Source: Penicillus capitatus (Eukaryota > Plantae > Chlorophyta). Taken from it: a stretch of DNA of 64,000 nt. This document shows positions 1-64,000 of the stretch, in pieces. The number at the start of each line of letters is the position of its first letter. The stretch's first letter is position 1. The stretch spans positions 372,001-436,000 of the forward strand of contig OZ287702.1 of the NCBI GenBank assembly GCA_965649825.1, given 5' to 3'. The notes under the pieces are model-generated. The model searched no databases. It was not told where the DNA came from and saw only the letters and a program-made list of their open reading frames with translations. Made by a program: the position numbers and the translations under genes.

Positions 1-634
1 TGGAAGAGATGAATGTCGTTGCTATGAAAGGAGAGTACCTGGCAGATGTCGCGAAACTCATGCCTGCGCTCAAAGGTGCTCGTTTGAAGGACGCCTCTTG
101 CCAAAAGGATGCCATAATGCGCAGAGATCGATGGATTGGAAGCCGTCGTTTCCACGACCGACACTGCGGAGACCCTGCGTTTGATCCAGGCTGCGCTAGA
201 AACAGACGTTCAGCGTTTTGTCTTCCTAGCGACAGAAGACGCAGCAGCTCAGTCCATCGAAGAAGAACTGAAAGTCAGTCTGTCCTTCTGTGGGTCGTCG
301 GCAGTGATGGACTGAGCGTTGGTTGGTTGGGTGAGGACAGGCGAGAAGCGATCGGTTAGAGTATGTGATCGTCAAAGCCGGATCGCTGATCACAGAACCC
401 GCAACAGACTGTGGGGTCTTTTCAGCAGAGCCAGTATCAGGCATCATGCATCGTGAGGATGTGGCACAGTTGTTGGTAAAAGCACTGTTCAGCGACAAAC
501 CTAAAAACAAAGTGCGTCGACCTCGGTACCTGTCTGTTCACTTGTGCCTTTATCAGGTGCTCTATGCAGCAGACAAGAGTAAAGCGAAGAGCCTAGAAAA
601 CCCAGAAAAGGAACCGCAGCTGTTCGAAGTGTGA
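1..634 (+). CDS. NAD(P)H-binding Rossmann-fold (atypical SDR/epimerase-like) protein, 5' end probably outside window, 3 introns visible
   Basis: Spliced translation IDGLEAVVST..LIQAALETDVQRFVFL..YVIVKAGSLITEPA..GIMHREDVAQLLVKAL..VLYAAD resembles the NAD(P)H-binding family; GT-AG introns join the frames. Confidence 0.7.
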
Positions 635-708
635 CATAAGAGAGCATGGAAGGATATTCGATTACGGGAGCACGTGTGAGCAGAAGGCGCAATTCTGAGA
701 GGTCGTTG

Positions 709-713
709 TTACA
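709..713 (-). promoter_or_regulatory. TGTAA green-algal polyadenylation signal candidate downstream of DIS3L2
   Basis: TTACA on the plus strand about 14 nt past the stop; the same pentamer follows other stops (9299, 31449, 48246). Confidence 0.5.
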
Positions 714-726
714 CCGTAGATCATCT

Positions 727-3700
727 TTATAAATGTGCCAGCACAACATCAACTCTGATGTCCTTAACGACGCCGAGTCGTGGATCACGCTGCGCCCAAA
801 CCTTGACAGGTATCTTGGAGAAACGCGTGAGCTCGAGAGGGAACTGCAGTCCAGCAGTTTTGCTCTGTCTGCTTTCGCCGCTCTTGCACCGACTCTTCTG
901 TTGGATGCACACTGGGAATAGATGACTGCTTTGTGGCTCTCTGACGTGTAACGCAATAGACAGACCACCACCATTAGAATACTGAAACTCGACATGAACA
1001 GGATCCGATTGTCCATGAACGACTGGGCTTCTTGTTTCGGGTGTCTCCAAAATGACAGCGACAGATTGATCCGAAGGGTACTGGAAGACGACACGAACGG
1101 CAAGCCTATGTTGTTTTATTTTTTCGACCAGGTAGGACTTTCTCGCTTTCGATGCATTGCCTGAATTGGCACGGGTGTTCACTCGATTCTTTTCACTGGT
1201 GCCATTTGCGTGGGGGCTTTTGAGACTGAGTGTGAGGACGGAAGTTGCTGAATCAAACTTCGGAATAATATTCTTGGCGATCTGGTCGCACTGAATCCGA
1301 TAGGGCAATGCAAATTGCGGGACATAAATATCAAAGAATTTAGCGCCCTTGACAGAAGCAACGACGCCAACTGTCTCTACGGGTTCCTTTTCTAGCCACG
1401 TCTTCAAGTAGAGATCCGTCGATGCGTCCTGGGCATTCCTGGCATGCAACTTTCCCGTGTTACAAGTCATGGCCAAGACCTGCATCTTGTGTGTTGCCCC
1501 ACGATCCAATTTCTCACGGAATTCTTCTCCACTGGTCAGAGCAGCGTGGAGCAGACGGTGCACGATGATGTCTGGGTATCGACGAATCGGAGAAGTGAAA
1601 TGTGTATAGCGCTGTACGGCCAGAGCATAGTGTGCCCAGTCTGCTCGCTCGGCAGCTCCCGTGCAAAAATACTCTGCCGTTTGCATCGGTCGTGTTGCCA
1701 TGTTCGTGATGGCGTCCGCGACATCTGTATCTTTGCACGCAGCATAGAGCTGGTTGAGGCCTGTCTGTATTGCCCCGGCCGTCGAGAGATCTAATGTCAC
1801 GCGGAGCTCCTTGGCAATGTCCATCAGTTCGCCCATGCGACAGAGCTTGGGAGAAGGGTGGCATCGAAGCAGAGCATGGCTTGGATACATGTCTGAGATG
1901 AGCTTCGCCACAGACATATTGGCAAGCAGCATGAATTCTTCGATGAGATTGTTTGCTTCTTTCAGCACCGTAGGCTCTGCCGTCTCCGGCAATCCTTCAT
2001 CGTTGAGGCCGAAATGAATCTTTGTCCGATTCAGTTTCAAAGCGCCGTCTTCGAATCGCTTTCTCCGGAGATGCTGCGAAATCTCGAAAAGCATCACGAT
2101 GTCTGCTTTCACCTGCGACAGCAGCTTCGTTCATCAGAGTCTCCGTCAAAGATAGACGCTTTACCTTGTCCCACGTGTAACCTCCATGAATTTGTAGGTT
2201 TTCTGGCTGTACAGCCGATGGATCGTCGATTGCTGATTGTGCATGATGGTAGCCCATCTTCGTTGCCGAATGGATGATGCTCTTCTGTACATGCTGTTTT
2301 AAGATCTCGCCTTCTCCATTCATTTCCCACACAACGGAAAACGTCAGACGATCCTTTCCCGGATTCAAGCTGCACAGATTCGCCGATAGACGTTCTGGCA
2401 ACATCGGAATGACACGTTGGATGAGGTAGACACTCGTCGTGCGCTTCTGCGCAACGTGATCCAATGCGGTGCCCGGTTTGACAAAGTGGGACACATCTGC
2501 AATGTGCACCCCGACCTTGAATCGATCGTCGCCGAGTTTCTCGATCGATAGGGCATCATCCAGATCACGTGCCGTTGGCGGATCGATCGAGAAGACACAC
2601 GCATCCCTGCCATCGGACATTGCTTTCGCATCTGTGTTGCATGAATGACAGGCGCCACCTGAGATCCATTCGACTATTGAGATCGTCTTCCGAAGGTGTC
2701 CAGTCTTCCGCCGGCAGACAATCGAGCACATCCTGCTTGAACTCACTGGCGTCTATTCGCCACGAGCTCAGAATACCGAGGGTCTGTTTTTCAATAGCAT
2801 CTGTCCGTCCAATCACCTCTGTGATCTGCACGAACACACATCGCGGTGTCATGAGATGAATGATGCCAGGATCGTTTCTTACTGTGACGGTTGGGAGTTC
2901 TTCGTGCACTTCCCATCTTAAGAAACTCGCGTTGACCAACGTTCGATACGGACTCTCTTCGGACGAAGCTTCAGCCAACAGTCCCTCGCAATTCGTTCGC
3001 ACACTCTCAGACGAAACAATGAAGCGTTTTGGCATTGCTGCATCCAGAGGGAAAAGATAGACGAGCTGCGGAATTTTGGGGTCGCATCGCAGCACGCCGA
3101 CCAAAGCTTCCCGTGCCAAAGACGGTTTCGTAATATGTACGATCTCAGCTGTGGGTCGCAGTTCTGGAAAGTATAGCATCACCTCTTTGATCAATGCCTT
3201 TGCCTCTTCGGGCGTCTCGGCGAAATCCCAGACCACGGGCAGCTGCAAGCGTTCCATCTGTCCCTTCTTTCGCAGCTGCAGCGCAATGTGAATCTCTTTG
3301 CGCAGAATGCCCATACGGCGTCCCATATTGTCCAGAAACCCCATATCACCTTGCGTCGGAAACGGCACCCCCTGGACATCATTGCGTGGCGGAATGGACT
3401 TCTCTGTCCACCAGAAAGGCGTCGGCAGAATGCGATAGATCACTTCGTCGCCTCCAAAGGCACGGTTCTGGAAATTTCCCGGACGAATCATGATATCCGA
3501 GGAGAAACCGGGCAGACTGATGTATCCTTCGCAGCTGCCTTTGGCATTGATGCGCAGTGTCCCAGAAAAACACTGACCCAATTGGAGTTTCATCGTGGCG
3601 GTGTCTTCTGTCCAGTACGGAGCAAATCTCGGCCGTACGCCGTTCGCGCTTCCTGTTTCATCACTGCGACGTGCAGCACTGTCCTTTGCGCCGTTCTTTC

Positions 3701-3746
3701 TTTCGCGTCCCTTTGGACCTCCGCGAGAACGACTCCCCTCACTCAT
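727..3746 (-). CDS. DIS3L2: DIS3-like exonuclease 2 (RNB/RNase II family), spliced
   Basis: CSD region QNRAFGGDEV, catalytic SIDPPTARDLDDALS, EEFMLLANMSVA, HYALAVQRYTHFTSPIRRYPDIIVHRLL; no PIN domain; GT-AG introns join ORFs 2565..4016, 1997..2746 and 727..2112. Confidence 0.92.
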
Positions 3747-3928
3747 TGTCGTCGGCCTTTGAGTGACAGCAGGGTTTATATGTTCGTTCGTTGCGTCCGG
3801 CTGCGTCGTTCGTTTCCGTCGACGCCGCGTTCGTCGGCCATCAAGGCGTTCATTTGGCGTCGGCGCCATCATTCTGTCGTCGAAATGCAAATGCTCGAGG
3901 TGATGGGACAGCTCGGCGAAGGTGCAAG

Positions 3929-4520
3929 ATGCCCATGTTCTTGTTGTGCCTAAAATGCAAGCTCGAGAATGTCGAAAAGGTCGAAGTGCCGGAAGACTAT
4001 CCATTTGACGTGACACTCAAGAGCTGCGAATCCGACGACACACGCGACGTGATCATCGTCGCAGAGGAGATGATTCCACTCAGCACAGGACGCGGGTCGG
4101 CACATTTTGTGATGAAATGGGACAAAGGAAGCAAGGTGCGTCCAGAACGCAGAGGGCTCCTGTCATCGTCTCCCGTGTCTAGTCCGAAGCCACTGTGAAC
4201 ATTATTCAAGTGAAAGGAGTGACCCGTCCCATCGAAAGCGAAGATTCCGAGGCGTTCGTGCCGATCATTGGATTCGAATGTCGCGGTGTGGAGCCCGTCG
4301 CCTTTCGCCCGGGGAGGGGCCTGACGGTCGTGAGTCGTGGCGGAAAAGTGTGATCGATTCAGGACAGATGTCGAAGATCGTGGCGGTGATGATGTGACGT
4401 ATGTAGGTGATGGAGGACGTTGATTTGACAGATCTCGATTGGTGTGATTTTGATGAAGGAGCTGGTGAGTCCGTCGGAATCTATGAAGTCGAAGCACACT
4501 TCGAAGTCCACAGAAAGTAG
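3929..4520 (+). CDS. DUF866 / CZIB (C1orf123-like) protein, 2 introns
   Basis: MPMFLLCLKCKLENV..GRGSAHFVMKW..IIGFECRGVEPVAF..DWCDFDEGAGESVGIY matches DUF866. Confidence 0.88.
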
Positions 4521-4891
4521 CCATGGGTCACTCGTTCTTTCATCTGGGGAGGCACATGCTGTGTATTATATCGTACAAGAACCCTTTCGAACAATATGAG
4601 TGACCTGTCCCATCATCATTCTAAAGTATAGAGGCGAAAGGCGTCAGGAGTTGGTGTAAAGTGTGACATCGACGTCTGCTGACGTTAACTACGATGCGTA
4701 CACACCAGACGTCCGAAGATCGCTCCTCGTTACCGTATGTCGCGTCGTTGCTTTGTCGCGCACAGGTGGAGGCGTCCGTCAAGCGACACGATTCAAAGAG
4801 TCGCGTCTCCAACAAGCACGGCGTTCGCAATCGACGCCACGTTTTTGGAATCAAACCACAGACAAATAAAACAGAGTAAATACAGGCAAGT

Positions 4892-7800
4892 CTACTCCAG
4901 AACACGAAGAGAGCCCAGCTTTTCGTGGGGGTCACCTCCGAGATCACTGCAGTAGTGGCACAGTTGTTGGAGTTGCTGCTGAGAGAACAGCAAAGAGTTC
5001 ACTACGTTTTCCAGATCTCCATCCTTGGCCGTCAGCTTCTCAATAAGATCCGTTTCCCGTTCGTGACCCTCTTGTATCCGTTTTCGCACGTCGATCAGTT
5101 CGTTGTCTTTCTCACTCAAAACGCATGTCAGCTTGGAAATGAGCTGCTCCTTTTTGGGAAGCGATTCGAGCAGAGCTGAGAGGCGTTGCACCTCGGCAAC
5201 CTTGTCTTGAATCTCGTGCTTCAGTCTCTGAATCTCCCGATCCCTCTTTTCTAGTTCACCCTCCAGATCGCCCTCTCTTTCTTCCAATGTCGCAGGAGAA
5301 TGCAAGAGCGCTTCATACGCCGTGGCCTTTTGCTGCCACTCTTTCTGCAGAGAAGCGATACGGGCGTCGCTCGACTGCAATGCCTCTTTTAGCTGGGCGA
5401 TCTCGAGATCCCGTTCGGCAACCTGATCCATCCATTCTTCGAGGGTACCCATTTCGTTGCCCGTCTCTAAGGAATCGTTTCCTTGGTTAAGAGCAACGAG
5501 TCGTGCGATTTCTGTTTCTTTCTCTTTCAGAGTATTCTCTCGTTGAACGAGGTGCTCTTTCAGTTCCGCGATCTCCTGTCTCAATTGCGTCTGGATCTCG
5601 CTCCATTCGTGGAGATCTGGAGATGCTGGACTGGCAGGGGCTGCTTTTTCTTCTGCAGCTGCTTTCAGCAATGCAATCTCTTTCTTCAGATTCTCCATTT
5701 GCAAAGAAACGTCTTCCGGGATCACGTCTCGTTCCTTTTCTTTCTCGAACTCTGCAGACAGATGCGCAAGTTCGCTGTCTCTGCTGCTCAAGTCGTCATA
5801 AAGCGCTTTAATTTTGACCTCCTTTTCTTTCAAGTTTTCTTCGAGGGCAGACACTTGTTTCTTATTAGTTTCGATTTCGGATTCCAGTTGCTCTAGCTTC
5901 ACGGTAGCTTCCAACGCTTTCTCCTCTTCTTCCTTCGCTGACTGAGCCATAGACTGATAACTGTTTTGCAGATTTACATTCTCTTGCTGTGCCTGAGCGA
6001 ATTTTTTGTTCCACTCAATCTCGTTGACCCGTAGTTGGTTCTTGACATCTTGCATCTCGCGTTCCTTCCTTTCCAATTCCCGTTTCAGCGATTCCGACTG
6101 GATCTCTCCCATGTTTGCGCCTTTCTGCAATGGGTGTCCACTCAATTCCACGGCCTTCATTAGCTGCCGAACCTGCCACAAGACACGGCCTTCTGTGAAT
6201 GGCGATTCTGAGAACAGACGTCGTGACCTGGCTTTGAAACGGTGCGATAATTCCTGAGCAATGGACGTCATTGTTTTGGCAGATCTCCGTCAACAGTCCA
6301 TTCACTTTTTGCAGAAAATGCAGCATGCCTTTTTTGTCAAAAATTGCAAAAGGCAGTCGTCCATCGTCCGTTTCGGCATCACTTGACGGTCCCTCCTCCC
6401 ACGGATCTGGACGGGAAAACAAAAACTCATCCTCCCACGAAGACAGTTTCGTGGTAGTGGCTCCCTTTGCAGTCGAAACTGGGCAAGAGCTCAGATCCTC
6501 TGCAGATACGTCAGAAGAGAGGTAAAATTAGGAAAGAAAGAGAACGCATGCGTCGACTCACCCTTGGGGGACGACGACACCTCAGCCAGCGTTTCGACAG
6601 CTGCTGTATCAGGAGGCATCGATACTGCAGCTGGCTGCTCTGCAGCACACTCTTCTTCATCATCAGGCATCTTCCAGATAGCTTCATCATCTTTCGACAG
6701 GAATTCTTCGACAATGGCATCCTCTACATGGGACGTCTCCTTGACGAGCGGCTCTGCGACAAGACAGATGACGAGAGCGTTCGGAATGCGGCGGCGATGG
6801 GTACCTTTGGTAGTATCTTGCGCTTCTGATGGAAGAACAGGTCCTTGGTCTTCCATCGACGCACCAGGATAGATATCTTCGACAACGGTCGTTTCTTCGA
6901 TCTCTTTTGCAGAATGGACGTTTTCGTGGACGACGGCGAGATCATTCTCTGCTCCTTCATTGAAGAACTCTGCAGCTGCTACGTCTACAATCGATCGCGT
7001 GTCATTACTGTGGATGTTGATGCGATGGTGCTGTGCCGACCTTCATCAGTCTTTGGTTGGATGTCTTCGTTGTTGGTCGAAGCCGGAATATTCGTTTGTT
7101 GATGAGTAGGATGAATGATCTCATACCCACCATCGTAATACCAATTCCAGAATTCCTCCCAAAACTTTTCGGATTTGTGCCACGTGCGCCACGTGTCTTG
7201 GTAGTTGTGACACATCCAGACGGTTATAGCTCGACAGACTTCTAGCTCCTCCCAGCCAGCTCTCGTTAACCAAGCAATATCATAAGGATCATCAGAGTCG
7301 CGCACAGCCCCTAGAAACCGCCAGACAAGAAATGCCGAAAGAGCGTTTGGCTAGCTATACCTGGATACTCAGCCTCCGCGTACACTTGATCTTGAGTAAC
7401 GTGGGAATCCCCTGGTATCGTCTGCGTCTCCATACGGTCTGACTGGCCATTGCCTGCCATTTCTGTGGGAACATCCGACAATGACCAGCCATCATTGGCC
7501 GCTGCTTCACTCGCAGCGGCTGGATAGGACAATTCTTCAGCTGCTGGCTGTGTCCATTGTGTAACGGCTGCTTGTCCAGAGAACGGATCCGGCGCCACCG
7601 TTTGAAACGGCTGATCGAAGACATGTCGCGTCTCTGGCTGTCGTTCAGGTTCGACAGGAAACAGCTCCGCCGTTTGACTCTCCGTGCCCAGATCTGCAGC
7701 CTGAGGCGCAGCGAATGGATCCGCAGGTGACAGAGGGCCAAAGATCTCGTCGATAGCGTCTTGTGGCTTCACCGTCTCGTCGTTCAGTTGGAATTGCTGT

Positions 7801-8462
7801 TGTTGATGATCTGACGCGTATCCTCCATTCTCTGTCAACCAACTATCATCGAGCTTCGCGCCTCCGGTCTTAGGCGAATGATACAGCACTCCATTTTCCT
7901 TTGCTTCCGTGACAGGGGCGGTTTTTGGGGCAGATGTATTCTTCCGAGCTTCTCTCCGATCGATCTTTTCTTTAAACTTCTGCAGTTCGGCAGCGGCATA
8001 CTCCTCTTGCGTCCCTGGAAATCCCTCAGGCTTCGCAAATGTCGGAATACAGTATCCTTTATACCGCTCGACGCCTTGCGGGGACCTTGGCTCGCTCGTT
8101 TCCGTCTCGGATATGAGCGGCACTGGCGGCGGGGTCGGAACGAAGAACCCGCCCGTTGCTGGTGCCGTCGCCGCGAACGTCGGCGGCGTCACGAAGGTCT
8201 TTTTCTCCTCGCTCCCTGGCGAAGTCCTTTTTCCAAAGTCTCCAGCAGCAACGTAGCGCGAAGATGGGTCTCCCTCGTCGACGCGTTTCGGCGTCGAGGT
8301 CGGTGCGGATGCAGCGAACGGTGGTGGCGGCACTGCATCGTCGACCACTTCATGTTCCTTGCCCCGCTCCACCCAACGCCCTAGTTCTTTATTGAAATAC
8401 ATCTGATTCTCTTGACCCATATGCGCCTGGCGCCCTTTGTTTCCCTTAAAGAGACGAAGCAT
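4892..8462 (-). CDS. Long coiled-coil protein with N-terminal Sec16-C-terminus-like motif, Pro-rich linker and Trp-rich segment; at least 4 introns
   Basis: ORFs 7311..8462, 6985..7305, 6491..6856, 6015..6422 and 4892..6271 are joined by GT-AG introns of about 50-56 nt; MGQENQMYFNKELGRWVERG; heptad-rich C-terminal 400 aa. Confidence 0.7.
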
Positions 8463-8648
8463 CGTGTGCCGTGCTATTTAGAGATGGCGTTTGACTCAAG
8501 CGGTCTGAACAGCTGTCTCTGGTGACAATGTGTTGAGGCGATAGGACGGATGTCGCATCCAAGTCATCTTGGAATTCTCGCGAATCCGAACTGTATCTTC
8601 GAGTCATCATTGTATCCTCTCCGTGTTATTGTCGACGTGATTTCTGAA

Positions 8649-9257
8649 ATGCCGGGCGACAAACTGCTGGAGCAAATTTTCAATTTGAAGTTTACGAGTA
8701 AACAGCTTTCGAAACAGTCCAAGAAATGTGAGAAAGATGAGAAGGCCGCACGCTTGAGCGTGAAGAAGGCGATTGAGAAAGGTAATATGGACGGGGCGCG
8801 TATCTACGCCCAAAATGCGATTCGGAAGAAGAACGAGCAACTGAACTATCTTCGTCTGGCCTCGCGCCTCGACGCTGTCGTCAGTCGTCTCGACACCCAA
8901 GCCAAAATGCAGGCCGTGACCAAAAGCATGGCTGGAATTGTAAAGGCACTGGATAAAGCGGTGTCGACAAACAACTTGGACAAAGTGGCAACGACCATGG
9001 ATCAGTTTGAACGACAATTTGAGAATCTGGATGTCCAATCGGAATTTGTGGAGCAGGCGATGAGCAACCAGATGAATCTCTCAACCCCCGAGGCAGATGT
9101 CAATAATCTACTACAACAAGTGGCAGATGAACATGGACTGGATGTCTCGGCGGAATTGCCAGGAGCGTCGACAGCGACACCGGCCATGGCAAGTCAGGCC
9201 AAAGAGTCAGAAGAAGGAGATTTGACACGCCGTTTAGCTGAACTGCGGGGTCGCTAG
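8649..9257 (+). CDS. CHMP1: ESCRT-III subunit CHMP1/Did2/VPS46, intronless
   Basis: [68 protein letters not shown] (MIM). Confidence 0.96.
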
Positions 9258-9298
9258 GAACTTGCCCGGGGTGCATGGACTAATATGATGTGACGTGT

Positions 9299-9303
9299 TG
9301 TAA
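9299..9303 (+). promoter_or_regulatory. TGTAA polyadenylation signal candidate for CHMP1
   Basis: TGTAA about 40 nt after the stop; established chlorophyte poly(A) signal. Confidence 0.5.
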
Positions 9304-9470
9304 GAACATGATAACACGGATCGTCGAGAATTCGGGGAGGAGTGGTCTTCTTGTTTGGTTCGTTCGGGTCGTCCTTTGAGTCGTCGTTTCGTGGATACCA
9401 GTGGTTTTCCATTGCCTTTTGAATAGAGTAAGGCATTCAGCTTCGAGGCAGATAACGACTTCGAGTCAGA

Positions 9471-10543
9471 ATGGACGAGCAAGAGGAACTTGCCTTGGAG
9501 CTGAACTGGGAAGGGTCGGACGGCGACGAAGACGACGCCATGACAGAAGACACCGAGGACGATATAGACTTTGTCGGCGTCGTCTCACCGAGTGAACCGG
9601 GAAACACGCCGCGTCAGCGTCCAAACGTGCCGCAGTTGCCAATATCGTGCCTGCGTCGAGGAGGACCTCCGATTCCACGAAGCTGGCCTTCTGCTGGATT
9701 GGAGAGCAGCGAAACTCGGGGCTTACCTCGCATTGACCTCCTTTCCGAGGCATTCTGCTTTAACCGAGAAGACCTGCAACCAAGGATGACCGAAAGAGGC
9801 GTTGAGATGCCAGAGGTTGTCGGCGCAGCCTTTGAGAGGGCGTTAGGCGTGCCGAGTCAACAACTCAAATTCTATTGCGTTACTGAGATCGCGCCGTCGG
9901 CGCATATGATGAATGCGCATAGCCACATCGCAGTGGCCATCCAATCTTCAGGCACGCACTCTCGCCTCGGCGCCATCGAGGCAGCTGTAATGATGGTGTA
10001 ACGCACAGATTTTTCATTGAATGCTTTGGAAGATTTGATACGGGATCGCAAGAAGCGAGAAGCAGATTGTGACAGCTGTAAGACTGCCTCGTCGATCCAA
10101 ATATCCCAAGGCAATGACAAACGCGCCCTCTCTGTGTTTGTGTGTGCAGATCGAAACAAACTCTTGGAGTCCCAAGAAAGAGTACGAGTACTGGAAAATC
10201 AAGTGAATGATCTGAATAGCAGACTTGCAACAATGGTCCGTTCTGTCTCTCTGAATGACGGGTTTGGTGTAACCAGACGGATTGGTTGGGTGGTGTCTAG
10301 GAGAGAGAGAAGAGACGTTTGGAAAACGGTTTGAGGAGGCAAACTTACACATCTCAGAGATCGCCACGTTCAAGTCAGCTGCCATCTGTGGTACCTTCCC
10401 CGCGGTTGATTGCCACAGGCGGTGCTTCACAAACGCGCTTGCATTCGAGTCTCTTGAATCTGCAACGTGTTGTGTCTGAGAACACACAGAATACACAAGC
10501 CCTTGCTGAACTCGTCCAAGTCATTAACCCAAGTTTGCGATGA
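9471..10543 (+). CDS. Hypothetical spliced protein, acidic N-terminus and C-terminal coiled coil
   Basis: ORFs 9471..10001, 10017..10334 and 10319..10543 are co-oriented, separated by intron-sized gaps, with coiled-coil composition. Confidence 0.5.
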
Positions 10544-11868
10544 CTGATGCATGTGAAAAGCGAGCGAGCCCCTCAACCGTCGTAGTAAGGTTTTCTTGAC
10601 TCGCAGCAAGAAGAGTGCCTGCCGTCTGGACTCACACTCCGTCTTGTTGTCTCCTGCCATGTGATCTGACGTGCATTATAGAGATTAGTCGTTTTCCTCC
10701 TCTGGGCATTTCTTCATTGTTTGTTATCTATCACACGTAACAGGCTGTACTATTTTGATAAAATCTTTTAGCACCGACGATCGATGAGGCATAAGATTTA
10801 CGCCCCTGAGCATCTCCTTTGGAGTCCTCGTAAATGTTACAATGGAGTTTTTCTAAATGGAGAATTAAGCATGTGTTTAACCACGATTTCTTTGATGGGA
10901 CTGGCCCTGTTGCTCACGCTCTGTTAAAGTTGGTTGATTGGTTTGGCTTCAGTCGTTTGTTATCTAACAAGAGTGCTCTTTCAATGAGATCAATATCCAC
11001 CATCACTGAATTTCCTCTTTATGTTGTTTTACGTGTTTTGCTGATAAGCCCGAATTAATACCAAGAAAACAGATCCCATCTGAAAACTGTAACGTCGCTC
11101 TGGGTATTTTTCTCAAGCTTCCAGTAAGAGGTAGGAATGATGACCTTGCTCTGATTCTCTTGTCAAGCAAACGGTCGATCGATGATTGCTGTCGGGAATC
11201 CTCTGTAGACTGGACGCCTTTAGAGTGGGCTAACACAGCCTCTAATTCATATCTCCGTTTCACCTTTGTGGCCTTCTGCGGCAAAACGGGTCACGATGTG
11301 AAGGGGCATGTAGCTTAGCTTTTCGTCTCTTGGCTGATTCTGTGATCTTTCAACAGCCACAAAGAACAAGACACGTCCGTCCCATCGCACACAGGGGCGA
11401 CCGTCTATCTGGCCTATCTGATGAAGTCCAAGATTTCGAGATTGTGTAACATAGCCAACGCCGAGATCTCGATCATGTGGCGGCGGGTAATGAACACATA
11501 AGACAATCTTCCATTCTTGTGTCATTCGACGAATAGGTCTCCCATTTTGGAAAGACAATTATTATCCAAGGAAAACAGAGCGCTTTCTTTACGGTGTGTG
11601 ATATCTTATGTGACACAAATCATTGAGTTCCATTCCTTAGACGCAAGGGGCCTATGTTGCCTGATACAATAAGAACATACCTGCCCGTCAGCTGTTCCGT
11701 ACAGAATACACAGATCGCTTCGTGCACTTCTCCCATTCAATTTCCAGTCCCAGACGTTTAAAAGTTATGATCTTTAATGTTGTCCATTATATGATTTTCA
11801 GAACACACGCACGCAGACACACACGGACGCACGTGGAGACAGTTGGGACATTTCTCTGTCCGATCATC

Positions 11869-12638
11869 ATGACGTCGGCAGCGTTGTCGACGTTTGAAGG
11901 AATGCGCCGCCTGCCGGGCTCAAAGGACGTCGATCATCTCGGTATCGGTCGTCTCTCTCTGTCTCGTATCTCAGATCGTCCGTTGCCGCCAAAACACTCA
12001 AAATTGGACGTTAGGGTCTCAGGCATTCTGTGTCGAGGCAACGAATGCAGAGAAAGACACATTTCGCTCGCGGCGCATCAAGCGACACGAACGCATTCGC
12101 AAGAAGGCATCTATCTACTCTGATCTGCTCTGCGTTCTCTTATGTACTGAATGACACTCTTAGTTGAGTGGGACACCTGAGAGACCACGTCTCGCCGTTT
12201 ACCGATCGAATCTGCACATGTATGCTCAGGTAGGTCGTCACGTCATATTCTGTGGAAGAATCGATGATGACGAAACCGTGTGTCGATAGATCATCGATGA
12301 TACGAAGAGTCATACGCTATGTTCAGCATCGACGCTTGTCAAGGACGTCATTGAAGAAACAGGAGGTGCTGGCGCCAACAAAGTAACGCATTTCTGTGCG
12401 ATTCGATGCGTGTGTACATAACATATGTCTTTCGGCAGAAGGCAGCATTTATTGTGGGCAAACACGTGGCCCAGCGGGCATTAGAGAAAGGCATCACGAA
12501 AGTGTGCTTTGATCGAGGTGGATTTATGTACCATGGACGCGTAAAGGTGAAGAGGAACATCGGTATCTCACTCTCAGTTAATGCTATTCTCTACAGGCAG
12601 TTGCAGATGGTGCGCGCAATGCAGGACTCGAATTCTGA
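11869..12638 (+). CDS. RPL18: Plastid ribosomal protein uL18 (nucleus-encoded, transit peptide), 4 introns including one GC-AG
   Basis: RHERIRKK|[22 protein letters not shown]|[34 protein letters not shown]|[13 protein letters not shown]. Confidence 0.93.
12107..12163 (+). other. GC-AG intron (57 nt) in RPL18
   Basis: AAG|GCATCT...CTTAG|TTG; contains an in-frame TGA; removal restores conserved RKKLSGT. Confidence 0.85.
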
Positions 12639-12741
12639 CATGACGTTGAATATCATCAAACAGAGCCGTTGAAATGACAGCGATATCTTGATCTTAGTGA
12701 GTGCGTTCTGTTTTTGCGGACCCCGTACTTCTGCACGGTTT

Positions 12742-13660
12742 ATGGACGACTTTTCCGAAACAATGATGAGAGATTGTGATAATCGCCAACTGGCGGTCGA
12801 GAACCAACACCTCGGCATCAACGAGACACATCCGAGTGCCGATAGCAGTGTCGATGCGACAGAAAGAGGACAGCTCGTCCATGTGTGTACATGACAATGA
12901 AGTCCGTCACATCTTGATTCACCGAGTGCGGGTCTAGATGTGCGCCAACTGAGTGAAATGCTTTCTGGATGCCTCATCAAAAACAGATGCGCTCGCACAA
13001 AGGCCTCGGAGGTCACGTACTTCTGGTGGATTGCATCGTGCTCCGATACAATCCTACCTCGTAACCGTTATGCCATCAAACATACAGTCTATGTGGCAAT
13101 ACTCTATGCCTCCCTCTTCGTGCTCAAGTCTTTCATTTGCATAGCTAAGGTTCGACAGCTCAGGAAGCACATGGCGATGGGTAGGCAAGTCCTCCGGAAT
13201 GTACAGTAATTCCCTGCTGTCATCTCTGTCACATCAACATCTGAAGAATCGACACCTCGAATCCCCTCCCGTCTGTTTGTTCTTGATCCGAATCAACAGA
13301 GTACAGTGCAGCATGTGACCATTGACTATGGGGGAGGCCCAACATATCACACAGTTTCATTCAAGGCGCTCCTTCCCTCACGAGATGTCATCATCCGTCC
13401 TCGTGAATGGATCACAGCAGAATCCAGGATGCTCTATCTGAGTAAGACACTCCTGTCAAATCTCGATGCTGTCCACGCGACAATCTAGATGCGCGTCCTA
13501 TTCTTCGCTATCGCGATGGACATTCCTTCGAATGAATGCTCTCATCATTTGCACGATTTCGCGAAATCGGATTTCTCACAGGAGACGCTTTCGGTTGCCG
13601 ATGAATAAGGGAACGACAATAAAGCGTTGGTTTGCAGAGAGAGCCAAAGACGGTTAGCGG
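12742..13660 (+). CDS. Possible spliced hypothetical gene, model unresolved
   Basis: Several same-strand open segments (12688..12894, 12940..13209, 13306..13488) with plausible acceptors; no recognisable domain. Confidence 0.25.
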
Positions 13661-13692
13661 AAGGCATCCAATGGAGACGGTTGTCAGATGAT

Positions 13693-14071
13693 CTACCGCC
13701 GAACAATCACCTTCCCTCCAATGATCTTATTGGCCGGTTTCCCGCGGATCACGGCGGGCCGCGCGAACTCTATCTGGCACTGAGGGCAACGCAAGTCGCC
13801 ATTGGTGTAATCCTACATGTCCCTTTCTGCATTTCTCCACGAAAGAAGAAAATCACCAACCTCAACAATACGTTCGTGCCAGCATTTGATAAGCGCCCCT
13901 GTACCGCCTTTTCGATACTATACCGCGAGTACACGTGGCATGAGCGGACAGAAACGACCGCCGTACTTTATAAAGCGGCGTAGAGCACTTTGCGCAGATG
14001 ACCTTAACAGTCTTCTTTGGCCCTTTTGCGCTGGGTTGGGCGAGACAAATGAAACGACAGGTTTGTATCAT
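13693..14071 (-). CDS. Small conserved Zn-ribbon protein (2 x CxxC), 2 introns
   Basis: QPSAKGPKKTVKVICAKCSTPLYK|YRKGGTGALIKCWHERIVE|DYTNGDLRCPQCQIEFARPAVIRGKPANKIIGGKV; clean GT-AG junctions. Confidence 0.75.
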
Positions 14072-14147
14072 GCTGTTGAAACGACACGTGCTACGTTTAG
14101 ATCCGTTTTCCAAGGCAGATCGTTCAGCAAGGCAGAGGTGCGGTTCG

Positions 14148-15035
14148 TTACATGTAAATGGATGCCTCGTCACCATCATCGAGCTTCATGACAGTGGACG
14201 TGTTGAGATCTCGGCGCACCTGTGCCTGGTTGACTTCATCTGGATCTTCTTCATTTGTGGCCAGCTCCACACGCAACTTCGATGCCAGTTGTGTCTCTCC
14301 TTGTGCTGAGAGATGCTTCTTCAGACCCAATACCACTTTGGAAGCCAGAGGGAATGTGGCGTAGATCTCTGATATCGCATACTCCTTGGCGATTTCTTTG
14401 ATATCTGTGGGATGGACGGGATTGTTTCCCAGAGACATCACGAAACGGCACGGTACGTCGCCACGTTCTTCCCTCAAGATCTCTCCATAGAACTTGGCAT
14501 CCAGTAATGTCGGCTGTTGCTTCTCGATCAAGGACCCACCGCGATCCAGCAGAGATACCATCTCTTGTCTTCCATCAATGCGTTTGTAGCGCTTCCCATT
14601 GATCTCCACTTCGTTAGATGGCAGCGGTGGTTTGAGACGTAGGACACATTTTGGGGCTGTTGTGTTGGATAGGGACTCTGGCGGATGCCAATGCTTAAAT
14701 CGCTTCGTCCAGTGCTTAATGGACTTCGCAGCTTCTTTGTCGGTAGGAAATTCAAATCCAGGACCTTGGATCGCTTCGCCGAAATCCTCCTCTGCCTCGT
14801 CAGGCGGCGGACGCGTCCTTAATTTCTTAACGAATGTTGTAATGTCGGAGGTCGCGACGTGAAGCGAGCCGCCTGTTTCTCCCTCAGAAAGTGTGTCGGT
14901 CCTCTTATAATAGAACCAGGTCTTTCCGTATCCCGGCAGTTTTTTGACGCTGTTTTTTGGATGCTGTCTTGCTTTCAGTTTAGCCAACCGTTGCGTTAAC
15001 TCGTCGCGAGTTTTTTGAGAAGCCGCGCAAATCAT
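14148..15035 (-). CDS. Hypothetical protein, intronless, about 295 aa
   Basis: Long uninterrupted ORF with globular-protein composition; no family recognised. Confidence 0.6.
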   Translation of the reverse strand: MICAASQKTRDELTQRLAKLKARQHPKNSVKKLPGYGKTWFYYKRTDTLSEGETGGSLHVATSDITTFVKKLRTRPPPDEAEEDFGEAIQGPGFEFPTDKEAAKSIKHWTKRFKHWHPPESLSNTTAPKCVLRLKPPLPSNEVEINGKRYKRIDGRQEMVSLLDRGGSLIEKQQPTLLDAKFYGEILREERGDVPCRFVMSLGNNPVHPTDIKEIAKEYAISEIYATFPLASKVVLGLKKHLSAQGETQLASKLRVELATNEEDPDEVNQAQVRRDLNTSTVMKLDDGDEASIYM

Positions 15036-15146
15036 CGTACACGAATTACCGTAAAAAATAGGCCACGAAAACACAAACGTATATAACTGACAAGGTCAAA
15101 CTACAAGACTGCCTTAAACATCTTGTGGTCGTTTTGTTTGGTGCTG

Positions 15147-16007
15147 ATGGATTTTGACACGGCGTTTCTGAAGTCTGATATATATGACTGGGCAGACGAA
15201 GTCGAAAAAGAATTTAGCGTCGCAGGGACGGAAGACAAGTTTTCGCAGTGCAGTCAAGACACGTGGTTGTATTACTCGACGTCAAGTAGTTTGCCTTTTG
15301 ACGATGTACGGCCGAAACCCTTCGACAGATCCGAAGGCCGCGGAAAACAAAAACCGCGAAACAAACCGAGAACGTCGAAAGGAAATCGGATTGCGCGATG
15401 CATCCACGAGAAATCAACGGTAAAACAGTCACTCGACGGGCCAAGTACAGAGACAGCACGATTATTGGGTCGCCTTGATGGTCTGTTCTGTGCTGCAGAT
15501 ATGGAAACTGTGAAGGAAACGGTGGTGGCCATGGTTCAGAGTCGACAAAAGGACTTCGCATCTTGTGCCGCAAGTCATGCATGGGCTTCGAATTTCGAGG
15601 AACATAAAAAGAAGCACCAAACGAAGAACGTCACAAAGAGCGTGAATCAGGCCAAGGCAGTGTCTAAAGAAAAGCAGCGAGTCGTTCGTCATCAAGTCAT
15701 GGACGGTGCAGTTCTTGTCGTGACGCGAAAACCAAAGGTACCCGAAAAAACGCCTGCGGCAACGCCAATAAAAGCTTCCAAGAAACTCAAGAAGATACCG
15801 CCGCCATCACCGACACCTTCACGCAATTCCCGTGCTGATTCTTCGAGAGATTGGAAGAGTGATAAAAGATCATTGTTAGATTCTGACACCTGCGGATTTC
15901 GGATCTCATCGTCTTTGTCCTCGTCGTCCAAATCGAAACGTTCTTCTTCAAGGTCCCTCAATGAAGAGAAAAACAAACAGCCGGATGCAAGAAAAAATGT
16001 CTGGTAG
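15147..16007 (+). CDS. Hypothetical protein with N-terminal DWADEVE motif and Lys/Ser-rich C-terminus
   Basis: Long ORF divergent from the previous gene; MDFDTAFLKSDIYDWADEVEKEF. Confidence 0.55.
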   Translation: MDFDTAFLKSDIYDWADEVEKEFSVAGTEDKFSQCSQDTWLYYSTSSSLPFDDVRPKPFDRSEGRGKQKPRNKPRTSKGNRIARCIHEKSTVKQSLDGPSTETARLLGRLDGLFCAADMETVKETVVAMVQSRQKDFASCAASHAWASNFEEHKKKHQTKNVTKSVNQAKAVSKEKQRVVRHQVMDGAVLVVTRKPKVPEKTPAATPIKASKKLKKIPPPSPTPSRNSRADSSRDWKSDKRSLLDSDTCGFRISSSLSSSSKSKRSSSRSLNEEKNKQPDARKNVW

Positions 16008-16502
16008 TAAACAATAAGGCCTCACCTCACATGTCCAGCTGCTGGGCACTTCATGAACATACAAGAGTGCTTGCTTTGTGTGTATTCTTCTATAGACGTA
16101 GAAGATTGTTCCCTTCCCTGAAGCCGTCCATTGTAATCATGGGAGAGGGAGAGCCTTCTTCCTCAAGTCGGTCGTTTCCTTACACCTGTCGAGACTTTTC
16201 TACATTTTATTCTGCTCTGACGATTAAAATCTTGATAATTCTGTCTGTCAATGCGGTAGAATAAACATCTCCTTCCACGTTGTTTTGTTCATTGCTGTAA
16301 GGCTGGGTGATGGATGGTCAAAGAGTGTATCGGATTTCTTTACGAATCTGTGCTTGTTGTTTCCACGATAACTTCGGGGTTCGGAATGCTATTCCGCTTT
16401 CGCAATGATGTGAATGTTCTCGTTTTTTGTTGTTGTTACCCCCAGTAGCGACGACTAGCATTTGTGGCCGTCATCGCCATTTAAGAAATTCAACGCGTCT
16501 GC

Positions 16503-17321
16503 ATGGCGAAATTGCCGAAGGTCGCTGTTGTCACTGGCGCCAACAAAGGCCTCGGGTTCAGTACAACAAAGCAACTTTGTAGAAGATTCGACGGCGTGGT
16601 AGTGCTGACGGCCCGCGACACTCAGCGCGGACAAGCCGCGGCCGCCCAACTACGCGCCGAAGGACTCCATCCAGTTTTCCACGAGCTCGACGTCACGGAT
16701 CACTGCTCGATAACGCGTCTCAAAGAGTTCATACACAGCAACTACGGCCGCGTTGACATTCTCGTTCAGAACGCCGGCATTGTGTGCGAAGACACGCCCG
16801 AGTCCCTCTGCCTCGAACAAGTGAAGCGGACGATCGATACCAACTTTACAGGAGTCCTAGATGTCTTTCGTCATCTACAGCCGCTGCTGCAAGACGGCGC
16901 TCGTGTTGTGAATGTCACTTCAGCAATGGGAAAGCTCGAGATTTTGGGTCCAGAGCTGCGTGTGAAATTTGCGGATCCCTACTTGACAGAGTCTGATCTC
17001 GTTAAGCTCATCGAGCAGTATGTAGAGGAAGCAGCTGTCGATCGATGTCATGAGAATGGATGGCCCAATTCTCCCTATGGCATTTCGAAGCTGGCGGTTA
17101 TTGCTTTGACGAAAGTCCAAGCCCGTCAGATGGATCAGCATGGATTGAAGAATGTGTTAGTGAGCAGTGTTTCTCCTGGGTGGGTCCGAACAGACATGGG
17201 AGGAGAAAGTGCTCCCTTTTCAGCAGATCAAGGGGCGCGTTGTATTGTGGAAATTGCATTTCTGCCACAGACGACGCCTAACGGTCAGTTTTGGCGAAAA
17301 GGGAGAATCGATTCTTGGTGA
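16503..17321 (+). CDS. Carbonyl reductase 1-like classical SDR, intronless
   Basis: TGANKGLG, LTARD, NAG, VVNVTS, YGISK catalytic motif, PGWVRTDMGG, plus the CBR-type helical insertion. Confidence 0.9.
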   Translation: MAKLPKVAVVTGANKGLGFSTTKQLCRRFDGVVVLTARDTQRGQAAAAQLRAEGLHPVFHELDVTDHCSITRLKEFIHSNYGRVDILVQNAGIVCEDTPESLCLEQVKRTIDTNFTGVLDVFRHLQPLLQDGARVVNVTSAMGKLEILGPELRVKFADPYLTESDLVKLIEQYVEEAAVDRCHENGWPNSPYGISKLAVIALTKVQARQMDQHGLKNVLVSSVSPGWVRTDMGGESAPFSADQGARCIVEIAFLPQTTPNGQFWRKGRIDSW

Positions 17322-17742
17322 AGAGAGTGAGATTTTGAGTCCTATTTTCTGTTTAAGAGGATGATGTGACATGTCGATGTGCCTAATGTGCCCCCGCTGC
17401 GTTGATCATATCCATCGCTTTTTGTGTTTGTTCGTTCTGTGGACTTGTATGCTAGTCGTTTGTAATTGTTTTAGTTTTTGCGTCTCGCTGAATTCCGCTT
17501 GGTTTACATAACGACACAAGTGAAGACAAAGAGATACGGCGTGCGAAGAAAGGGACATACCTGAACAAACGAACAACAACGGCACAGACGCGACGCCGCA
17601 CGAATGGAGAACAAACCGGGAGACGTCAAGTAAGGGGCGCACAGCGTCAGAGACTATTTCAAACGGAGAGAGCGCCTTCGGCGGCTCGGTCTCCTACGTC
17701 ACGGGAGACAAAACGGCGCGAGACGGGGAATACATTCGGTCG

Positions 17743-20236
17743 ATGAAAATGCATGTCTGTAGAGCTCAGACGGAGACGGCTGAAGCGCCGACCACTGCGA
17801 AGACCGCGACGCCGTCACGGAAGCGATACTCGAGGCAAGGCCGGGACAACAAAGTCCTGTTCACTGAGATATACACTCATACAGGGCACAGCTGATGCAT
17901 TTCCGTGATACGATCGACCTGGCTGCTCCTCCCGTTGGATACAACCCCGCTATTTTGAAGTCCCTCAATCTCCCGCAGGACGCCTGGAATCGAGGCGCTT
18001 GTACTGCAGGCCAGTAGAACCTTTGAATAAAGACATGCCTCCTATGGCGAGGGACGGAATGAAGTGGAACAGAAGTCGCAGCCTGAGAGAATGGACTCCA
18101 CAGAACCAAGGTGAGACGTATTCGATACACGAAATCCATCTGTAGACAGGGACATCTGTCATGGAAGGTTCTAAAGGAGGAGTGGGTTTCAGTCGACTTG
18201 CTGAAGGCGAAGACATGCCGAATGGACCTGGACCTCTTCGAGGAGGACGCGCTTTGCGATCTGCTATTAGCTGGAACGAACAGCACTCGGGCGCGCTTCA
18301 GGCAGCAGAGAAAGGCTTTGTGCGTCTTCCGTTCCCCGATCTATCCTTTACAACAATGATTTAGGCGCGTCGCAACTCACGATCAGATGCACCCGGCCGT
18401 TGGGACAACAACAAAGATGAACAACTGTCGAAAAGTATTGAAAAGGGGGGTCCTGAGAAGTGGAAATCTTACGGACACAGAGAAAACAAAGAGAAACCTC
18501 TGCCTAAGCCCGCCAAAGGTAACGGCATACACACATTCCGTCGTTTGATGTGTTGATCATCTGACTGCAGAGGAAGAGTGTACGGACAATCCGCCACAAG
18601 ACATGACATATCATGGCCACGAGCCCGAGTGGATGTACCATCGACCTTCAGCAGAGAATCCTGAACGCATGAAGCAGCACCGTCAGTTTGCAGCCGACTT
18701 TGAAGAAGAGCGTAAATTGATGAGGGAAAAGATTGCCAAAGATAACAAGGAACGCAACAATGAACGTGGAGAAAACTCTCTGTTCATGACTGATGAAGAA
18801 ATCAATGACTACAAGAAAGAACTGGAGGCAGAAGAACGTGGAATATCTTCATCTGCTTTCACGTTTGACTCGCTCAAGGAAGCGCTGAAATCTCAAGGCG
18901 TCTCAAATTTGCCCCCTATGCCTACAAGTGGCATCAGTACTGTTGATCAAATAGAGAAATCACTGATAGCCTCCGCTTCGGCTCAACAACAACCACAACG
19001 TGTTTCGGTGTCTGAGTTGGGAAGACAACAATTGGAATTGCTGAAAGCTGCTGGTACTCAACAGGGATCCGTACCGAATCAAACAACAGCAGCCAACATT
19101 GAAGGGGCAAACCGTTTGTTGTCTATGTTAAGAGGTCAAGTGCGGCCAGCAGGATCCTTTGGAAATATGAATCCTGCAACACAGTTGCAACAGCCGATTG
19201 GGGGATTCCCTATGAACCTTCCTCATCAACAGGGTCTGTTTGCGGGGAACAACCCGCAGCTTGAGAGACTCTTTGCCGCTAACCCCAGGACTGGCGGAAA
19301 TCTGGGGTTGCCAGGGTATGGAGCTCAGCAACCCCAAGTGCATCCGGCGATGGGAAATGTCCCATCCATTCCGTTCATGCAACAGGCGGGACATCTCGGC
19401 CAGAGAGGAGCGCAGCAGCAGAATAATTTGCTGTCGGCACTGTTGGCGAATCACCAAGCTCAGAATGTCCATCAGAAGCAGGCTCAGATGATGGCACAGT
19501 TGCGACAAGCCCAGCAGCAAACGGCGCTGCAGGCCGCCAGAGCTGAATCTGAAGCCCCTGCCGTTGGTGTACAGGAGAGCGGTGACGATGATGGCGACGG
19601 CAAAGGAAACACAGCTTCCGGACCTGTGCCACAAGGAATGATGGGACTGCTCCCTGGAGTCGCTGCCGGCAATGTACAGAACCCTACTCCTCTGCCTTCG
19701 TTTGGATTGCAAGGCAACCTAATGGGTGTACGTCCTTCCATGCCCACAGGACCTGGAATGTTCACTCCATCGGTTGGCAGCATTCCCCTCGGCGGCAACC
19801 CTCAAGACGCTCTCTTTCCTGGTTAGAAGCTGCTCGGAATGTGTGTTTTGCCGATAATTGTGGTTTAGGTGGCATGCCTCCATCTATCAATCCTGCTGGC
19901 TTAGGCGGACATCCAGCTTTTCTCATGCAGAATGGAGGAGGCCTTGGTCGTCCGATGGGACACAATCTTGCTGGTTTGAATCTTCCAGGCATACGTCCTG
20001 GAATGGGAGCTGCCCTGGGACACATGATGGATGAGCGACCCTTGCCTGGATTAAACAATCAACCCAATGCAGTACATGCAAGTCTTCTGGCTGCTCAACA
20101 GAACAGTGGGGGAAGCCTCAATCGCTTCTTTGGCGAGAGCAACATGGGTGCACCTGGTGCTTTTTCTGCGGACCCACCGACCGTGGCTCCTGTGCGTAAC
20201 CGTTCTCTGGAAGAGCTTAAGAATGAAGCCCAGTGA
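17743..20236 (+). CDS. Low-complexity Q/G/P-rich protein with canonical eIF4E-binding motif YxxxxLphi (4E-T/Cup-like candidate), about 6 introns
   Basis: Spliced RKRYSR|AQLM; EPEWM segment; long QGPM-rich disordered tail (ORFs 18603..19826 and 19841..20236). Confidence 0.6.
17835..17884 (+). other. GC-AG intron (50 nt) splitting YSRAQLM
   Basis: AG|GCAAGG...ATACAG|G; no GT donor of normal intron length keeps the frame. Confidence 0.7.
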
Positions 20237-20906
20237 ATTGGCCGGTAATGGATTGTCGAGCAGCCTGATGAAGCGTGCTTGACTCAGTTAGGTTGATTGA
20301 TCGATTGAATGGTTGGTTGTTTCGCATTTTGATCCCCTGACCCTTGATGAAATACGCACTGGACAGGCACTGTTCCTCATGTTGGTGTGTGTCTCATTTG
20401 TTGTGGAAATCTGTGACTGTTTCTAACAACGACGATCCCTTTAAGCAGCTGTATGATCTTCCTGATCTGATATGCTCTTCGGTTCGTCAAGGATCGTGCT
20501 TTCGTCTGTTTCATTCCCTCCAGTACCTTGATGTTGGGCGTGTTCTAATAAAACTCAGGTAGATGAACACTCAGCTCGTTTTTTGTTGTCTGCGAGAAAT
20601 GCCATTGCTTCAGGCATGATGGTTACATACATACCACTCCCTGAACAGGGATTTAGTTAGTGCACCGGATCACCATTAATCTCTTCCGTCTGACATTCAT
20701 TAAGCACGGAAAGCCCTCGATCATGTCGCATCATTTCTTAGAAAACGTGCGAAGCGACACGCGATCTCTGCGACTGCGGTTTCATTACCCATTCCTTCGC
20801 AAAAAATCGCTGAGTCAGCGATACGCTTTGCAGGTTTGCAGCGAGAAACAATCCCTCGCGCTTTGTAGACGTAGCCGCTTCGTTGACAGTAGTAACCGAA
20901 ACAACC

Positions 20907-21695
20907 ATGACGGAGTCAGGAAACGGCGCCGCCCCGAAGAAACAATTCCTATTCATGACTGTCCACGAAGCGTGGGGTTTATCAAAAGAACAGGAACCTG
21001 TTTGGGACGACGCGTTCAAGGAGGGATATGTACGCGGTGAGCATTTCCGAGGAAGAAATCCGCGTTTTCAGTGTCCGTTGTCCACGGCGCTTTAGTTGAG
21101 GTCCGTGGCGGGGCAAAGGTTCAAAAAGCGACAACATTTACGCAGACGGTCGAAAACTATTCGATGAATTGGCGTCAGGATCTCAGACTGGAACTGACCG
21201 ATGCCTCAAAGGAGCTCCGCATTATGTTGTGCAAAGAGAAACCCCGAGAACCAACCGCCAAGAAATCGACATCAGTTGTTGCCGCCTGCGGTACGCATCC
21301 CATTCTATACGACTTTGTGTGTGACTTCCTAAGCAGGAATTTTCGTCAAAGACATTATGGAGGCTGTTCCAATTGACAAAGCATTTGAATTATTCAAGCC
21401 TGGTGAAACAGACTCGTCTTTGGGAGGGTATATAAGGGTAACGCTTCGTACTGGACCCAATGTCCCGAGTGTGCCAACTATTGAAGAAGGCGAATCCCGT
21501 GCACAAGGTATCGTCCCATAGACGCATCGTCGATGACTGGAATGGTGTGTCGTAGATGAGGAGGTGCCCGATGACGAACCTGATGCAGAGCCCCTTTCCA
21601 ACAAGAGAGGAAACTTGATTCGTTTTCTGATTCTTGCTGGATTGGCAGCAACCATTACTATCTTCAGAATCAAGACGCATAAGAAACGCAGCTGA
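20907..21695 (+). CDS. C2-domain protein with C-terminal transmembrane (tail) anchor, 3 introns
   Basis: LFMTVHEAWGL..GYVR|VEVRG..WRQDLRLEL..ELRIMLC..VVAACG|IFV..GGYIRVTL; terminal LIRFLILAGLAATITIFRIKTHKKRS. Confidence 0.7.
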
Positions 21696-22017
21696 ATTTC
21701 TGGCTTATGCGTTCTCTTTGGAGATAGCATAAATTGTTCGATCGATTGCGTGGGCCTGAACGTTCTTTTTTGTTATTGCACCTGGGAATGAATGCGCGAC
21801 CGTGCATGTTTCCATCACCAGAGCTGTACAAATGTGCATCATCCTCTCTCAATGAATGGATGATTCCTCTTCTGGCAATCCCTTGGTGAAGTGAGATTTA
21901 TTCTTAGTCTCTGTCAAAGCTAACAGGTTACCCAGACGGTTGTGAACATGAAAAAAAATCGATGCTTTAAATGTGCTGCATTTTGACGTGTCTACCTTCG
22001 CGCTCGCTCGACGAAAA

Positions 22018-23498
<1,481 letters not shown>

Positions 23499-23683
23499 AC
23501 TGGCTCGAGCACTGCTGCCCTTGTGCCAATGTTTAAACATCCAAGTGTCCAACAGTGCATGGTGTCTATAGAGCGATTGCGTGATACGAAATTGTTTGCC
23601 TCGATTTGGAAGAGAGCATCGAAATGTGGCAGACACCTGCCTCGAGATTCGATCGTCGACGCAGCATCATCGACCGCCCCCAG

Positions 23684-25657
23684 TCACATCACAACTGATC
23701 CAGCAAGCGATGGAGACGTCTTGTCAGACTCCGTTGCCTCGCGTCGCCGCGAACGGATAGCAAAAGGTACTGAGCGGTATTCTTGATCATCGTCCGCTCG
23801 AAAGGGGTACAGAACTAAACCAAAAGAAAAATAGACGAGACCGTCCGATGAGCGCAATCTGTGTACCTTGATTAGCTTCTCGAGGACGTATCTTCCAAAT
23901 CGGTCACGCATCAGTGACGTCAACGGGACATCGCTGTGCCGTTCTTCGGTGCCGAGAATATTGAGTTTTATTCTCAGAGCTGTCTGCAGGGAACAGACAG
24001 AAAGAAGTGTCTCGACAACATTGCTCGGATATTTCTGGCAGCTCAGCCAGCGCAAATGCGGCATGAAACTGACGGCCATACGTTCGACCGTCGGAGGAGT
24101 ACCCGTGAGGAGAAGCTTTTGCACAACGAAGTTCGCAAACTCGTCCGAAGCAAACTCCACGGCGTGTATGACGATTCGACGTCGGATCGGATCGGTTAGC
24201 TTCCCCGAGTCGCCATTCTCGATGGCTCTTTGTACCACGCGACATCCATAACGGTCTTTGGACATAGTTCGCGTTCTGTCGGCGATGGTACTGTACGCAA
24301 AGGCGATGTCTTGGGCTTGGATATGATGTAAACATCGCTGCAGCACATGATTGCCGTGCTCGTTATGTGCGCAGCTTTCGACATTGCCCTCGAGTGAAGC
24401 TGCCAGATATTTCTTGCCATCGTAGGGAAGGGTCTCGATCGCTTTCTGAACAACTCGACAGCCGTAGGGCCTGGTACTGAGATCCATCATATGAGACTTA
24501 ATGATCTCGACCAGTTTTCTGGAGATGACAGGATTATTGGACTCGAGGAGCACCTGGATGATAAAATTGCCAAAAACATCGCTGGCAATGGTGAGCGCTT
24601 GTTGCGATATCTCTTGAAAATAACGTTGCTGTTCGGATGCGCTGGCAGTTGGCAGCTCTTTTTGAAGAAACCTAAAGAAAACAGAAATGGCGAACATACG
24701 CGATAGAATTCGGCGTTCTTGCCTGCTACCAATCTGGTCTTGGGACAGAAAGATCATATGTCCCCAGAGATCCTACAGATGTCAGATGTTCAAGAGAATG
24801 GATGGCAGTGCTGGAGAGACCGAAAGGCGATATCCGTTACCGCTTCTCTGTTTAAAGGCAGTCAAGAAACCGGTTTTCTGTTTGCTGCGCGTTCGGCAGG
24901 TTTCCTGCGAAAAAACACGTCATCCAACGAAAAGCGCGTTTTCTGTGCGAACATCGTTTTTCGGTTTATGTTCCCATCGACACGGCGTCTTTGAATTCTG
25001 TTTCGGCGGCGAGATTGACTGAACGCTCTGCAAAGAAGGCGCCTCGTTGCCGAGTCCAGAGCTTCGACATTGCTCCACGTCGCCGGTCGCTTTCACAGTG
25101 TGTTCCGAGGCAGATGGCAAGCAAGCAGACGCCAGCGCATTCGTTGGACATGTGTGCGTCGACTCTGACGGCGGCGAGGCTGGAAGAACCGTGGAATAGC
25201 CAGGATGTAGAGCAGGAATGTATTGCAGCGCATGCCGTTGTTGTGCCTCCAGTTGCTTGCGTTTACACTCGATCTCTAGCGCCAAGCGAAACGGCGAGAG
25301 GAGGTCGGCTTGTGGCTCGTAGTGATCCGGAGATATATAACCATCGAACAAGGAATCGAGGGAACGAATCTGTTCGGGCGAAACGGCGAAAGGCGATTCG
25401 GTGAATCCAAAGATCGGTTCGTTCAGCGCTCTTGGACTGTCACCGGCATCGGCCTGCGTTTTTATGCTTTCTGGAAGAGGTCGGAGGAAATCTGAATCGC
25501 CCTCGCAGCGGAGAGTCGGACGAGAAGGAACGATGGTGGTACTTCCTGTGCAGACGGTGTTGTTTTGAAAAACCTCAGATCGTACAGACTCCGGAATCAA
25601 ATCGTCGAGATCCTGTTCAGAAGTCAAGGACGCCCAGCTCTGTGCATTTTTGGACAT
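23684..25657 (-). CDS. Pumilio/PUF RNA-binding protein with 8 repeats and disordered N-terminus
   Basis: QDQIGSR|FLQ, GNFIIQ, GCRVVQ, GNHVLQ, GCRVVQ, ANFVVQ, SNVVE, GRYVLE; exact C-terminal end uncertain. Confidence 0.9.
24672..24722 (-). other. GC-AG intron (51 nt, in frame, stop-free) in PUF repeat 1
   Basis: AG|GCAAGA...TTCTTTAG|G; removal restores canonical GSRFLQ. Confidence 0.8.
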
Positions 25658-25766
25658 CAACTGAAAGAGCAGCAGGTCACTGTTCACTTTCGGGTTGGTT
25701 GTTGGGCGACTCATTCGGTTTTCTTTGTTCCAAGGGCCGAAGCGTCAGTAAGATAGATTACGAGAC

Positions 25767-26177
25767 ATGATGCCTTGGCAATCACGCCGGTGTCGATGTT
25801 CCGGGCATTTCAAACATGAACGGTTATCAAAGGCGTGGATGAAACGTCGGTCGTCGGGGAAAGAGAAGGATCGCACGGTTACGATGGCGCGTTCGTCGGA
25901 GCGTCTGAACAAGGTGTTCGCCTTGAGCAATTCGAGCTATACAGAGAAGATTCTATCGCTACTGGATGACGTCAAAAGTGACTTCTTTCAAGGAATGTAC
26001 ACGAAAGTTAAGTTAAGCCTTACCGGAAACAAACCTTCAGAAAAGGACAAAGGGTGGCGGCATCGAGGCGGGTTTCGGACTAGGCCACGAAGGCTATCAT
26101 TGTTGGATGTTAAAGGGGAGCGTGTCACGTCAGTGACTGTTAGACGCGACGAACTCAAATCTTGCACAGTTGAATGA
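25767..26177 (+). CDS. Hypothetical ORF divergent from Pumilio
   Basis: 136-aa ATG ORF; no homology recognised. Confidence 0.3.
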   Translation: MMPWQSRRCRCSGHFKHERLSKAWMKRRSSGKEKDRTVTMARSSERLNKVFALSNSSYTEKILSLLDDVKSDFFQGMYTKVKLSLTGNKPSEKDKGWRHRGGFRTRPRRLSLLDVKGERVTSVTVRRDELKSCTVE

Positions 26178-27585
26178 GCCCTGTTGTTTAGATATATTCT
26201 TTCGTTTGTCGGGGATTGTTGGCCAAAACGTTAGACTCTTTCAAAAGTTCTTTGTGAAGTGACAGCTATATAGACCATCACGGTCCTTCAAATGCCCCTT
26301 TTCTTGTAAAGGTGTCAAAAACTGAAAATTCTTACCCCTATGAAAGCCAGACAGATTGAAGCGCTCCTTTCTGTACCTTCTTCGTACTGAGCTTTTCATT
26401 CTACACCTCAAGGTCACACAAATTGAGCATTCATTCCAATGCATGTTTTGCTTTTTATTCCATAATAACGCGTTCTGTGTTCTGTGATCGACTCTGCCAT
26501 AACACTCTTTGAGATCCTGCGATTCTTCGACCTTCTCTCTCGCGCACAGCTTTGGTCTGTTCCATAACATAGGAATTGCACATTGGATATAAAAATGCAT
26601 GTCCGTCGAGATTCAAGGTCACGCCTTTTAGACAGATAAGTTCATAGACAGGACTCAGAGTGGTGCATCGACAGAGTATTTCAATAACACAACGTATCCC
26701 ACCCACAGTTTAACCATCATAGAAATCACCTTAGACTGTTGATGCAGACGTGGCAAGAATGACAAGCCATCAAAGCTGTGTTTCTTCATCTACGATCTGC
26801 AGAGATCATATAATGAGCCATTGCGTAACCAGCATGGCGGACTAACATCTACGCCGCTGTCTTAACAATCCCCATTCAGCGCATTCCTTTCTGCGGGAAT
26901 CGAGTTCGTGACGAAGACCGTTCTGCGACTAGTAATGGGTGCTATAGATGAATACCTTCTTCTAAGCGACGCACTTTGAACATGCCGGAAGGCTAAAGAG
27001 AGATGACATTCGAATGGATGAATCCTTAATCGATTGATGTTGAAGTCCATCTCTGGGCAGAAGAAACATCTTTATACTCCATAGGACGCCTAAATATTCA
27101 CTTTCTCTGTGCTCATACATTCTCTGTGTTCGAGACACCTTCTGAAAAGAACAGCATGAAGGACAAAACTGATCGTTTTTTATTATGTTTTATTTCACAT
27201 AATCGTACACATGATATCTCATTTTGCTGTCTGACCAACTTCCCAGCAGCTCCACAGTTCCATCACAAAATGGAACGACGAAGATCCCTTCATGACAGCT
27301 TCTTTAATCGGATGCATGGACATTTGATTTTTACCAGGTTCCAAGAGATGTGGTCTTCGGCTGTGTATCACATGCTGATGTCGCCTTTTGGTCATGAGAC
27401 ATTCAGAATTCAACAGATAAGAGCAGAATTCTTCACGACGGTCACATGCCTAGAAAATAGAAACGTCACATCACCAATTGCCACTTGGTTGATGCGACAA
27501 AGCGTAGACTTCGATGTCGGTGAATTGACTTCGTCGTGTTACCAGAACGACTTGCGTTGTATTTTACTATTTGGAGCGAGTTACC

Positions 27586-30500
27586 ATGGAGCCTTCCGTC
27601 AAATCCATGCCAACAACGGCTCCGACGACCCGGCGCGCCGCCGCCTTTCAAATCGACATGCGCAACTGTTGTGCACCTCTTCCAAAACAAGTTCGCGACA
27701 AATGGAAAGAGTGGGAGACAACCCGCGAAGCCAACCGAGACGCAACGCTCGAAGACCTTGTCTCGCGCCTTCAACGCGCCGAAAAAAGAAGAGAGGTGTG
27801 GCTGCGCCGTGTGTTTCTGTGGCCGACGTGTTGGTACGTTCAGGAGTTCAAGCTATGGTTGACGCGCAAATCTAAGAGGTCGGCCCAAGTGCGCCGCAGA
27901 ATTGCCGAACAAAGTGCCGTCCTTGCAAAAAGACTAGAAGAGAAGCTTGCCTTTGCCGAAGCGAAAAGACGCGTGCGTCTGGAACATGTCCGTTCCAAAG
28001 CGACGGCCATGATTCAACGGTCCGAACTCGCGGCAGAACGTGTCAACGAACGGCAAGAGCTCTTAGCGCAGAAGCTCTACGAGACTCTCAATGCCGCCGA
28101 AACACGCCGTCTCGCTCTGATAGAAGCAGAGAAGGAACGTCTCAGTGCAGCACACGAGCTTGTCTTCTCAAAACTCGTGACCCCCATGATAAAGTGAGAG
28201 ATGACTGTCTCACTCTTTTGCTCTTTAGGCTCAAGTGCAAGAGAAGGAGGAACAGGAAAGAGAAGAGACGAAGAAACAGCTCGGAGAGAGGCTCGTCCAA
28301 GTCAGTCTTTGTCTGCTGTCTTCGTGGACAGGGGTTACGAAGATGGGTCGTGTTTCAGGCGGATAATGCACGCACTGCCATTCTGGCTGCTGCATCGAGC
28401 AAAGCTGGCGACAAGGTGCGTCATGCAAAGCATGTGAGCAAGATGCGTCGCCTCAACGAAGAACGTGATACGGAACTGAAGCGATCGTGCCTCCTTGTGA
28501 AACTGCAGACGGCAGCAGATCGTCGTCATGAAGTCTGCACTGTCCGTGTTGCCGTCAATGCTGAGAAGTCAGAAACGCAGTTTCTCAAGCGCCAGGCTAC
28601 GACAAGAGAAAAACTCAGACGATCAGGATCGAGTCGCCTGCTTCAGAATGTCTGGCTCTCATTCAGGGACAGCAACAGAACGACGAAGGAACTCGCCGTC
28701 GCTGTCCTGAAAACGAGCATCACCTTCTTGAGTCCCTCCCTGGACGACAAAGAAGCACTCGAGACACCATCTGGCAATCTCACCAAAGCCGAGCTCAAGG
28801 ATCCCTTTGAAGAATTTGCGGCACATCTTCAGTCTGAGGAGACAATAACGGCCGTCAAAGTAGCATCTAAAAATCTGATCAAGCCATTTGGCGTTATCTG
28901 CTGTTGGATGTTAGGCATTCTTGAATCGTGTCAAGACGAAGCTGCTGGGAAGAAGCAAAGGAGTGCATGACTGTACGGCTCTGTTGAGGAGGCTGTATCC
29001 CAAGACACCAAAGAACAAACTTGAGCGTTATCCAACACGGGTCTTTCTGTGTGCCTATATGATTTTGAACCATCCAGAAGTGGTGTTCAGTAACAAGGGA
29101 GAACGGGAGTCTGCACTGTCGGCCTCTTCGAAGGACATGATCGAGGCGTTCGAGAAACTTGTTCAGCGTTATCTTCAACCCGTGAGCGATCCAGGAACAC
29201 CTGGACAGTGTTCTGGTGTTGTGGACTTGCCGAGCTTCTCAGAGCTATTCAATGCATTTGATGATCGTTGGGTGACATATCTGGAGCAATTTGTGGCATG
29301 GAAGCTGCACGATGCAGCGGGGTTGGCGGAATCTCTTATTCGTATGGCCAGCAAGATGCAACTGTCTATGCTGCGCAAGGTCGATGGCGATATCCATTCC
29401 GAGAAAGTCCAGAATAATTCAGATTTGGCAAACATAGTGAAACAAGTTCAGCATGATCATCAGTTGTTGCGTGAACGTGTCGAGCGTCTCTCCGGAAAAG
29501 CCGGACTCAAAAAGTTCGATGCTGCGCTTGAGGACTGCCGCGGTCAGTATGACGAAGAGAAGAAGAAGGGAGGCTCATCGAGTGATGGCAATGGCGCAAG
29601 TGAATCCGATAGCTCATTCTCTTCGACGTCTCAGAAGCCACCCACCGATGGCGGTTCGAGCAGCAGCTCTGGAAACACAGGATCCGGCAACGGATCGCGT
29701 CATCCGAGACGTGGTCCCATAGATCCCGTTGTTGATGGAATGCCCATCAGCGCAAAGAACGAGGCTTTTGTGTGGGAACTCCTCTACAATCGCAACTACC
29801 AACTCGAGAGTGACATGATCGAAGAGATCTGGTCGTCCGCCGTGGCAGCCGAAGACGAAGCACTGCCGACATTGAGGGTAGGCGACTCTCAGTCTCCAAC
29901 CAAGGCATTGCAAAAGCAGATCACCAGCATCGCAGAGAAGGCATTCTGGGATTCTGTCGAAGAGAGACTTGCATCTGAGTCTGGCGAAGCGGCTGTCCAT
30001 GTCTGTACGATGTTGCTTGAAATCGGCGCAGACCTTTCTGCCATGTTGCCCAACACAGCGTCTGCCAAGATTGTCAACGAGCATCTCAAAGACGAGGCTG
30101 AGTTGATGAAGCTGCTCAAGGGAGACAAAGAGGATTCCAACAATCTCAACGCGAGTGGATTACTGCACTTGCTTGAACACACTTCTGAATTGCTGCGTGA
30201 ATGCGGTTCAGAGGCACGCAATGAAGCAGCCATTTCGGCTCAGCAAAAAGTCAGAGAGCACATTATTGAAGCTCTGGAACGAGGGGAACGGGCACCTCTG
30301 GCCAAAGCCATCTGCCGTGCCTTGCGTTTGCTCTATGCACAGCTCAAAGTCCTGCGATTCGATCTGGCCAATGCCCGTATCCGTGCCCTGTCTTCTGTCC
30401 TGACAGGACCAGCAGCGCTCAAATATGGACGTGACAAGTTTGCCGATGCCTTTGGTCTCGTCCAGGGTCAGAGTCCCATTGAGAAACTGCCAAAGACAAA

Positions 30501-31293
30501 GAAATGGATGGAAGAGGCTGTTGAGTGGCGGCGCGGGTTGGAGCTGGTTCTAGAACCCCTCAGCGTAGAATTGCTCGTTGCAGCACGAACAAACATTCCT
30601 TCTTCCATGCGTTCTGGCGTGGGATGCGCCTCGTCTTCTTCGTCGACAGAACCGCCACTTGAGCAGTGGCCTGAGGTACAGTATATCAGTCCAGTTGCAC
30701 CCTCCTCCTGGAGAGCCGCCTTTCGTATTGGTCTGATTAATCTTGTGTCTGCTCCTGTCCCCCTGACAACGGCCAATGTGCCAGAGACACTACACCTGGA
30801 CGTCCAACGCCTGCATAATATTCAAAACGCTTTCCAGCGATTGGTTGTCACCTCCGCAGCGCTTCTAACCTTACAGCAAGTGAAACAAGAGACCATTCCA
30901 CATGAAGACCTGCTGGAGATGAAATCAAGACTGGCTTTGATTTTGGAACATCCCAATGTGAATTTGACCAATTTGACAGGCGAATTGACGCGTATGGCAG
31001 GGATGGAGGCAGATGTCGAACAGAGCATTAATAACACCCTAATAAACCTGATCAACAGAGAGAAAGGAGGTTTCAGGGCGCTCAATAACGGACTGACGAA
31101 GGCAATGAGCATCTGCTTGGTTGCTGGAAGCTCCTCAGAAGCACCCTCGACGAAGAAGGCCATCCAAAGTATGCTCTCCAAAATTGGATCAACATACCTT
31201 CTGGACGATGTCATCGACGTGGCGAGCGATCTCAGCTTGATCGTCGGCATCAACGAAGCTGTCCATGGCCACATCTACGAGAACATGTTCTAA
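27586..31293 (+). CDS. T-complex protein 11 (TCP11/SOK1) family protein with N-terminal coiled coil
   Basis: LERYPTRVFLCAYMILNHPEVVF, AEKAFWDSVEERL, LKVLRFDLANARIRAL, PETLHLDVQRLHNIQNAFQRLVV. Confidence 0.88.
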
Positions 31294-31492
31294 TCTATTC
31301 TAATGTCATTTTTTGTATGATTTCTATCGGTTCTTGGGAAGAGCTATCGTGTATATGATGGAGTGCTGTGGTGTCGTATTCCTACTACACGGTCATGTGT
31401 CCGTTGAAGGACGCGAATCGTGAAGATGCTTCGATCATGTTGTTGTTGTGTAATAACGAACGAAAACATTGTTCCTATAGAAGAAGAGATTA

Positions 31493-33079
31493 TCACTCCA
31501 TCGCTTTTTGTCTGTCTCGTTCTTCTTTCTCTTCCCTTTTGATTTGAAGTGTTGCTGCTTTCTTGGCGACGAAGACACGTCTCATCCTTTTTAAAACAGC
31601 TTCTTCATCCATTTCAAAGGCGCTGAGCTGAGCGCCTATGAGATCTTCAATTCTGTGCAGCAGTTCCACATCGTACTGACTGACAAAGCTCAGAGCGCGT
31701 CCAGATCTGCCGGCACGTGCTGTGCGTCCCACTCGATGGACGTAGTCCCGCGGTAAGTGTGGCACATCGAAGTTGATCACCATATCTACACTGGGGATAT
31801 CCAGACCCCTCGATGCCAGATCCGTTGCCACCAGCATCGAAACTTGACGTGACTTGAATTGCTGGAGATTTAGGAGACGCTGTCGCTGTCGAATGCCGGA
31901 GTGCATCAATACGACATCGCAACCCAGATGCTGCAGTGTTGCGCCCAAGAGACGACACGAAGTACACGTGCTGGTGAAGATCATCACGGAACCGATATCC
32001 AACGTCTCCAACTCTTCCAGGAGATGATACAGGTAAACATGTTTGACATTGTGTGGCACAAAGAGATACTCTTGATGGAGACTGGGCACCGTCTTCATGT
32101 CTTTGTATACCTGGAGTGGCAGTGGACGTCTCTGAGCATCGTTGGAGAGGGGTAGTGGGTATGACTTGATAGACGCAGGCATTGGGCATGGCGCGTTTCT
32201 GAAGTCGGATAAGATTTTGTGTCATCGTTGCACTGAAGAGCAGCGTCTGGCGTTTAGCTGGGAGAATGGACAGGATGGTACGGAGATCTGATTCGAAGGA
32301 GGCATCGAGAATCTGATCGGCTTCATCGACGACGAAGAAAGCCAATCGTGCAAAGTAAGCAGAAAGCTGTCCGTCATTGTCAATGATACTCTACACACAT
32401 ATGATGACGGCAAAACTAGAAAAAGTGTGAGGAGAATGACCGAGAGTCGACCAGGCGTAGAAATCACGACATGTGGACGCTTGGCCAATTGCAGGACTTG
32501 AGCACGCAACTTGAGACCACCCACGATGACACAATGCTACAGAACAGATCGACCACTCATACCCTGGCAGGTATCTAAGGGCATAGATACTCTGAATGTC
32601 ATACCAGCGGCCAATGCACTGAAGATATCACGTATCTGAAAGGCTAGTTCCCTGGAATCACACTTCTGTCTTTTTACATTTGTGATTGAATTCGATTTCG
32701 ACCGCGTTGGTGTTAAGACAAGGGCGTAGATTCCATAGGGATCCTTCGAGAGCTTTTGCAGAATCGGCAAGGCGAATGTCGCTGTCTTGCCACTTCCTGT
32801 TTGGGCCACACCGATGACGGGACGCCCATCGAGAATCTGTGGAATGCAGACGGCCTGGACATCCGTTGGTCGGACCATGCCGTAAACGCGACACGTATTC
32901 GCGAGCCATTGCGTCAGACCGATCTGCTCAAACGCGACGTCCTCAACCGGAAAGACGCCATCTGCCAAGGGCCGTGGCACAATGGACCTCTCTGGTGCCG
33001 ATGGGGTCGATGGGACATCTGGAGACGGTGTCCGTTTGCGTTTATGACTCGAAAAGAGGCGAATGGAGTGATCCTGCAT
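31493..33079 (-). CDS. DDX49: DEAD-box RNA helicase DDX49/Dbp8, spliced
   Basis: PTDVQ Q-motif, [11 protein letters not shown]|[48 protein letters not shown]. Confidence 0.9.
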
Positions 33080-33183
33080 GCTGGGATAAGAAACGAATGT
33101 TGCGAACAACTTGAAATGAATTTTCAATCATAAACGAGATGTTCACATGTAATTTGCGAGGCGCACACATTTTCCAATGACGT

Positions 33184-34564
33184 CTAGACATGTCTTTGAG
33201 TTACAGCCGCCAGTGCAACATTTCCCGCAGCTGCTTGCGCTTGATTCTGTACCTGTTGCGGTCCTCCGCGTCCACGGAACTCACGCATTGCCTGTCACAT
33301 CACCCTGTCATTCGGCATTCGGAAGGGATCAGGGTACCTGCTGCCAGACGTACACGGAAAGGACAATATTCCCAACCCACAGGACAAAACCGATGAGATA
33401 GAACACACCCAGCCACACTTTGTCATCGAATTTATCGAAGACTTCGATGAGACCAGTGAATGACGAACTGTCATCGGAACCGATGAAGAACGTGGGGACA
33501 GCTACAGCCAGATACACAGAAGGTTGTGCATGAGAGTGATGGATCAAATGATAGAGACTTACGAACAGCTGCCCATGCGCAGAAGCTCATGTGAATCGCA
33601 CTGCCCAGAAAGAAACACATGTAAGTGACGGAGCGATCGTAAGCGGCGGCATTGTAAATGCGTCCATACCAAATAATGAAGGCTCCAGGAATACCAGCAA
33701 TTGCATAGATGCCTAAAACCACCCCATGAATGCGAGTCCCCTCTTTGGTTATCGAAGAGAATGCGTTTACCAGCAAACAGCCATGCAATGAAATTACCGC
33801 CTGTGCTTAATGCCAGTGTCATGCACAGGAAATTGTATATCACTGTCCCACAGAAAAGCTGCAAATGCATGAGAATGAAGCGAAGCAGATGTAGCAGAGC
33901 GGGCATACGAGATAGGCGTGATAAGCTCGCTTGACGGTGGACTGTAAGCTGAACGTTACTTCGGCTTCGATGTCATGATAGAGAATGGGGAAACAGGGTG
34001 GCCAGTTTTTGACAGGGCGGATAGCATTATCTCTGTCCGCGTGGCGATTCTGAGATTGCAATTCGCGTTGCTGCTCTTCCAATTGCTTCTCGCGTTTTTT
34101 GATCTCTTCTTCACGGATGCTTAATTCCTACATCACGGTGGCGCTACAGTAACCCCTCTCTCCACCGAAGCGCACCCACCCTCTCTGTTTGAGTCAATTT
34201 GCGTCCATTTGTCGGAGACGTCGTGCTGCCTCCCCAGGGACTCGGATTCGTTCCCCAAGCCGATGCTAAAAATACATGACACTCCCATTGCTCTCAGCGT
34301 TCCACCGACAGGAGGCTTCAGTACTTGCCGGGACGACACCGTAGCCTCCTCCATCCGTCTATCATACACGACGCTGTCAGAATTCGCAACACAGGAGACA
34401 GGAGTAGGGATACTTACGTCGTTGGCTGCGGACTCGGTATGAACCGTGACTGCTGGATCCTAGGCGTCAACGGCGAACCGTCAGGATATCGAGCAAGGAT
34501 AGACGAAGGCGATAGAAGCTACCGCGAAGGGATTGGGACCTCCAAAGGGATTCGGGCTCGACAT
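33184..34564 (-). CDS. SCAMP: Secretory carrier membrane protein (SCAMP), multi-exon
   Basis: N-terminal NPF repeats (PNPFGGPNPFA), coiled coil, KNWPPCFPILYHDI, PGAFIIWYGRIYNAA, 4 TM segments. Confidence 0.93.
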
Positions 34565-34611
34565 GTAACAATCAAACGAAACGAAAAGTATTCAACGCGA
34601 TCGATGTCCAC

Positions 34612-35367
34612 ATGAGCCATCACATCATCGCCATGTCACAGAAGGCAGCCACAGCTGTCGATAGCCATGACTTCGTCCGAATGCGCCTCAATGTCGCCCG
34701 ATCAACGCAGGCGACGCGGCGCGTGGTTTCCCTCAGTCGAACAGCGCCACAGGGCGTCGCATCTTCGGTGTCGCGTCGGAAGGCGTTGTTGGGTGTCCTC
34801 TCATCGCCTTTGATCGTATCGCTGTGGAATCGAAGCGAAGCGGCGGAGCTCGAGACGTTCTACGGCAAAGCGACACCACCAACGAGCTACGGCGGTTACG
34901 GCGGCAACGCCGAGGAGGTACCCAAATACAAATTCGACTATCCGGTCAACTGGACCTTCCAACCCGTAAACAAAGTCCAGAAAGGGACGCAAGGAATCGA
35001 TGCCCGAGTGTCCAATCCACGCAATCGAAACATGGCAGCCTTCGTTATCGTCCTGGGTCGAGCTGGAGAAGACAACAAGTCCTATCAAGTGACCGATGTC
35101 GAAGGCACCTTTCAGGGATTCGCTGGTGCAGACTACGACATTCAAGATGCCGTCATGTCTGCCACGAATACCGCACAGGGAGAGCGCGAAATCGATGGAC
35201 AGCAATACTTTGATTATCAAGTGGACAGTCCAGTGGCGCATTACATGGCGACGATTACGGTGAAGGAGGGTAAAGTCTTTGCCTTCTTTGTCAAATCGCC
35301 CGACAAAGAATTCGAAGCGAACGCGCCAGTGTTCAAGAACATCCTCCAGTCGTTCAGAACGCTATAG
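34612..35367 (+). CDS. TL19: Thylakoid lumenal 19 kDa PsbP/Mog1-fold protein with Tat signal, intronless
   Basis: SRRKALLG twin-Arg, AEA cleavage, FYGKATPPTSYGGYGGN..YDYP-like KFDYP..NKVQKGTQG; the second ATG at 34633 is also possible. Confidence 0.85.
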   Translation: MSHHIIAMSQKAATAVDSHDFVRMRLNVARSTQATRRVVSLSRTAPQGVASSVSRRKALLGVLSSPLIVSLWNRSEAAELETFYGKATPPTSYGGYGGNAEEVPKYKFDYPVNWTFQPVNKVQKGTQGIDARVSNPRNRNMAAFVIVLGRAGEDNKSYQVTDVEGTFQGFAGADYDIQDAVMSATNTAQGEREIDGQQYFDYQVDSPVAHYMATITVKEGKVFAFFVKSPDKEFEANAPVFKNILQSFRTL

Positions 35368-35437
35368 CTCTGCCAGCACTGCCATCATTGCCTTGTGCAT
35401 TTTTGCTCTGCCTTTCAGTTTTGCACCTGCGTCCGGA

Positions 35438-35876
35438 TCAGGCGGATGTGGGAAGGAGGAAGAAGAAAGATTTGTCGCCCATTTGAATATAACTCTGCGA
35501 TTTTAATCGGACGGGAGGGGAGGAAGGTGTATACAGCACCCCCTCAACGTAAACACCGTTCTTTCCACGCACAACGAGCTCAAAGACACCTCCATGTAGA
35601 ACACATGTCGAACACGGGATAGAGAAAGGGAACAAAGAACCCTCAGCGAAGTTGTATCGAATCGAGGCGTGGTTCCGAGAGACGTTTGTATTGTCCCCTG
35701 ATTCAGTCCATAAACGCAGAAAACGAAGTAGAAAGGATACCCAATATGACGTCGAGCTCCGTGCTTTTGTTCTTGCGACCGAGGATGACCTCGTACTTTC
35801 GGATATAGTATTCCAAGTCGTCGCCCAGGAGTTTGGCGAAAGCGCACTTCGACAGACGAGAGTCCATTAAATTCAT
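35438..35876 (-). CDS. Small stand-alone FHA-domain protein (FHA1/FHA2, Fkh-type FHA), 2 introns
   Basis: AFAKLLGDDLEYYIRKYEVILGR..|DNTNVSRNHASIRYNF|..GKNGVYVEG..IQMGDKSFFFLLP. Confidence 0.85.
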
Positions 35877-35879
35877 AGT

Positions 35880-36690
35880 GTTCGATCAACCGCGTGAGAT
35901 GTTTGAGGTCGGCTCGTGCTCGAACCGGGTCATGTCGCAAAACGGTAGGCACTGGCGCGTCGTTCCAGCACTTTGACATTCGTGGGATCTTGTTCTAAGA
36001 CGTGCGTACAGATATCGATTGCGGCACCGTGCAGTCCCTTCTGCATATGCACGGCAGTCACGTTCAGTTGAAGCTCGTGACGACATCGATCGATCTCATC
36101 CTGATCCAGAACGTGACGTCATCGAATGAGATTCAGAATCCCGAGAGCACGGTCGTCATGTGCCCGCGCTGTATCGACGCCTCCTTTCTTGTACGCCGCA
36201 ATGCCCAATGTACATTCCTCTAGCTGCTCTCCAGGGGAGCGAGAGGCTCCTATGAGGTCCGTGCTAGACAGGGAGGGACGCGTTGCAGATCCGGATGGAC
36301 GGATGCGAGATACTGACAGAAGAAATGCTCTATATCTTTCTCCTAAATCTGACCTTGATAGACGTAAGAGTCGATGCGCCTTGCGGAACATCTCGAACAT
36401 ACGCAGATTCTGAATCCAGACATCGGAATGCTTCGTCGGGTGTATTGAACATAGAGATCAGGAGACGGCATAGGACGTCGCGTTGAACCACATGACGCAG
36501 CTATCGCCGCAGCGCGAATTCCAATGCGGAAAGTTTCGCAAAGAAGGACGTTTCCGCAACACGTTCTCGCAGATCTCGTGCGTCAGAATTCTTCGTGCTG
36601 CTATTCTTCGAGCAATGCTCGATGTTCCGGATGTTTGAGGTACTCCGTCAGTTCGCGTTGCAGGGCTGCACCGTCCTCGCCCAAAAACAT
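35880..36690 (-). pseudogene. Disrupted TPR-protein gene (FKBP-type TPR helices)
   Basis: LGIAAYKKG..ARAHDDRALGIL..R*RH..LQLNVTAVHMQKG..AAIDICTHVLEQDPTNVKVLERRASAY; in-frame TGA at 36119-36121 and a +1 shift in a T4 run before RHDPVRARADLK. Confidence 0.6.
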
Positions 36691-36934
36691 ACTGGATGCC
36701 ACGACGACGCTATTGTCGATGTGTCGATTCGATGACGCCGATCACCACCAACATTGATTACCAAACAGAGTCATCATCTTTCTACGGACCTCTTGGCAGG
36801 GATACCTCTGAGTGTACATAAGGGAATTCACTTAACACATTGGATGCGACTTCATCTAAGGAATCTTGCAAAAACAACGTTGAACGGATGATGCGGTTGG
36901 CGTGCTCCATCCATCGCTGCGGAACGAGATGGTA

Positions 36935-38175
36935 CTAACGATGTTCAAAAGGATTGGCCCATGAGTTGAGTTCCCAGTTGAGTTCCGAGAGTTGCTCATC
37001 GATTTTGGCTTTGGGATGAATCCAAGCCGGCGGCGTCGACTCTCTGAGGCAGTCCCATTCGATACCGTCGAAGAAACGGTGACGCTTCAGATCATCGAAA
37101 TCCTCAGCACCTATATCAAATGTCACATCATCATGCAAGGAAACATCGACCGCGTTGGCACGACCGAGTCGTTTCTGTGGATCGATCACGAGGAGCTGAC
37201 GGACCAAGTCTTCCGCACTGGATGGAAATTCATCGGGAAACACTAAATCCACTTTGGCAATTCTCTGATACGTCAAGTACTCGCTGTGCTCCTACAGATC
37301 ACAATACCGTCCTTCACTTTCGCCTATACTTACAAGATGTGCAAGAGGAAGGAGATTTACTCGAAATGGAGGAGCTCCTGCCAGCATCTGGAAAATGAGA
37401 CAGCCCAACCCCCATAGATCTGCTGCGGTTGTCACGGTGTGATTGCTGAGCGTTTCAGGCGGGACATAATCTGCGGTCCCCACAAAAGAGGTCTTTCTTT
37501 CAGAAGAGCTGTCTGCTGGAGCCTTCAAATCTTTGACGCAACCAAAGTCGACCAGTTTTAGATGACCGTCTTCCGTCAGCAACAGATTCTCCGGTTTCAA
37601 ATCTCTGCAGACAGTAAGCGACTCGTGCAAAGCCCAAAACAAAGGCAACAAACACTGCACCGATGCACAAGATGTGCTTTCTTTAAAGACTCCAGAATTA
37701 ACAGCACTTCGGCGGTATAGAATTGACTCGACTCAAACGGTAGCTTCTTTTTCTGGACACAAACAGAATCTTTATCATACCCCCTACCATGCGTGCAGCT
37801 CTGTCGCTACTTGTCGAATCTGTTCAAAGAGTTCGCCGCCAGAAAGGTATTCCAACACAAAATCTGCCATTGGACATGAGCTCAAGGCAATGGTATTAGA
37901 GAACGGTTACATAGGTTCTGCATGTCTTGAAATGTGAAGTGGAGTTTCACGATGCCTGCATCGTTGAGTCTGTCAAGGACATGGCGCTCCAGGACAATAC
38001 GATGCGTCTGTTTGTGTTTGTTCACAAAATATTTGTCCACGATTTTTACAGCGTATATCTGTCCGTCTGGTTTGTAGCGTCCTCGAATGACAGTCGAGAA
38101 CGTTCCATCCCCCGCCCGTCCCAAGATTTCAAAATCGTCCATGGAACAAGAGACCCTAGTCAGCCACTTCTCCAT
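36935..38175 (-). CDS. PDK1: 3-phosphoinositide-dependent kinase 1 (AGC) lacking a PH domain, multi-exon
   Basis: GDGTFSTV, YAVKIVDK, KLHFTFQD, HR|DLKPEN, DFG, SFVGTADYVPPE, ADLWGLG, FFDGIEW. Confidence 0.85.
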
Positions 38176-38254
38176 CGGACCTCAAGAGAACGAAGACTAC
38201 CGTGGAGCGCGATACGCGGTGTCGCCGTCCTTGTCGAGCAGCGGTCGAGATGTG

Positions 38255-39980
38255 TGCGCCATAAAGACGACCGTTGAATGTATATCTTTCAAATCGAACA
38301 GCGACGATCGCACAGACGTTTGTTAACACATCAATGTCGTTTGTTGGTCCTAGTGACCATTGCGTACGATGACAATGGATGATAGCGTCAGCACAAAACG
38401 GGCTCAACAGCACGAGCCTCCAGAAGTGTTTGTGGGCGGGGTTGGTGCAGTAAGGTCGAATCCGAGGCCGCAGTCAAAGAGACCGTAATGCACGGAGCGG
38501 TCACCGACGACGTCAAAATGCTGAGCCAGCCAACTCATCTTTCCTTCTCCAATCATCGCCGCAGTGTTGCCGCAGACGGGCTTCGGTTTGCCTGTCTCGA
38601 AGCGATGATGATCATCCAGTTTGTAGGCATTCTTGTGACCCTCAATCGTTCCCTGCGCAGACAAACATACATCACACATCTCAACATTCTATGACTCCTA
38701 GAGTCACACACACTTTGTAGGTCGCAATCTGGCCGTAATCCTCACAGAGAGTCTCCATCATGCCGGGCAACTTGAACAATCTACGTCAGACAGTTGGGTT
38801 TCCCACTGAGCGCCCGAGAGAGAGACCTGTAGGTGATGGAGTAGAAACGCGCTTCTCCGACGACATCCAATAGTTCGGGATCTGTCACTTTGATCTCTGA
38901 AGCTGCCAAGACTCGTGCATCCATGAAACCGACATCGGCGGCAATGCGCTTGAAATCCTCGACATATAGTGCCCCAGAAATACACTCTCCCCAGAGAACC
39001 TCATGTTCCTGAACGTGTTTGGGAAGACGGCGATCGCAATAGACATCACTGAAGTAAAACTCTCCTCCCGGAGCCAAAACTCGATAAACCTCTTGCAACA
39101 CGCGTGGCTTGTCAGGTGAGAGATTGACGACGCAGTTGCTGATAACGATGTCCACGGAATGGTCTTCGATCCCAGCCTTGTCCAAGTACTCGATGTGACC
39201 TTGGATGAATTTCATGTTTGGCTGGGTATAGCCCAGTGTCTTGGTGAACTCCTCGAGGTACTTCTCCGAAACCGCCACTTGCTCTTCTGTCATATCAATG
39301 CCAGTGACGAATCCTTTCTCGCCCACAAGGGCAGAACACACATAACAGTCGCGGCCAGATCCGCTGCCGAGGTCGAGAACGCGCAGACCGTCGATGCCCA
39401 ACGGAAGCGGAGCACCGCAGCCGTAGAACTTCGATACGATTTCTCCCGGCACTTGGCGCATGACTTTGACAATGGCCGGATGAGGGGAACCCCCTGCCGT
39501 GCATGCCGTTGTCTTGAGGTCCTTCGATGTGCTCAGGACTTTGCCATAATAGTCTTTGACAACGTCATACGTTTTCGTTTCTTCCAACTGCGACAGTCCC
39601 CCGGCGGCCGCTGTGGTCACGGTGGTTCCATTGGAATGGCTCATTCTGCGAGGCGGTGTGCGATAAGGAGTACGAAGACGGTGCCGATTGGTTGTGAGAG
39701 AACGTAGCGAGGGAAGTATGCGTGATGCTTGAAATCGGAGTTGGCCGCGTCGATGCGGGGCGCGTGATGTGGACATCGTACAAGAGCGGAGCATCTTATG
39801 GTGCACGCTGCGAAAACCAACGGAAAAATCATCTTGCTATCCGTACAGAATATTCGGAGAATGACACGATCAGCATAGACGTCACAGACTCCTCAAGCAA
39901 ATGCGTCCAATCTGGCGCTCTTGGTCATCCTTGATAGACGACATTCGCATTTTAAGGGTCTCCTGCCAACGCGGCGACAT
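38255..39980. repeat. Tandem segmental duplication unit 1 (about 1.7 kb, arsM plus both flanks)
   Basis: Aligns by eye with about 41790..43510 including introns and non-coding flanks; stop-codon offset 3536 bp. Confidence 0.92.
38404..39776 (-). CDS. arsM: Arsenite methyltransferase (ArsM/AS3MT) copy 1, 2 introns, with possible 44-aa N-terminal targeting extension
   Basis: KDYYGKVL..TTAC, FYGCG, LDLGSGSGRD, ISNCVVNL, LWGECISGALY, C-terminal SCC; second ATG at 39644. Confidence 0.94.
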
Positions 39981-41789
39981 CAAGCCGAGGATCCAGTCAG
40001 TGATTTGATTAATGTCTCTGTTTAGATCTACGATGGATGAAACGAATGAGGTACTGTTTACACAAAAGACCCTAGATTGTGTCAATAACGCTTTTTAATA
40101 AAAACTGCAACCTCGTTTTTTAACAATTCGTCGCGACGAGATCATTACAGTATGACACTTTTTTCCGAAATGTCTCCTGGTTCCCAAAGCTCCACCCGGC
40201 AATTAACTAGCTGTGTTGTTGTAGATTTGCTTAGCGGTTGTTTTATGTTTCGTTGTTGATTTTCGTTGAACTTTTTGCGTCTGTTGTGACTTGATATCTG
40301 CAAACTCTCTGGGCCTGATCTAGACGAGCACTCTAACGATGAATTAACATTCCCCAGCCTTCTCGGCGATAAATCGCGGACGGGTGGAGCGATATGTGGC
40401 CGCAAGTGTCAAAGATATTGTTTGGGCCTCGGACGAGAGAGGAAATTCGAGACTGCATGAGCATCCAGCCAGCGAAACACGAGTAATGGTCCGCATATAG
40501 TTGTGTATAACCAATGCATTGTCAAGGAAAACGGTATTATTTGCTAAGATCCGATTCACTTTCTGAGAAACTCATACCGAGCACTTTGCGTAAACTTTGG
40601 TGAAGGTGTAAACAAGTCAAAAAGAAAAAAAAACGACTTGAAAAACATTCAGTACGATGGTGATCATAAATAAGCATGATTGTAAAAAAGATGGAAACTT
40701 GTTTCTACCTGTTGACAATATGGATGCATGTGGGAGGGACATTGAGAGTCCTCGATCACAGAGTGGGGCCGCTAGCTGCAGTTGATTGGCTAACAATTAT
40801 TCGCAAAAGTGTGAATTTATATTGAGAAAAGGACTTCATCTATCAGGGGCGAAGAGAACATTCTTATCCAAGGAAGCGCACTCGCAAAAGCGAACGTTGT
40901 TGTTCTTTGGACGGCTTGTACGATAACGACCGCAAGTTTGTTGTTGCGATCGAAAGTTGTGGCGTCCAGATTGCGAGTTGATTACTTGGGTGTAGACAGT
41001 GTACGGTATGGGCTAGAGTCAACTACGGAGGAGCGAATAATGCAAAGGTCTTCAGCTTAAACAAGGCAAAGAGGCGATAGGGAAGCCGCAGATGATAATG
41101 GAGAGGTGTCAAGGGGACACGGGCCTTGGACGATTAATTGGACAAAGTGCAGATGGCTGAGGCTGGGTAGGCAGACAAGGGCAACAATAGCTTTGGACGG
41201 TGTGTGGCGCGGACAGCCGGTGATAATAGACCATGCGAGATGTTATAGCGATGGAAGGCGACTTGGAAGGTCGGTCGTTAGGCGCAATGGATCCATTAAG
41301 AAGCACCATTCGTCATTATTTGGACATAAAAAGTAAGGTAAGCCGGTGCACAGTCTAGGAGGCTGAGCCCCGAATGAAAAGTAAGAGCTTCAAAACGCCG
41401 TTTCTGATCAACGACTAGCTGTTCACGTGGACAACATTCAATCGCATTGTGATTGATCAACCTGATTAGAAGAAGATAAATACAGGGCTCTACTTGAGTT
41501 AGGCAAACTTGAAAGGTGTTGATACTGTTGTTAAACTTATTCACATGCAACAACAGCCTTGATGCAGATGCCGTAGTTCGAAATCTCAATGAAAAAGACT
41601 AAATGAAGTATTGGCGCTACATTTCAAAAGGTCTTCGGAGTCTTTTACGTAGAAAAGTGTGTCATGAATGAGTGATTAGATACTTTGATCCCGAAGCGGC
41701 CCCGTTGCTTGACTAACTGTGGTACTTGTATCGTTTGTAAGAACGTTTGAAATTCGCTGTAAGAATAAGCTTTCTATTCTGTAACGCGG

Positions 41790-43510
41790 AGACCATGAAG
41801 ACGACATCCAGTAATCTATCTTTTAAATCGAACAGCGAGGATAACACAGACGTCCGTTTGAATAGGTTAATGCCGTTTGTTGGTCCTAGTGACCATTGCG
41901 TATGATGACAATGGATGATAGCGTGTGCACAAAACGGGCTCAACAGCACGAGCCTCCAGAAGTGTTTGTTGGCGGGGTTGGTGCAGTAAGGTCGAATCCG
42001 AGGCCGTAGTCAAAGAGACCGTAATGCACGGAGCGGTCGCCGACGACGTCAAAATGCTGAGCCAGCCAACTCATGTTTCCTTCTCCAATCATCGCCGCAG
42101 TGTTGCCGCAGACGGGCTTCGGTTTGCCTGTCTCGAAGCGATGATGATCATCCAGTTTGTAGGCATTCTTGTGACCCTCAATTGTTCCCTGCACAGAAAA
42201 ACATACATCACACATCTTATCCATCCATGACCGCTCGAGTCACACACACTTTGTAGGTCGCAATCTGGCCGTAATCTTCACAGAGAGTCTCCATCATGCC
42301 GGGCAACTTGAACAATCTACGTCAGACAGTTGGGTTTCCCACTGAGCACCGAGAGAGAGACCTGTAGGTGATGGAGTAGAAACGCGCTTCTCCGACGACA
42401 TCCAATAGTTCGGGATCTGTCACTTTGATCTCTGAAGCCGACAAGACTCGTGCATCCATGAAACCGACATCGGCGGCAATGCGTTTGAAATCCTCGACAT
42501 ATAGTGCCCCAGAGATGCCTTCTCCCCAGAGAACCTCGTCTTTTTTGAGATGATCTGGTAGACGGCGATCGCAATAAAGATCGCTGAAGTAAAACTCTCC
42601 TCCTGGTGCCAAAACCCGGTAAACCTCTCGCAACACACGTGGCTTGTCGGGGGAGAGATTGACGACGCAGTTGCTGATAACGATGTCCACGGAGTGGCCT
42701 TCGATGCCAGCCTTGTCCAAGTACTCGATGTGGCCTTGGATGAATTTCATGTTTGGCTGGGTATAGCCCAGTGTCTTGGTGAACTCCTCGAGGTACTTCT
42801 CCGAAACCGCCACTTGCTCTTCTGTCATATCAATGCCAGTGACGAATCCTTTCTCGCCCACAAGGGCTGAACACACGTAACAGTCGCGGCCAGATCCGCT
42901 GCCGAGGTCGAGAATGCGCAGACCGTCGATGCCCAAGGGAAACGGAGCACCACAGCCGTAGAACTTCGATACGATTTCTCCCGGCACTTGGCGCATGACT
43001 TTGACAATGGCCGGATGAAAGGAACTCCCCGCCGTGCATGCCGTTGTCTTGAGGTCCTTCGTTGTGCTGAGGACTTTGCCATAATAGTCTTTGACGCCGT
43101 CGTGCGTTTTCGTTTCTTCCAACTGCGACAGTCCACCGGCGGCCGCTGTGGTCACGGCGGTTCCATTGGAATTGCTCATTCTGCGAGGCGGTGTGCGATA
43201 AGGAGCACGGAGACGGTCACGATTTATTGCGAGAGAACTAAGAGGGCAGTACGCGCGATGCTCGAAATCGGAGTTGGCCGCGTCGATGCGAGGCACGTGA
43301 TATGGACGGCGTTCACGAGCGGCGCATCTTACGGTCCACGCCGCGAAAACCAATGGAAAAACATTTCGCTATCCGCACGGGATATTCGGAGAATGACGCA
43401 ACAAACAAAGACGTCACATATTCCTCAAGCAAATGCGTCCAATCTGGCGATCTTGATCATCCTTGATGGACGACATTCACTTTCTGAGGTTCTCTTGCCA
43501 ACGCGGCGAC
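41790..43510. repeat. Tandem segmental duplication unit 2
   Basis: Paralogous to 38255..39980. Confidence 0.92.
41940..43179 (-). CDS. arsM: ArsM/AS3MT paralog copy 2 (catalytic Cys replaced by Gly), 2 introns, ORF intact
   Basis: Same exon structure as copy 1; LWGEGISGALY; no stops or frameshifts in the coding exons. Confidence 0.88.
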
Positions 43511-43662
43511 GTTTCTTTTGGGCCGTACGGCACTTCGATCTGAAAGAGTGGGATAGGTCAGGAGTCGCCATGAGGATGCATTTAAGCGTACTTCATCGCA
43601 CTGGCTGTAGAGTTCTTCGAGTTTGTAGTACTCTCGCGTCCGGGGAGAAAAGACATGGACGA

Positions 43663-44571
43663 TCAGAGATCCAAAATCAATCGATTCCCATTCACTCCTG
43701 CAAGAATTATGTCGAATTTGAGTACGTGTTGTGGGCGTTGGTTTACTAACCGTCGTGTCACAGCGTCAACTACAGGAATACCCCATTCTTCCAATGCCAC
43801 TTTCTCCATTTTTCCCAAAGCAGCATTCATCTGTGTCCGAGACATCGCCGTCAGAATCAAGAACGTCTCGGTCCTAGATATGCACTGATCACGCATGCCC
43901 GCATTCCAGTAGTCATCATTCTTGCCAATGGAGCTTCTTGTGCACATCCAATAGACGAATGGATCGGCACTTGAGTTCGTCAGCCACTATAGCCATTGCT
44001 TTGCCGAACTCTTTCGTCTTTTCTAATGCGTCGTAGTCAATAAACGCTTTCCTCTCCGCGTATTCCCAGTCGAGATCCTCCTCCTCTCTTCCAACAGCCT
44101 GATTCAAAAGTCACCAATAACTCAACCTTTCCACAGAAGGAAGGGCATCGCCTGTCCGTCGCCGTCATTGCTGAAGGCCGCTGTCGCGGCATCTTGGAAA
44201 TCGGCGGAAATCGGATTGGATACGCGAGCATCGGGATCTGGGATGCCATCCATCTCGATCATGGCCCGCTCGGCAACGGTCAACTTCAACTCTTCGTCGT
44301 CATCGGACGCTCCACTTTCGTCACCTGTAGCTCGCCTTCGAAACGTTGTCTTTGCCTACAAGCTTCGTTCCAGTTCCTCTCCTCCTTTAAGCGTCGCCCA
44401 CTTTGAAACTTTCATGTCCGCGGTATCGAGACAACACATCCTGATGCCCCAGACCTCCTCTGTTGCATCGACCGATGAGGCGTCGCTGCGCGGGCCCACT
44501 GCTGGAGAAGGTCCTTCTCTGAACGAATGACATGACAGCAACAGTATCAGCGTCGTCGTCGTACGCATCAT
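43663..44571 (-). CDS. Hypothetical spliced protein
   Basis: Co-oriented ORFs 44356..44571, 43916..44107 and 43663..43947 are linkable by short introns; no family recognised. Confidence 0.5.
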
Positions 44572-44671
44572 TGTCTCTGTGCGATCACATCGTGAACAAT
44601 ACTGTTATCAAGCGAATTCGTCGTGGACAGAAAAAGACTGTACGAAGACTTTTTTCGGTCGCTGTGGTCCG

Positions 44672-47600
44672 ATGGACAGTCCAAAGAGCGTCAGTTCGAC
44701 GGAAGTGCGTTGTTGTCTATGGCTTTCTGCTTCTGACTTTGGTCTCACAGTCACGCACGCGTGTGGCGTCCTTGGCGAACAAAAGTCGAGAGGAGTTGGA
44801 GAGAATGGTTCAAAGTCTCCTGCGAATGCTGAAGCAACGCGACAAGGAATTGAAAGAGTCGGAGGCAAAGGCCGCGGCCATTTCTGAAGGGTCCACATCT
44901 AAGGAGGCAAACGCGTTTGAGTCAGAACGCCAGACATGGGCAAAAGAAAAGAGCGATCTCCAGGCGGCACATCAGAAAGCATTGTCCGAGAAAGATCAAG
45001 CTCGACAGCACGCTCATGTGCATCTGTCTTATCTATATCACACTATCTCACTCTGTTCAATGACATAGGAAGTATCCTCTCAAATGCAGCAGTTGAAGAA
45101 GCAGTTGACAGACAGCGAGGAGACGGTGAGTGGCGTCATGGGACAGAAGGAGAGTTTGGCACGGCAGCTTAAGGAAGTGCAGGATGAAGGTCAGGCGCTT
45201 CAGCAGCAGGTAGCGACATTGAAAGAAGCTGTCGGTGCCATGATTAAAGAACGTGATGCATCGTTTGCGCGTCTTTCTGAAGAGAAAGAGCATTGTTTGG
45301 AGATGGAATCTCTGCTGTCGACGGCTCAACAGCAACTCATGCAACTGAAAGAAGAGTCATTGTCTCTCCAGACTGAGAGAGATCAACTAGAGAAATGCCG
45401 ACAGGAACTGGTAGCAAGCAAAGAACAGGCTGATGATGAGCTGGAACGCCTCCGCGGAGAGATGACGGAACGAGAACATCGAAGCAAAGAACAGATAGAA
45501 GATCTGTATCGTCAACTGACTGAAGCAAATGATCTTGCTGTCCAGTTACAGAATCAGAAGACTGAAGTGGTCAAACAGCAGGAGGAGCTAAGAGCAGAAC
45601 TGCGATCCCTTACGGAATCCGAAGGGGATCGAAGAGCGGCATGTGAGAGAGTGATAGAGCTGGAGAAGGAAGTCGCCTTGTTAAAAGGTTGTCAAGAGGG
45701 CGGTACTGAAGGTCTGACTGTTCCAGCAGAACTGGCAAAAGAGCTCGAGGAGAGAATCGAGCGATATAAGGAGAACATCCGCCATCTTGAAGACTCCCTA
45801 ACAGCATCGGGGAATCAACTTAAAGAGGAACGCGCCCAGAGAGACACGTTGGAGCGAGAGCAAGAGGGACGAGAAGCTGAACGCAATGCAGCCATGAAGC
45901 AGCTCGAAGAGAAGCTCGAAACGGCAACGAAAGAGTGTGGCGATCTGGAAGAAGTTGTTGTTCGTGCTAAAGCCATGGAGACGGAATGCCGAAGTGCTCT
46001 AGAGCATTGCCAATCAGAGCTGGCATCTGAGAAAGAGGCCGTGGTACAATGGAAGACGACTGCCGAATCGCTGGATCAGCGCATTCAGGAACTCGAATCT
46101 CTGAAGAATGAGAACGTAGAGATGACAGCAAGAGTGCAGGAATTGCAAGAACTTCAGAAAGAGTCGCTTCGACAGAAGGAAGCTGCATCGGAAGAGGAGA
46201 TGACTCTGAGAGAGATGCTGCATCATTCCGAAGAGAGTTTAAAGAATCTGCGAGAAAACCAGTCAGCAGAAAGGGATGCCCAAGTTACCCAAATGAAGGA
46301 ACTCCAGACGGAGCTGAAGAAAACACAGAAGGAATGCTATGTTGCTGAAGATCGTCTCAAGGAGATGGAAACTGAGATCGGTCAATTGAAGGCTGTCCTG
46401 ATGAAGAACGCTTCCAGGCTGGAAGAAGAGACACAGACGCACAGAATTGCAAAGCAGCGATTGAGCGATGAACAGGAAACGACACAGCATCTCCGTCAGC
46501 AACTACAAGAGGCTCTCTCAAAGATACAGTCTTCAGAAGTCGAGACTTGGAAACAGCAAGAAGCTTCAGCTGCCCAACAGAAAGAAAAGGAAGATGCCAA
46601 TCAGAAACGTCAGCAAGAGCTCGAACGAGAGATCTCGAATCTCAAATCTGCCATTGCAGCACGAGAGCAGCAGATTGGTGCACACGAAGAGGATCTCGAA
46701 AAAATACGCGAGGCGGCAGAGGGAGAGAAAGAAAAGCTCAAGCGAGCCATTGTGGAACTCAAGAAGCGACTGGATCGTGCGGCGGCACAGATCAAGAAAA
46801 TGGAACTGGAAGGGACCGAAATGCAAGATGGTCACTTTGCAGAGAAAGAAAGGCTCTCTGCCGAGGTTTCTCATCATCAGCATCAGGCCGAGAAGTTCGG
46901 CACAGAGCTCAAAGACTACAAAGCAAAAGCACATCTCCTTGTCAAGAACAAAGATCAAGAACTGAATGCACTGAGGGCGGAATTGCAGCACAGGGCAGAC
47001 GTGGAAGTAGATCTCAGAGTTCTCCGGGAGCAGTTTGATGATCTGACAGTGGAGAGAGATAACATCCGAGAGGAGCTAACGGAAGCAAACGAGCGATTTC
47101 AGGTGCATCTGGACGATCTGGTGGCCGGGTTTCAAACAGAGATCGACGAAAAGACATCCGCACTGCTGCAGACGCGTTCCGCGAAGGATGCTGTCGCGAC
47201 AGCTGCACAGGAATGGAAAAACAAGGCAGAGCACTTTGAACAGGAGCTCCTTCAAAAGGCACAAGAAATTGCTGTCCTTTCAGCACCGAAACCGTATGAC
47301 CTGTCTTTTTAAGGAGGCCTCGATCGGTGTCTTGTGTAGATCGGTGTCGGAGATAGAGCATGAGAAGGCAGCCCAAACGTGCCGATTGCTTGAGAAGGAG
47401 CTCGAAGATGTAAAGGCTGAGTTTCGCTCATACAAGCAGACGACAGAGCAAATGTCCGAAGTTCAACAGCGAGAGATGTCGCGTCTCATTCAGTCGAATC
47501 TTGAACTGAGAAGGAATATGTCGGAAGACAATGGGTCTGTTCATTCTGATCGGCATTTTTCTGTCGACCAGCGAACGCTGCAACAACACAGCGCCGCCCC

Positions 47601-48171
47601 GTTTGACAATTTTCAGCTTTCTGATCTGCTGGAGGGTCGCGAGACCGGACCATCTTTCAGGATGGATGACGGCGAGAGCCTAACGGAGAGTCAGATCGTG
47701 GTACTGGCTAACAAACAGGCAGAGCGCGAAGATAGAGTCCACCTTCTGCAGAAACAGAACCAGGAGATGCGATCGGAGATCGAAGATTTGGAAAAGGAGT
47801 TGGAGCTGCGCAGAGAACAGGAGCGTGTTTTAAAGAGCTATTTGAGAGAAGCCGATCAGCTAAAGAAACAGCTCGCCGATGCGCCGCCAGCAGATCTGGA
47901 TTTTCCCTATCTGAAAAACACAGTGATGAAGCTCATGACAACAGGAGAGTCCGAAGCACTCCTCCCTGTCTTTGCAAAACTCCTCGATTTCACGGAAGAA
48001 GAGAACGCGTCACTCATAGCCTCCATCCAAGGACGAAAAAAGGTACGAGAGGCGCTTATAGATAACGCACGCATGTCTAAGTTTGTGACTGTCGTTTGGT
48101 AGGCGGCTTCTGAAGAGGCATCGCGATCGAGTGGTTTACTGGCCTCGCTGACAGATTGGTCATGGACTTAA
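44672..48171 (+). CDS. GRIP-domain trans-Golgi golgin
   Basis: About 1000 aa coiled coil ending DFPYLKNTVMKLMTTGESEALLPVFAKLLDFTEEE (GRIP). Confidence 0.88.
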
Positions 48172-48262
48172 AGCTGTCCCATCAATCACATCAAACATTC
48201 GTGCAGAGATCTGTCTGGCAGGGGCTGATAGTAAAGGAAGGTCGTTGTAACTTATGTGTGCA

Positions 48263-49877
48263 TCACCGCACGTTTCCATTTGCAATCCGACTCGTGACGT
48301 GTCCTTTGCTCGTTCGAAATGGAGTGCCTCTGTAGTTGGCGATACCTTGCCCGTCTGTCGTCAAATCCGGAAACAATGCTTCCAGGATCTTCTGTTTTGG
48401 TTTAATCTCTTCGAGAGGAGTCTCTTCGTACCCCTCAAATGCAATGCTCTCTCCGATGGACACATCGGCGGGAGGCACGAGGGGCTCCACTCTATCATCA
48501 TTCATCCAGATGGCCGTCTCACAAGATGATTGATGCCTTACGATGCATGATCCGCACTGGAAGCGCACATGACCATACCACAAGATTGAATGCCCCTCAT
48601 GTTGGCAGGTTTTAGATTGCAGCAGACCACTACCATTCGATTCTGCATCTCCTCCATCGGCACAAACTTGACAAGACCACTGATGACCTAGACACACAAT
48701 AGCAAAGCACTCTGTGGATGGGAATACACACTTGACGTGGTTTCTCTTCTCCGACGTCGATTTCTTCGACATAGAGTGTGTCGGCATCCGGATGTGGCTT
48801 GACCGAGAGAATCTTGCCGATTCGCATGTCTAGCATGTCAATACGAGGCTCAGCTTTCTTCTTCTCTTTTTTCTTTTCCTCCTTCTTACAAGTCTTCTCT
48901 TTCTTTTCTTTCTCCTTTTTCTCCTTTTTCTCTTTCTGTAAAGACATACATCGTGACATTGCGCAAAGCAAAGCCAGGGTGGTCTTTGGTGCCTTAGCTG
49001 TCACAGATTTCTGAGCATCGGGTACATCGTTCGTTTCGGATGTAATGGCATCTTTCTCTTTCTCTGCAGCCTTCAATGCTTTCTTCTCTTTCTTTTCTGC
49101 CTTCTTATCCTGTGGACCAGGCATTGGTGTGTATTCTTGTCAGGATGTGCAAAGACCCGTTTTGTATCTGCTGTCTTAACAGGATGTGTGAAATCAAAGA
49201 CGGGCAGCTTTCTCTTGACCGGTGGCATTACATCTGCCGTGTCGACGGTGTCCTGTATAAAGCCATGCCATCGTAGCAGATTACTAAAATGCCCGTACTG
49301 AGCCACCGGAAAGAGCACCTGTCACAAACATCGTCCGTCATCAACCAGCAGTCGCTGTAACAGAGTTGTTGCTCTTACGGCATCGGGATGTATCAGGGCA
49401 AAGATTAATAGGTCTGCCAAAGTGAGATGCTTGCTCACGACATACACACGATCTGCTAGATGCGTGTTCAGCTATAGCGTCTATTATCACTCACGACACA
49501 CAACGGCGAGGCAGACCTTGATGAGGGTGCCATCTCCCGATGCACCGTTGTCATCGAGAAACATCGAAACCCATTGCGAAATCTGCTTCCCGTATATCTC
49601 TGCATTGATTACTATAGAGCGGTTTCACCTGAGCTGTCTCCTCTTGTGTATTTCCCAGAAGCTGGGCGGGAGGGAAGCTGCCATTGAGAAGCACCAGATG
49701 TCGACAAACTGTTTCAAGCCCTTCCAACTCAAGCTCCTTCATTTTCAGCTGCGGTTTGGCCACGTCCGTAACATTCAATCGACAGCGGTGTTCGAGATGC
49801 AGGGTTCGAAGGAAAAAGCGAAAGATCTGATCATCGCGGGCGGACGGAACAAAGAGCTGAACATCGTCACTCGCCAT
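48263..49877 (-). CDS. Arc1p/AIMP1-like aminoacyl-tRNA synthetase cofactor (GST-like N-domain, Lys-rich linker, EMAPII tRNA-binding OB fold)
   Basis: [16 protein letters not shown]; [39 protein letters not shown]; [22 protein letters not shown]. Confidence 0.85.
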
Positions 49878-49953
49878 TCGATGGTAAGATAACGGACACA
49901 CAATGCTTAAATGCGTCGCGTCTTACGATGCATTTCTCGAAAGCGCTCTTTAA

Positions 49954-52900
49954 CTAGATATCTAAATCCAGCGTCCCGATCTGATACTTGGCCAGTGTCC
50001 TAAGCCGCCGTCCTTTCGAGACGCGATCTCCGAGATGGATGGCGGCCTTACCGGTGGGCGGAATCGCTGGTTTCGTGGGCTTCCATGTAGAGGTCGGTGC
50101 CATCTTTGCCGATAATATCTTCGATGTTGTCGAGTCCTCCCGGATGTATTTTCATAAACTGATCCATCTCGTAGATCTTGTCATTGATCACCGTCCAGTT
50201 CTCCCCTTCCTCGACACGGAACTGAAATTCTTCAGGGGTGATATGAAGTAAACCGTCTCCATCCTCTGTCACTGATAGACATGACAAACGAACAGAGGCC
50301 AAAGAAAGAGTCCTTACGCGTCGGGTTTTCGGCTGTTGGCGGAAGCCAATTGTCTGGAATCGTCACCTGTCAACAAGATCGAATGCTTTATCGTCTAGAC
50401 AGCAATATCTAACCGTACTTCGCTCTTTCGGGGTGCAGCTCGAGCCAAGGATGACTTGCGTTGGGCAGAACTCGTCGTCGATCTGCGGAAATTGTTATGG
50501 AATGGAAAAGCAGTCCATTGAGTTACTGCATAGGCGGCGATGTCTGAATGGCGCTTTTCGTGGTGACTTTATCGCCAAAGGATTTTGCAAAAGCAGCTTC
50601 CTCCTGTTTTGCATCTATTCTGTTCTCCGTTACCGGCAGCTGTCTTGTCTTGTCTGAGCTTCGCGGGACGAATAACAGAATTGCCTGCGCTGTCGATTGA
50701 GCAGACCGAATGTCGGCAATAGATTCTGACGATGATCGCGATAGTGAACGCGTAGAACAGTTGAAAGGCGGTGACGCTGGCAGCCAACAGACGCAATGAC
50801 GTCCACACTTGAAAGAAGCCTAGGGCATAGACGGCATAGTCGACGACTCGATTGAGCTTCTTCCATCCAGGAACCCATCGATCTCTGCTGAACGTATTCA
50901 AACTCAGCAAAGCCTGCAGAGGGGATATAAAGAACAAGAGATAGGCGAGCACGCCATGAGCATAATCTGCGTGTCCCTATAACACGTCTGCTCGAATGGA
51001 TGGATTCGAGGAGGGAGCGTGCCTCGGCGTGTGCGAGAGCAATGATTTCGCCGATGAAGACAAACGATGTCGATAGGATCTGCATAAACAGGTGTCCTTT
51101 CCTCCAGTCTCTCCATCCGCGACCAATCCGTTCCGTTAAAGCGGCAGCAACGCCAAAGAGACCGAATCCTGTGCAGGCATCAGTGCCGTTGTCAAAGGAG
51201 GGATCGGCGTTGCGTGGATGACCTATTGCAACGAGCCAGACGTGGGCCAAGAAGATGGTTCTGTTGTCTCTGACGGCGCCGATATCTTTCGAAACGACGC
51301 TGCCGGATTCGAATCTGGCGCCCGTTGGCGTCGGCGCAGGATCCGAAGTTGGCGTCTCCGATGGCTCGCTTGTCGCCGGTTCATCAAAAACCGAGAGATC
51401 TGGCTGGATATCTGTTTTTCCTCGCCTACATCCGCATTCTCCCGTAGTTAAGGACCTGCCGACGCACAAGATGTGCTTACCCCATCGGTCCGTGATATTG
51501 GAGTCCGCCAGTCGTTGAGCTAAAGGCGTAGATGACAGGGATCGTGGCTGGGTCGATATCTCTGTCAGAGCTGTCGCCGGTTTGGAGTTTCCTCTTGAAG
51601 TGCGCTTTCATCGTTTCTCCTTCTACCGTGCAGGTGACATCCATCAGATCGTCTGTTCCGCCATTTGCTGAATCTTCTGTCGGCGCAACAAAACCTGTCG
51701 ACCAATAGTCTCCAACCGTACATCCGCCAGATCCGTCTGCCACTGCGGCGAACACATCCGCATCCATCATGTTCAGACTCGGACCAGGTATGCCTATCGC
51801 TGCGAAACCTTGACCTGTGCAAGCAAGGGAGATAACGGCAGATGTCCAACTGGCAGTAGCGCATACCATTGAAATTTAAATCGAAAGCAATCTCGTCTCG
51901 AAAGAGCTCATACGTCAAAACGAAATCGCCCGAATCCACCAGCTGCACCTCTCCTGTCGTGCTCACGGGTGTCGGCTCCGTCTGTTGAAACACACCCAGT
52001 ATCGAGACTCGTTGGCGACGGTATCGTCAACGTACTGTCGTCGGTTCGGTTGATGTCGGTGTCTCTTCTGTCGTCGTCGGGCTGGACGTGGTCGGCGTGG
52101 TGGACGATGTATCTCCAGGTGGCATCGATGTCCGAGCAGTGACATCAATACGATAGGGCTTCTCTCTGATAACAATTGCAGAAAGAAATCTGCAATACCG
52201 TGTCTATGGTCTCACCGCATCGTAGCCGGATCCACGACGGTCGTCCCTTCATCGTAGACGAAGAGGACGTTCGTATAGCCATCATTGATGAAAGGCCAAT
52301 CAAAGTTGTCTCCTGTATCCAGGCGACGGTTGAGCTGCACATTCAGATAGCCGCCAGTAACATCGCAGAACGAAGAGATGGCGTTATCGACGCCGCCAAG
52401 CGAAATATCGAGCGAAATGTCGGAGGGCGATTCAGCCCAGTAGTCTCGCACGGAACACAAACCGAAGCTATTGGCTGAGATTTTAACGAAATCGGCGCCG
52501 TTCAGTCCTCCTTCCGGTCCTTCCAGTGCAATACCCATCCATGCTGGTCCTTCGACTGCCGACAAAAGATCGCATTTTGCGAAATAGCGTATGAAAGACG
52601 GCCGACGTACGTTGCATTGTCATCGAAGCATCCAACCACTCGATACCCTCGATCGTCTTCGTCTTCCAGGTAAACCTCATGTTCTTCGCCTCATCGATGA
52701 TGATCGAACCGTCGTTCAAATCCGTTCCCGTCTCCGTCGCGACGGGCGTCGTCGTCGTCGGAGAAGCTGGTGACGATGTAAAGGGAGCGAAGAAATCGAT
52801 GGACGCTTTGCCACGACGCAGGGCCCTTTCCAGAAATGGAGACGTTTTCCATGCGTGAAGCATGATCTGTGGTGTTGCTCTTACGAGTGATATTCGAGTT

Positions 52901-55470
52901 GATGTGACGTCGAGTGCCACGCAAAGATCACCGGCGTCTCTCCAGTTTTCCGAATCGATCTGTCGAACGCGTCGTTCGCCTCGACGCTGCGCCGAAACAC
53001 GATCGTCGTCGTTCCGTCGGAATGAGATCCCGAAATGAGCTCGACGTCATTCGTCCCGCCAAGCGACGTGTCGAGCACAGGCGCCGCAAAAGTCTCGGCC
53101 CAATAATCATCAACGACGGCGTTTCCAGCCTCGAACCGAGCAATGGCGATATCTGCCCCCACCATGGCACTCGAGGCATCTACCCAATGGTCCCCTTTTT
53201 TGAGCGCGTCACCAATGATGCGTTTACCTTCTGCCACACCAATGCCGATCCAACCGTCCGTTCGGCACGTTAGTGTGAACGTCAGGTACTCTCGATTTTT
53301 CGAAGTGTCCAATTCCCACGCGACATCGTAGACGCCAGTTTTCAGTTCCTCGCTTGCGGTTGTCGTGGTGACGACGGTATCGGCAGAAGGGGCTACTGTT
53401 ACAGACCCGGATGTCTCTGTCCTTCGCAGAGGCCACGGCTCGTCTGGATTCGAGACATAGATATTCTGTGGCAATGTTTGGATGTTCGTATTCCGCAGGA
53501 TGACATCTCGAAGACCTACAACGCTCATCACGCCTTCACGCCGTGACTTATGTGCGAGAAAACCTGTTCGCCGAATCTCGTTGATCTCGTCTGCAGTGAA
53601 CAGCCCGTTGTTCTCGTTTTCGAAGTAAAATCGATCGCCGTCTCGAATGCGTCTGTATTGGTCGGCCATGGAGGTGTAGAACAGCTCGCCGAGATTGGAC
53701 TCTCCATAGAGATCTTCGGCCAGTCCACCGACGAAAGACTCCACCTAAGAATGCGCCGAGATTGTCTCATTTCCAGAGAGGCGTGCTCAGGCCAACGTTG
53801 TCGACGGTCACGTACACTTCCTCCAGCTGTCTCTGCAGGTAGATATCGGAAGTGATGTCGCTAAAGTCCCGCGCCTGGAGTAGTCCGAGCGCCGAACGCG
53901 CGATGTTGTAGCTCGGTATTCCGTGATCACTGATACGACAGTCATGCGTTTAGTTGCATGTTGGCCTCTTTCCTTACCGTCCACGTTGCACCGTGGTCGC
54001 CAAGAGGTCGCTGCCGCCGAAGGCAGGCACACCGAACAAGTAATTTTGCAACGCGCTTGCAAAATGCGGCGCCACTTCGGTTTGCTGCATAAAAGAGGCA
54101 CCTCTGATCAACGGTTCGATGCCAGCCGATAGTGATTGCGTTGGGAAGAAAAAGGAGTTTTTGAGCAGGATGTAGTCATCGTCGATGTTCATACCGTCAT
54201 CATCCACTCGGGCAATGACATCGTTCACCTCGGCATGACCGTATCGGTAAGAAACCGTCGCAAAGAAATTGTCGACTCCTAAGATCGATCGATCGATCGA
54301 TCGAATGCGAAGAAGTGGACGAAACGCATACCTGGATTGACGGTGCTCTTGTATCCAGCGTAGGGCGCCAGTTGTATGCCGAGAAGCGGAATGTACTCGT
54401 AGTAGCAGATCGACTGCAAGAAAGCGACATTCCACTTTCGAGCCTCTTGATAGATCTCTTCGTCGTTCCACTCGGAATGCTCCGTCGAAATCTTATCGGC
54501 GAGACGATTGTGCTCGCGAACAAAGATCGATTGAAGAGCGAGCAGCACCGGATTGACATTCGCACGAACATCGCCCGCAGCCCTGACGATCGAAAACGAT
54601 CGACGACGGTTGCCGCTGAATCGAGGACACGCACCGCAGTTCGTTATCGGCTTCTCTTCCCGCGGGATTGGCCATCGCGACGCCCATCGTATTCCTCGGC
54701 AGTTCGCCATTGTATATAAGCATCTTCCCTCCATGATGCGTGCGCAGCTTGTCCGCTGTGAGAGCATCCGATCCGTAAACCACACTGCCATCGAGATACG
54801 CCGTAATGGTATTGATCTGGATAACGACAAAGGCATCCTCTATCGACGCATGCGCAACGTATGATCACTACTTGTTGTCGTGCGCCGTCTGCCACTTCTC
54901 CTCTCGAGCGGACCATCGTCAACCACTTCGACGCTGCATTCGCGTCGCTGCATTTTTCTTTGTTGAAATGCATGTCGCAATGTGCGATTTCGATGTCGAT
55001 GTGATTCGTTGGTTCGTCTTCACCCTCAGCCCGCAGATCGATATCGTGATTGAAAAGCTGTCCGATATACGTCAGCATATCCGTCTTGTGCTGGATGTTT
55101 CGTTGCCGGTTACGGTAGGCCGGCAGTGTCAAGCCAAGACTGATCTCACGTGCACTCTTTGTAAAAGCGAACTACAATACTCCGAATCGCACTCACACGT
55201 AAGACATCTCTAACGGCGTTATGCTGGCTTACGTTGATATCACCCGACTCTCCATATCCCGCCGCCACCGGAACCTGCTCGCGTAAGAACAGCTCACCCA
55301 CTGACCTGTCCATACTTCGAATCGTATTCTCGATAGCGAAAGCCGCACCCCCAATTGTCATGAACGAGATTGTTGCCGCGTCCATCATAGGAATAGTAAG
55401 GCACTCCATTCGCCGCAACGACGCCGTAGAGTACGAAAAGAAGGATCCATCTCTCGAGTCGCACACGCAT
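49954..55470 (-). CDS. Multidomain membrane redox protein: signal peptide - animal-type heme peroxidase - DOMON x3 - cytochrome b561-like (5 TM) - cytochrome b5; about 20 short introns
   Basis: MRVRLERWILLFVLYGVVAA signal; YSYDGRGNN, GQLFNHD, TAYLDGSVVYG, GDVRAN, REHNR, YRYGH, FQQ-like YQYRRIRDGDRFYFEN region; three GADxA-type DOMONs; His-bearing TMs; HPGG..EAH. I traced contiguous splice junctions from start to stop. Confidence 0.85.
50977..51022 (-). other. GC-AG intron (46 nt) in the b561 region
   Basis: GAG|GCACGC...TTATAG|GGA; restores the frame to GHADYAHGVLAY while keeping TM2 full length. Confidence 0.7.
54283..54304. repeat. (GATC)5 palindromic microsatellite inside a peroxidase intron
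   Basis: gatcgatcgatcgatcgatcga. Confidence 0.9.
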
Positions 55471-56107
55471 GACGCCAATCGATGGAGGGGGCGAGGCATC
55501 CAGGGGCCTTACAATCGTTCATGACGATGCATTGATCAAAAAGATCAAAACGATTTCGCACGTCTTCAAAGCGTCTGTTGACCTCGTCGTCCTCATGGGA
55601 CTCATCGGTTTTCTCTTGACACAAGCCGCCGTCTCGTCCGTTGCCCTTGGAGCTCTCGAAAAGCGCGGAATCATCGAGTGAGACGCAACGACTCTATGGA
55701 CGCTGTTCTTAACCAACGGCACTCGACACATTGCAGAATCAAGAGGAAAAGCATTCGGAACGACAGAATGCGACAAGCCATTGCTTGCGCCGTACGCCGC
55801 CCCCTTCTGCATTCCTCTTTACCTAGAAGGGCATCGATCAGGTGGATATGGGAGGAGGTGTGTACGATTTTGCAGAGGATTGCTGCAAGAGACTCATTGT
55901 ACATGTGTGTCTATGCTCCGTGCGATTCCTCTCTCTAAAGCTGCTTATAGGGAAAGCGGCATCTCGAAGGTCAAGCTCGAAATGCGCGTTCGTGAGTGGC
56001 TATTCCACGAGTGACGATAACGACTTAGAATGATCCACATTGTTGTCGGTGTTTAATAATATGTACGACGCGTTCTTCTTCTCTCCGTCATCTGTCGCAT
56101 CTTCAGC

Positions 56108-58333
56108 ATGCAAGCAGCCGCCGACGAAGTGCCCATCTCTCTGTTCCGACACAGGAGAGCGGGTGTCTGCGTTAGGCTTCGGCACGGTCGAGAGAAAACG
56201 AGCTTCTCATCTTGGCAGCGAGCACAGGCTTTTCGGCAGATGTGCCAATATGTGCGTGTCGTTTCGTGACGTCGTTGACGCGTTTGTATAGGTCGAGAAG
56301 CTCGTCGCCGATGGCGCGGACGTCCACTGCATGGACAAAGAGGGAACGCCTCTATTGCACTTTCCGTCAGCGAAAGGACACATAGATATTGTCAAGTTCC
56401 TGGTTTCCAAAGGTCTTTCTGTGCAATACTCGAAAGCTGCCGTACATGACAAGGTGACGTTTCCGGGGTGCAGGGGCGGAACTCGAAGAGGACGCTGCAG
56501 GGCAAACAGCACTGCACTGGGCAGCCCGAGGCAATGCTTATGAGGTTGTGAAGTACTTGCTGACAGTAGGGGCATGGGTGGATGCCTACGACAGCAATGA
56601 TGACACAGCCTTGCACATTGCCATACGGTGTGCTGTCACATCAGGAGATCTCTTGCGCAGACAAGGGACTTTCAGTGGAGGTCACATCAAAACGGTAGAA
56701 AGTCTGTTGGAGGGAGGGGCCAAGATGGAGTTGACGAACAGTCGAAATCTGACGGCACTGGGCGAAGCCATTACGGTTAAAAATGCACACATCGTTGAAA
56801 TGCTCATCGACAAAGGAGCAGATGTTCGTCGCATTTCCAAGGGGTGTGTCCGATCTCACTCTTTTTGGGAAGCTAGTAAAGAGGAATGGAATGGATAGAT
56901 TCAGTTTTCTCCATCTGGCTGCGGGATTGGGATCTTTGCCTGTGCTTAAGATCCTCCTACAGCACCTGAGTCCCGAAACGGTGGTGCATCCGAGAGGTGT
57001 GACGCCGCTTCATTGTGCCACCATGCAATCGGTACCCGCTTCCGTTGTCCGTCTTCTCATCGATCACGGATCGGACCCGCACACCTCTGACGATCACAAC
57101 AAGTGGGACTTCTTCTGTGGATGGTCACACTTTCTGATGTGACATATGCGTGTGCGACGTTAGACTTCCATTGGATTGGGCGAAGGAAGGAGGAAACGAA
57201 AACGATGAAGTTTTGAAACTGCTCTCGGTCGGAGAAAGAAAAAAGAAACGATCCCATCGGAGGAGTCGCTCCACAGTAGTGACCGAGATCGAGCCAGCCG
57301 ACAGTCCGGAGGGAGAATGGATTGATTTTCAATGCATGACCTACGAAGACAAGCTCCGACAAGTTCCGTCATACCGTTCGTTCATCCAACTGTTGACCAA
57401 CGTGCTTTTTCAGGTGGAAGTATGGGCGCGTTCCAAGGATGAGTATCTAAACGATCTGGTGTTTTTGGACGACGACTCTCGCAAAGCGGTGGCTCTCGTT
57501 GGGAATTTTATGCGGATGTTGGAATGCCGTATGGCCATCGAACGTCTCCAGTCTGACGAAAAATTCCAAGAAGACGCTAGCGATCCTCAAGTCCAGAAGG
57601 CTGTGGCAGAATGCACGGAACATCCACAAAACATTCGAAAGTGTGACCTGGCAGCTCACTCTTCTGTTCTCACACACTGTCGTCTTCCAGATTTGCATCG
57701 AACGAGAAGATCATGGGTGTTTTGGTGAAGCTGAAACGCCTGTCCGAGATTCTCCGGAGAAACGGTCAAATGAAAGTGGTCTACGAGGAACTGCTTCACT
57801 CGCAAGAGAGCGCCGATCTCGGCGCGGATGAAGAGAAGATGACCACAGCCGAACTCGAAAGCGCGCTCAAGACAGCAAAAGAAACGGTTGTCAAGGCCGT
57901 TATGGGAGGTTCGCCCGTCTCACAGCTTCCTCCCAGCTTCGTGATCCTCGCATCCAGGAGCGTCATCTGCCTCCAGGAAGCAGGATGAAGGCGGCGCCTG
58001 GTGGGGAATAGATGGCAGAGGTGACATGACAGATGACCACCATCTCAAACTGGGCCCCACGACTTTTCTCAAGGTATCTCCCTTTGTCGCTTTTCTCTCC
58101 AACCTGTCACATCATGTCACTCCATGTTGTTTCAGTTTCTGCGACAGCTATTCTTGGCCTTGTTGGTTTTTGGCTTGATGGTAGTTGGGATGTACCTAAC
58201 CGATTCGCTGCCATCTCAGCATCCGCACTACGCCTCCCCAGGAAACGACGCCTCCATTTCGCCGGCTTTCATGACTAACGACCACGGCATCCACGTCCGA
58301 CTGAATGAAGGAAACTTCAACCCCGAGCTCTAA
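56108..58333 (+). CDS. Ankyrin-repeat protein with STI1/DP-like segment and C-terminal TM helix, about 9 introns
   Basis: GTPLLH..KGHIDIVKFLV, GQTALHWAA, DTALHIA, GVTPLHCA; DPQVQKAVAECTEHPQNI; LFLALLVFGLMVVGMYL. Confidence 0.75.
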
Positions 58334-58338
58334 ATGAT

Positions 58339-58366
58339 CGAATCGGATCGGATCCAATCCGATTCG
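58339..58366. repeat. Perfect 10-bp inverted repeat (hairpin) just after the ankyrin gene stop
   Basis: CGAATCGGAT-N8-ATCCGATTCG. Confidence 0.8.
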
Positions 58367-58565
58367 TTACGGCTCGTCGACGTCCGGTCAGATAACGACC
58401 GCTGACTTGTACTTCGTAGTCCAGACGCGACGCTTTAACCGCAGCTCTCGTGTGTTCGTGCGGCTGTGCGTGCGTGTGTACGTGCATTGTTCGACTTTGC
58501 CGGTATCGTTGTTGTCCGTGTTGCGCTGTTCGGATTGACATTTTGTCGTTCTTGACAAAAAGACA

Positions 58566-61078
58566 ATGGACCTCCCTCAACGCGACACCACGTCGACCCC
58601 CATGACAAACGCTCTATTCGTCGGTGGACCCTTCGCCTTGACACCCGACGAAACACTCGCTCGCATGACGCACGCTTTTAACAAGAACCCCGACCGTCGC
58701 GCTCTCTCAGCCGAATCCGTCGTCGTCGCTTTCGTTTCGATCGCCTACGCCGCTTTAAAAGTATGCCGTCGCTGACAGACGAAGGATCTGGATGTGCCGG
58801 TAGGTCTACGTCGTGGAGGTGTTGCAAGGAACGGTGAAAAACGTTTTGGCCAAGACGGCAGCTGCCGCCGCCTCTGAACGTATCTTTGACGATACCATCG
58901 TCACTTTCCTGAGCGAAGGCAGCACTTCGCAGATCGATCCAACGTTCAATCGTTTGCGTATCCAGAGCAAGAAGGTTCGACGATGGAGGACGGGATAGAT
59001 AAGAGTGTATGTTCGTTCGGGCAGGTCCGTGATGCACTCATCGGTGAAAAGGAGACGGAAGTGCTGAACGCCGCGAGTCGCACCGTCCGCGTCACGCGAC
59101 GGGACGTGGAGGAATGGACGCGAACGTGGCTCGAGAAAGTCGCGGCGACCTGTCGCGAAGCTCTGACGTCGTCGGGTTGTCACACGGACCGGATCCACAG
59201 CGTCGAAGTGTGCGGAACCGCCGCACGTCTTCCTTTCGTACAAATGCGAATCGAAAGCGTTTTTGGCAAAGCCCTGAGTGATCTTGGCCCCGATGCTGAT
59301 CCACCACCGATCCCAACGCCACCCATGGCATCGTGTTGGGGATCGGATCCTTCCCATGGATTGTTTAAGAATGTCAAAGGGAATGTCTTTGCCTTGAGTC
59401 CATCCGCACGACGCCGAAGCTCTGCACACACAAACCATACGTTCGGCGGATTCTCTTTCACCGATACAGCCGCCATGATGAAGAAAGTCAAAAAACAACG
59501 TATCAGTCAGCCAGATGGCAAAGGAGGATCTCAGATGGTGGAAGTGACCAACTGTGTGTTCCACTGTACCTATTGACTGGTTGGATGTTGATGTGCCGGA
59601 TCTAGGGTTGACTTTACTACCGAAGAGCTTCTGTACGAAGAAGGAAACGGAGTTTGAAAAGAAGTACCGCGATTTGCCGATCGATGGGCTCAAGGCGCTT
59701 CAGACCTGTCAACGGCTGACAGTGCAAGAGGATACCATGATCGGAGACGAAAGCTTGCCGATCTTCGAAATAGGAAACTACACGTGCGTTCAGAAAATTC
59801 AAAGAACGAATTTTTCAGTGATCTACACAGCCTTTGACAAGACAGTGCGTGCCTCTACGGTTACAGACGGCATTCTATGTCTCACTCTTTTGTGTGATCA
59901 GAATGGAAGGGACGTCATTTTGAAACGGCCTTTGATCAAAGGCGACTGCCCCGTGTGGCTGCAAGACGAAGTGAAGATGTTAAGGAAGTGCCAGGGATCT
60001 CACGTCGTCGAAATCCTCGACGAATTCATTGAAGATGGCATGCCTTACTTGGTACTCTCACTCTTTCCCGCCGCCACAAATGCGACAGCCAATCGATCTA
60101 GGTCCTGGAAAAGATGGATTGTGATTTCTTTCAAATGTTGACGAGGATCACATCGCTCACCGAAGCCGACAGGAAAGCATACATCATCATGCTTTTGAAA
60201 GCCATCAAGACAATTCATGACAACAACGTTGTCCACGGAGATATTAAACCTGAGAACATGCTCTATTCTAAAGGAGGTCGGCGCGCAGGACGACGTCCCC
60301 TCTTGTGTCCAAGGGCACTTTGTGGTGGATCTAGTGGGGATTAAGCTTGCGGATTTTGGAAGTGCGACGATGGATGGAGAGACTGTCCGCGGTCGACCTC
60401 CTGTGCGTCTGCGCATCATACATCTGCTGAACGGGATCAGATCCTGGCTGTTGTGTAGTATATTCGAACGTATCGCGCACTGAATCTCTTCAAACGTCCA
60501 TCTGAGAAAGACAAGACATCTGATATGTGGGCCGTCGGCATGTTCCATCAAGGTCACATCATCATCACTCTTGCCGTGATGATGATCCCTCTGCCTTGCA
60601 GATCTGGTGATGACGACACCGCATTGGTCAAACTCTAGAAACGATCACGAACAGATGAAGAAAATCCAGAAAGAGATCAGCGCCGACTTTATCGAACACA
60701 TCGACGAATTCAATGCAGTAGGCTCGCTGCCGGTAATGCATGATCCGGCAGAGACGTGTTTGTGTGTTCAGCTTGATACGAACGAACACCTCTTCATGCG
60801 TTGCCTTTCGAGAATCCGTTCGACCGATCGGATGACAGGTACTGTCAACACGATCCTTCTGCCCGTTCACCTGCCGAGTGCCTGTTACTGTAGTGACCGA
60901 ATGCCTTGGACATCCATGGATTCGCGATGGATGCAAGCCGACGCCTATCGATCAGCTTCCTGGCCTTGCCGATTTGCAATCAGGTGTGACCTGTCACATC
61001 ACACCCCTGCAAACGACGCATGCGCTTCGCGCAGCATTAGGTTCTGCCAAGAGAAAGCGAGACTGGGGAAGTCTGTAG
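58566..61078 (+). CDS. Degenerate Hsp70/Hsp110 nucleotide-binding-domain fragment followed by Ser/Thr kinase domain (probably one spliced gene)
   Basis: ERIFDDTIV..RLRIQSKK|VRDAL..VTRRDVEE..DRIHSVEVCGTAARLPFVQ..VFGKAL; VILK, DEV, HGDIKPEN, KLADFG, SDMWAVG, RMTVTECLGHPW. Confidence 0.65.
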
Positions 61079-61305
61079 TGCGACCACGATCTGATGGCGG
61101 TGTGCGAACGAGGAGAGAGATGACACAGCGTGTCATACTTGCAATGTTTTTTATAACATGTGCAACATAAGTTTCAGCAATTAGTGGCGGCTAGAGGGAT
61201 GATGCAGCAACATGACGACTGTGGTGCATCACGAGGAACAAGAAGGCATGCTTTTCCGTCCATGTACAGTTTCTTTAAACATAACTTTGCCGATGGATAC
61301 CCCCT

Positions 61306-61557
61306 TCAGCTATTCGCTTCTTCACATGCATCAATCCAGTCGCAGTACACATCGACCGGTTCGTCCAGTGGACTGATGTGTGTCTCGAACCGACTGCCAC
61401 ATGCATCGCATAGAACCGTACCGATGCCACGTTCTCGGTCGAGTTTCGTCGACACGGTCTCTTCGCCGCAGCAGAAAGGACAGGTGAACTGTTTCGGCAG
61501 TCTTTCCTTCGGCTTGCTCGTTGTGGGCTTGCGCTGTGAAGAACGACGTTTTCCCAT
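61306..61557 (-). CDS. ELF1: Transcription elongation factor Elf1/ELOF1, intronless
   Basis: MGKRRS..LPKQFTCPFC..CDACG..LDEPVDVYCDWIDACE. Confidence 0.96.
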   Translation of the reverse strand: MGKRRSSQRKPTTSKPKERLPKQFTCPFCCGEETVSTKLDRERGIGTVLCDACGSRFETHISPLDEPVDVYCDWIDACEEANS

Positions 61558-62495
61558 GCTGTGATTCGATGCGGTCGTGATGACAACGTTCTCATCACGA
61601 CCTCATCATCGACGTCGATTGGCCCAAACGACGGTCGATCCCACCAACCGGCTATTCTTCATCCGCTGTCGATTTCGTCCAACTGCCAAGCTCTTTCGCA
61701 TTTCTTCGCTGACACCGAGGACTTCGTCTTAGTGAACACAGTTTGTTTGTTCGTGCGTATGTCGACGCCAAAATGCAGCACTTATGAGTTTTCCCTTTAC
61801 GATACTCCTGCCCTGAGCGCCTGTCTCAGAAAACGACCCGTCGCGGCGACGACGCCCGTTCGGCAAAGGAAACTCTTCCGTGTGTCCGTCTACGGCATAC
61901 TCACTCTTCGGCGAAAGTGGAATCCATTCTCATCGAAAACGCTCCATATGGCGAGCGAACTCGAACTCCAACGCTTTACCCGCTGCAACAGTCTGCTAGC
62001 TTCTGTATGATCTGTTTTTGTCTCGACGCGTGTCTGACACTCCTCTGCTGTCTCAGGTGGCTGTGATAGCATAGAGAATGCCACCGATGATAGATGGGGG
62101 GATCTGTGTATCGTCCGTTTTTAAATCTTATGGCATGAGCTGACTGGATCAAGACGCTGAGCCTTGCTTTGATCACCTGAAGCTTATTCTGACAAATGGC
62201 GCATCTGTCGTGTTTGCGTCATCGGCATTGCGTTTGCCGGATATCATGGACATTCTGCTTCACTCTTTCATCAATTTATAAGGCAGATGCGTGACGCTCT
62301 TCTGAGAATGAGCAGTACTTGTCTTTGTAATTTTGACTCGTAGACCATTCAGTAATAGAGGAGCCGTATTTCAGCAGGGAGTTAACTTTTGTCCCTAAAC
62401 GCCGACCCATCGAACGAACGAACATACATCGCTCGCTGTACGGAGAAAATCCTTAAGTACTGCTGTCGCTGTTTGCCGGCTTCTGTGCTGCCGTC

Positions 62496-64000
62496 ATGCG
62501 TTTCAAACTCTTACCCCTTCTCTTTCTCGTCGTTGTTCTGAATCGTTGTGTCGCGCACAATGACCTCGATGCCTGGGTCATGACAGCATCGACTGAAAGT
62601 GTAACGGCACAGCCGCCGGCTTTCTTGTTCTTTGACGCCACGGCAGCGACACCCAGACCCGTTTCAAACGGAGAGCGTTCCTACCATCAAAGCATGTGCT
62701 CATGGAATGCCCGGGATGGCGAATGCGTACCGGACGACTGGTACATCTTTTCACTCGTTGAGCACTCCACCAGCGAACTTGGCCATCTCTATGCTCCCTT
62801 CCTCGTACACGCCCTCTATCAGCTGGCAATGCTGACCTGCAAGGCAATGGTGTTAGGAAATGACATATGAAATGGATACTGTCAAAGAAACACGAGCCAA
62901 GACACTCATGTAATACTCTTCGCCAGAGAGATGCCATACAGACCACCATCTTTTGCAGACAAACATCGTATATGGACAGAATTGCAGAGCATTTGGGACA
63001 CTATGCCTCGTCTCCTTGTTTCAACGATGTCTCCACTTTGTGGCAACTGACGACAAAAAGCAGCACGTGTCGCAATCTGAAGCACAAAACAGATTGCTTT
63101 GCGGAACCGTCCTGCACTTGGTACCCGCCCCACCATAGATGTCCCGTCTCCCTCTTCAAGACGGCCTCCCTGTTAGGTTGTGGAAAAAGAAGAGGTGTGA
63201 TTTGGATTCCTGGTACCTCCTGTACAACATCAAGAGCCAAGGCAATGTACCGAAGAAACTGGGCGATGTAAACCTGTCTCATTCTCCTCCCGAGTGAACG
63301 CAGATGCAAAATGCCAGATTGTCTTGTCATATGCTCAAGAATACATGACGGCTTTCGATGCGAAATTTGGAGAGCTCGTGATGGATGATCATCGATTTGA
63401 TTGGAACACCGTTTTGGAATGGAATATTGACTACTCTTGTCCTTTCAAAGGTCAAGCTCCGGTACCGCGTATGATCTCGGCAGCGGGCAGGTTGAGCGTG
63501 TGTATGGCGTCTTAGGTGTGTGCTTATGCCTTGGGATTTACCAAGATCTTTCCGATATCGATGTACTGTGCGCGAAAGTATCCAAGCTTCTTTCAGCTGC
63601 ACGAATGCCACACGGATCCTCTATGTCAACCCACTGTCAATCCTGGACCTATGTGCGGTCCCTCAGATCATGAGGTTGTCAGATCCAAATCCGAAGCTCT
63701 CTCTGTATCGCTCTCCATTCCAATAGCACTCCTACATCGTCAGAGTCTTTGTAGATTTTTCTCGATGGCATTGAAGACCCCTTCTTAAGGGGAATGTTCA
63801 CGGCAAGTGCCTACTGTGATGCTCACGGTGCACAGCGTGTCTGCGATCGATGCCCAGGTATGGCCATAATACAATGACCTCTTGCCCATGTGCATGTGAC
63901 AGATATGGCTTGTCGGTGGAGCCGCCGTGACGGAGCGTGTGCTGTCAGCCAGAAGTGGGTTGGATCGAAGTTGCGGAAATCGGACGTCACGGATCCTCTC
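62496..64000 (+). CDS. Secreted Cys/Trp-rich repeat protein, spliced, likely continuing past the window end
   Basis: Signal peptide MRFKLLPLLFLVVVLNRCVA; modules such as CSWNARDGECVP and DCFAEPSCTWYPPHHRCP. Confidence 0.6.

Follow-up and report, generated by a model that had tools for sequence, protein, structure and literature searches.

The question raised by this locus is whether an arsenic methyltransferase gene that has lost one of its four arsenic-binding cysteines is still a working gene and, if so, what its product does beside the canonical enzyme encoded next to it. In the window, that is, the whole stretch of 64,000 nucleotides of Penicillus capitatus DNA that was analysed, two arsM genes lie in tandem on the minus strand, 3.5 kb apart, with three exons and a product of 377 amino acids each. 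Copy 1, the canonical Cys-type gene, occupies positions 38404 to 39644 (exons 39644-38827, 38780-38714 and 38652-38404). Copy 2, the Gly-type gene, runs from start to stop codon between 41940 and 43179 (exons 43179-42362, 42316-42250 and 42188-41940), an extent that had been proposed earlier and is borne out by the exon model. The introns of both copies are bounded by GT..AG and measure 45-46 and 61 nt, and their positions are common to copy 1, copy 2 and the locus of a related species (L001/L002). The neighbours in the window belong to the ordinary housekeeping repertoire (kinase, TPR, PsbP, DEAD helicase, Tcp11, PUF and RNB), and no ars-related gene was found among the window genes flanking the pair. 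The named ArsM proteins closest to those of the window come from ulvophycean green algae (Caulerpa, Neomeris and Acetabularia).

At codon 221, copy 2 reads GGC (42517-42519, minus strand) and has Gly in place of the fourth arsenic-binding cysteine (CmArsM C224, hAS3MT C206), whereas copy 1 reads TGT (Cys221, 38982-38984); the ancestral state of the codon is TGC, as in the relative. The contexts given in the original prediction, GAG TGT ATT for copy 1 and GAA GGC ATC for copy 2, were found exactly as described. In HMMER alignments, Gly221 faces the Cys of the 'GEC' motif of CrArsM (5evj, E=1.5e-133) and of CmArsM (4kw7), and this residue is Cys224 in the numbering of the 4kw7 chain. Given the human motif and the published equivalence of Cys224 and Cys206, window residue 221 is presumably the counterpart of hAS3MT Cys206. 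That equivalence between CmArsM Cys224 and hAS3MT Cys206 comes from a study in which the human C206S mutant methylated neither As(III) nor MAs(III) (PMC3877260), and according to the reviewed mechanism the first methylation step needs all four cysteines (PMC6138428). The premise of the original prediction, namely that methylation requires C156 and C206 of hAS3MT, has a sound published basis, which covers both methylation steps and the equivalent residues C174 and C224 of CmArsM (PMC3877260, PMC6138428). As also predicted, copy 2 keeps the other three arsenic-binding cysteines (C48, TGC; C76, TGT; C171, TGC) together with the SAM motif (I/VLDLGSGSG), the splice sites and the terminal CC. The exchange of Cys for Gly is not a product of chance or of the assembly, because copies 1 and 2 are separated by 59 differences in 1134 coding bases, with both codons flanking 221 affected, and because the same change exists in unrelated genomes.

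Copy 2 matches the solved structures in sequence (phmmer E=1.5e-133 for 5evj and 6e-82 for 4kw7) and in fold. Foldseek analysis of its AF2 model (pLDDT 87.7) returned CrArsM 5evj as the top match with a target-normalised TM of 0.96, and gave 0.91-0.92 for the human enzyme 8xt7 and 0.87-0.89 for CmArsM. The class I SAM-binding domain is recognised by Pfam Methyltransf_31 with 103.6 bits (cut-off 27), carries the motif ILDLGSGSG and keeps the invariant columns of the SAM region. Among the sequence and structural features of the ArsM/AS3MT family, copy 2 has the homology in sequence and fold, the SAM domain and cysteines 1 to 3 (CmArsM C44, C72 and C174; hAS3MT C32, C61 and C156), and only cysteine 4 (CmArsM C224, hAS3MT C206) is missing. 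Judged from these residues, copy 2 is a homologue of the family that falls outside its catalytic definition, because the required fourth cysteine is Gly221. On NCBIfam NF008823, a bacterial arsenite methyltransferase subfamily model built for prokaryotes with a cut-off of 263, copy 2 scored 171.8 and copy 1 182.7 bits, both short of the cut-off, so that this model does not tell the two copies apart.

Several observations indicate that copy 2 is under constraint. The original prediction had described it as an intact gene and had named a neutrally evolving young pseudogene as the contrary outcome. All 377 codons are open, the GT..AG introns are retained, and neither frame disruption, nor lost splice sites, nor neutral substitution was found. 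The comparison of dN/dS that had been proposed as a check gave 0.18-0.22 between the copies, and on the branch of copy 2 itself 17 synonymous and 16 non-synonymous changes yielded an omega of 0.28 (binomial p=3e-4 against neutrality), which is the mark of purifying selection. When near-invariant columns were defined as those with at least 97% conservation among 88 Cys-type homologues, copy 2 kept 101 of the 103 such columns, the exceptions being C221G and V201L. The latter is a change of Val to Leu (codon 201, CTT, 42577-42579, minus strand) that turns SD-V-Y into SD-L-Y near the C-terminal end of strand beta5. The rate of evolution of copy 2 is nevertheless about double that of copy 1 (33 versus 17 polarised changes, p=0.03), and 13 of the 17 polarisable amino acid changes fall on copy 2. 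The predicted substitutions G52S and P54F (GGSP to GSSF), L80F (GAPL to GAPF) and C356Y are all present. The last of these, at codon 356 (TAC, 42006-42008, minus strand), replaces a cysteine of the C-terminal domain whose column is Cys in 105 of 122 homologues and which is also absent from the Diplonema Gly-type. P54F and C356Y hit residues conserved at about 86-90% and, with the faster evolution of copy 2, would fit some relaxation of constraint. The proposal that substitutions cluster beside the other cysteines stood in part. It holds in the window for codon 80 and for codons 26-54, an N-terminal patch around Cys48 (43018-43104, minus strand) with six amino acid changes specific to copy 2, among them Y26H, V28G, S40T, G52S and P54F; over codons 26-50, copy 1 differs from copy 2 at 7 nt and from the relative at 2 nt. 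Picocystis and Diplonema show similar clustering near the second Cys motif, and Plasmodiophora and Chlorella do not.

The distribution of differences along the two genes bears on the age of the Gly codon. It lies in a divergence island of 72 nt (codons 199-222, 42514-42585, minus strand) in which the copies differ at 19 positions (26%), compared with 40 of 1062 (3.8%) elsewhere (permutation p<5e-5). Third codon positions follow the same pattern, with 12 of 24 differing inside the island and 26 of 353 outside. Relative to the related species, the island has 18 of 72 differences in copy 2 and 9 of 72 in copy 1, and the two copies are further apart here than copy 1 is from the single-copy relative, the comparison of the three sequences in the island being one of branch lengths. 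The original prediction implied a recent mutation in a newly duplicated gene, a picture that calls for revision, since the island, silent sites included, has diverged beyond the split from that species. The extension of the excess to silent sites points to an old or an imported segment. Gene conversion may have homogenised the flanks of the island without erasing its difference from copy 1 or, alternatively, the island may have been imported from a diverged Gly-type donor. In the Cys/Gly pair of Picocystis, 8 of 12 differences fall inside the same island. Positive selection in the island was considered and not adopted, as the changes of copy 2 there comprise about 6 non-synonymous and 7 synonymous ones by hand count.

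The tandem itself consists of two duplicated blocks. Block 1 (38283-39978) contains copy 1 with 334 bp upstream and 121 bp downstream and is 92% identical to block 2 (41817-43510), which contains copy 2 and its flanks. The close relative has a single Cys-type arsM at the syntenic locus (L001), with which block 1 is collinear on the downstream side and block 2 on the upstream side; it follows from the latter that copy 2 has kept the ancestral distal upstream context. The spacer between the copies (39979-41816, 1838 bp, GC 0.43) is absent from the relative and contains no long ORF, and neither Rfam nor the rest of the window nor the other loci retrieved gave a match to it. On these grounds it was rejected as an identifiable mobile element.

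A search for Gly-type paralogues in other organisms had been proposed, and they were found in Plasmodiophora, Chlorella, Bryopsis, Picocystis and Diplonema. Among 122 sequences, the column of the fourth cysteine holds 115 Cys and 7 Gly and no other residue. Gly-types occupy at least six separate places in the neighbour-joining tree, and in four cases the nearest sequence is the Cys-type of the same species. The two types stand in tandem in Plasmodiophora, Chlorella vulgaris (in the order Cys-Gly-Cys) and Bryopsis, their gene numbers are interleaved in Picocystis (adjacency being read from the gene numbering), and both are present in Diplonema. At the level of DNA, which was read for the window and for Plasmodiophora, Chlorella and Bryopsis, the Gly codon is GGC in all four genomes, beside TGC for Cys, with TGT in copy 1 of the window. 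Across five Cys/Gly pairs from the same species, the only identical parallel changes were C221G (five of five) and V201L (four of five), the same two that distinguish copy 2 at near-invariant columns, which upholds the view that it is more than a simple dosage duplicate. All four Leu residues in column 201 of the 122 sequences belong to Gly-types; further Gly-types have M, L or I at this position, and in about 230 Cys-types the residue is V or I, with no instance of L or M. The association between Leu/Met201 and Gly221 gave a rough Fisher p of about 1e-17, with sequences that are not independent. A motif-by-motif comparison of seven Gly-types showed the other three arsenic-site cysteines in all of them, and even long-diverged Gly-types keep most of the 103 columns (97 in P0023 and 96 in P0044, the latter from an MMETSP transcriptome). 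The Plasmodiophora pair is likewise intact, with a dN/dS of 0.20-0.28, and at least one Gly-type elsewhere (L007/L008) looks broken. Copy 2 thus has all the features by which the Gly-type is defined here: Gly at the fourth cysteine with 101 of 103 columns kept, Leu201 and an adjacent Cys-type copy.

The breadth of these searches sets how the counts are to be read. The representative search covered the best 150 matches and gives no frequency of Gly-types, and a search with a 51-amino-acid Gly-type profile returned 143 short fragments, which added Gly-types without amounting to a census. With the sequence P0213 as query, close Gly-type relatives were found on contigs of about 1 kb and the bacterial relatives were Cys-type, and no operon clue to a prokaryotic Gly-type clade was obtained with this query; its nearest named match, the EukProt entry P0350, is presumably a ciliate. 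The recurrence is compatible either with independent origins or with concerted evolution of an old pair. In the literature searched, which was that available without subscription, no Gly-type ArsM was found to be described.

Taken together, these patterns suggest that copy 2 is probably a functional, selectively maintained Gly-type paralogue of ArsM beside the canonical copy, with a proposed role in the arsenic pathway. We infer this function from comparative patterns, and the reading that suits them best is that the arsenic site has been remodelled and the role of the protein in that pathway changed. Selection would have favoured the loss of the fourth thiol while preserving the rest of the protein, and Leu or Met at position 201, which secondary structure places close to the end of beta5, may take up, by repacking, the space vacated when Cys221 became Gly. 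By analogy with the laboratory mutants at this residue, binding of As(III) and MAs(III) by the C-terminal pair of cysteines in the canonical mode would be lost, since copy 2 without the C171-C221 dithiol clamp could not hold these species canonically. It could remain a SAM-dependent methyltransferase of the arsenic pathway for a substrate that needs fewer protein thiols, such as DMAs(III) or glutathione-bound or already alkylated As(III) species. The outcome would be a third methylation or a different spectrum of products, with copy 2 as a partner of copy 1 that acts after it in the pathway. This mechanism as a whole, SAM-dependent methylation of a low-thiol arsenic substrate downstream of copy 1, is put forward tentatively.

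The functions suggested in the original prediction (another thiol, Se or metalloid substrate, a step of organoarsenic metabolism, or an arsenic-binding partner) stand as hypotheses. Other explanations differ in whether copy 2 still transfers methyl groups, and to what. The human C206S mutant is dead on As(III) and MMA(III), so a purely non-catalytic role is possible: copy 2 might fold and bind SAM, arsenicals or both without methyl transfer, as a buffer, chaperone, sensor or regulator. The four-cysteine requirement of the reviewed first step, the retained fold and remaining cysteines, the purifying selection and the tandem with an active-type copy all agree with such a pseudoenzyme. However, the columns of the SAM-binding and catalytic core are conserved even in the diverged P0023 and P0044, to an extent that mere binding would hardly seem to need. 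Moreover, the exclusive use of Gly and its coupling to Leu/Met suggest a reshaped pocket instead of simple inactivation, because Ser also inactivates and can be reached by two single-base routes. We regard a pseudoenzyme as rather unlikely. An isoenzyme that still methylates As(III) or MAs(III), with Cys48, Cys76, Cys171 or glutathione replacing Cys221 and with altered kinetics or product release, appears somewhat less likely again. Three thiols are left in copy 2, and precedents exist among bacteria: TtArsM of Thermus thermophilus has one canonical cysteine and still methylates As(III) (PMC8649762), so loss of this activity in copy 2 is not to be presumed, and BlArsM of Bacillus sp. CX-1 needs only two conserved cysteines, at positions 145 and 195 (PMC6950371). 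Against this stands the human mutant at the same position, which lost activity on both substrates. A further objection is that the two cysteines needed by BlArsM, which is said to be without the first two, are reportedly the third and the fourth (work of Huang and colleagues from 2018), and the fourth is the one lost in copy 2.

It is improbable that copy 2 has turned to a substrate other than arsenic, such as selenium, tellurium, antimony or bismuth species or a small thiol, with the tandem as a mere legacy of duplication. The loss of one arsenic-site ligand with the SAM site kept, and the remodelling of the pocket at position 201, could be read in this way, but the seven Gly-types keep the other three arsenic-site cysteines, and the Gly-type persists beside a Cys-type arsM in several lineages. 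In addition, Picocystis sp. ML, from arsenic-rich Mono Lake, has several sets of Cys-type and Gly-type genes, which again suggests arsenic. Least credible, and very improbable in our view, is a young or decaying duplicate, an incipient pseudogene in which the loss of the cysteine was the first inactivating event and the frame is still open. The excess of amino acid changes on copy 2, P54 and C356 included, would suit it, as would the broken Gly-type elsewhere and the relative that manages with one Cys-type copy, for which the Gly-type is dispensable. Yet the branch dN/dS is significantly below 1, only 2 of 103 near-invariant columns have changed, C221G and V201L recur in parallel in other lineages and always to Gly, and the island looks old, not new.

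The preferred reading of a maintained Gly-type paralogue can be extended, again tentatively, to a two-enzyme arsenic module of Cys-type and Gly-type ArsM in many microbial eukaryotes. Gene conversion would act on the pair except in an island protected by selection (Gly221 and Leu/Met201), and the Gly-type would catalyse a distinct step, for example from DMAs(III) or thiol-conjugated As(III) to trimethyl species, or entry into the synthesis of algal organoarsenicals. Under concerted evolution outside the protected island, the pair would look young everywhere although it is old. Reviews state that all arsenic methyltransferases have four cysteines, which gene surveys use as a filter (PMC6138428, PMC5552862). 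A selected variant from nature that has Gly at the fourth position and a canonical partner would form a new functional class in a well-studied detoxification family, and would affect how arsM matches in genomes and metagenomes are counted. It could account for steps of algal arsenic metabolism such as those leading to trimethylated species and to the organoarsenical precursors that reach seafood. The Gly-type would also serve, as an experiment made by nature, to show what Cys224/Cys206 contributes to the mechanism of ArsM/AS3MT, and would be a case of parallel evolution at two sites and of a selection-protected island in tandem genes that otherwise evolve in concert.

Among known systems, CrArsM (5evj) and CmArsM (4fs8, 4fsd, 4kw7 and 6cx6) resemble copy 2 in family, fold, domain order, SAM motif and cysteines 1 to 3. 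CmArsM differs from it at C224, which is Gly in copy 2, and at the beta5 Val (V204 by our own count from the alignment), which is Leu. The hAS3MT C206S and CmArsM C224A (structure 5jx7) mutants are without the same thiol as copy 2, but these are single engineered changes to Ser or Ala, whereas the natural variant is always Gly, usually with Leu or Met at 201, and is selectively kept beside a wild-type copy. BlArsM and TtArsM are natural arsenic methyltransferases that, like copy 2, miss some of the four conserved cysteines. However, TtArsM is distant and differently built, and neither of the two enzymes is closely paralogous to a canonical copy from which it differs by the loss of the fourth cysteine alone. 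The nearest parallel in gene arrangement is found in Caulerpa lentillifera, a member of the group whose ArsM is closest to those of the window (73% identity), where a tandem duplicate (g1244/g1245, P0003 and P0078) has also lost arsenic-site cysteines in its second copy. There, in contrast, it is the second and third cysteines that are lost (YGCG to NRSG and SNC to STG), the fourth is kept, and 18 of the 103 conserved columns have changed. Read from its residues, the Caulerpa copy P0078 is a case of broad degeneration, unlike the clean two-site signature of the Gly-type.

On its minus strand the window carries two arsM genes in head-to-tail order, with three exons and a product of 377 amino acids apiece. 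The exons of the Cys-type copy 1 are located at 39644-38827, 38780-38714 and 38652-38404, and those of the Gly-type copy 2 at 43179-42362, 42316-42250 and 42188-41940, with introns of 45-46 and 61 nt that end in GT..AG and whose positions are common to both copies and the gene of a relative species. The duplicated block comprises ~1.7 kb (38283-39978 versus 41817-43510, 92% identity). Between its halves lies a unique spacer of 1.84 kb and lower GC content (39979-41816; GC 0.43), which is missing from the relative species and in which no ORF of at least 100 aa, repeat copy or Rfam match was found. Re-reading confirmed every sequence detail that the original prediction had given for copy 2: codon 221, which corresponds to the fourth As-binding Cys, is TGT (Cys) at 38982-38984 in copy 1 and GGC (Gly) at 42517-42519 in copy 2, both on the minus strand; the codons flanking it carry synonymous differences between the copies; and copy 2 displays the changes G52S, P54F, L80F and C356Y while retaining the three remaining As-site Cys, the SAM motif and the terminal CC. 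Codon 356 (42006-42008) is Tyr in copy 2, and a C-terminal-domain Cys occupies this position in 105 of 122 homologues; it is also gone in the Diplonema Gly-type and, by eye, in those of Bryopsis and MMETSP. The intron-containing arsM genes also account for three artefactual ORF calls: one at 42988-43749 (plus strand) runs antisense across copy 2, and those at 42322-43353 and 38781-39806 (both minus strand) are exon-1 ORFs that begin 5′ of the true ATG and read on into intron 1. In public collections, gene calls made in prokaryote style (P0007, P0468 and P0015) cut arsM genes short at intron 1. Among the matches listed, the window's ArsM is nearest to ulvophycean green algae; PsbP is also encoded within the window.

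Copy 2 is not in decay. The dN/dS comparison proposed with the original prediction did not bear out neutral evolution: pairwise dN/dS between the copies is 0.18-0.22, and the copy-2 branch carries 17 synonymous and 16 non-synonymous polarised changes (omega ~0.28; binomial p=3e-4 against neutrality). The outgroup used for polarising was a metagenome-assembled relative (L001/L002), which has a single Cys-type arsM at the locus and is collinear with the window over more than 20 kb at 84-88% identity. On the copy-1 branch there are 10 synonymous and 7 non-synonymous changes (omega ~0.21), copy 2 having evolved at about twice the rate (33 versus 17 changes, p=0.03), and copy 2 accounts for 13 of the 17 amino-acid changes that could be polarised. 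Nevertheless, 101 of the 103 columns with conservation of 97% or more across 88 Cys-type homologues are intact in copy 2, the exceptions being C221G and V201L. The two sequences of the relative (ENA ERZ26696514; 4.08 Mb and 101 kb) each carry one Cys-type arsM, differ by scattered SNPs and small indels and are probably two haplotypes or strains.

The search for Gly-type paralogues in other algae, which the original prediction had suggested, was successful, for example in Chlorella vulgaris, Bryopsis and Picocystis. In a set composed of the 120 best homologues and the window and relative sequences (n=122), the fourth-Cys column contains Cys 115 times, Gly seven times and no other residue; Gly-types were listed for window copy 2, Plasmodiophora, Chlorella, Bryopsis, Picocystis, Diplonema and MMETSP. 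The Gly codon is GGC in all four genomes read as DNA (window, Plasmodiophora, Chlorella and Bryopsis), and the Cys codon of the sister copy is TGC in the latter three and TGT in window copy 1. Single base changes in TGC give access equally to Ser, Arg, Tyr, Phe and Trp, none of which was seen at this column in the 122 sequences. In Plasmodiophora brassicae, the Gly-type is the second of two tandem genes (locus L003 of CP145416.1, 5956-7386 and 7985-9419) that are 95.5% identical and both intact, with a dN/dS of 0.20-0.28. Each runs from its own start through five introns to its own stop, but the public protein P0001 (587 aa) merges the two into one gene model (5956-9419; one Cys-type, one Gly-type). 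The Chlorella vulgaris Gly-type (D9Q98_008959) is flanked by two Cys-types in a Cys-Gly-Cys array, and Bryopsis sp. KO-2023 has a Cys-Gly tandem. In Picocystis sp. ML, which comes from the arsenic-rich Mono Lake, the Gly-types g652, g654 and g801 are interleaved with the Cys-types g650 and g799; at least two such interleaved sets are present (P0019, P0335-P0339; g650-g654, g767, g799-g801). Diplonema papillatum has one Gly-type together with an array of four Cys-types, located within 12 kb (L010, JAPJBO010000186.1, 3721-15312) and 98-100% identical in amino acids; the Gly-type is recorded on a contig of equal length, outside this locus. The MMETSP Gly-type is a transcriptome sequence and that gene is therefore expressed. 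On metagenome contigs L007 (492-1111) and L008, a Gly-type relic (SDMY...GEG) carries an in-frame stop and lacks most of the SAM domain, with nothing aligned to residues 53-180 of the query; Gly-types can thus also decay. In a neighbour-joining tree, Gly-types fall at no fewer than six separate places, and four of them have a Cys-type from their own species as nearest sequence. This recurrence could reflect independent origins or concerted evolution, the sequence data being compatible with both and not separating them.

The divergence between the two copies is mosaic. Within an island of codons 199-222 (42514-42585 in copy 2), copies 1 and 2 differ at 19 of 72 bases, copy 1 and the relative at 9 and copy 2 and the relative at 18, the corresponding third-position counts being 12, 5 and 11 of 24. 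Over the coding sequence outside the island, the same three comparisons give 40, 113 and 120 of 1062 bases, and 26, 88 and 89 of 353 third positions. The clustering of differences in the island is significant (permutation p<5e-5): outside it the relative is the most distant of the three, and inside it copy 2 is the outlier, separated from both copy 1 and the relative by roughly double the distance between those two, silent sites included. A burst of adaptive amino-acid change was considered as the source of the island but not adopted: it does not predict the excess at silent sites, and by hand count the copy-2 changes there are ~6 non-synonymous to ~7 synonymous. Either an old Cys/Gly pair would have been homogenised by gene conversion save for a selection-protected island, or the island would have been copied from a diverged Gly-type donor. 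A Picocystis pair has a like architecture, with 8 of 12 amino-acid differences in the island and 3 beside the second Cys motif; the Picocystis Cys/Gly differences are restricted to residues 191-215 and 64-73. Chlorella has a bare point change at the site. A second copy-2-specific patch surrounds Cys48 (codons 26-54, 43018-43104). Intron 2 (38653-38713 versus 42189-42249) differs at 10 of 61 bases, compared with only 1.5-2% in the flanking exons 2 and 3; here copy 2 looks nearer to the relative, so that copy 1 seems to be the derived one.

Residue 201 usually changes together with residue 221. In five same-species Cys/Gly pairs, identical changes occur only at 221 (C to G, 5/5) and 201 (V to L, 4/5), and the four sequences with Leu in column 201 among the 122 are all Gly-types. 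Among the matches listed, further Gly-types retrieved with a local profile and a eukaryotic query have Met, Leu or Ile at 201, and the residue in ~230 Cys-type sequences is Val or Ile, never Leu or Met (rough Fisher p ~1e-17, for sequences that are phylogenetically non-independent). In a HMMER alignment, Gly221 matches the GEC-motif Cys of CrArsM (5evj) and CmArsM (4kw7, residue C224), and copy 2 is modelled confidently by AlphaFold (pLDDT 87.7), with a fold that superposes on CrArsM, CmArsM and human AS3MT. In this model, strand beta5 spans residues 190-203 and has residue 201 close to its C-terminal end, Cys171 comes after strand beta4 (164-170) and Gly221 after a short helix. Because beta4 and beta5 are adjacent strands in the class I methyltransferase fold, residue 201 would be expected to pack beside the As-site thiols, and Leu or Met there may partly fill the volume freed by the Cys to Gly change.

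The C-terminal Cys pair (CmArsM C174/C224, hAS3MT C156/C206) binds As(III), MAs(III) and aromatic arsenicals, and hAS3MT C156S and C206S are inactive on As(III) and MMA(III) (PMC3877260; PMC6138428). Three thiols are needed for As(III), two for MAs(III) and one for DMAs(III) (PMC3877260). Since the pair is required for As(III) and MAs(III) and Cys221 is lost, copy 2 would be unable to clamp these substrates in the canonical way. Selection has nonetheless preserved the SAM site, the other three Cys and nearly all conserved columns. Copy 2 probably represents a Gly-type variant of ArsM that is functional, has a thiol-poor, repacked metalloid site and is maintained beside the canonical copy. As to mechanism, we tentatively favour a SAM-dependent step, downstream of copy 1, on an arsenical less dependent on protein thiols, with DMAs(III) or glutathione-bound or already alkylated As(III) as candidate substrates. 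That copy 2 is instead a non-catalytic pseudoenzyme with a binding or regulatory role is unlikely, and slightly more so that it is an isoenzyme still methylating As(III) via remaining or external thiols, as the non-canonical TtArsM likewise does (PMC8649762). Action on a non-arsenic substrate appears improbable, and the chance of an incipient pseudogene is slimmer still.

Compared with known systems, copy 2 is homologous to the ArsM/AS3MT family but fails one of its defining features, the fourth Cys, and is therefore not filed as a canonical arsenite methyltransferase. BlArsM reportedly is without the first two Cys and retains the fourth, whereas copy 2 loses it; TtArsM is a distant enzyme, and C206S and C224A are laboratory mutants. 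For BlArsM, only two conserved Cys are needed, as reviewed (PMC6950371). The Caulerpa lentillifera pair g1244/g1245 (P0003/P0078) is also tandem, but its fate is unlike that of the window pair: P0078 has lost Cys2 and Cys3 (YGCG to NRSG, SNC to STG), retains Cys4 and is changed at 18 of the 103 conserved columns, which by sequence is a different and far more degenerate fate of an arsM duplicate. In surveys of arsM diversity, the As-binding Cys are described as conserved in all retrieved sequences and are used as a filter (PMC5552862). No description of a Gly-type ArsM paralogue was found in the literature searched in full text, and we rate the Gly-type paralogue as a so far undescribed variant within the known ArsM family.

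Follow-up and report, generated by a model that had tools for sequence, protein, structure and literature searches.

A gene on the minus strand of the 64-kb window (the whole stretch of Penicillus capitatus DNA analysed here) joins a peroxidase, three DOMON domains, a cytochrome b561-type membrane core and a cytochrome b5. The locus is confirmed, at the level of the sequence, as one gene for one predicted polypeptide, and it is best explained as a b5-terminal paralogue of an uncharacterised green-lineage family that, from its domain make-up, looks built for carrying electrons across the cell membrane. The Pfam matches of the spliced protein are far beyond chance (An_peroxidase, 1e-115; DOMON, 3.1e-43, in three stretches; Cyt-b5, 5.1e-13). 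A full-text literature search found no paper on this architecture, in agreement with the earlier note on this DNA, which knew of no characterised example.

From the ATG at 55470, with an in-frame stop found 5' of it, to the TAG at 49954-49956, removal of short GT-AG introns leaves a single stop-free frame. The model comprises 23 exons and 22 introns (40-59 nt), with a CDS of 4413 nt including the stop and a product of 1470 aa. The single spliced reading frame proposed earlier is thus borne out, being unbroken over all 22 junctions. Three introns are stop-free and in frame; they are detectable by homology alone and were missed by plain junction reading. The one late in the peroxidase domain is the sole window-private insertion of at least 14 aa outside low-complexity linkers in the comparison with relatives, and its removal gives the joined sequence 'EIRRTGLRDVILRNT', which agrees with them. 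The one in DOMON1 is a window-private insertion in the DOMON alignment, and Bryopsis has an intron at the equivalent place. Removal of the third gives TM1 the length seen in all relatives; the syntenic orthologue L005 has a 39-nt GT-AG intron at identical position and phase, of unrelated sequence. The intron between TM2 and TM3 is assigned as GC-AG because any GT donor joining both frames would delete TM2, and an L005 exon boundary coincides with this site. With intron 1 placed as in Table 1, the alignment of the peroxidase part with Cymbomonas P0007 starts at residue 25 and runs to 549, with 45% identity and no large gaps.

Table 1 Features of the peroxidase-DOMON-b561-b5 gene, in window positions
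Feature	Position	Strand	Basis or remark
Whole gene	49954..55470	-	spliced model
Exons 1-6	55470-55349, 55305-55197, 55156-54872, 54816-54635, 54582-54332, 54278-53978	-	
Exons 7-12	53929-53797, 53744-53564, 53515-53228, 53179-52885, 52825-52611, 52555-52216	-	
Exons 13-18	52165-52036, 51981-51867, 51814-51481, 51425-51223, 51168-51023, 50976-50731	-	
Exons 19-23	50684-50527, 50482-50419, 50366-50318, 50271-50052, 49999-49954	-	
Signal peptide, residues 1-21, MRVRLERWILLFVLYGVVAAN	55408..55470	-	hydrophobic N-terminal segment; putative cleavage site
Intron 1, 43 nt	55348-55306	-	conserved N-terminus 'WG..GE.LR..VP.A.Y' regained on removal
Peroxidase-cyclooxygenase-superfamily domain, residues ~25-545	53445..55398	-	Pfam PF03098, 1e-115
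In-frame stop-free intron, 48 nt (GTTTTC...TTGTAG)	53516..53563	-	near peroxidase domain C-terminus
DOMON1, residues ~575-722	52807..53357	-	Pfam DOMON and DOMON alignment; candidate ligands Met623, His715
In-frame stop-free intron, 48 nt (GTAAAC...GGGTAG)	53180..53227	-	within DOMON1
DOMON2, residues ~765-905	52153..52680	-	DOMON alignment; Leu805 at Met position, 'YHG' position without His
DOMON3, residues ~955-1098	51413..51951	-	Pfam and DOMON alignment; Met998, His1090 kept
Five-helix membrane domain, divergent cytochrome b561 core, CYBDOM orientation, residues 1149-1300	50661..51262	-	membrane-domain alignment, hydropathy
In-frame stop-free intron, 54 nt	51169..51222	-	within TM1
Probable GC-AG intron, 46 nt	50977..51022	-	between TM2 and TM3
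Asn1252 (AAT, 50853-50851) to Asp1256 (GAC, 50841-50839), 'KKLNRVVD'	50839..50853	-	alignment
Cytosolic low-complexity linker, residues 1301-1389	50252..50660	-	short exons; least certain part of model
Cytochrome b5 domain, residues 1390-1470, His1425 (HPGG) and His1448	49957..50251	-	Pfam PF00173, 5.1e-13

Hydropathy reveals a signal sequence at the N-terminus and four strongly hydrophobic helices, while TM4, a weaker fifth helix, is assigned by homology. A topology with the N-terminus outside, five membrane helices and b5 inside is supported, as had been argued previously from an outward N-terminus and five TMs. Both this topology and the likely electron direction are fixed by the family, since the NAD(P)H module fused in relatives is necessarily cytosolic and a peroxidase behind a signal peptide necessarily external. 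The protein is best explained as a type-I, putatively multi-heme protein of the plasma membrane (or an endomembrane).

Every motif on the earlier list is present, i.e., GQLFNHD (His114), GDVRAN (Arg239) and YRYGH (His331) in the peroxidase domain, and HPGG (His1425) and EAH (His1448) in b5. In residue-level alignments with solved structures (8s6c, 4.9e-80; 6erc, 1.2e-78; DUOX1, 6wxr, 3.3e-46), distal Gln110, His114 and Arg239 and proximal His331 align with their counterparts. Asn113 and Val242 stand where lactoperoxidase-type enzymes have the Asp and Glu that form ester links to heme, and the conserved '..N-I-Q-R-G-R-D-H-G' motif has Thr412 in place of its Asn. A complete catalytic set with heme predicted to be non-covalently bound is the best explanation; the absence of the ester-link residues counts against the halide oxidation suggested earlier.

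The membrane core is assigned to cytochrome b561 at the family level by profile comparison: the profile of the family's membrane domain matches Arabidopsis CYB561B (4o6y, 2.8e-9, with histidines in register) and 5zle (1.2e-4), but the window copy alone gives no match to Pfam Cytochrom_B561 (PF03188). Three of the four canonical histidines are kept, H1155 and H1217 as the outer heme pair and H1187 as the sole remaining ligand of the cytosolic pair. At the fourth position 'KKLNRVVD' stands for 'KLHRxxG', with Asn1252 in place of His and Asp1256 in place of a near-invariant Gly. The N...D motif is common to four related algal sequences (P0248, P0249, P0250 and L005), and the substitution is therefore regarded as real and conserved. 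It makes the canonical step from b5 to the cytosolic heme doubtful. The b561-type helices of the earlier note are retained by the five TMs and the family match; its histidine set is incomplete.

The three DOMON domains, joined to their neighbours by Thr/Pro/Ser-rich tethers, differ in their ligands. In cellobiose dehydrogenase, the heme of the DOMON-type cytochrome domain is held by a Met/His pair, which animal CYBDOM DOMONs also conserve and which forms the modelled heme site of HYP1 (PMC10784544, PMC10691727). By this pair, DOMON1 and DOMON3 are best explained as heme-competent. DOMON2 lacks both ligands and is thus predicted not to hold heme in the usual way; its Met position carries Leu, as in dopamine beta-hydroxylase, whose DOMON is heme-free (4zel), and the orthologous Bryopsis domain has Phe there and likewise no His. 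Pfam upholds the proposed trio of domains; the ligand loss in DOMON2 weakens a heme wire through all of them. The analogy to CYBDOM proteins is sound on the strength of the 4o6y match and of DOMON1 and DOMON3.

Identity to L005 is 66% in DOMON3, 44-55% in the membrane domain and 48% in b5, compared with 29% in the cytosolic linker. No start codon precedes the domain within the b5 exon, and the stop codon follows b5 directly, at the point where L005 also ends. Full-length relatives, including those of Bryopsis and Cymbomonas, carry a b5-reductase FAD/NAD module after b5 (FAD_binding_6 and NAD_binding_1 in P0002, P0003, P0014, P0057 and P0092), and full family members would therefore encode the whole chain from NAD(P)H through FAD, b5, b561 and DOMON to peroxidase in one protein. 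No flavin reductase module is present anywhere in the 64-kb window or downstream of L005, and no redox partner gene adjoins the window gene. Redox sites drift within the b5-terminal subtype, as indicated by a Bryopsis orthologue with 'EYSQS' for 'YRYGH', and hence without the proximal peroxidase His. The electron wire envisaged at the outset thus gains from the modules of the relatives and loses from the missing reductase, Asn1252 and DOMON2 in the window copy.

The mechanism we prefer, and to which we give about an even chance, is b5-fed electron delivery to peroxidase intermediates or external acceptors. Gene structure, domain order, the topology argument, the ligand residues kept or lost and their conservation among relatives are shown by the sequences; what we infer for heme occupancy, electron direction, donor, acceptor and physiological role is the following scheme. 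A separate cytosolic reductase of the NADH-cytochrome b5 reductase type would reduce the b5 domain, the b561 core would pass electrons across the membrane, and DOMON3 and then DOMON1 would take them up as tethered mobile cytochromes, comparable to the cytochrome domain of cellobiose dehydrogenase. The end point would be external one-electron acceptors or the peroxidase heme, where re-reduction of Compound I/II is the most plausible outcome. Hemes of the b561/DOMON type donate well to Compound I/II, at about +1 V, but poorly to O2, at about -0.16 to -0.33 V. The CYBDOM protein HYP1 supports trans-membrane electron transport in oocytes, which is abolished by mutation of the outer His pair (PMC10784544), and the equivalent pair is intact in the window protein. 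With DOMON2 lacking ligands, transfer from DOMON3 to DOMON1 would hinge on geometry, and without a cytosolic b561 heme, b5 would probably lie too far from the outer heme for tunnelling to be fast.

A first alternative, which we consider doubtful, is that the b5-terminal subtype has lost or repurposed through-membrane transfer and acts as an anchored extracellular peroxidase or adhesion protein, with DOMON2 as a possible carbohydrate binder and b561/b5 kept for folding, heme or redox sensing, or other binding. The altered cytosolic heme pocket shared by the four related sequences, the ligand-free DOMON2 of both algae, the absent reductase module, the Bryopsis peroxidase without its proximal His and a window membrane domain below every Pfam b561 threshold are all consistent with it, as are sugar-binding DOMONs in other proteins, which bind sugars, not heme, in the account of Iyer et al. 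2007 given in PMC10784544. However, all seven other candidate non-peroxidase heme ligands are kept (the two b5 His, the b561 H1/H2/H3-type positions and the Met/His of DOMON1 and DOMON3), L005 also keeps the heme ligands of its C-terminal half, and b5 would be without an obvious role absent electron movement. Furthermore, strict conservation of the N...D motif (WKK[LF]NRxxD) suggests a selected function, not decay.

Alternatively, the protein could generate oxidants in the manner of Duox, with cytosolic electrons reducing O2 to superoxide/H2O2 at the DOMON/peroxidase hemes and the peroxidase using the product for wall or wound-plug cross-linking or halide oxidation; this we regard as unlikely. 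DUOX likewise combines an external peroxidase domain with a membrane electron module and is matched by the peroxidase domain, an NAD(P)H/FAD module is built into full-length relatives, and the window comes from an alga of siphonous (bryopsidalean) type, for some members of which oxidative wound responses are described. NOX hemes, however, are far more negative than hemes of the b561/DOMON type. Potentials reported for b561, AIR12 and CYBDOM proteins (-29 to +190 mV; PMC12723747) lie well above the O2/superoxide couple, so that O2 reduction fits poorly, which weakens the earlier proposal of O2 as acceptor. In addition, Asn113 and Val242 replace the ester-link residues of halide-oxidising peroxidases, the window gene is without a flavin module, and unicellular algae and a chytrid also have relatives, so that the family is not tied to the wound biology of siphonous algae. 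Duox-like O2 reduction thus seems less likely than delivery to peroxidase intermediates or external acceptors.

Separate head-to-tail genes (e.g., one for a secreted peroxidase-DOMON protein, the other for a membrane protein of DOMON-b561-b5 make-up) are very improbable: at the orthologous locus, the annotation of Bryopsis sp. KO-2023 has two models with 245 bp between them (604 aa, An_peroxidase and DOMON; 887 aa, DOMON...Cyt-b5), and retention of intron 52884-52826 would place a TAA directly 3' of DOMON1 and could yield a short secreted isoform, but the window frame is continuous at 22/22 junctions, the second Bryopsis model starts with no signal peptide, which its necessarily extracellular DOMONs would call for, no in-frame Met with a signal sequence is found at the corresponding window place, the paralogues P0002 and P0003 each span, as one protein, 93% of the query (an earlier version of the gene model), and P0057, from a public read set, holds all six domain types in one uninterrupted, intron-free ORF of 1352 aa.

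If b5-fed delivery to the peroxidase is true, the protein would be a peroxide reductase driven from the cell interior, or a peroxidase with its state governed by the redox condition of the cytosol.

The minus-strand segments that stay open in alternating frames translate, in order, into peroxidase, DOMON, membrane and b5 sequence, and the single-polypeptide architecture proposed in the earlier note is real: the frame is free of stops, Pfam recognizes the domains, solved structures match them, and the membrane profile matches b561 structures. The final gene model encodes 1470 amino acids in 23 exons separated by 22 introns of 40–59 nt, one of them of the GC-AG type, and was obtained by first joining segments across short GT-AG introns and then comparing the product with related proteins. 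A preliminary model of 1506 residues, with a 31-nt first intron and three in-frame introns read as coding, was dropped after alignment with these relatives. The revised intron 1 regains a conserved N-terminal stretch, and the three in-frame, stop-free introns each correspond to an insertion of 16–18 residues that is private to the window protein; at the one in the membrane region, the syntenic orthologue locus in Logan SRR33785045 (L005) has a GT-AG intron of the same position and phase, 39 nt long and unrelated in sequence. The start codon is the first Met past an upstream in-frame stop and opens a hydrophobic signal sequence, and the peroxidase part of the final model (residues 25–549) aligns with Cymbomonas P0007 at 45% identity without large gaps. 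An alternative donor of intron 2 was rejected, as it would remove the homologues' loop ahead of the SAREIS motif; confidence in the model is lowest at the linker exons and at intron 2, whose junction is the least certain of the 5′ part.

Two features of the splicing deserve separate mention. The three in-frame introns have lengths that are multiples of three, and a mechanical ORF reading or a homology-free gene finder would read through them, adding 16–18 spurious residues each. The donor of the intron that follows DOMON1 overlaps an in-frame TAA, and retention of this intron would place a stop right after DOMON1, giving a secreted peroxidase-DOMON isoform of 716 residues.

Coordinates of the fusion gene and other features in the window, genes and introns read on the strand given
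Feature	Position	Strand	Remark
Fusion gene	55470–49954	minus	
Start codon (ATG)	55470	minus	
Intron 1	55348–55306	minus	43 nt
Rejected donor of intron 2	55232	minus	GTAAGC
In-frame intron	53563–53516	minus	
In-frame intron	53227–53180	minus	
In-frame intron	51222–51169	minus	membrane region
Intron following DOMON1	52884–52826	minus	donor GTAAGA
TAA overlapping its donor	52884–52882	minus	in frame
Exon ORF used to check Asn1252	50572–50976	minus	contiguous
Loop with GH dipeptide	about 50976–50956	minus	residues 1211–1217
Segment collinear with ENA ERZ26696514	24566–48887		84–88% DNA identity
PsbP-family gene	34612–35367	plus	single exon
Methyltransferase copy	38781–39806	minus	
Methyltransferase copy	42322–43353	minus	
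Coiled-coil and GRIP ORFs	45084–48102	plus	

The N-terminal domain, of the peroxidase-cyclooxygenase superfamily, matches An_peroxidase (PF03098, E=1e-115) over profile positions 1–510 of 530, corresponding to residues 25–526 of the preliminary model. Among solved structures the best matches are the non-mammalian peroxidases 8s6c (4.9e-80) and Dictyostelium peroxinectin A (6erc, 1.2e-78), followed by lactoperoxidases (~1e-53) and DUOX1 (6wxr, 3.3e-46). The catalytic residues are all present, i.e., distal Gln110, His114 (GQLFNHD) and Arg239 (GDVRAN) and proximal His331 (YRYGH), and the two histidines and the arginine, already named in the earlier note, align with the same residues in 8s6c and 6erc. 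The latter are soluble, single-domain enzymes, whereas the domain described here is one part of a membrane fusion. They also keep at least the Glu of the RxNE motif where the window protein has Val242, and 8s6c in addition keeps the Asp of DHD, which is Asn113 here. These are the heme ester-link positions of the LPO/MPO/EPO/peroxidasin type, and both linking residues of covalent-heme, halide-oxidizing peroxidases are therefore replaced. Val or Met in place of the heme-linking Glu is common to the inspected relatives (both Bryopsis paralogues, g480.t1, Cymbomonas and Chlorokybus), while replacement of the Asp is special to the b5-terminal subtype, with Lys at this position in Bryopsis. Since the ester-link residues are missing, the halide oxidation that had been suggested for this domain is argued against.

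Three stretches match DOMON (PF03351, 3.1e-43), and a profile of the units matches the DOMON of dopamine β-hydroxylase in the PDB (4zel, 5.3e-10), in keeping with the number of DOMON domains originally counted. A Met in an M-x-G/D-x-D stretch and a C-terminal His are present in DOMON1 (Met623/His715) and DOMON3 (Met998/His1090), however, DOMON2 has Leu805 at the Met position and lacks the His. The same loss is seen in the Bryopsis orthologue, so that a heme-less DOMON is common to the two, and Leu likewise occupies the Met position in the heme-free DOMON of dopamine β-hydroxylase. In cellobiose dehydrogenase, heme is ligated by the Met/His pair of the homologous domain; the pair is also kept in CYBDOM DOMONs (PMC10691727), and in HYP1 it has been modeled as the heme-binding site (PMC10784544). 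DOMON1 and DOMON3 are accordingly candidate heme domains and DOMON2 is predicted to be heme-less.

DOMON3 ends about 50 residues ahead of the first of four strongly hydrophobic helices, which are joined by a fifth, weaker one. When scanned alone against Pfam at E ≤ 10, the membrane domain of the window protein gave no b561 match (PF03188); the paralogues score 26–34 bits against a cut-off of 23, and the Bryopsis orthologue 16.6 bits. Homology is visible at the family level: a profile built from the window sequence and 13 relatives matches Arabidopsis CYB561B (4o6y, 2.8e-9) and human Dcytb (5zle, 1.2e-4), with the four heme histidines in register. The outer-heme histidines His1155 and His1217 are kept, as is His1187, but Asn1252 stands in place of the fourth His, which all 13 other sequences of the alignment have, and Asp1256 replaces a nearly invariant Gly four positions further on. 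The five-helix b561-type membrane part recognized earlier thus stands with three of its four histidines, H1 and H3 for the outer heme and H2 of the cytosolic pair. The second and fourth histidines are the ligands of the cytosolic heme, and the four have been described as universally conserved (PMC10691727; PMC10784544).

A sequencing error at Asn1252 was considered and ruled out. The contiguous exon ORF was searched against 1.8 billion representative proteins, and the Asn motif was recovered in three ORFs from other read sets (P0248–P0250; WKKLNRVID, WKKLNRTLD and WKKFNRILD), while two other ORF matches, including an Ostreobium protein, have the canonical His and Gly. L005 also reads WKKFNRILD, bringing the recurrences to four independent related sequences, and the paired His to Asn and Gly to Asp changes are for this reason regarded as conserved within one clade. 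The window protein and L005, both of this clade, also share a GH dipeptide in the outer loop that directly precedes the third b561 His (EGHADYAH and KGHLEYAH), which the Bryopsis orthologue lacks.

The C-terminal cytochrome b5 was correctly identified at the outset: the match to Cyt-b5 (PF00173, 5.1e-13) spans profile positions 1–74 of 74, and the HPGG His and the second His are His1425 and His1448. A stop codon follows directly. No FAD/NAD (b5-reductase) module was found in the 64-kb window by tblastn with the C-termini of five relatives (best E 0.16), nor in the L005 orthologue, and the window gene hence lacks the FAD_binding_6 and NAD_binding_1 domains that follow b5 in the full-length type.

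Among relatives, the proteins that match best over the full length are predicted and uncharacterized. Bryopsis sp. KO-2023 BSKO_01713 is 34% identical over 93% coverage; others are EukProt g480.t1, three Cymbomonas proteins, and proteins of Chlorokybus and the chytrid Nowakowskiella, and one further identifier is presumably from Cyanophora. Relatives from Scenedesmus/Tetradesmus and Edaphochlamys have peroxidase-DOMON-b561. Peroxidase, DOMON repeats, b561-type core and b5 occur in the same order in BSKO_01713, g480.t1, Cymbomonas CYMTET_50709, SRR28720672_15213, and Bryopsis BSKO_14163 taken with its upstream neighbor, and the first four of these carry the cytochrome-b5-reductase module after b5. 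SRR28720672_15213, a Logan ORF, contains all six domain types in one uninterrupted frame of 1352 residues on a 5.3-kb contig, and the fusion in its organism therefore requires no splicing assumption. JGI metagenome contigs were also scanned, with the C-terminal 716 residues as query, and none of the 27 pattern matches was confirmed.

The true Bryopsis orthologue lies at a locus separate from BSKO_01713 (L001; BSYQ01000025.1, 3373–16389), with peroxidase exons 50–61% identical to those of the window gene. It has four DOMONs after its first, and its peroxidase domain reads KHD at the distal site and EYSQS where the proximal His is missing; this domain may lack heme and be only peroxidase-like, similar to that of mammalian DUOX. 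The L005 sequence, which runs from DOMON3 through its stop codon, terminates where the window gene does. On this ground, paralogues with the reductase are distinguished from a second, b5-terminal type, which comprises the window protein and L001.

Among characterized proteins, the closest likeness is to CYBDOMs (Arabidopsis HYP1 and CRR, animal SDR2/FRRS1, Drosophila CG8399), in which one or more extracellular Met/His DOMONs lie directly upstream of a b561 core with the first His on its first helix. The analogy drawn in the earlier note holds, as Met/His DOMONs precede the core, the outer His pair is intact and the family profile matches 4o6y and 5zle. The differences are the N-terminal peroxidase, a set of three DOMONs of which one is heme-less, a cytosolic b5 fused into the chain, whereas CYBDOMs take electrons from ascorbate, and the Asn in place of a His described as universally conserved (PMC10691727), together with the failure of PF03188 to detect the window copy. 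DUOX1/2 share an extracellular N-terminal peroxidase-homology domain of the same superfamily, in one chain with a cytosol-fed transmembrane electron module. Their module is, however, a six-helix ferric reductase (NOX) and not of the b561 type; Pfam found no six-helix ferric-reductase, FAD/NADPH or EF-hand domain in the window protein, DOMON cytochromes intervene between membrane and peroxidase, and the cassette of the relatives is b5 plus b5-reductase rather than a NOX dehydrogenase. Cellobiose dehydrogenase also has a tethered Met/His b-heme domain of DOMON fold that passes single electrons to another redox center (cited in PMC10691727 and PMC10784544), but it is soluble, with its own flavin domain as source and LPMO as acceptor, and it gave no sequence-level match, the DOMON profile matching only 4zel in the PDB. 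FRE+DOMON proteins of Naegleria and oomycetes (PMC3591440) were set aside as a precedent because they belong to a different family. The window protein has the features of An_peroxidase, DOMON and Cyt-b5 and lacks one defining b561 feature and those of DUOX/NOX; it is most like a CYBDOM with a new input (b5) and a new output (peroxidase), and DUOX is only analogous. Full-text literature searches found no published description of the architecture, in agreement with the earlier note, which knew of no experimental characterization; it is already present in public databases as hypothetical proteins, and is unstudied rather than unseen.

The signal peptide at the N-terminus of the peroxidase assigns this domain and the DOMONs to the outside, and the b5 side to the inside, since the NAD(P)H module of the relatives must be cytosolic and five helices lie between; the topology first proposed is thereby upheld. 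In the full-length type, electrons would pass from NAD(P)H through FAD, b5, two b561 hemes and the DOMON hemes to the peroxidase heme, an outward flow from the cytosol as shown for HYP1 (PMC10784544). As an end step, the oxidized peroxidase would be re-reduced, amounting to net peroxide reduction, or the DOMONs would reduce external Fe(III) or radicals. The O2/superoxide couple lies far below potentials of −29 to +190 mV, and peroxidase Compound I/II lies far above them. This is the range reported for b561, AIR12 and CYBDOM hemes (PMC12723747), and either end step consequently fits better than a Duox-like oxidase. For the wire from b5 through b561 and DOMONs to peroxidase or O2 that had been envisaged, domain order, topology and the reductase of the relatives are favorable, while the altered cytosolic heme site, DOMON2 and the O2 end are not. 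The uncertain links in the window protein are the donor to b5, with no fused reductase, the step from b5 into the membrane at the altered cytosolic site, and passage beyond the heme-less DOMON2, and we give a working wire in this protein even chances.

The same three features, i.e., the missing reductase, the altered heme site and the heme-less DOMON2, would fit a wire that is broken or repurposed, which we consider rather unlikely. A Duox-like version of the wire draws on the match to the DUOX1 peroxidase domain and on the joining of a peroxidase to a transmembrane electron module, however, the b561/DOMON potentials disfavor O2 reduction and the missing ester-link residues speak against halide oxidation, and it is an unlikely reading. 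That the domains belong to separate genes is highly improbable: the annotation of L001 has one model for An_peroxidase+DOMON and another, on the same strand at a distance of 245 bp, for DOMON...Cyt-b5, but the second starts without a signal peptide, for which reason the split is probably an annotation artefact of one gene, and SRR28720672_15213 has all domains in one ORF.

Downstream of the fusion gene lies a gene with a tRNA-binding domain and upstream of it one with ankyrin repeats, and no redox partner gene is nearby. A neighboring segment is collinear with two contigs of one assembly, ENA ERZ26696514 (ctg303836 and ctg300066; 4.08 Mb and 101 kb), which are probably haplotigs; spliced genes of this alga are missing from protein collections because its gene calls are prokaryote-style ORF fragments. 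The segment includes a PsbP-family thylakoid-lumen gene, whose protein is 93% identical to that of the ENA relative (4-Mb contig), 67% to EukProt g8258.t1, 57% to Bryopsis and 56% to Ostreobium. Used as a taxonomic marker, it places the source among green algae allied to the Bryopsidales. A SAM-dependent methyltransferase gene (Methyltransf_31, 1e-29), which may be arsenite-methyltransferase-like, is found next in two tandem copies; two related algae (the ENA contigs and L005) have a single copy in the syntenic region, and the pair is therefore ascribed to a recent local duplication. Further on come a coiled-coil ORF of 742 residues without a Pfam match and, after it, an ORF carrying a GRIP domain at its C-terminus; together they are probably one golgin-type gene, and its position is kept in the relatives.

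For the family as a whole, a more novel reading, which we consider rather unlikely, is a self-contained transmembrane machine of a hitherto undescribed kind that would carry electrons from cytosolic NAD(P)H through FAD, b5, b561 and DOMONs to an extracellular peroxidase for peroxide reduction or redox gating of peroxidase chemistry on the cell surface, with the b5 heme replacing the cytosolic b561 heme in the window clade; such a stand-in would explain the conserved His to Asn and Gly to Asp changes. Known trans-plasma-membrane electron transport relies on NOX/FRE-type ferric-reductase domains or on ascorbate-fed b561/CYBDOM proteins. The family would add a third solution, a b561/DOMON wire with b5 (in full members also b5-reductase) as input, a heme peroxidase at its end, and up to about eight cofactors per polypeptide. 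With a b561 heme ligand consistently lost where b5 is fused alongside, the window clade is a natural experiment as to whether the cytosolic b561 heme can be dispensed with. If the chain works, it would offer a compact system for long-range multi-heme transmembrane transfer, for the coupling of a peroxidase to NAD(P)H and for the roles of DOMON cytochromes; if it fails, redox domains would have been repurposed, comparable with the peroxidase-homology domain of mammalian DUOX.
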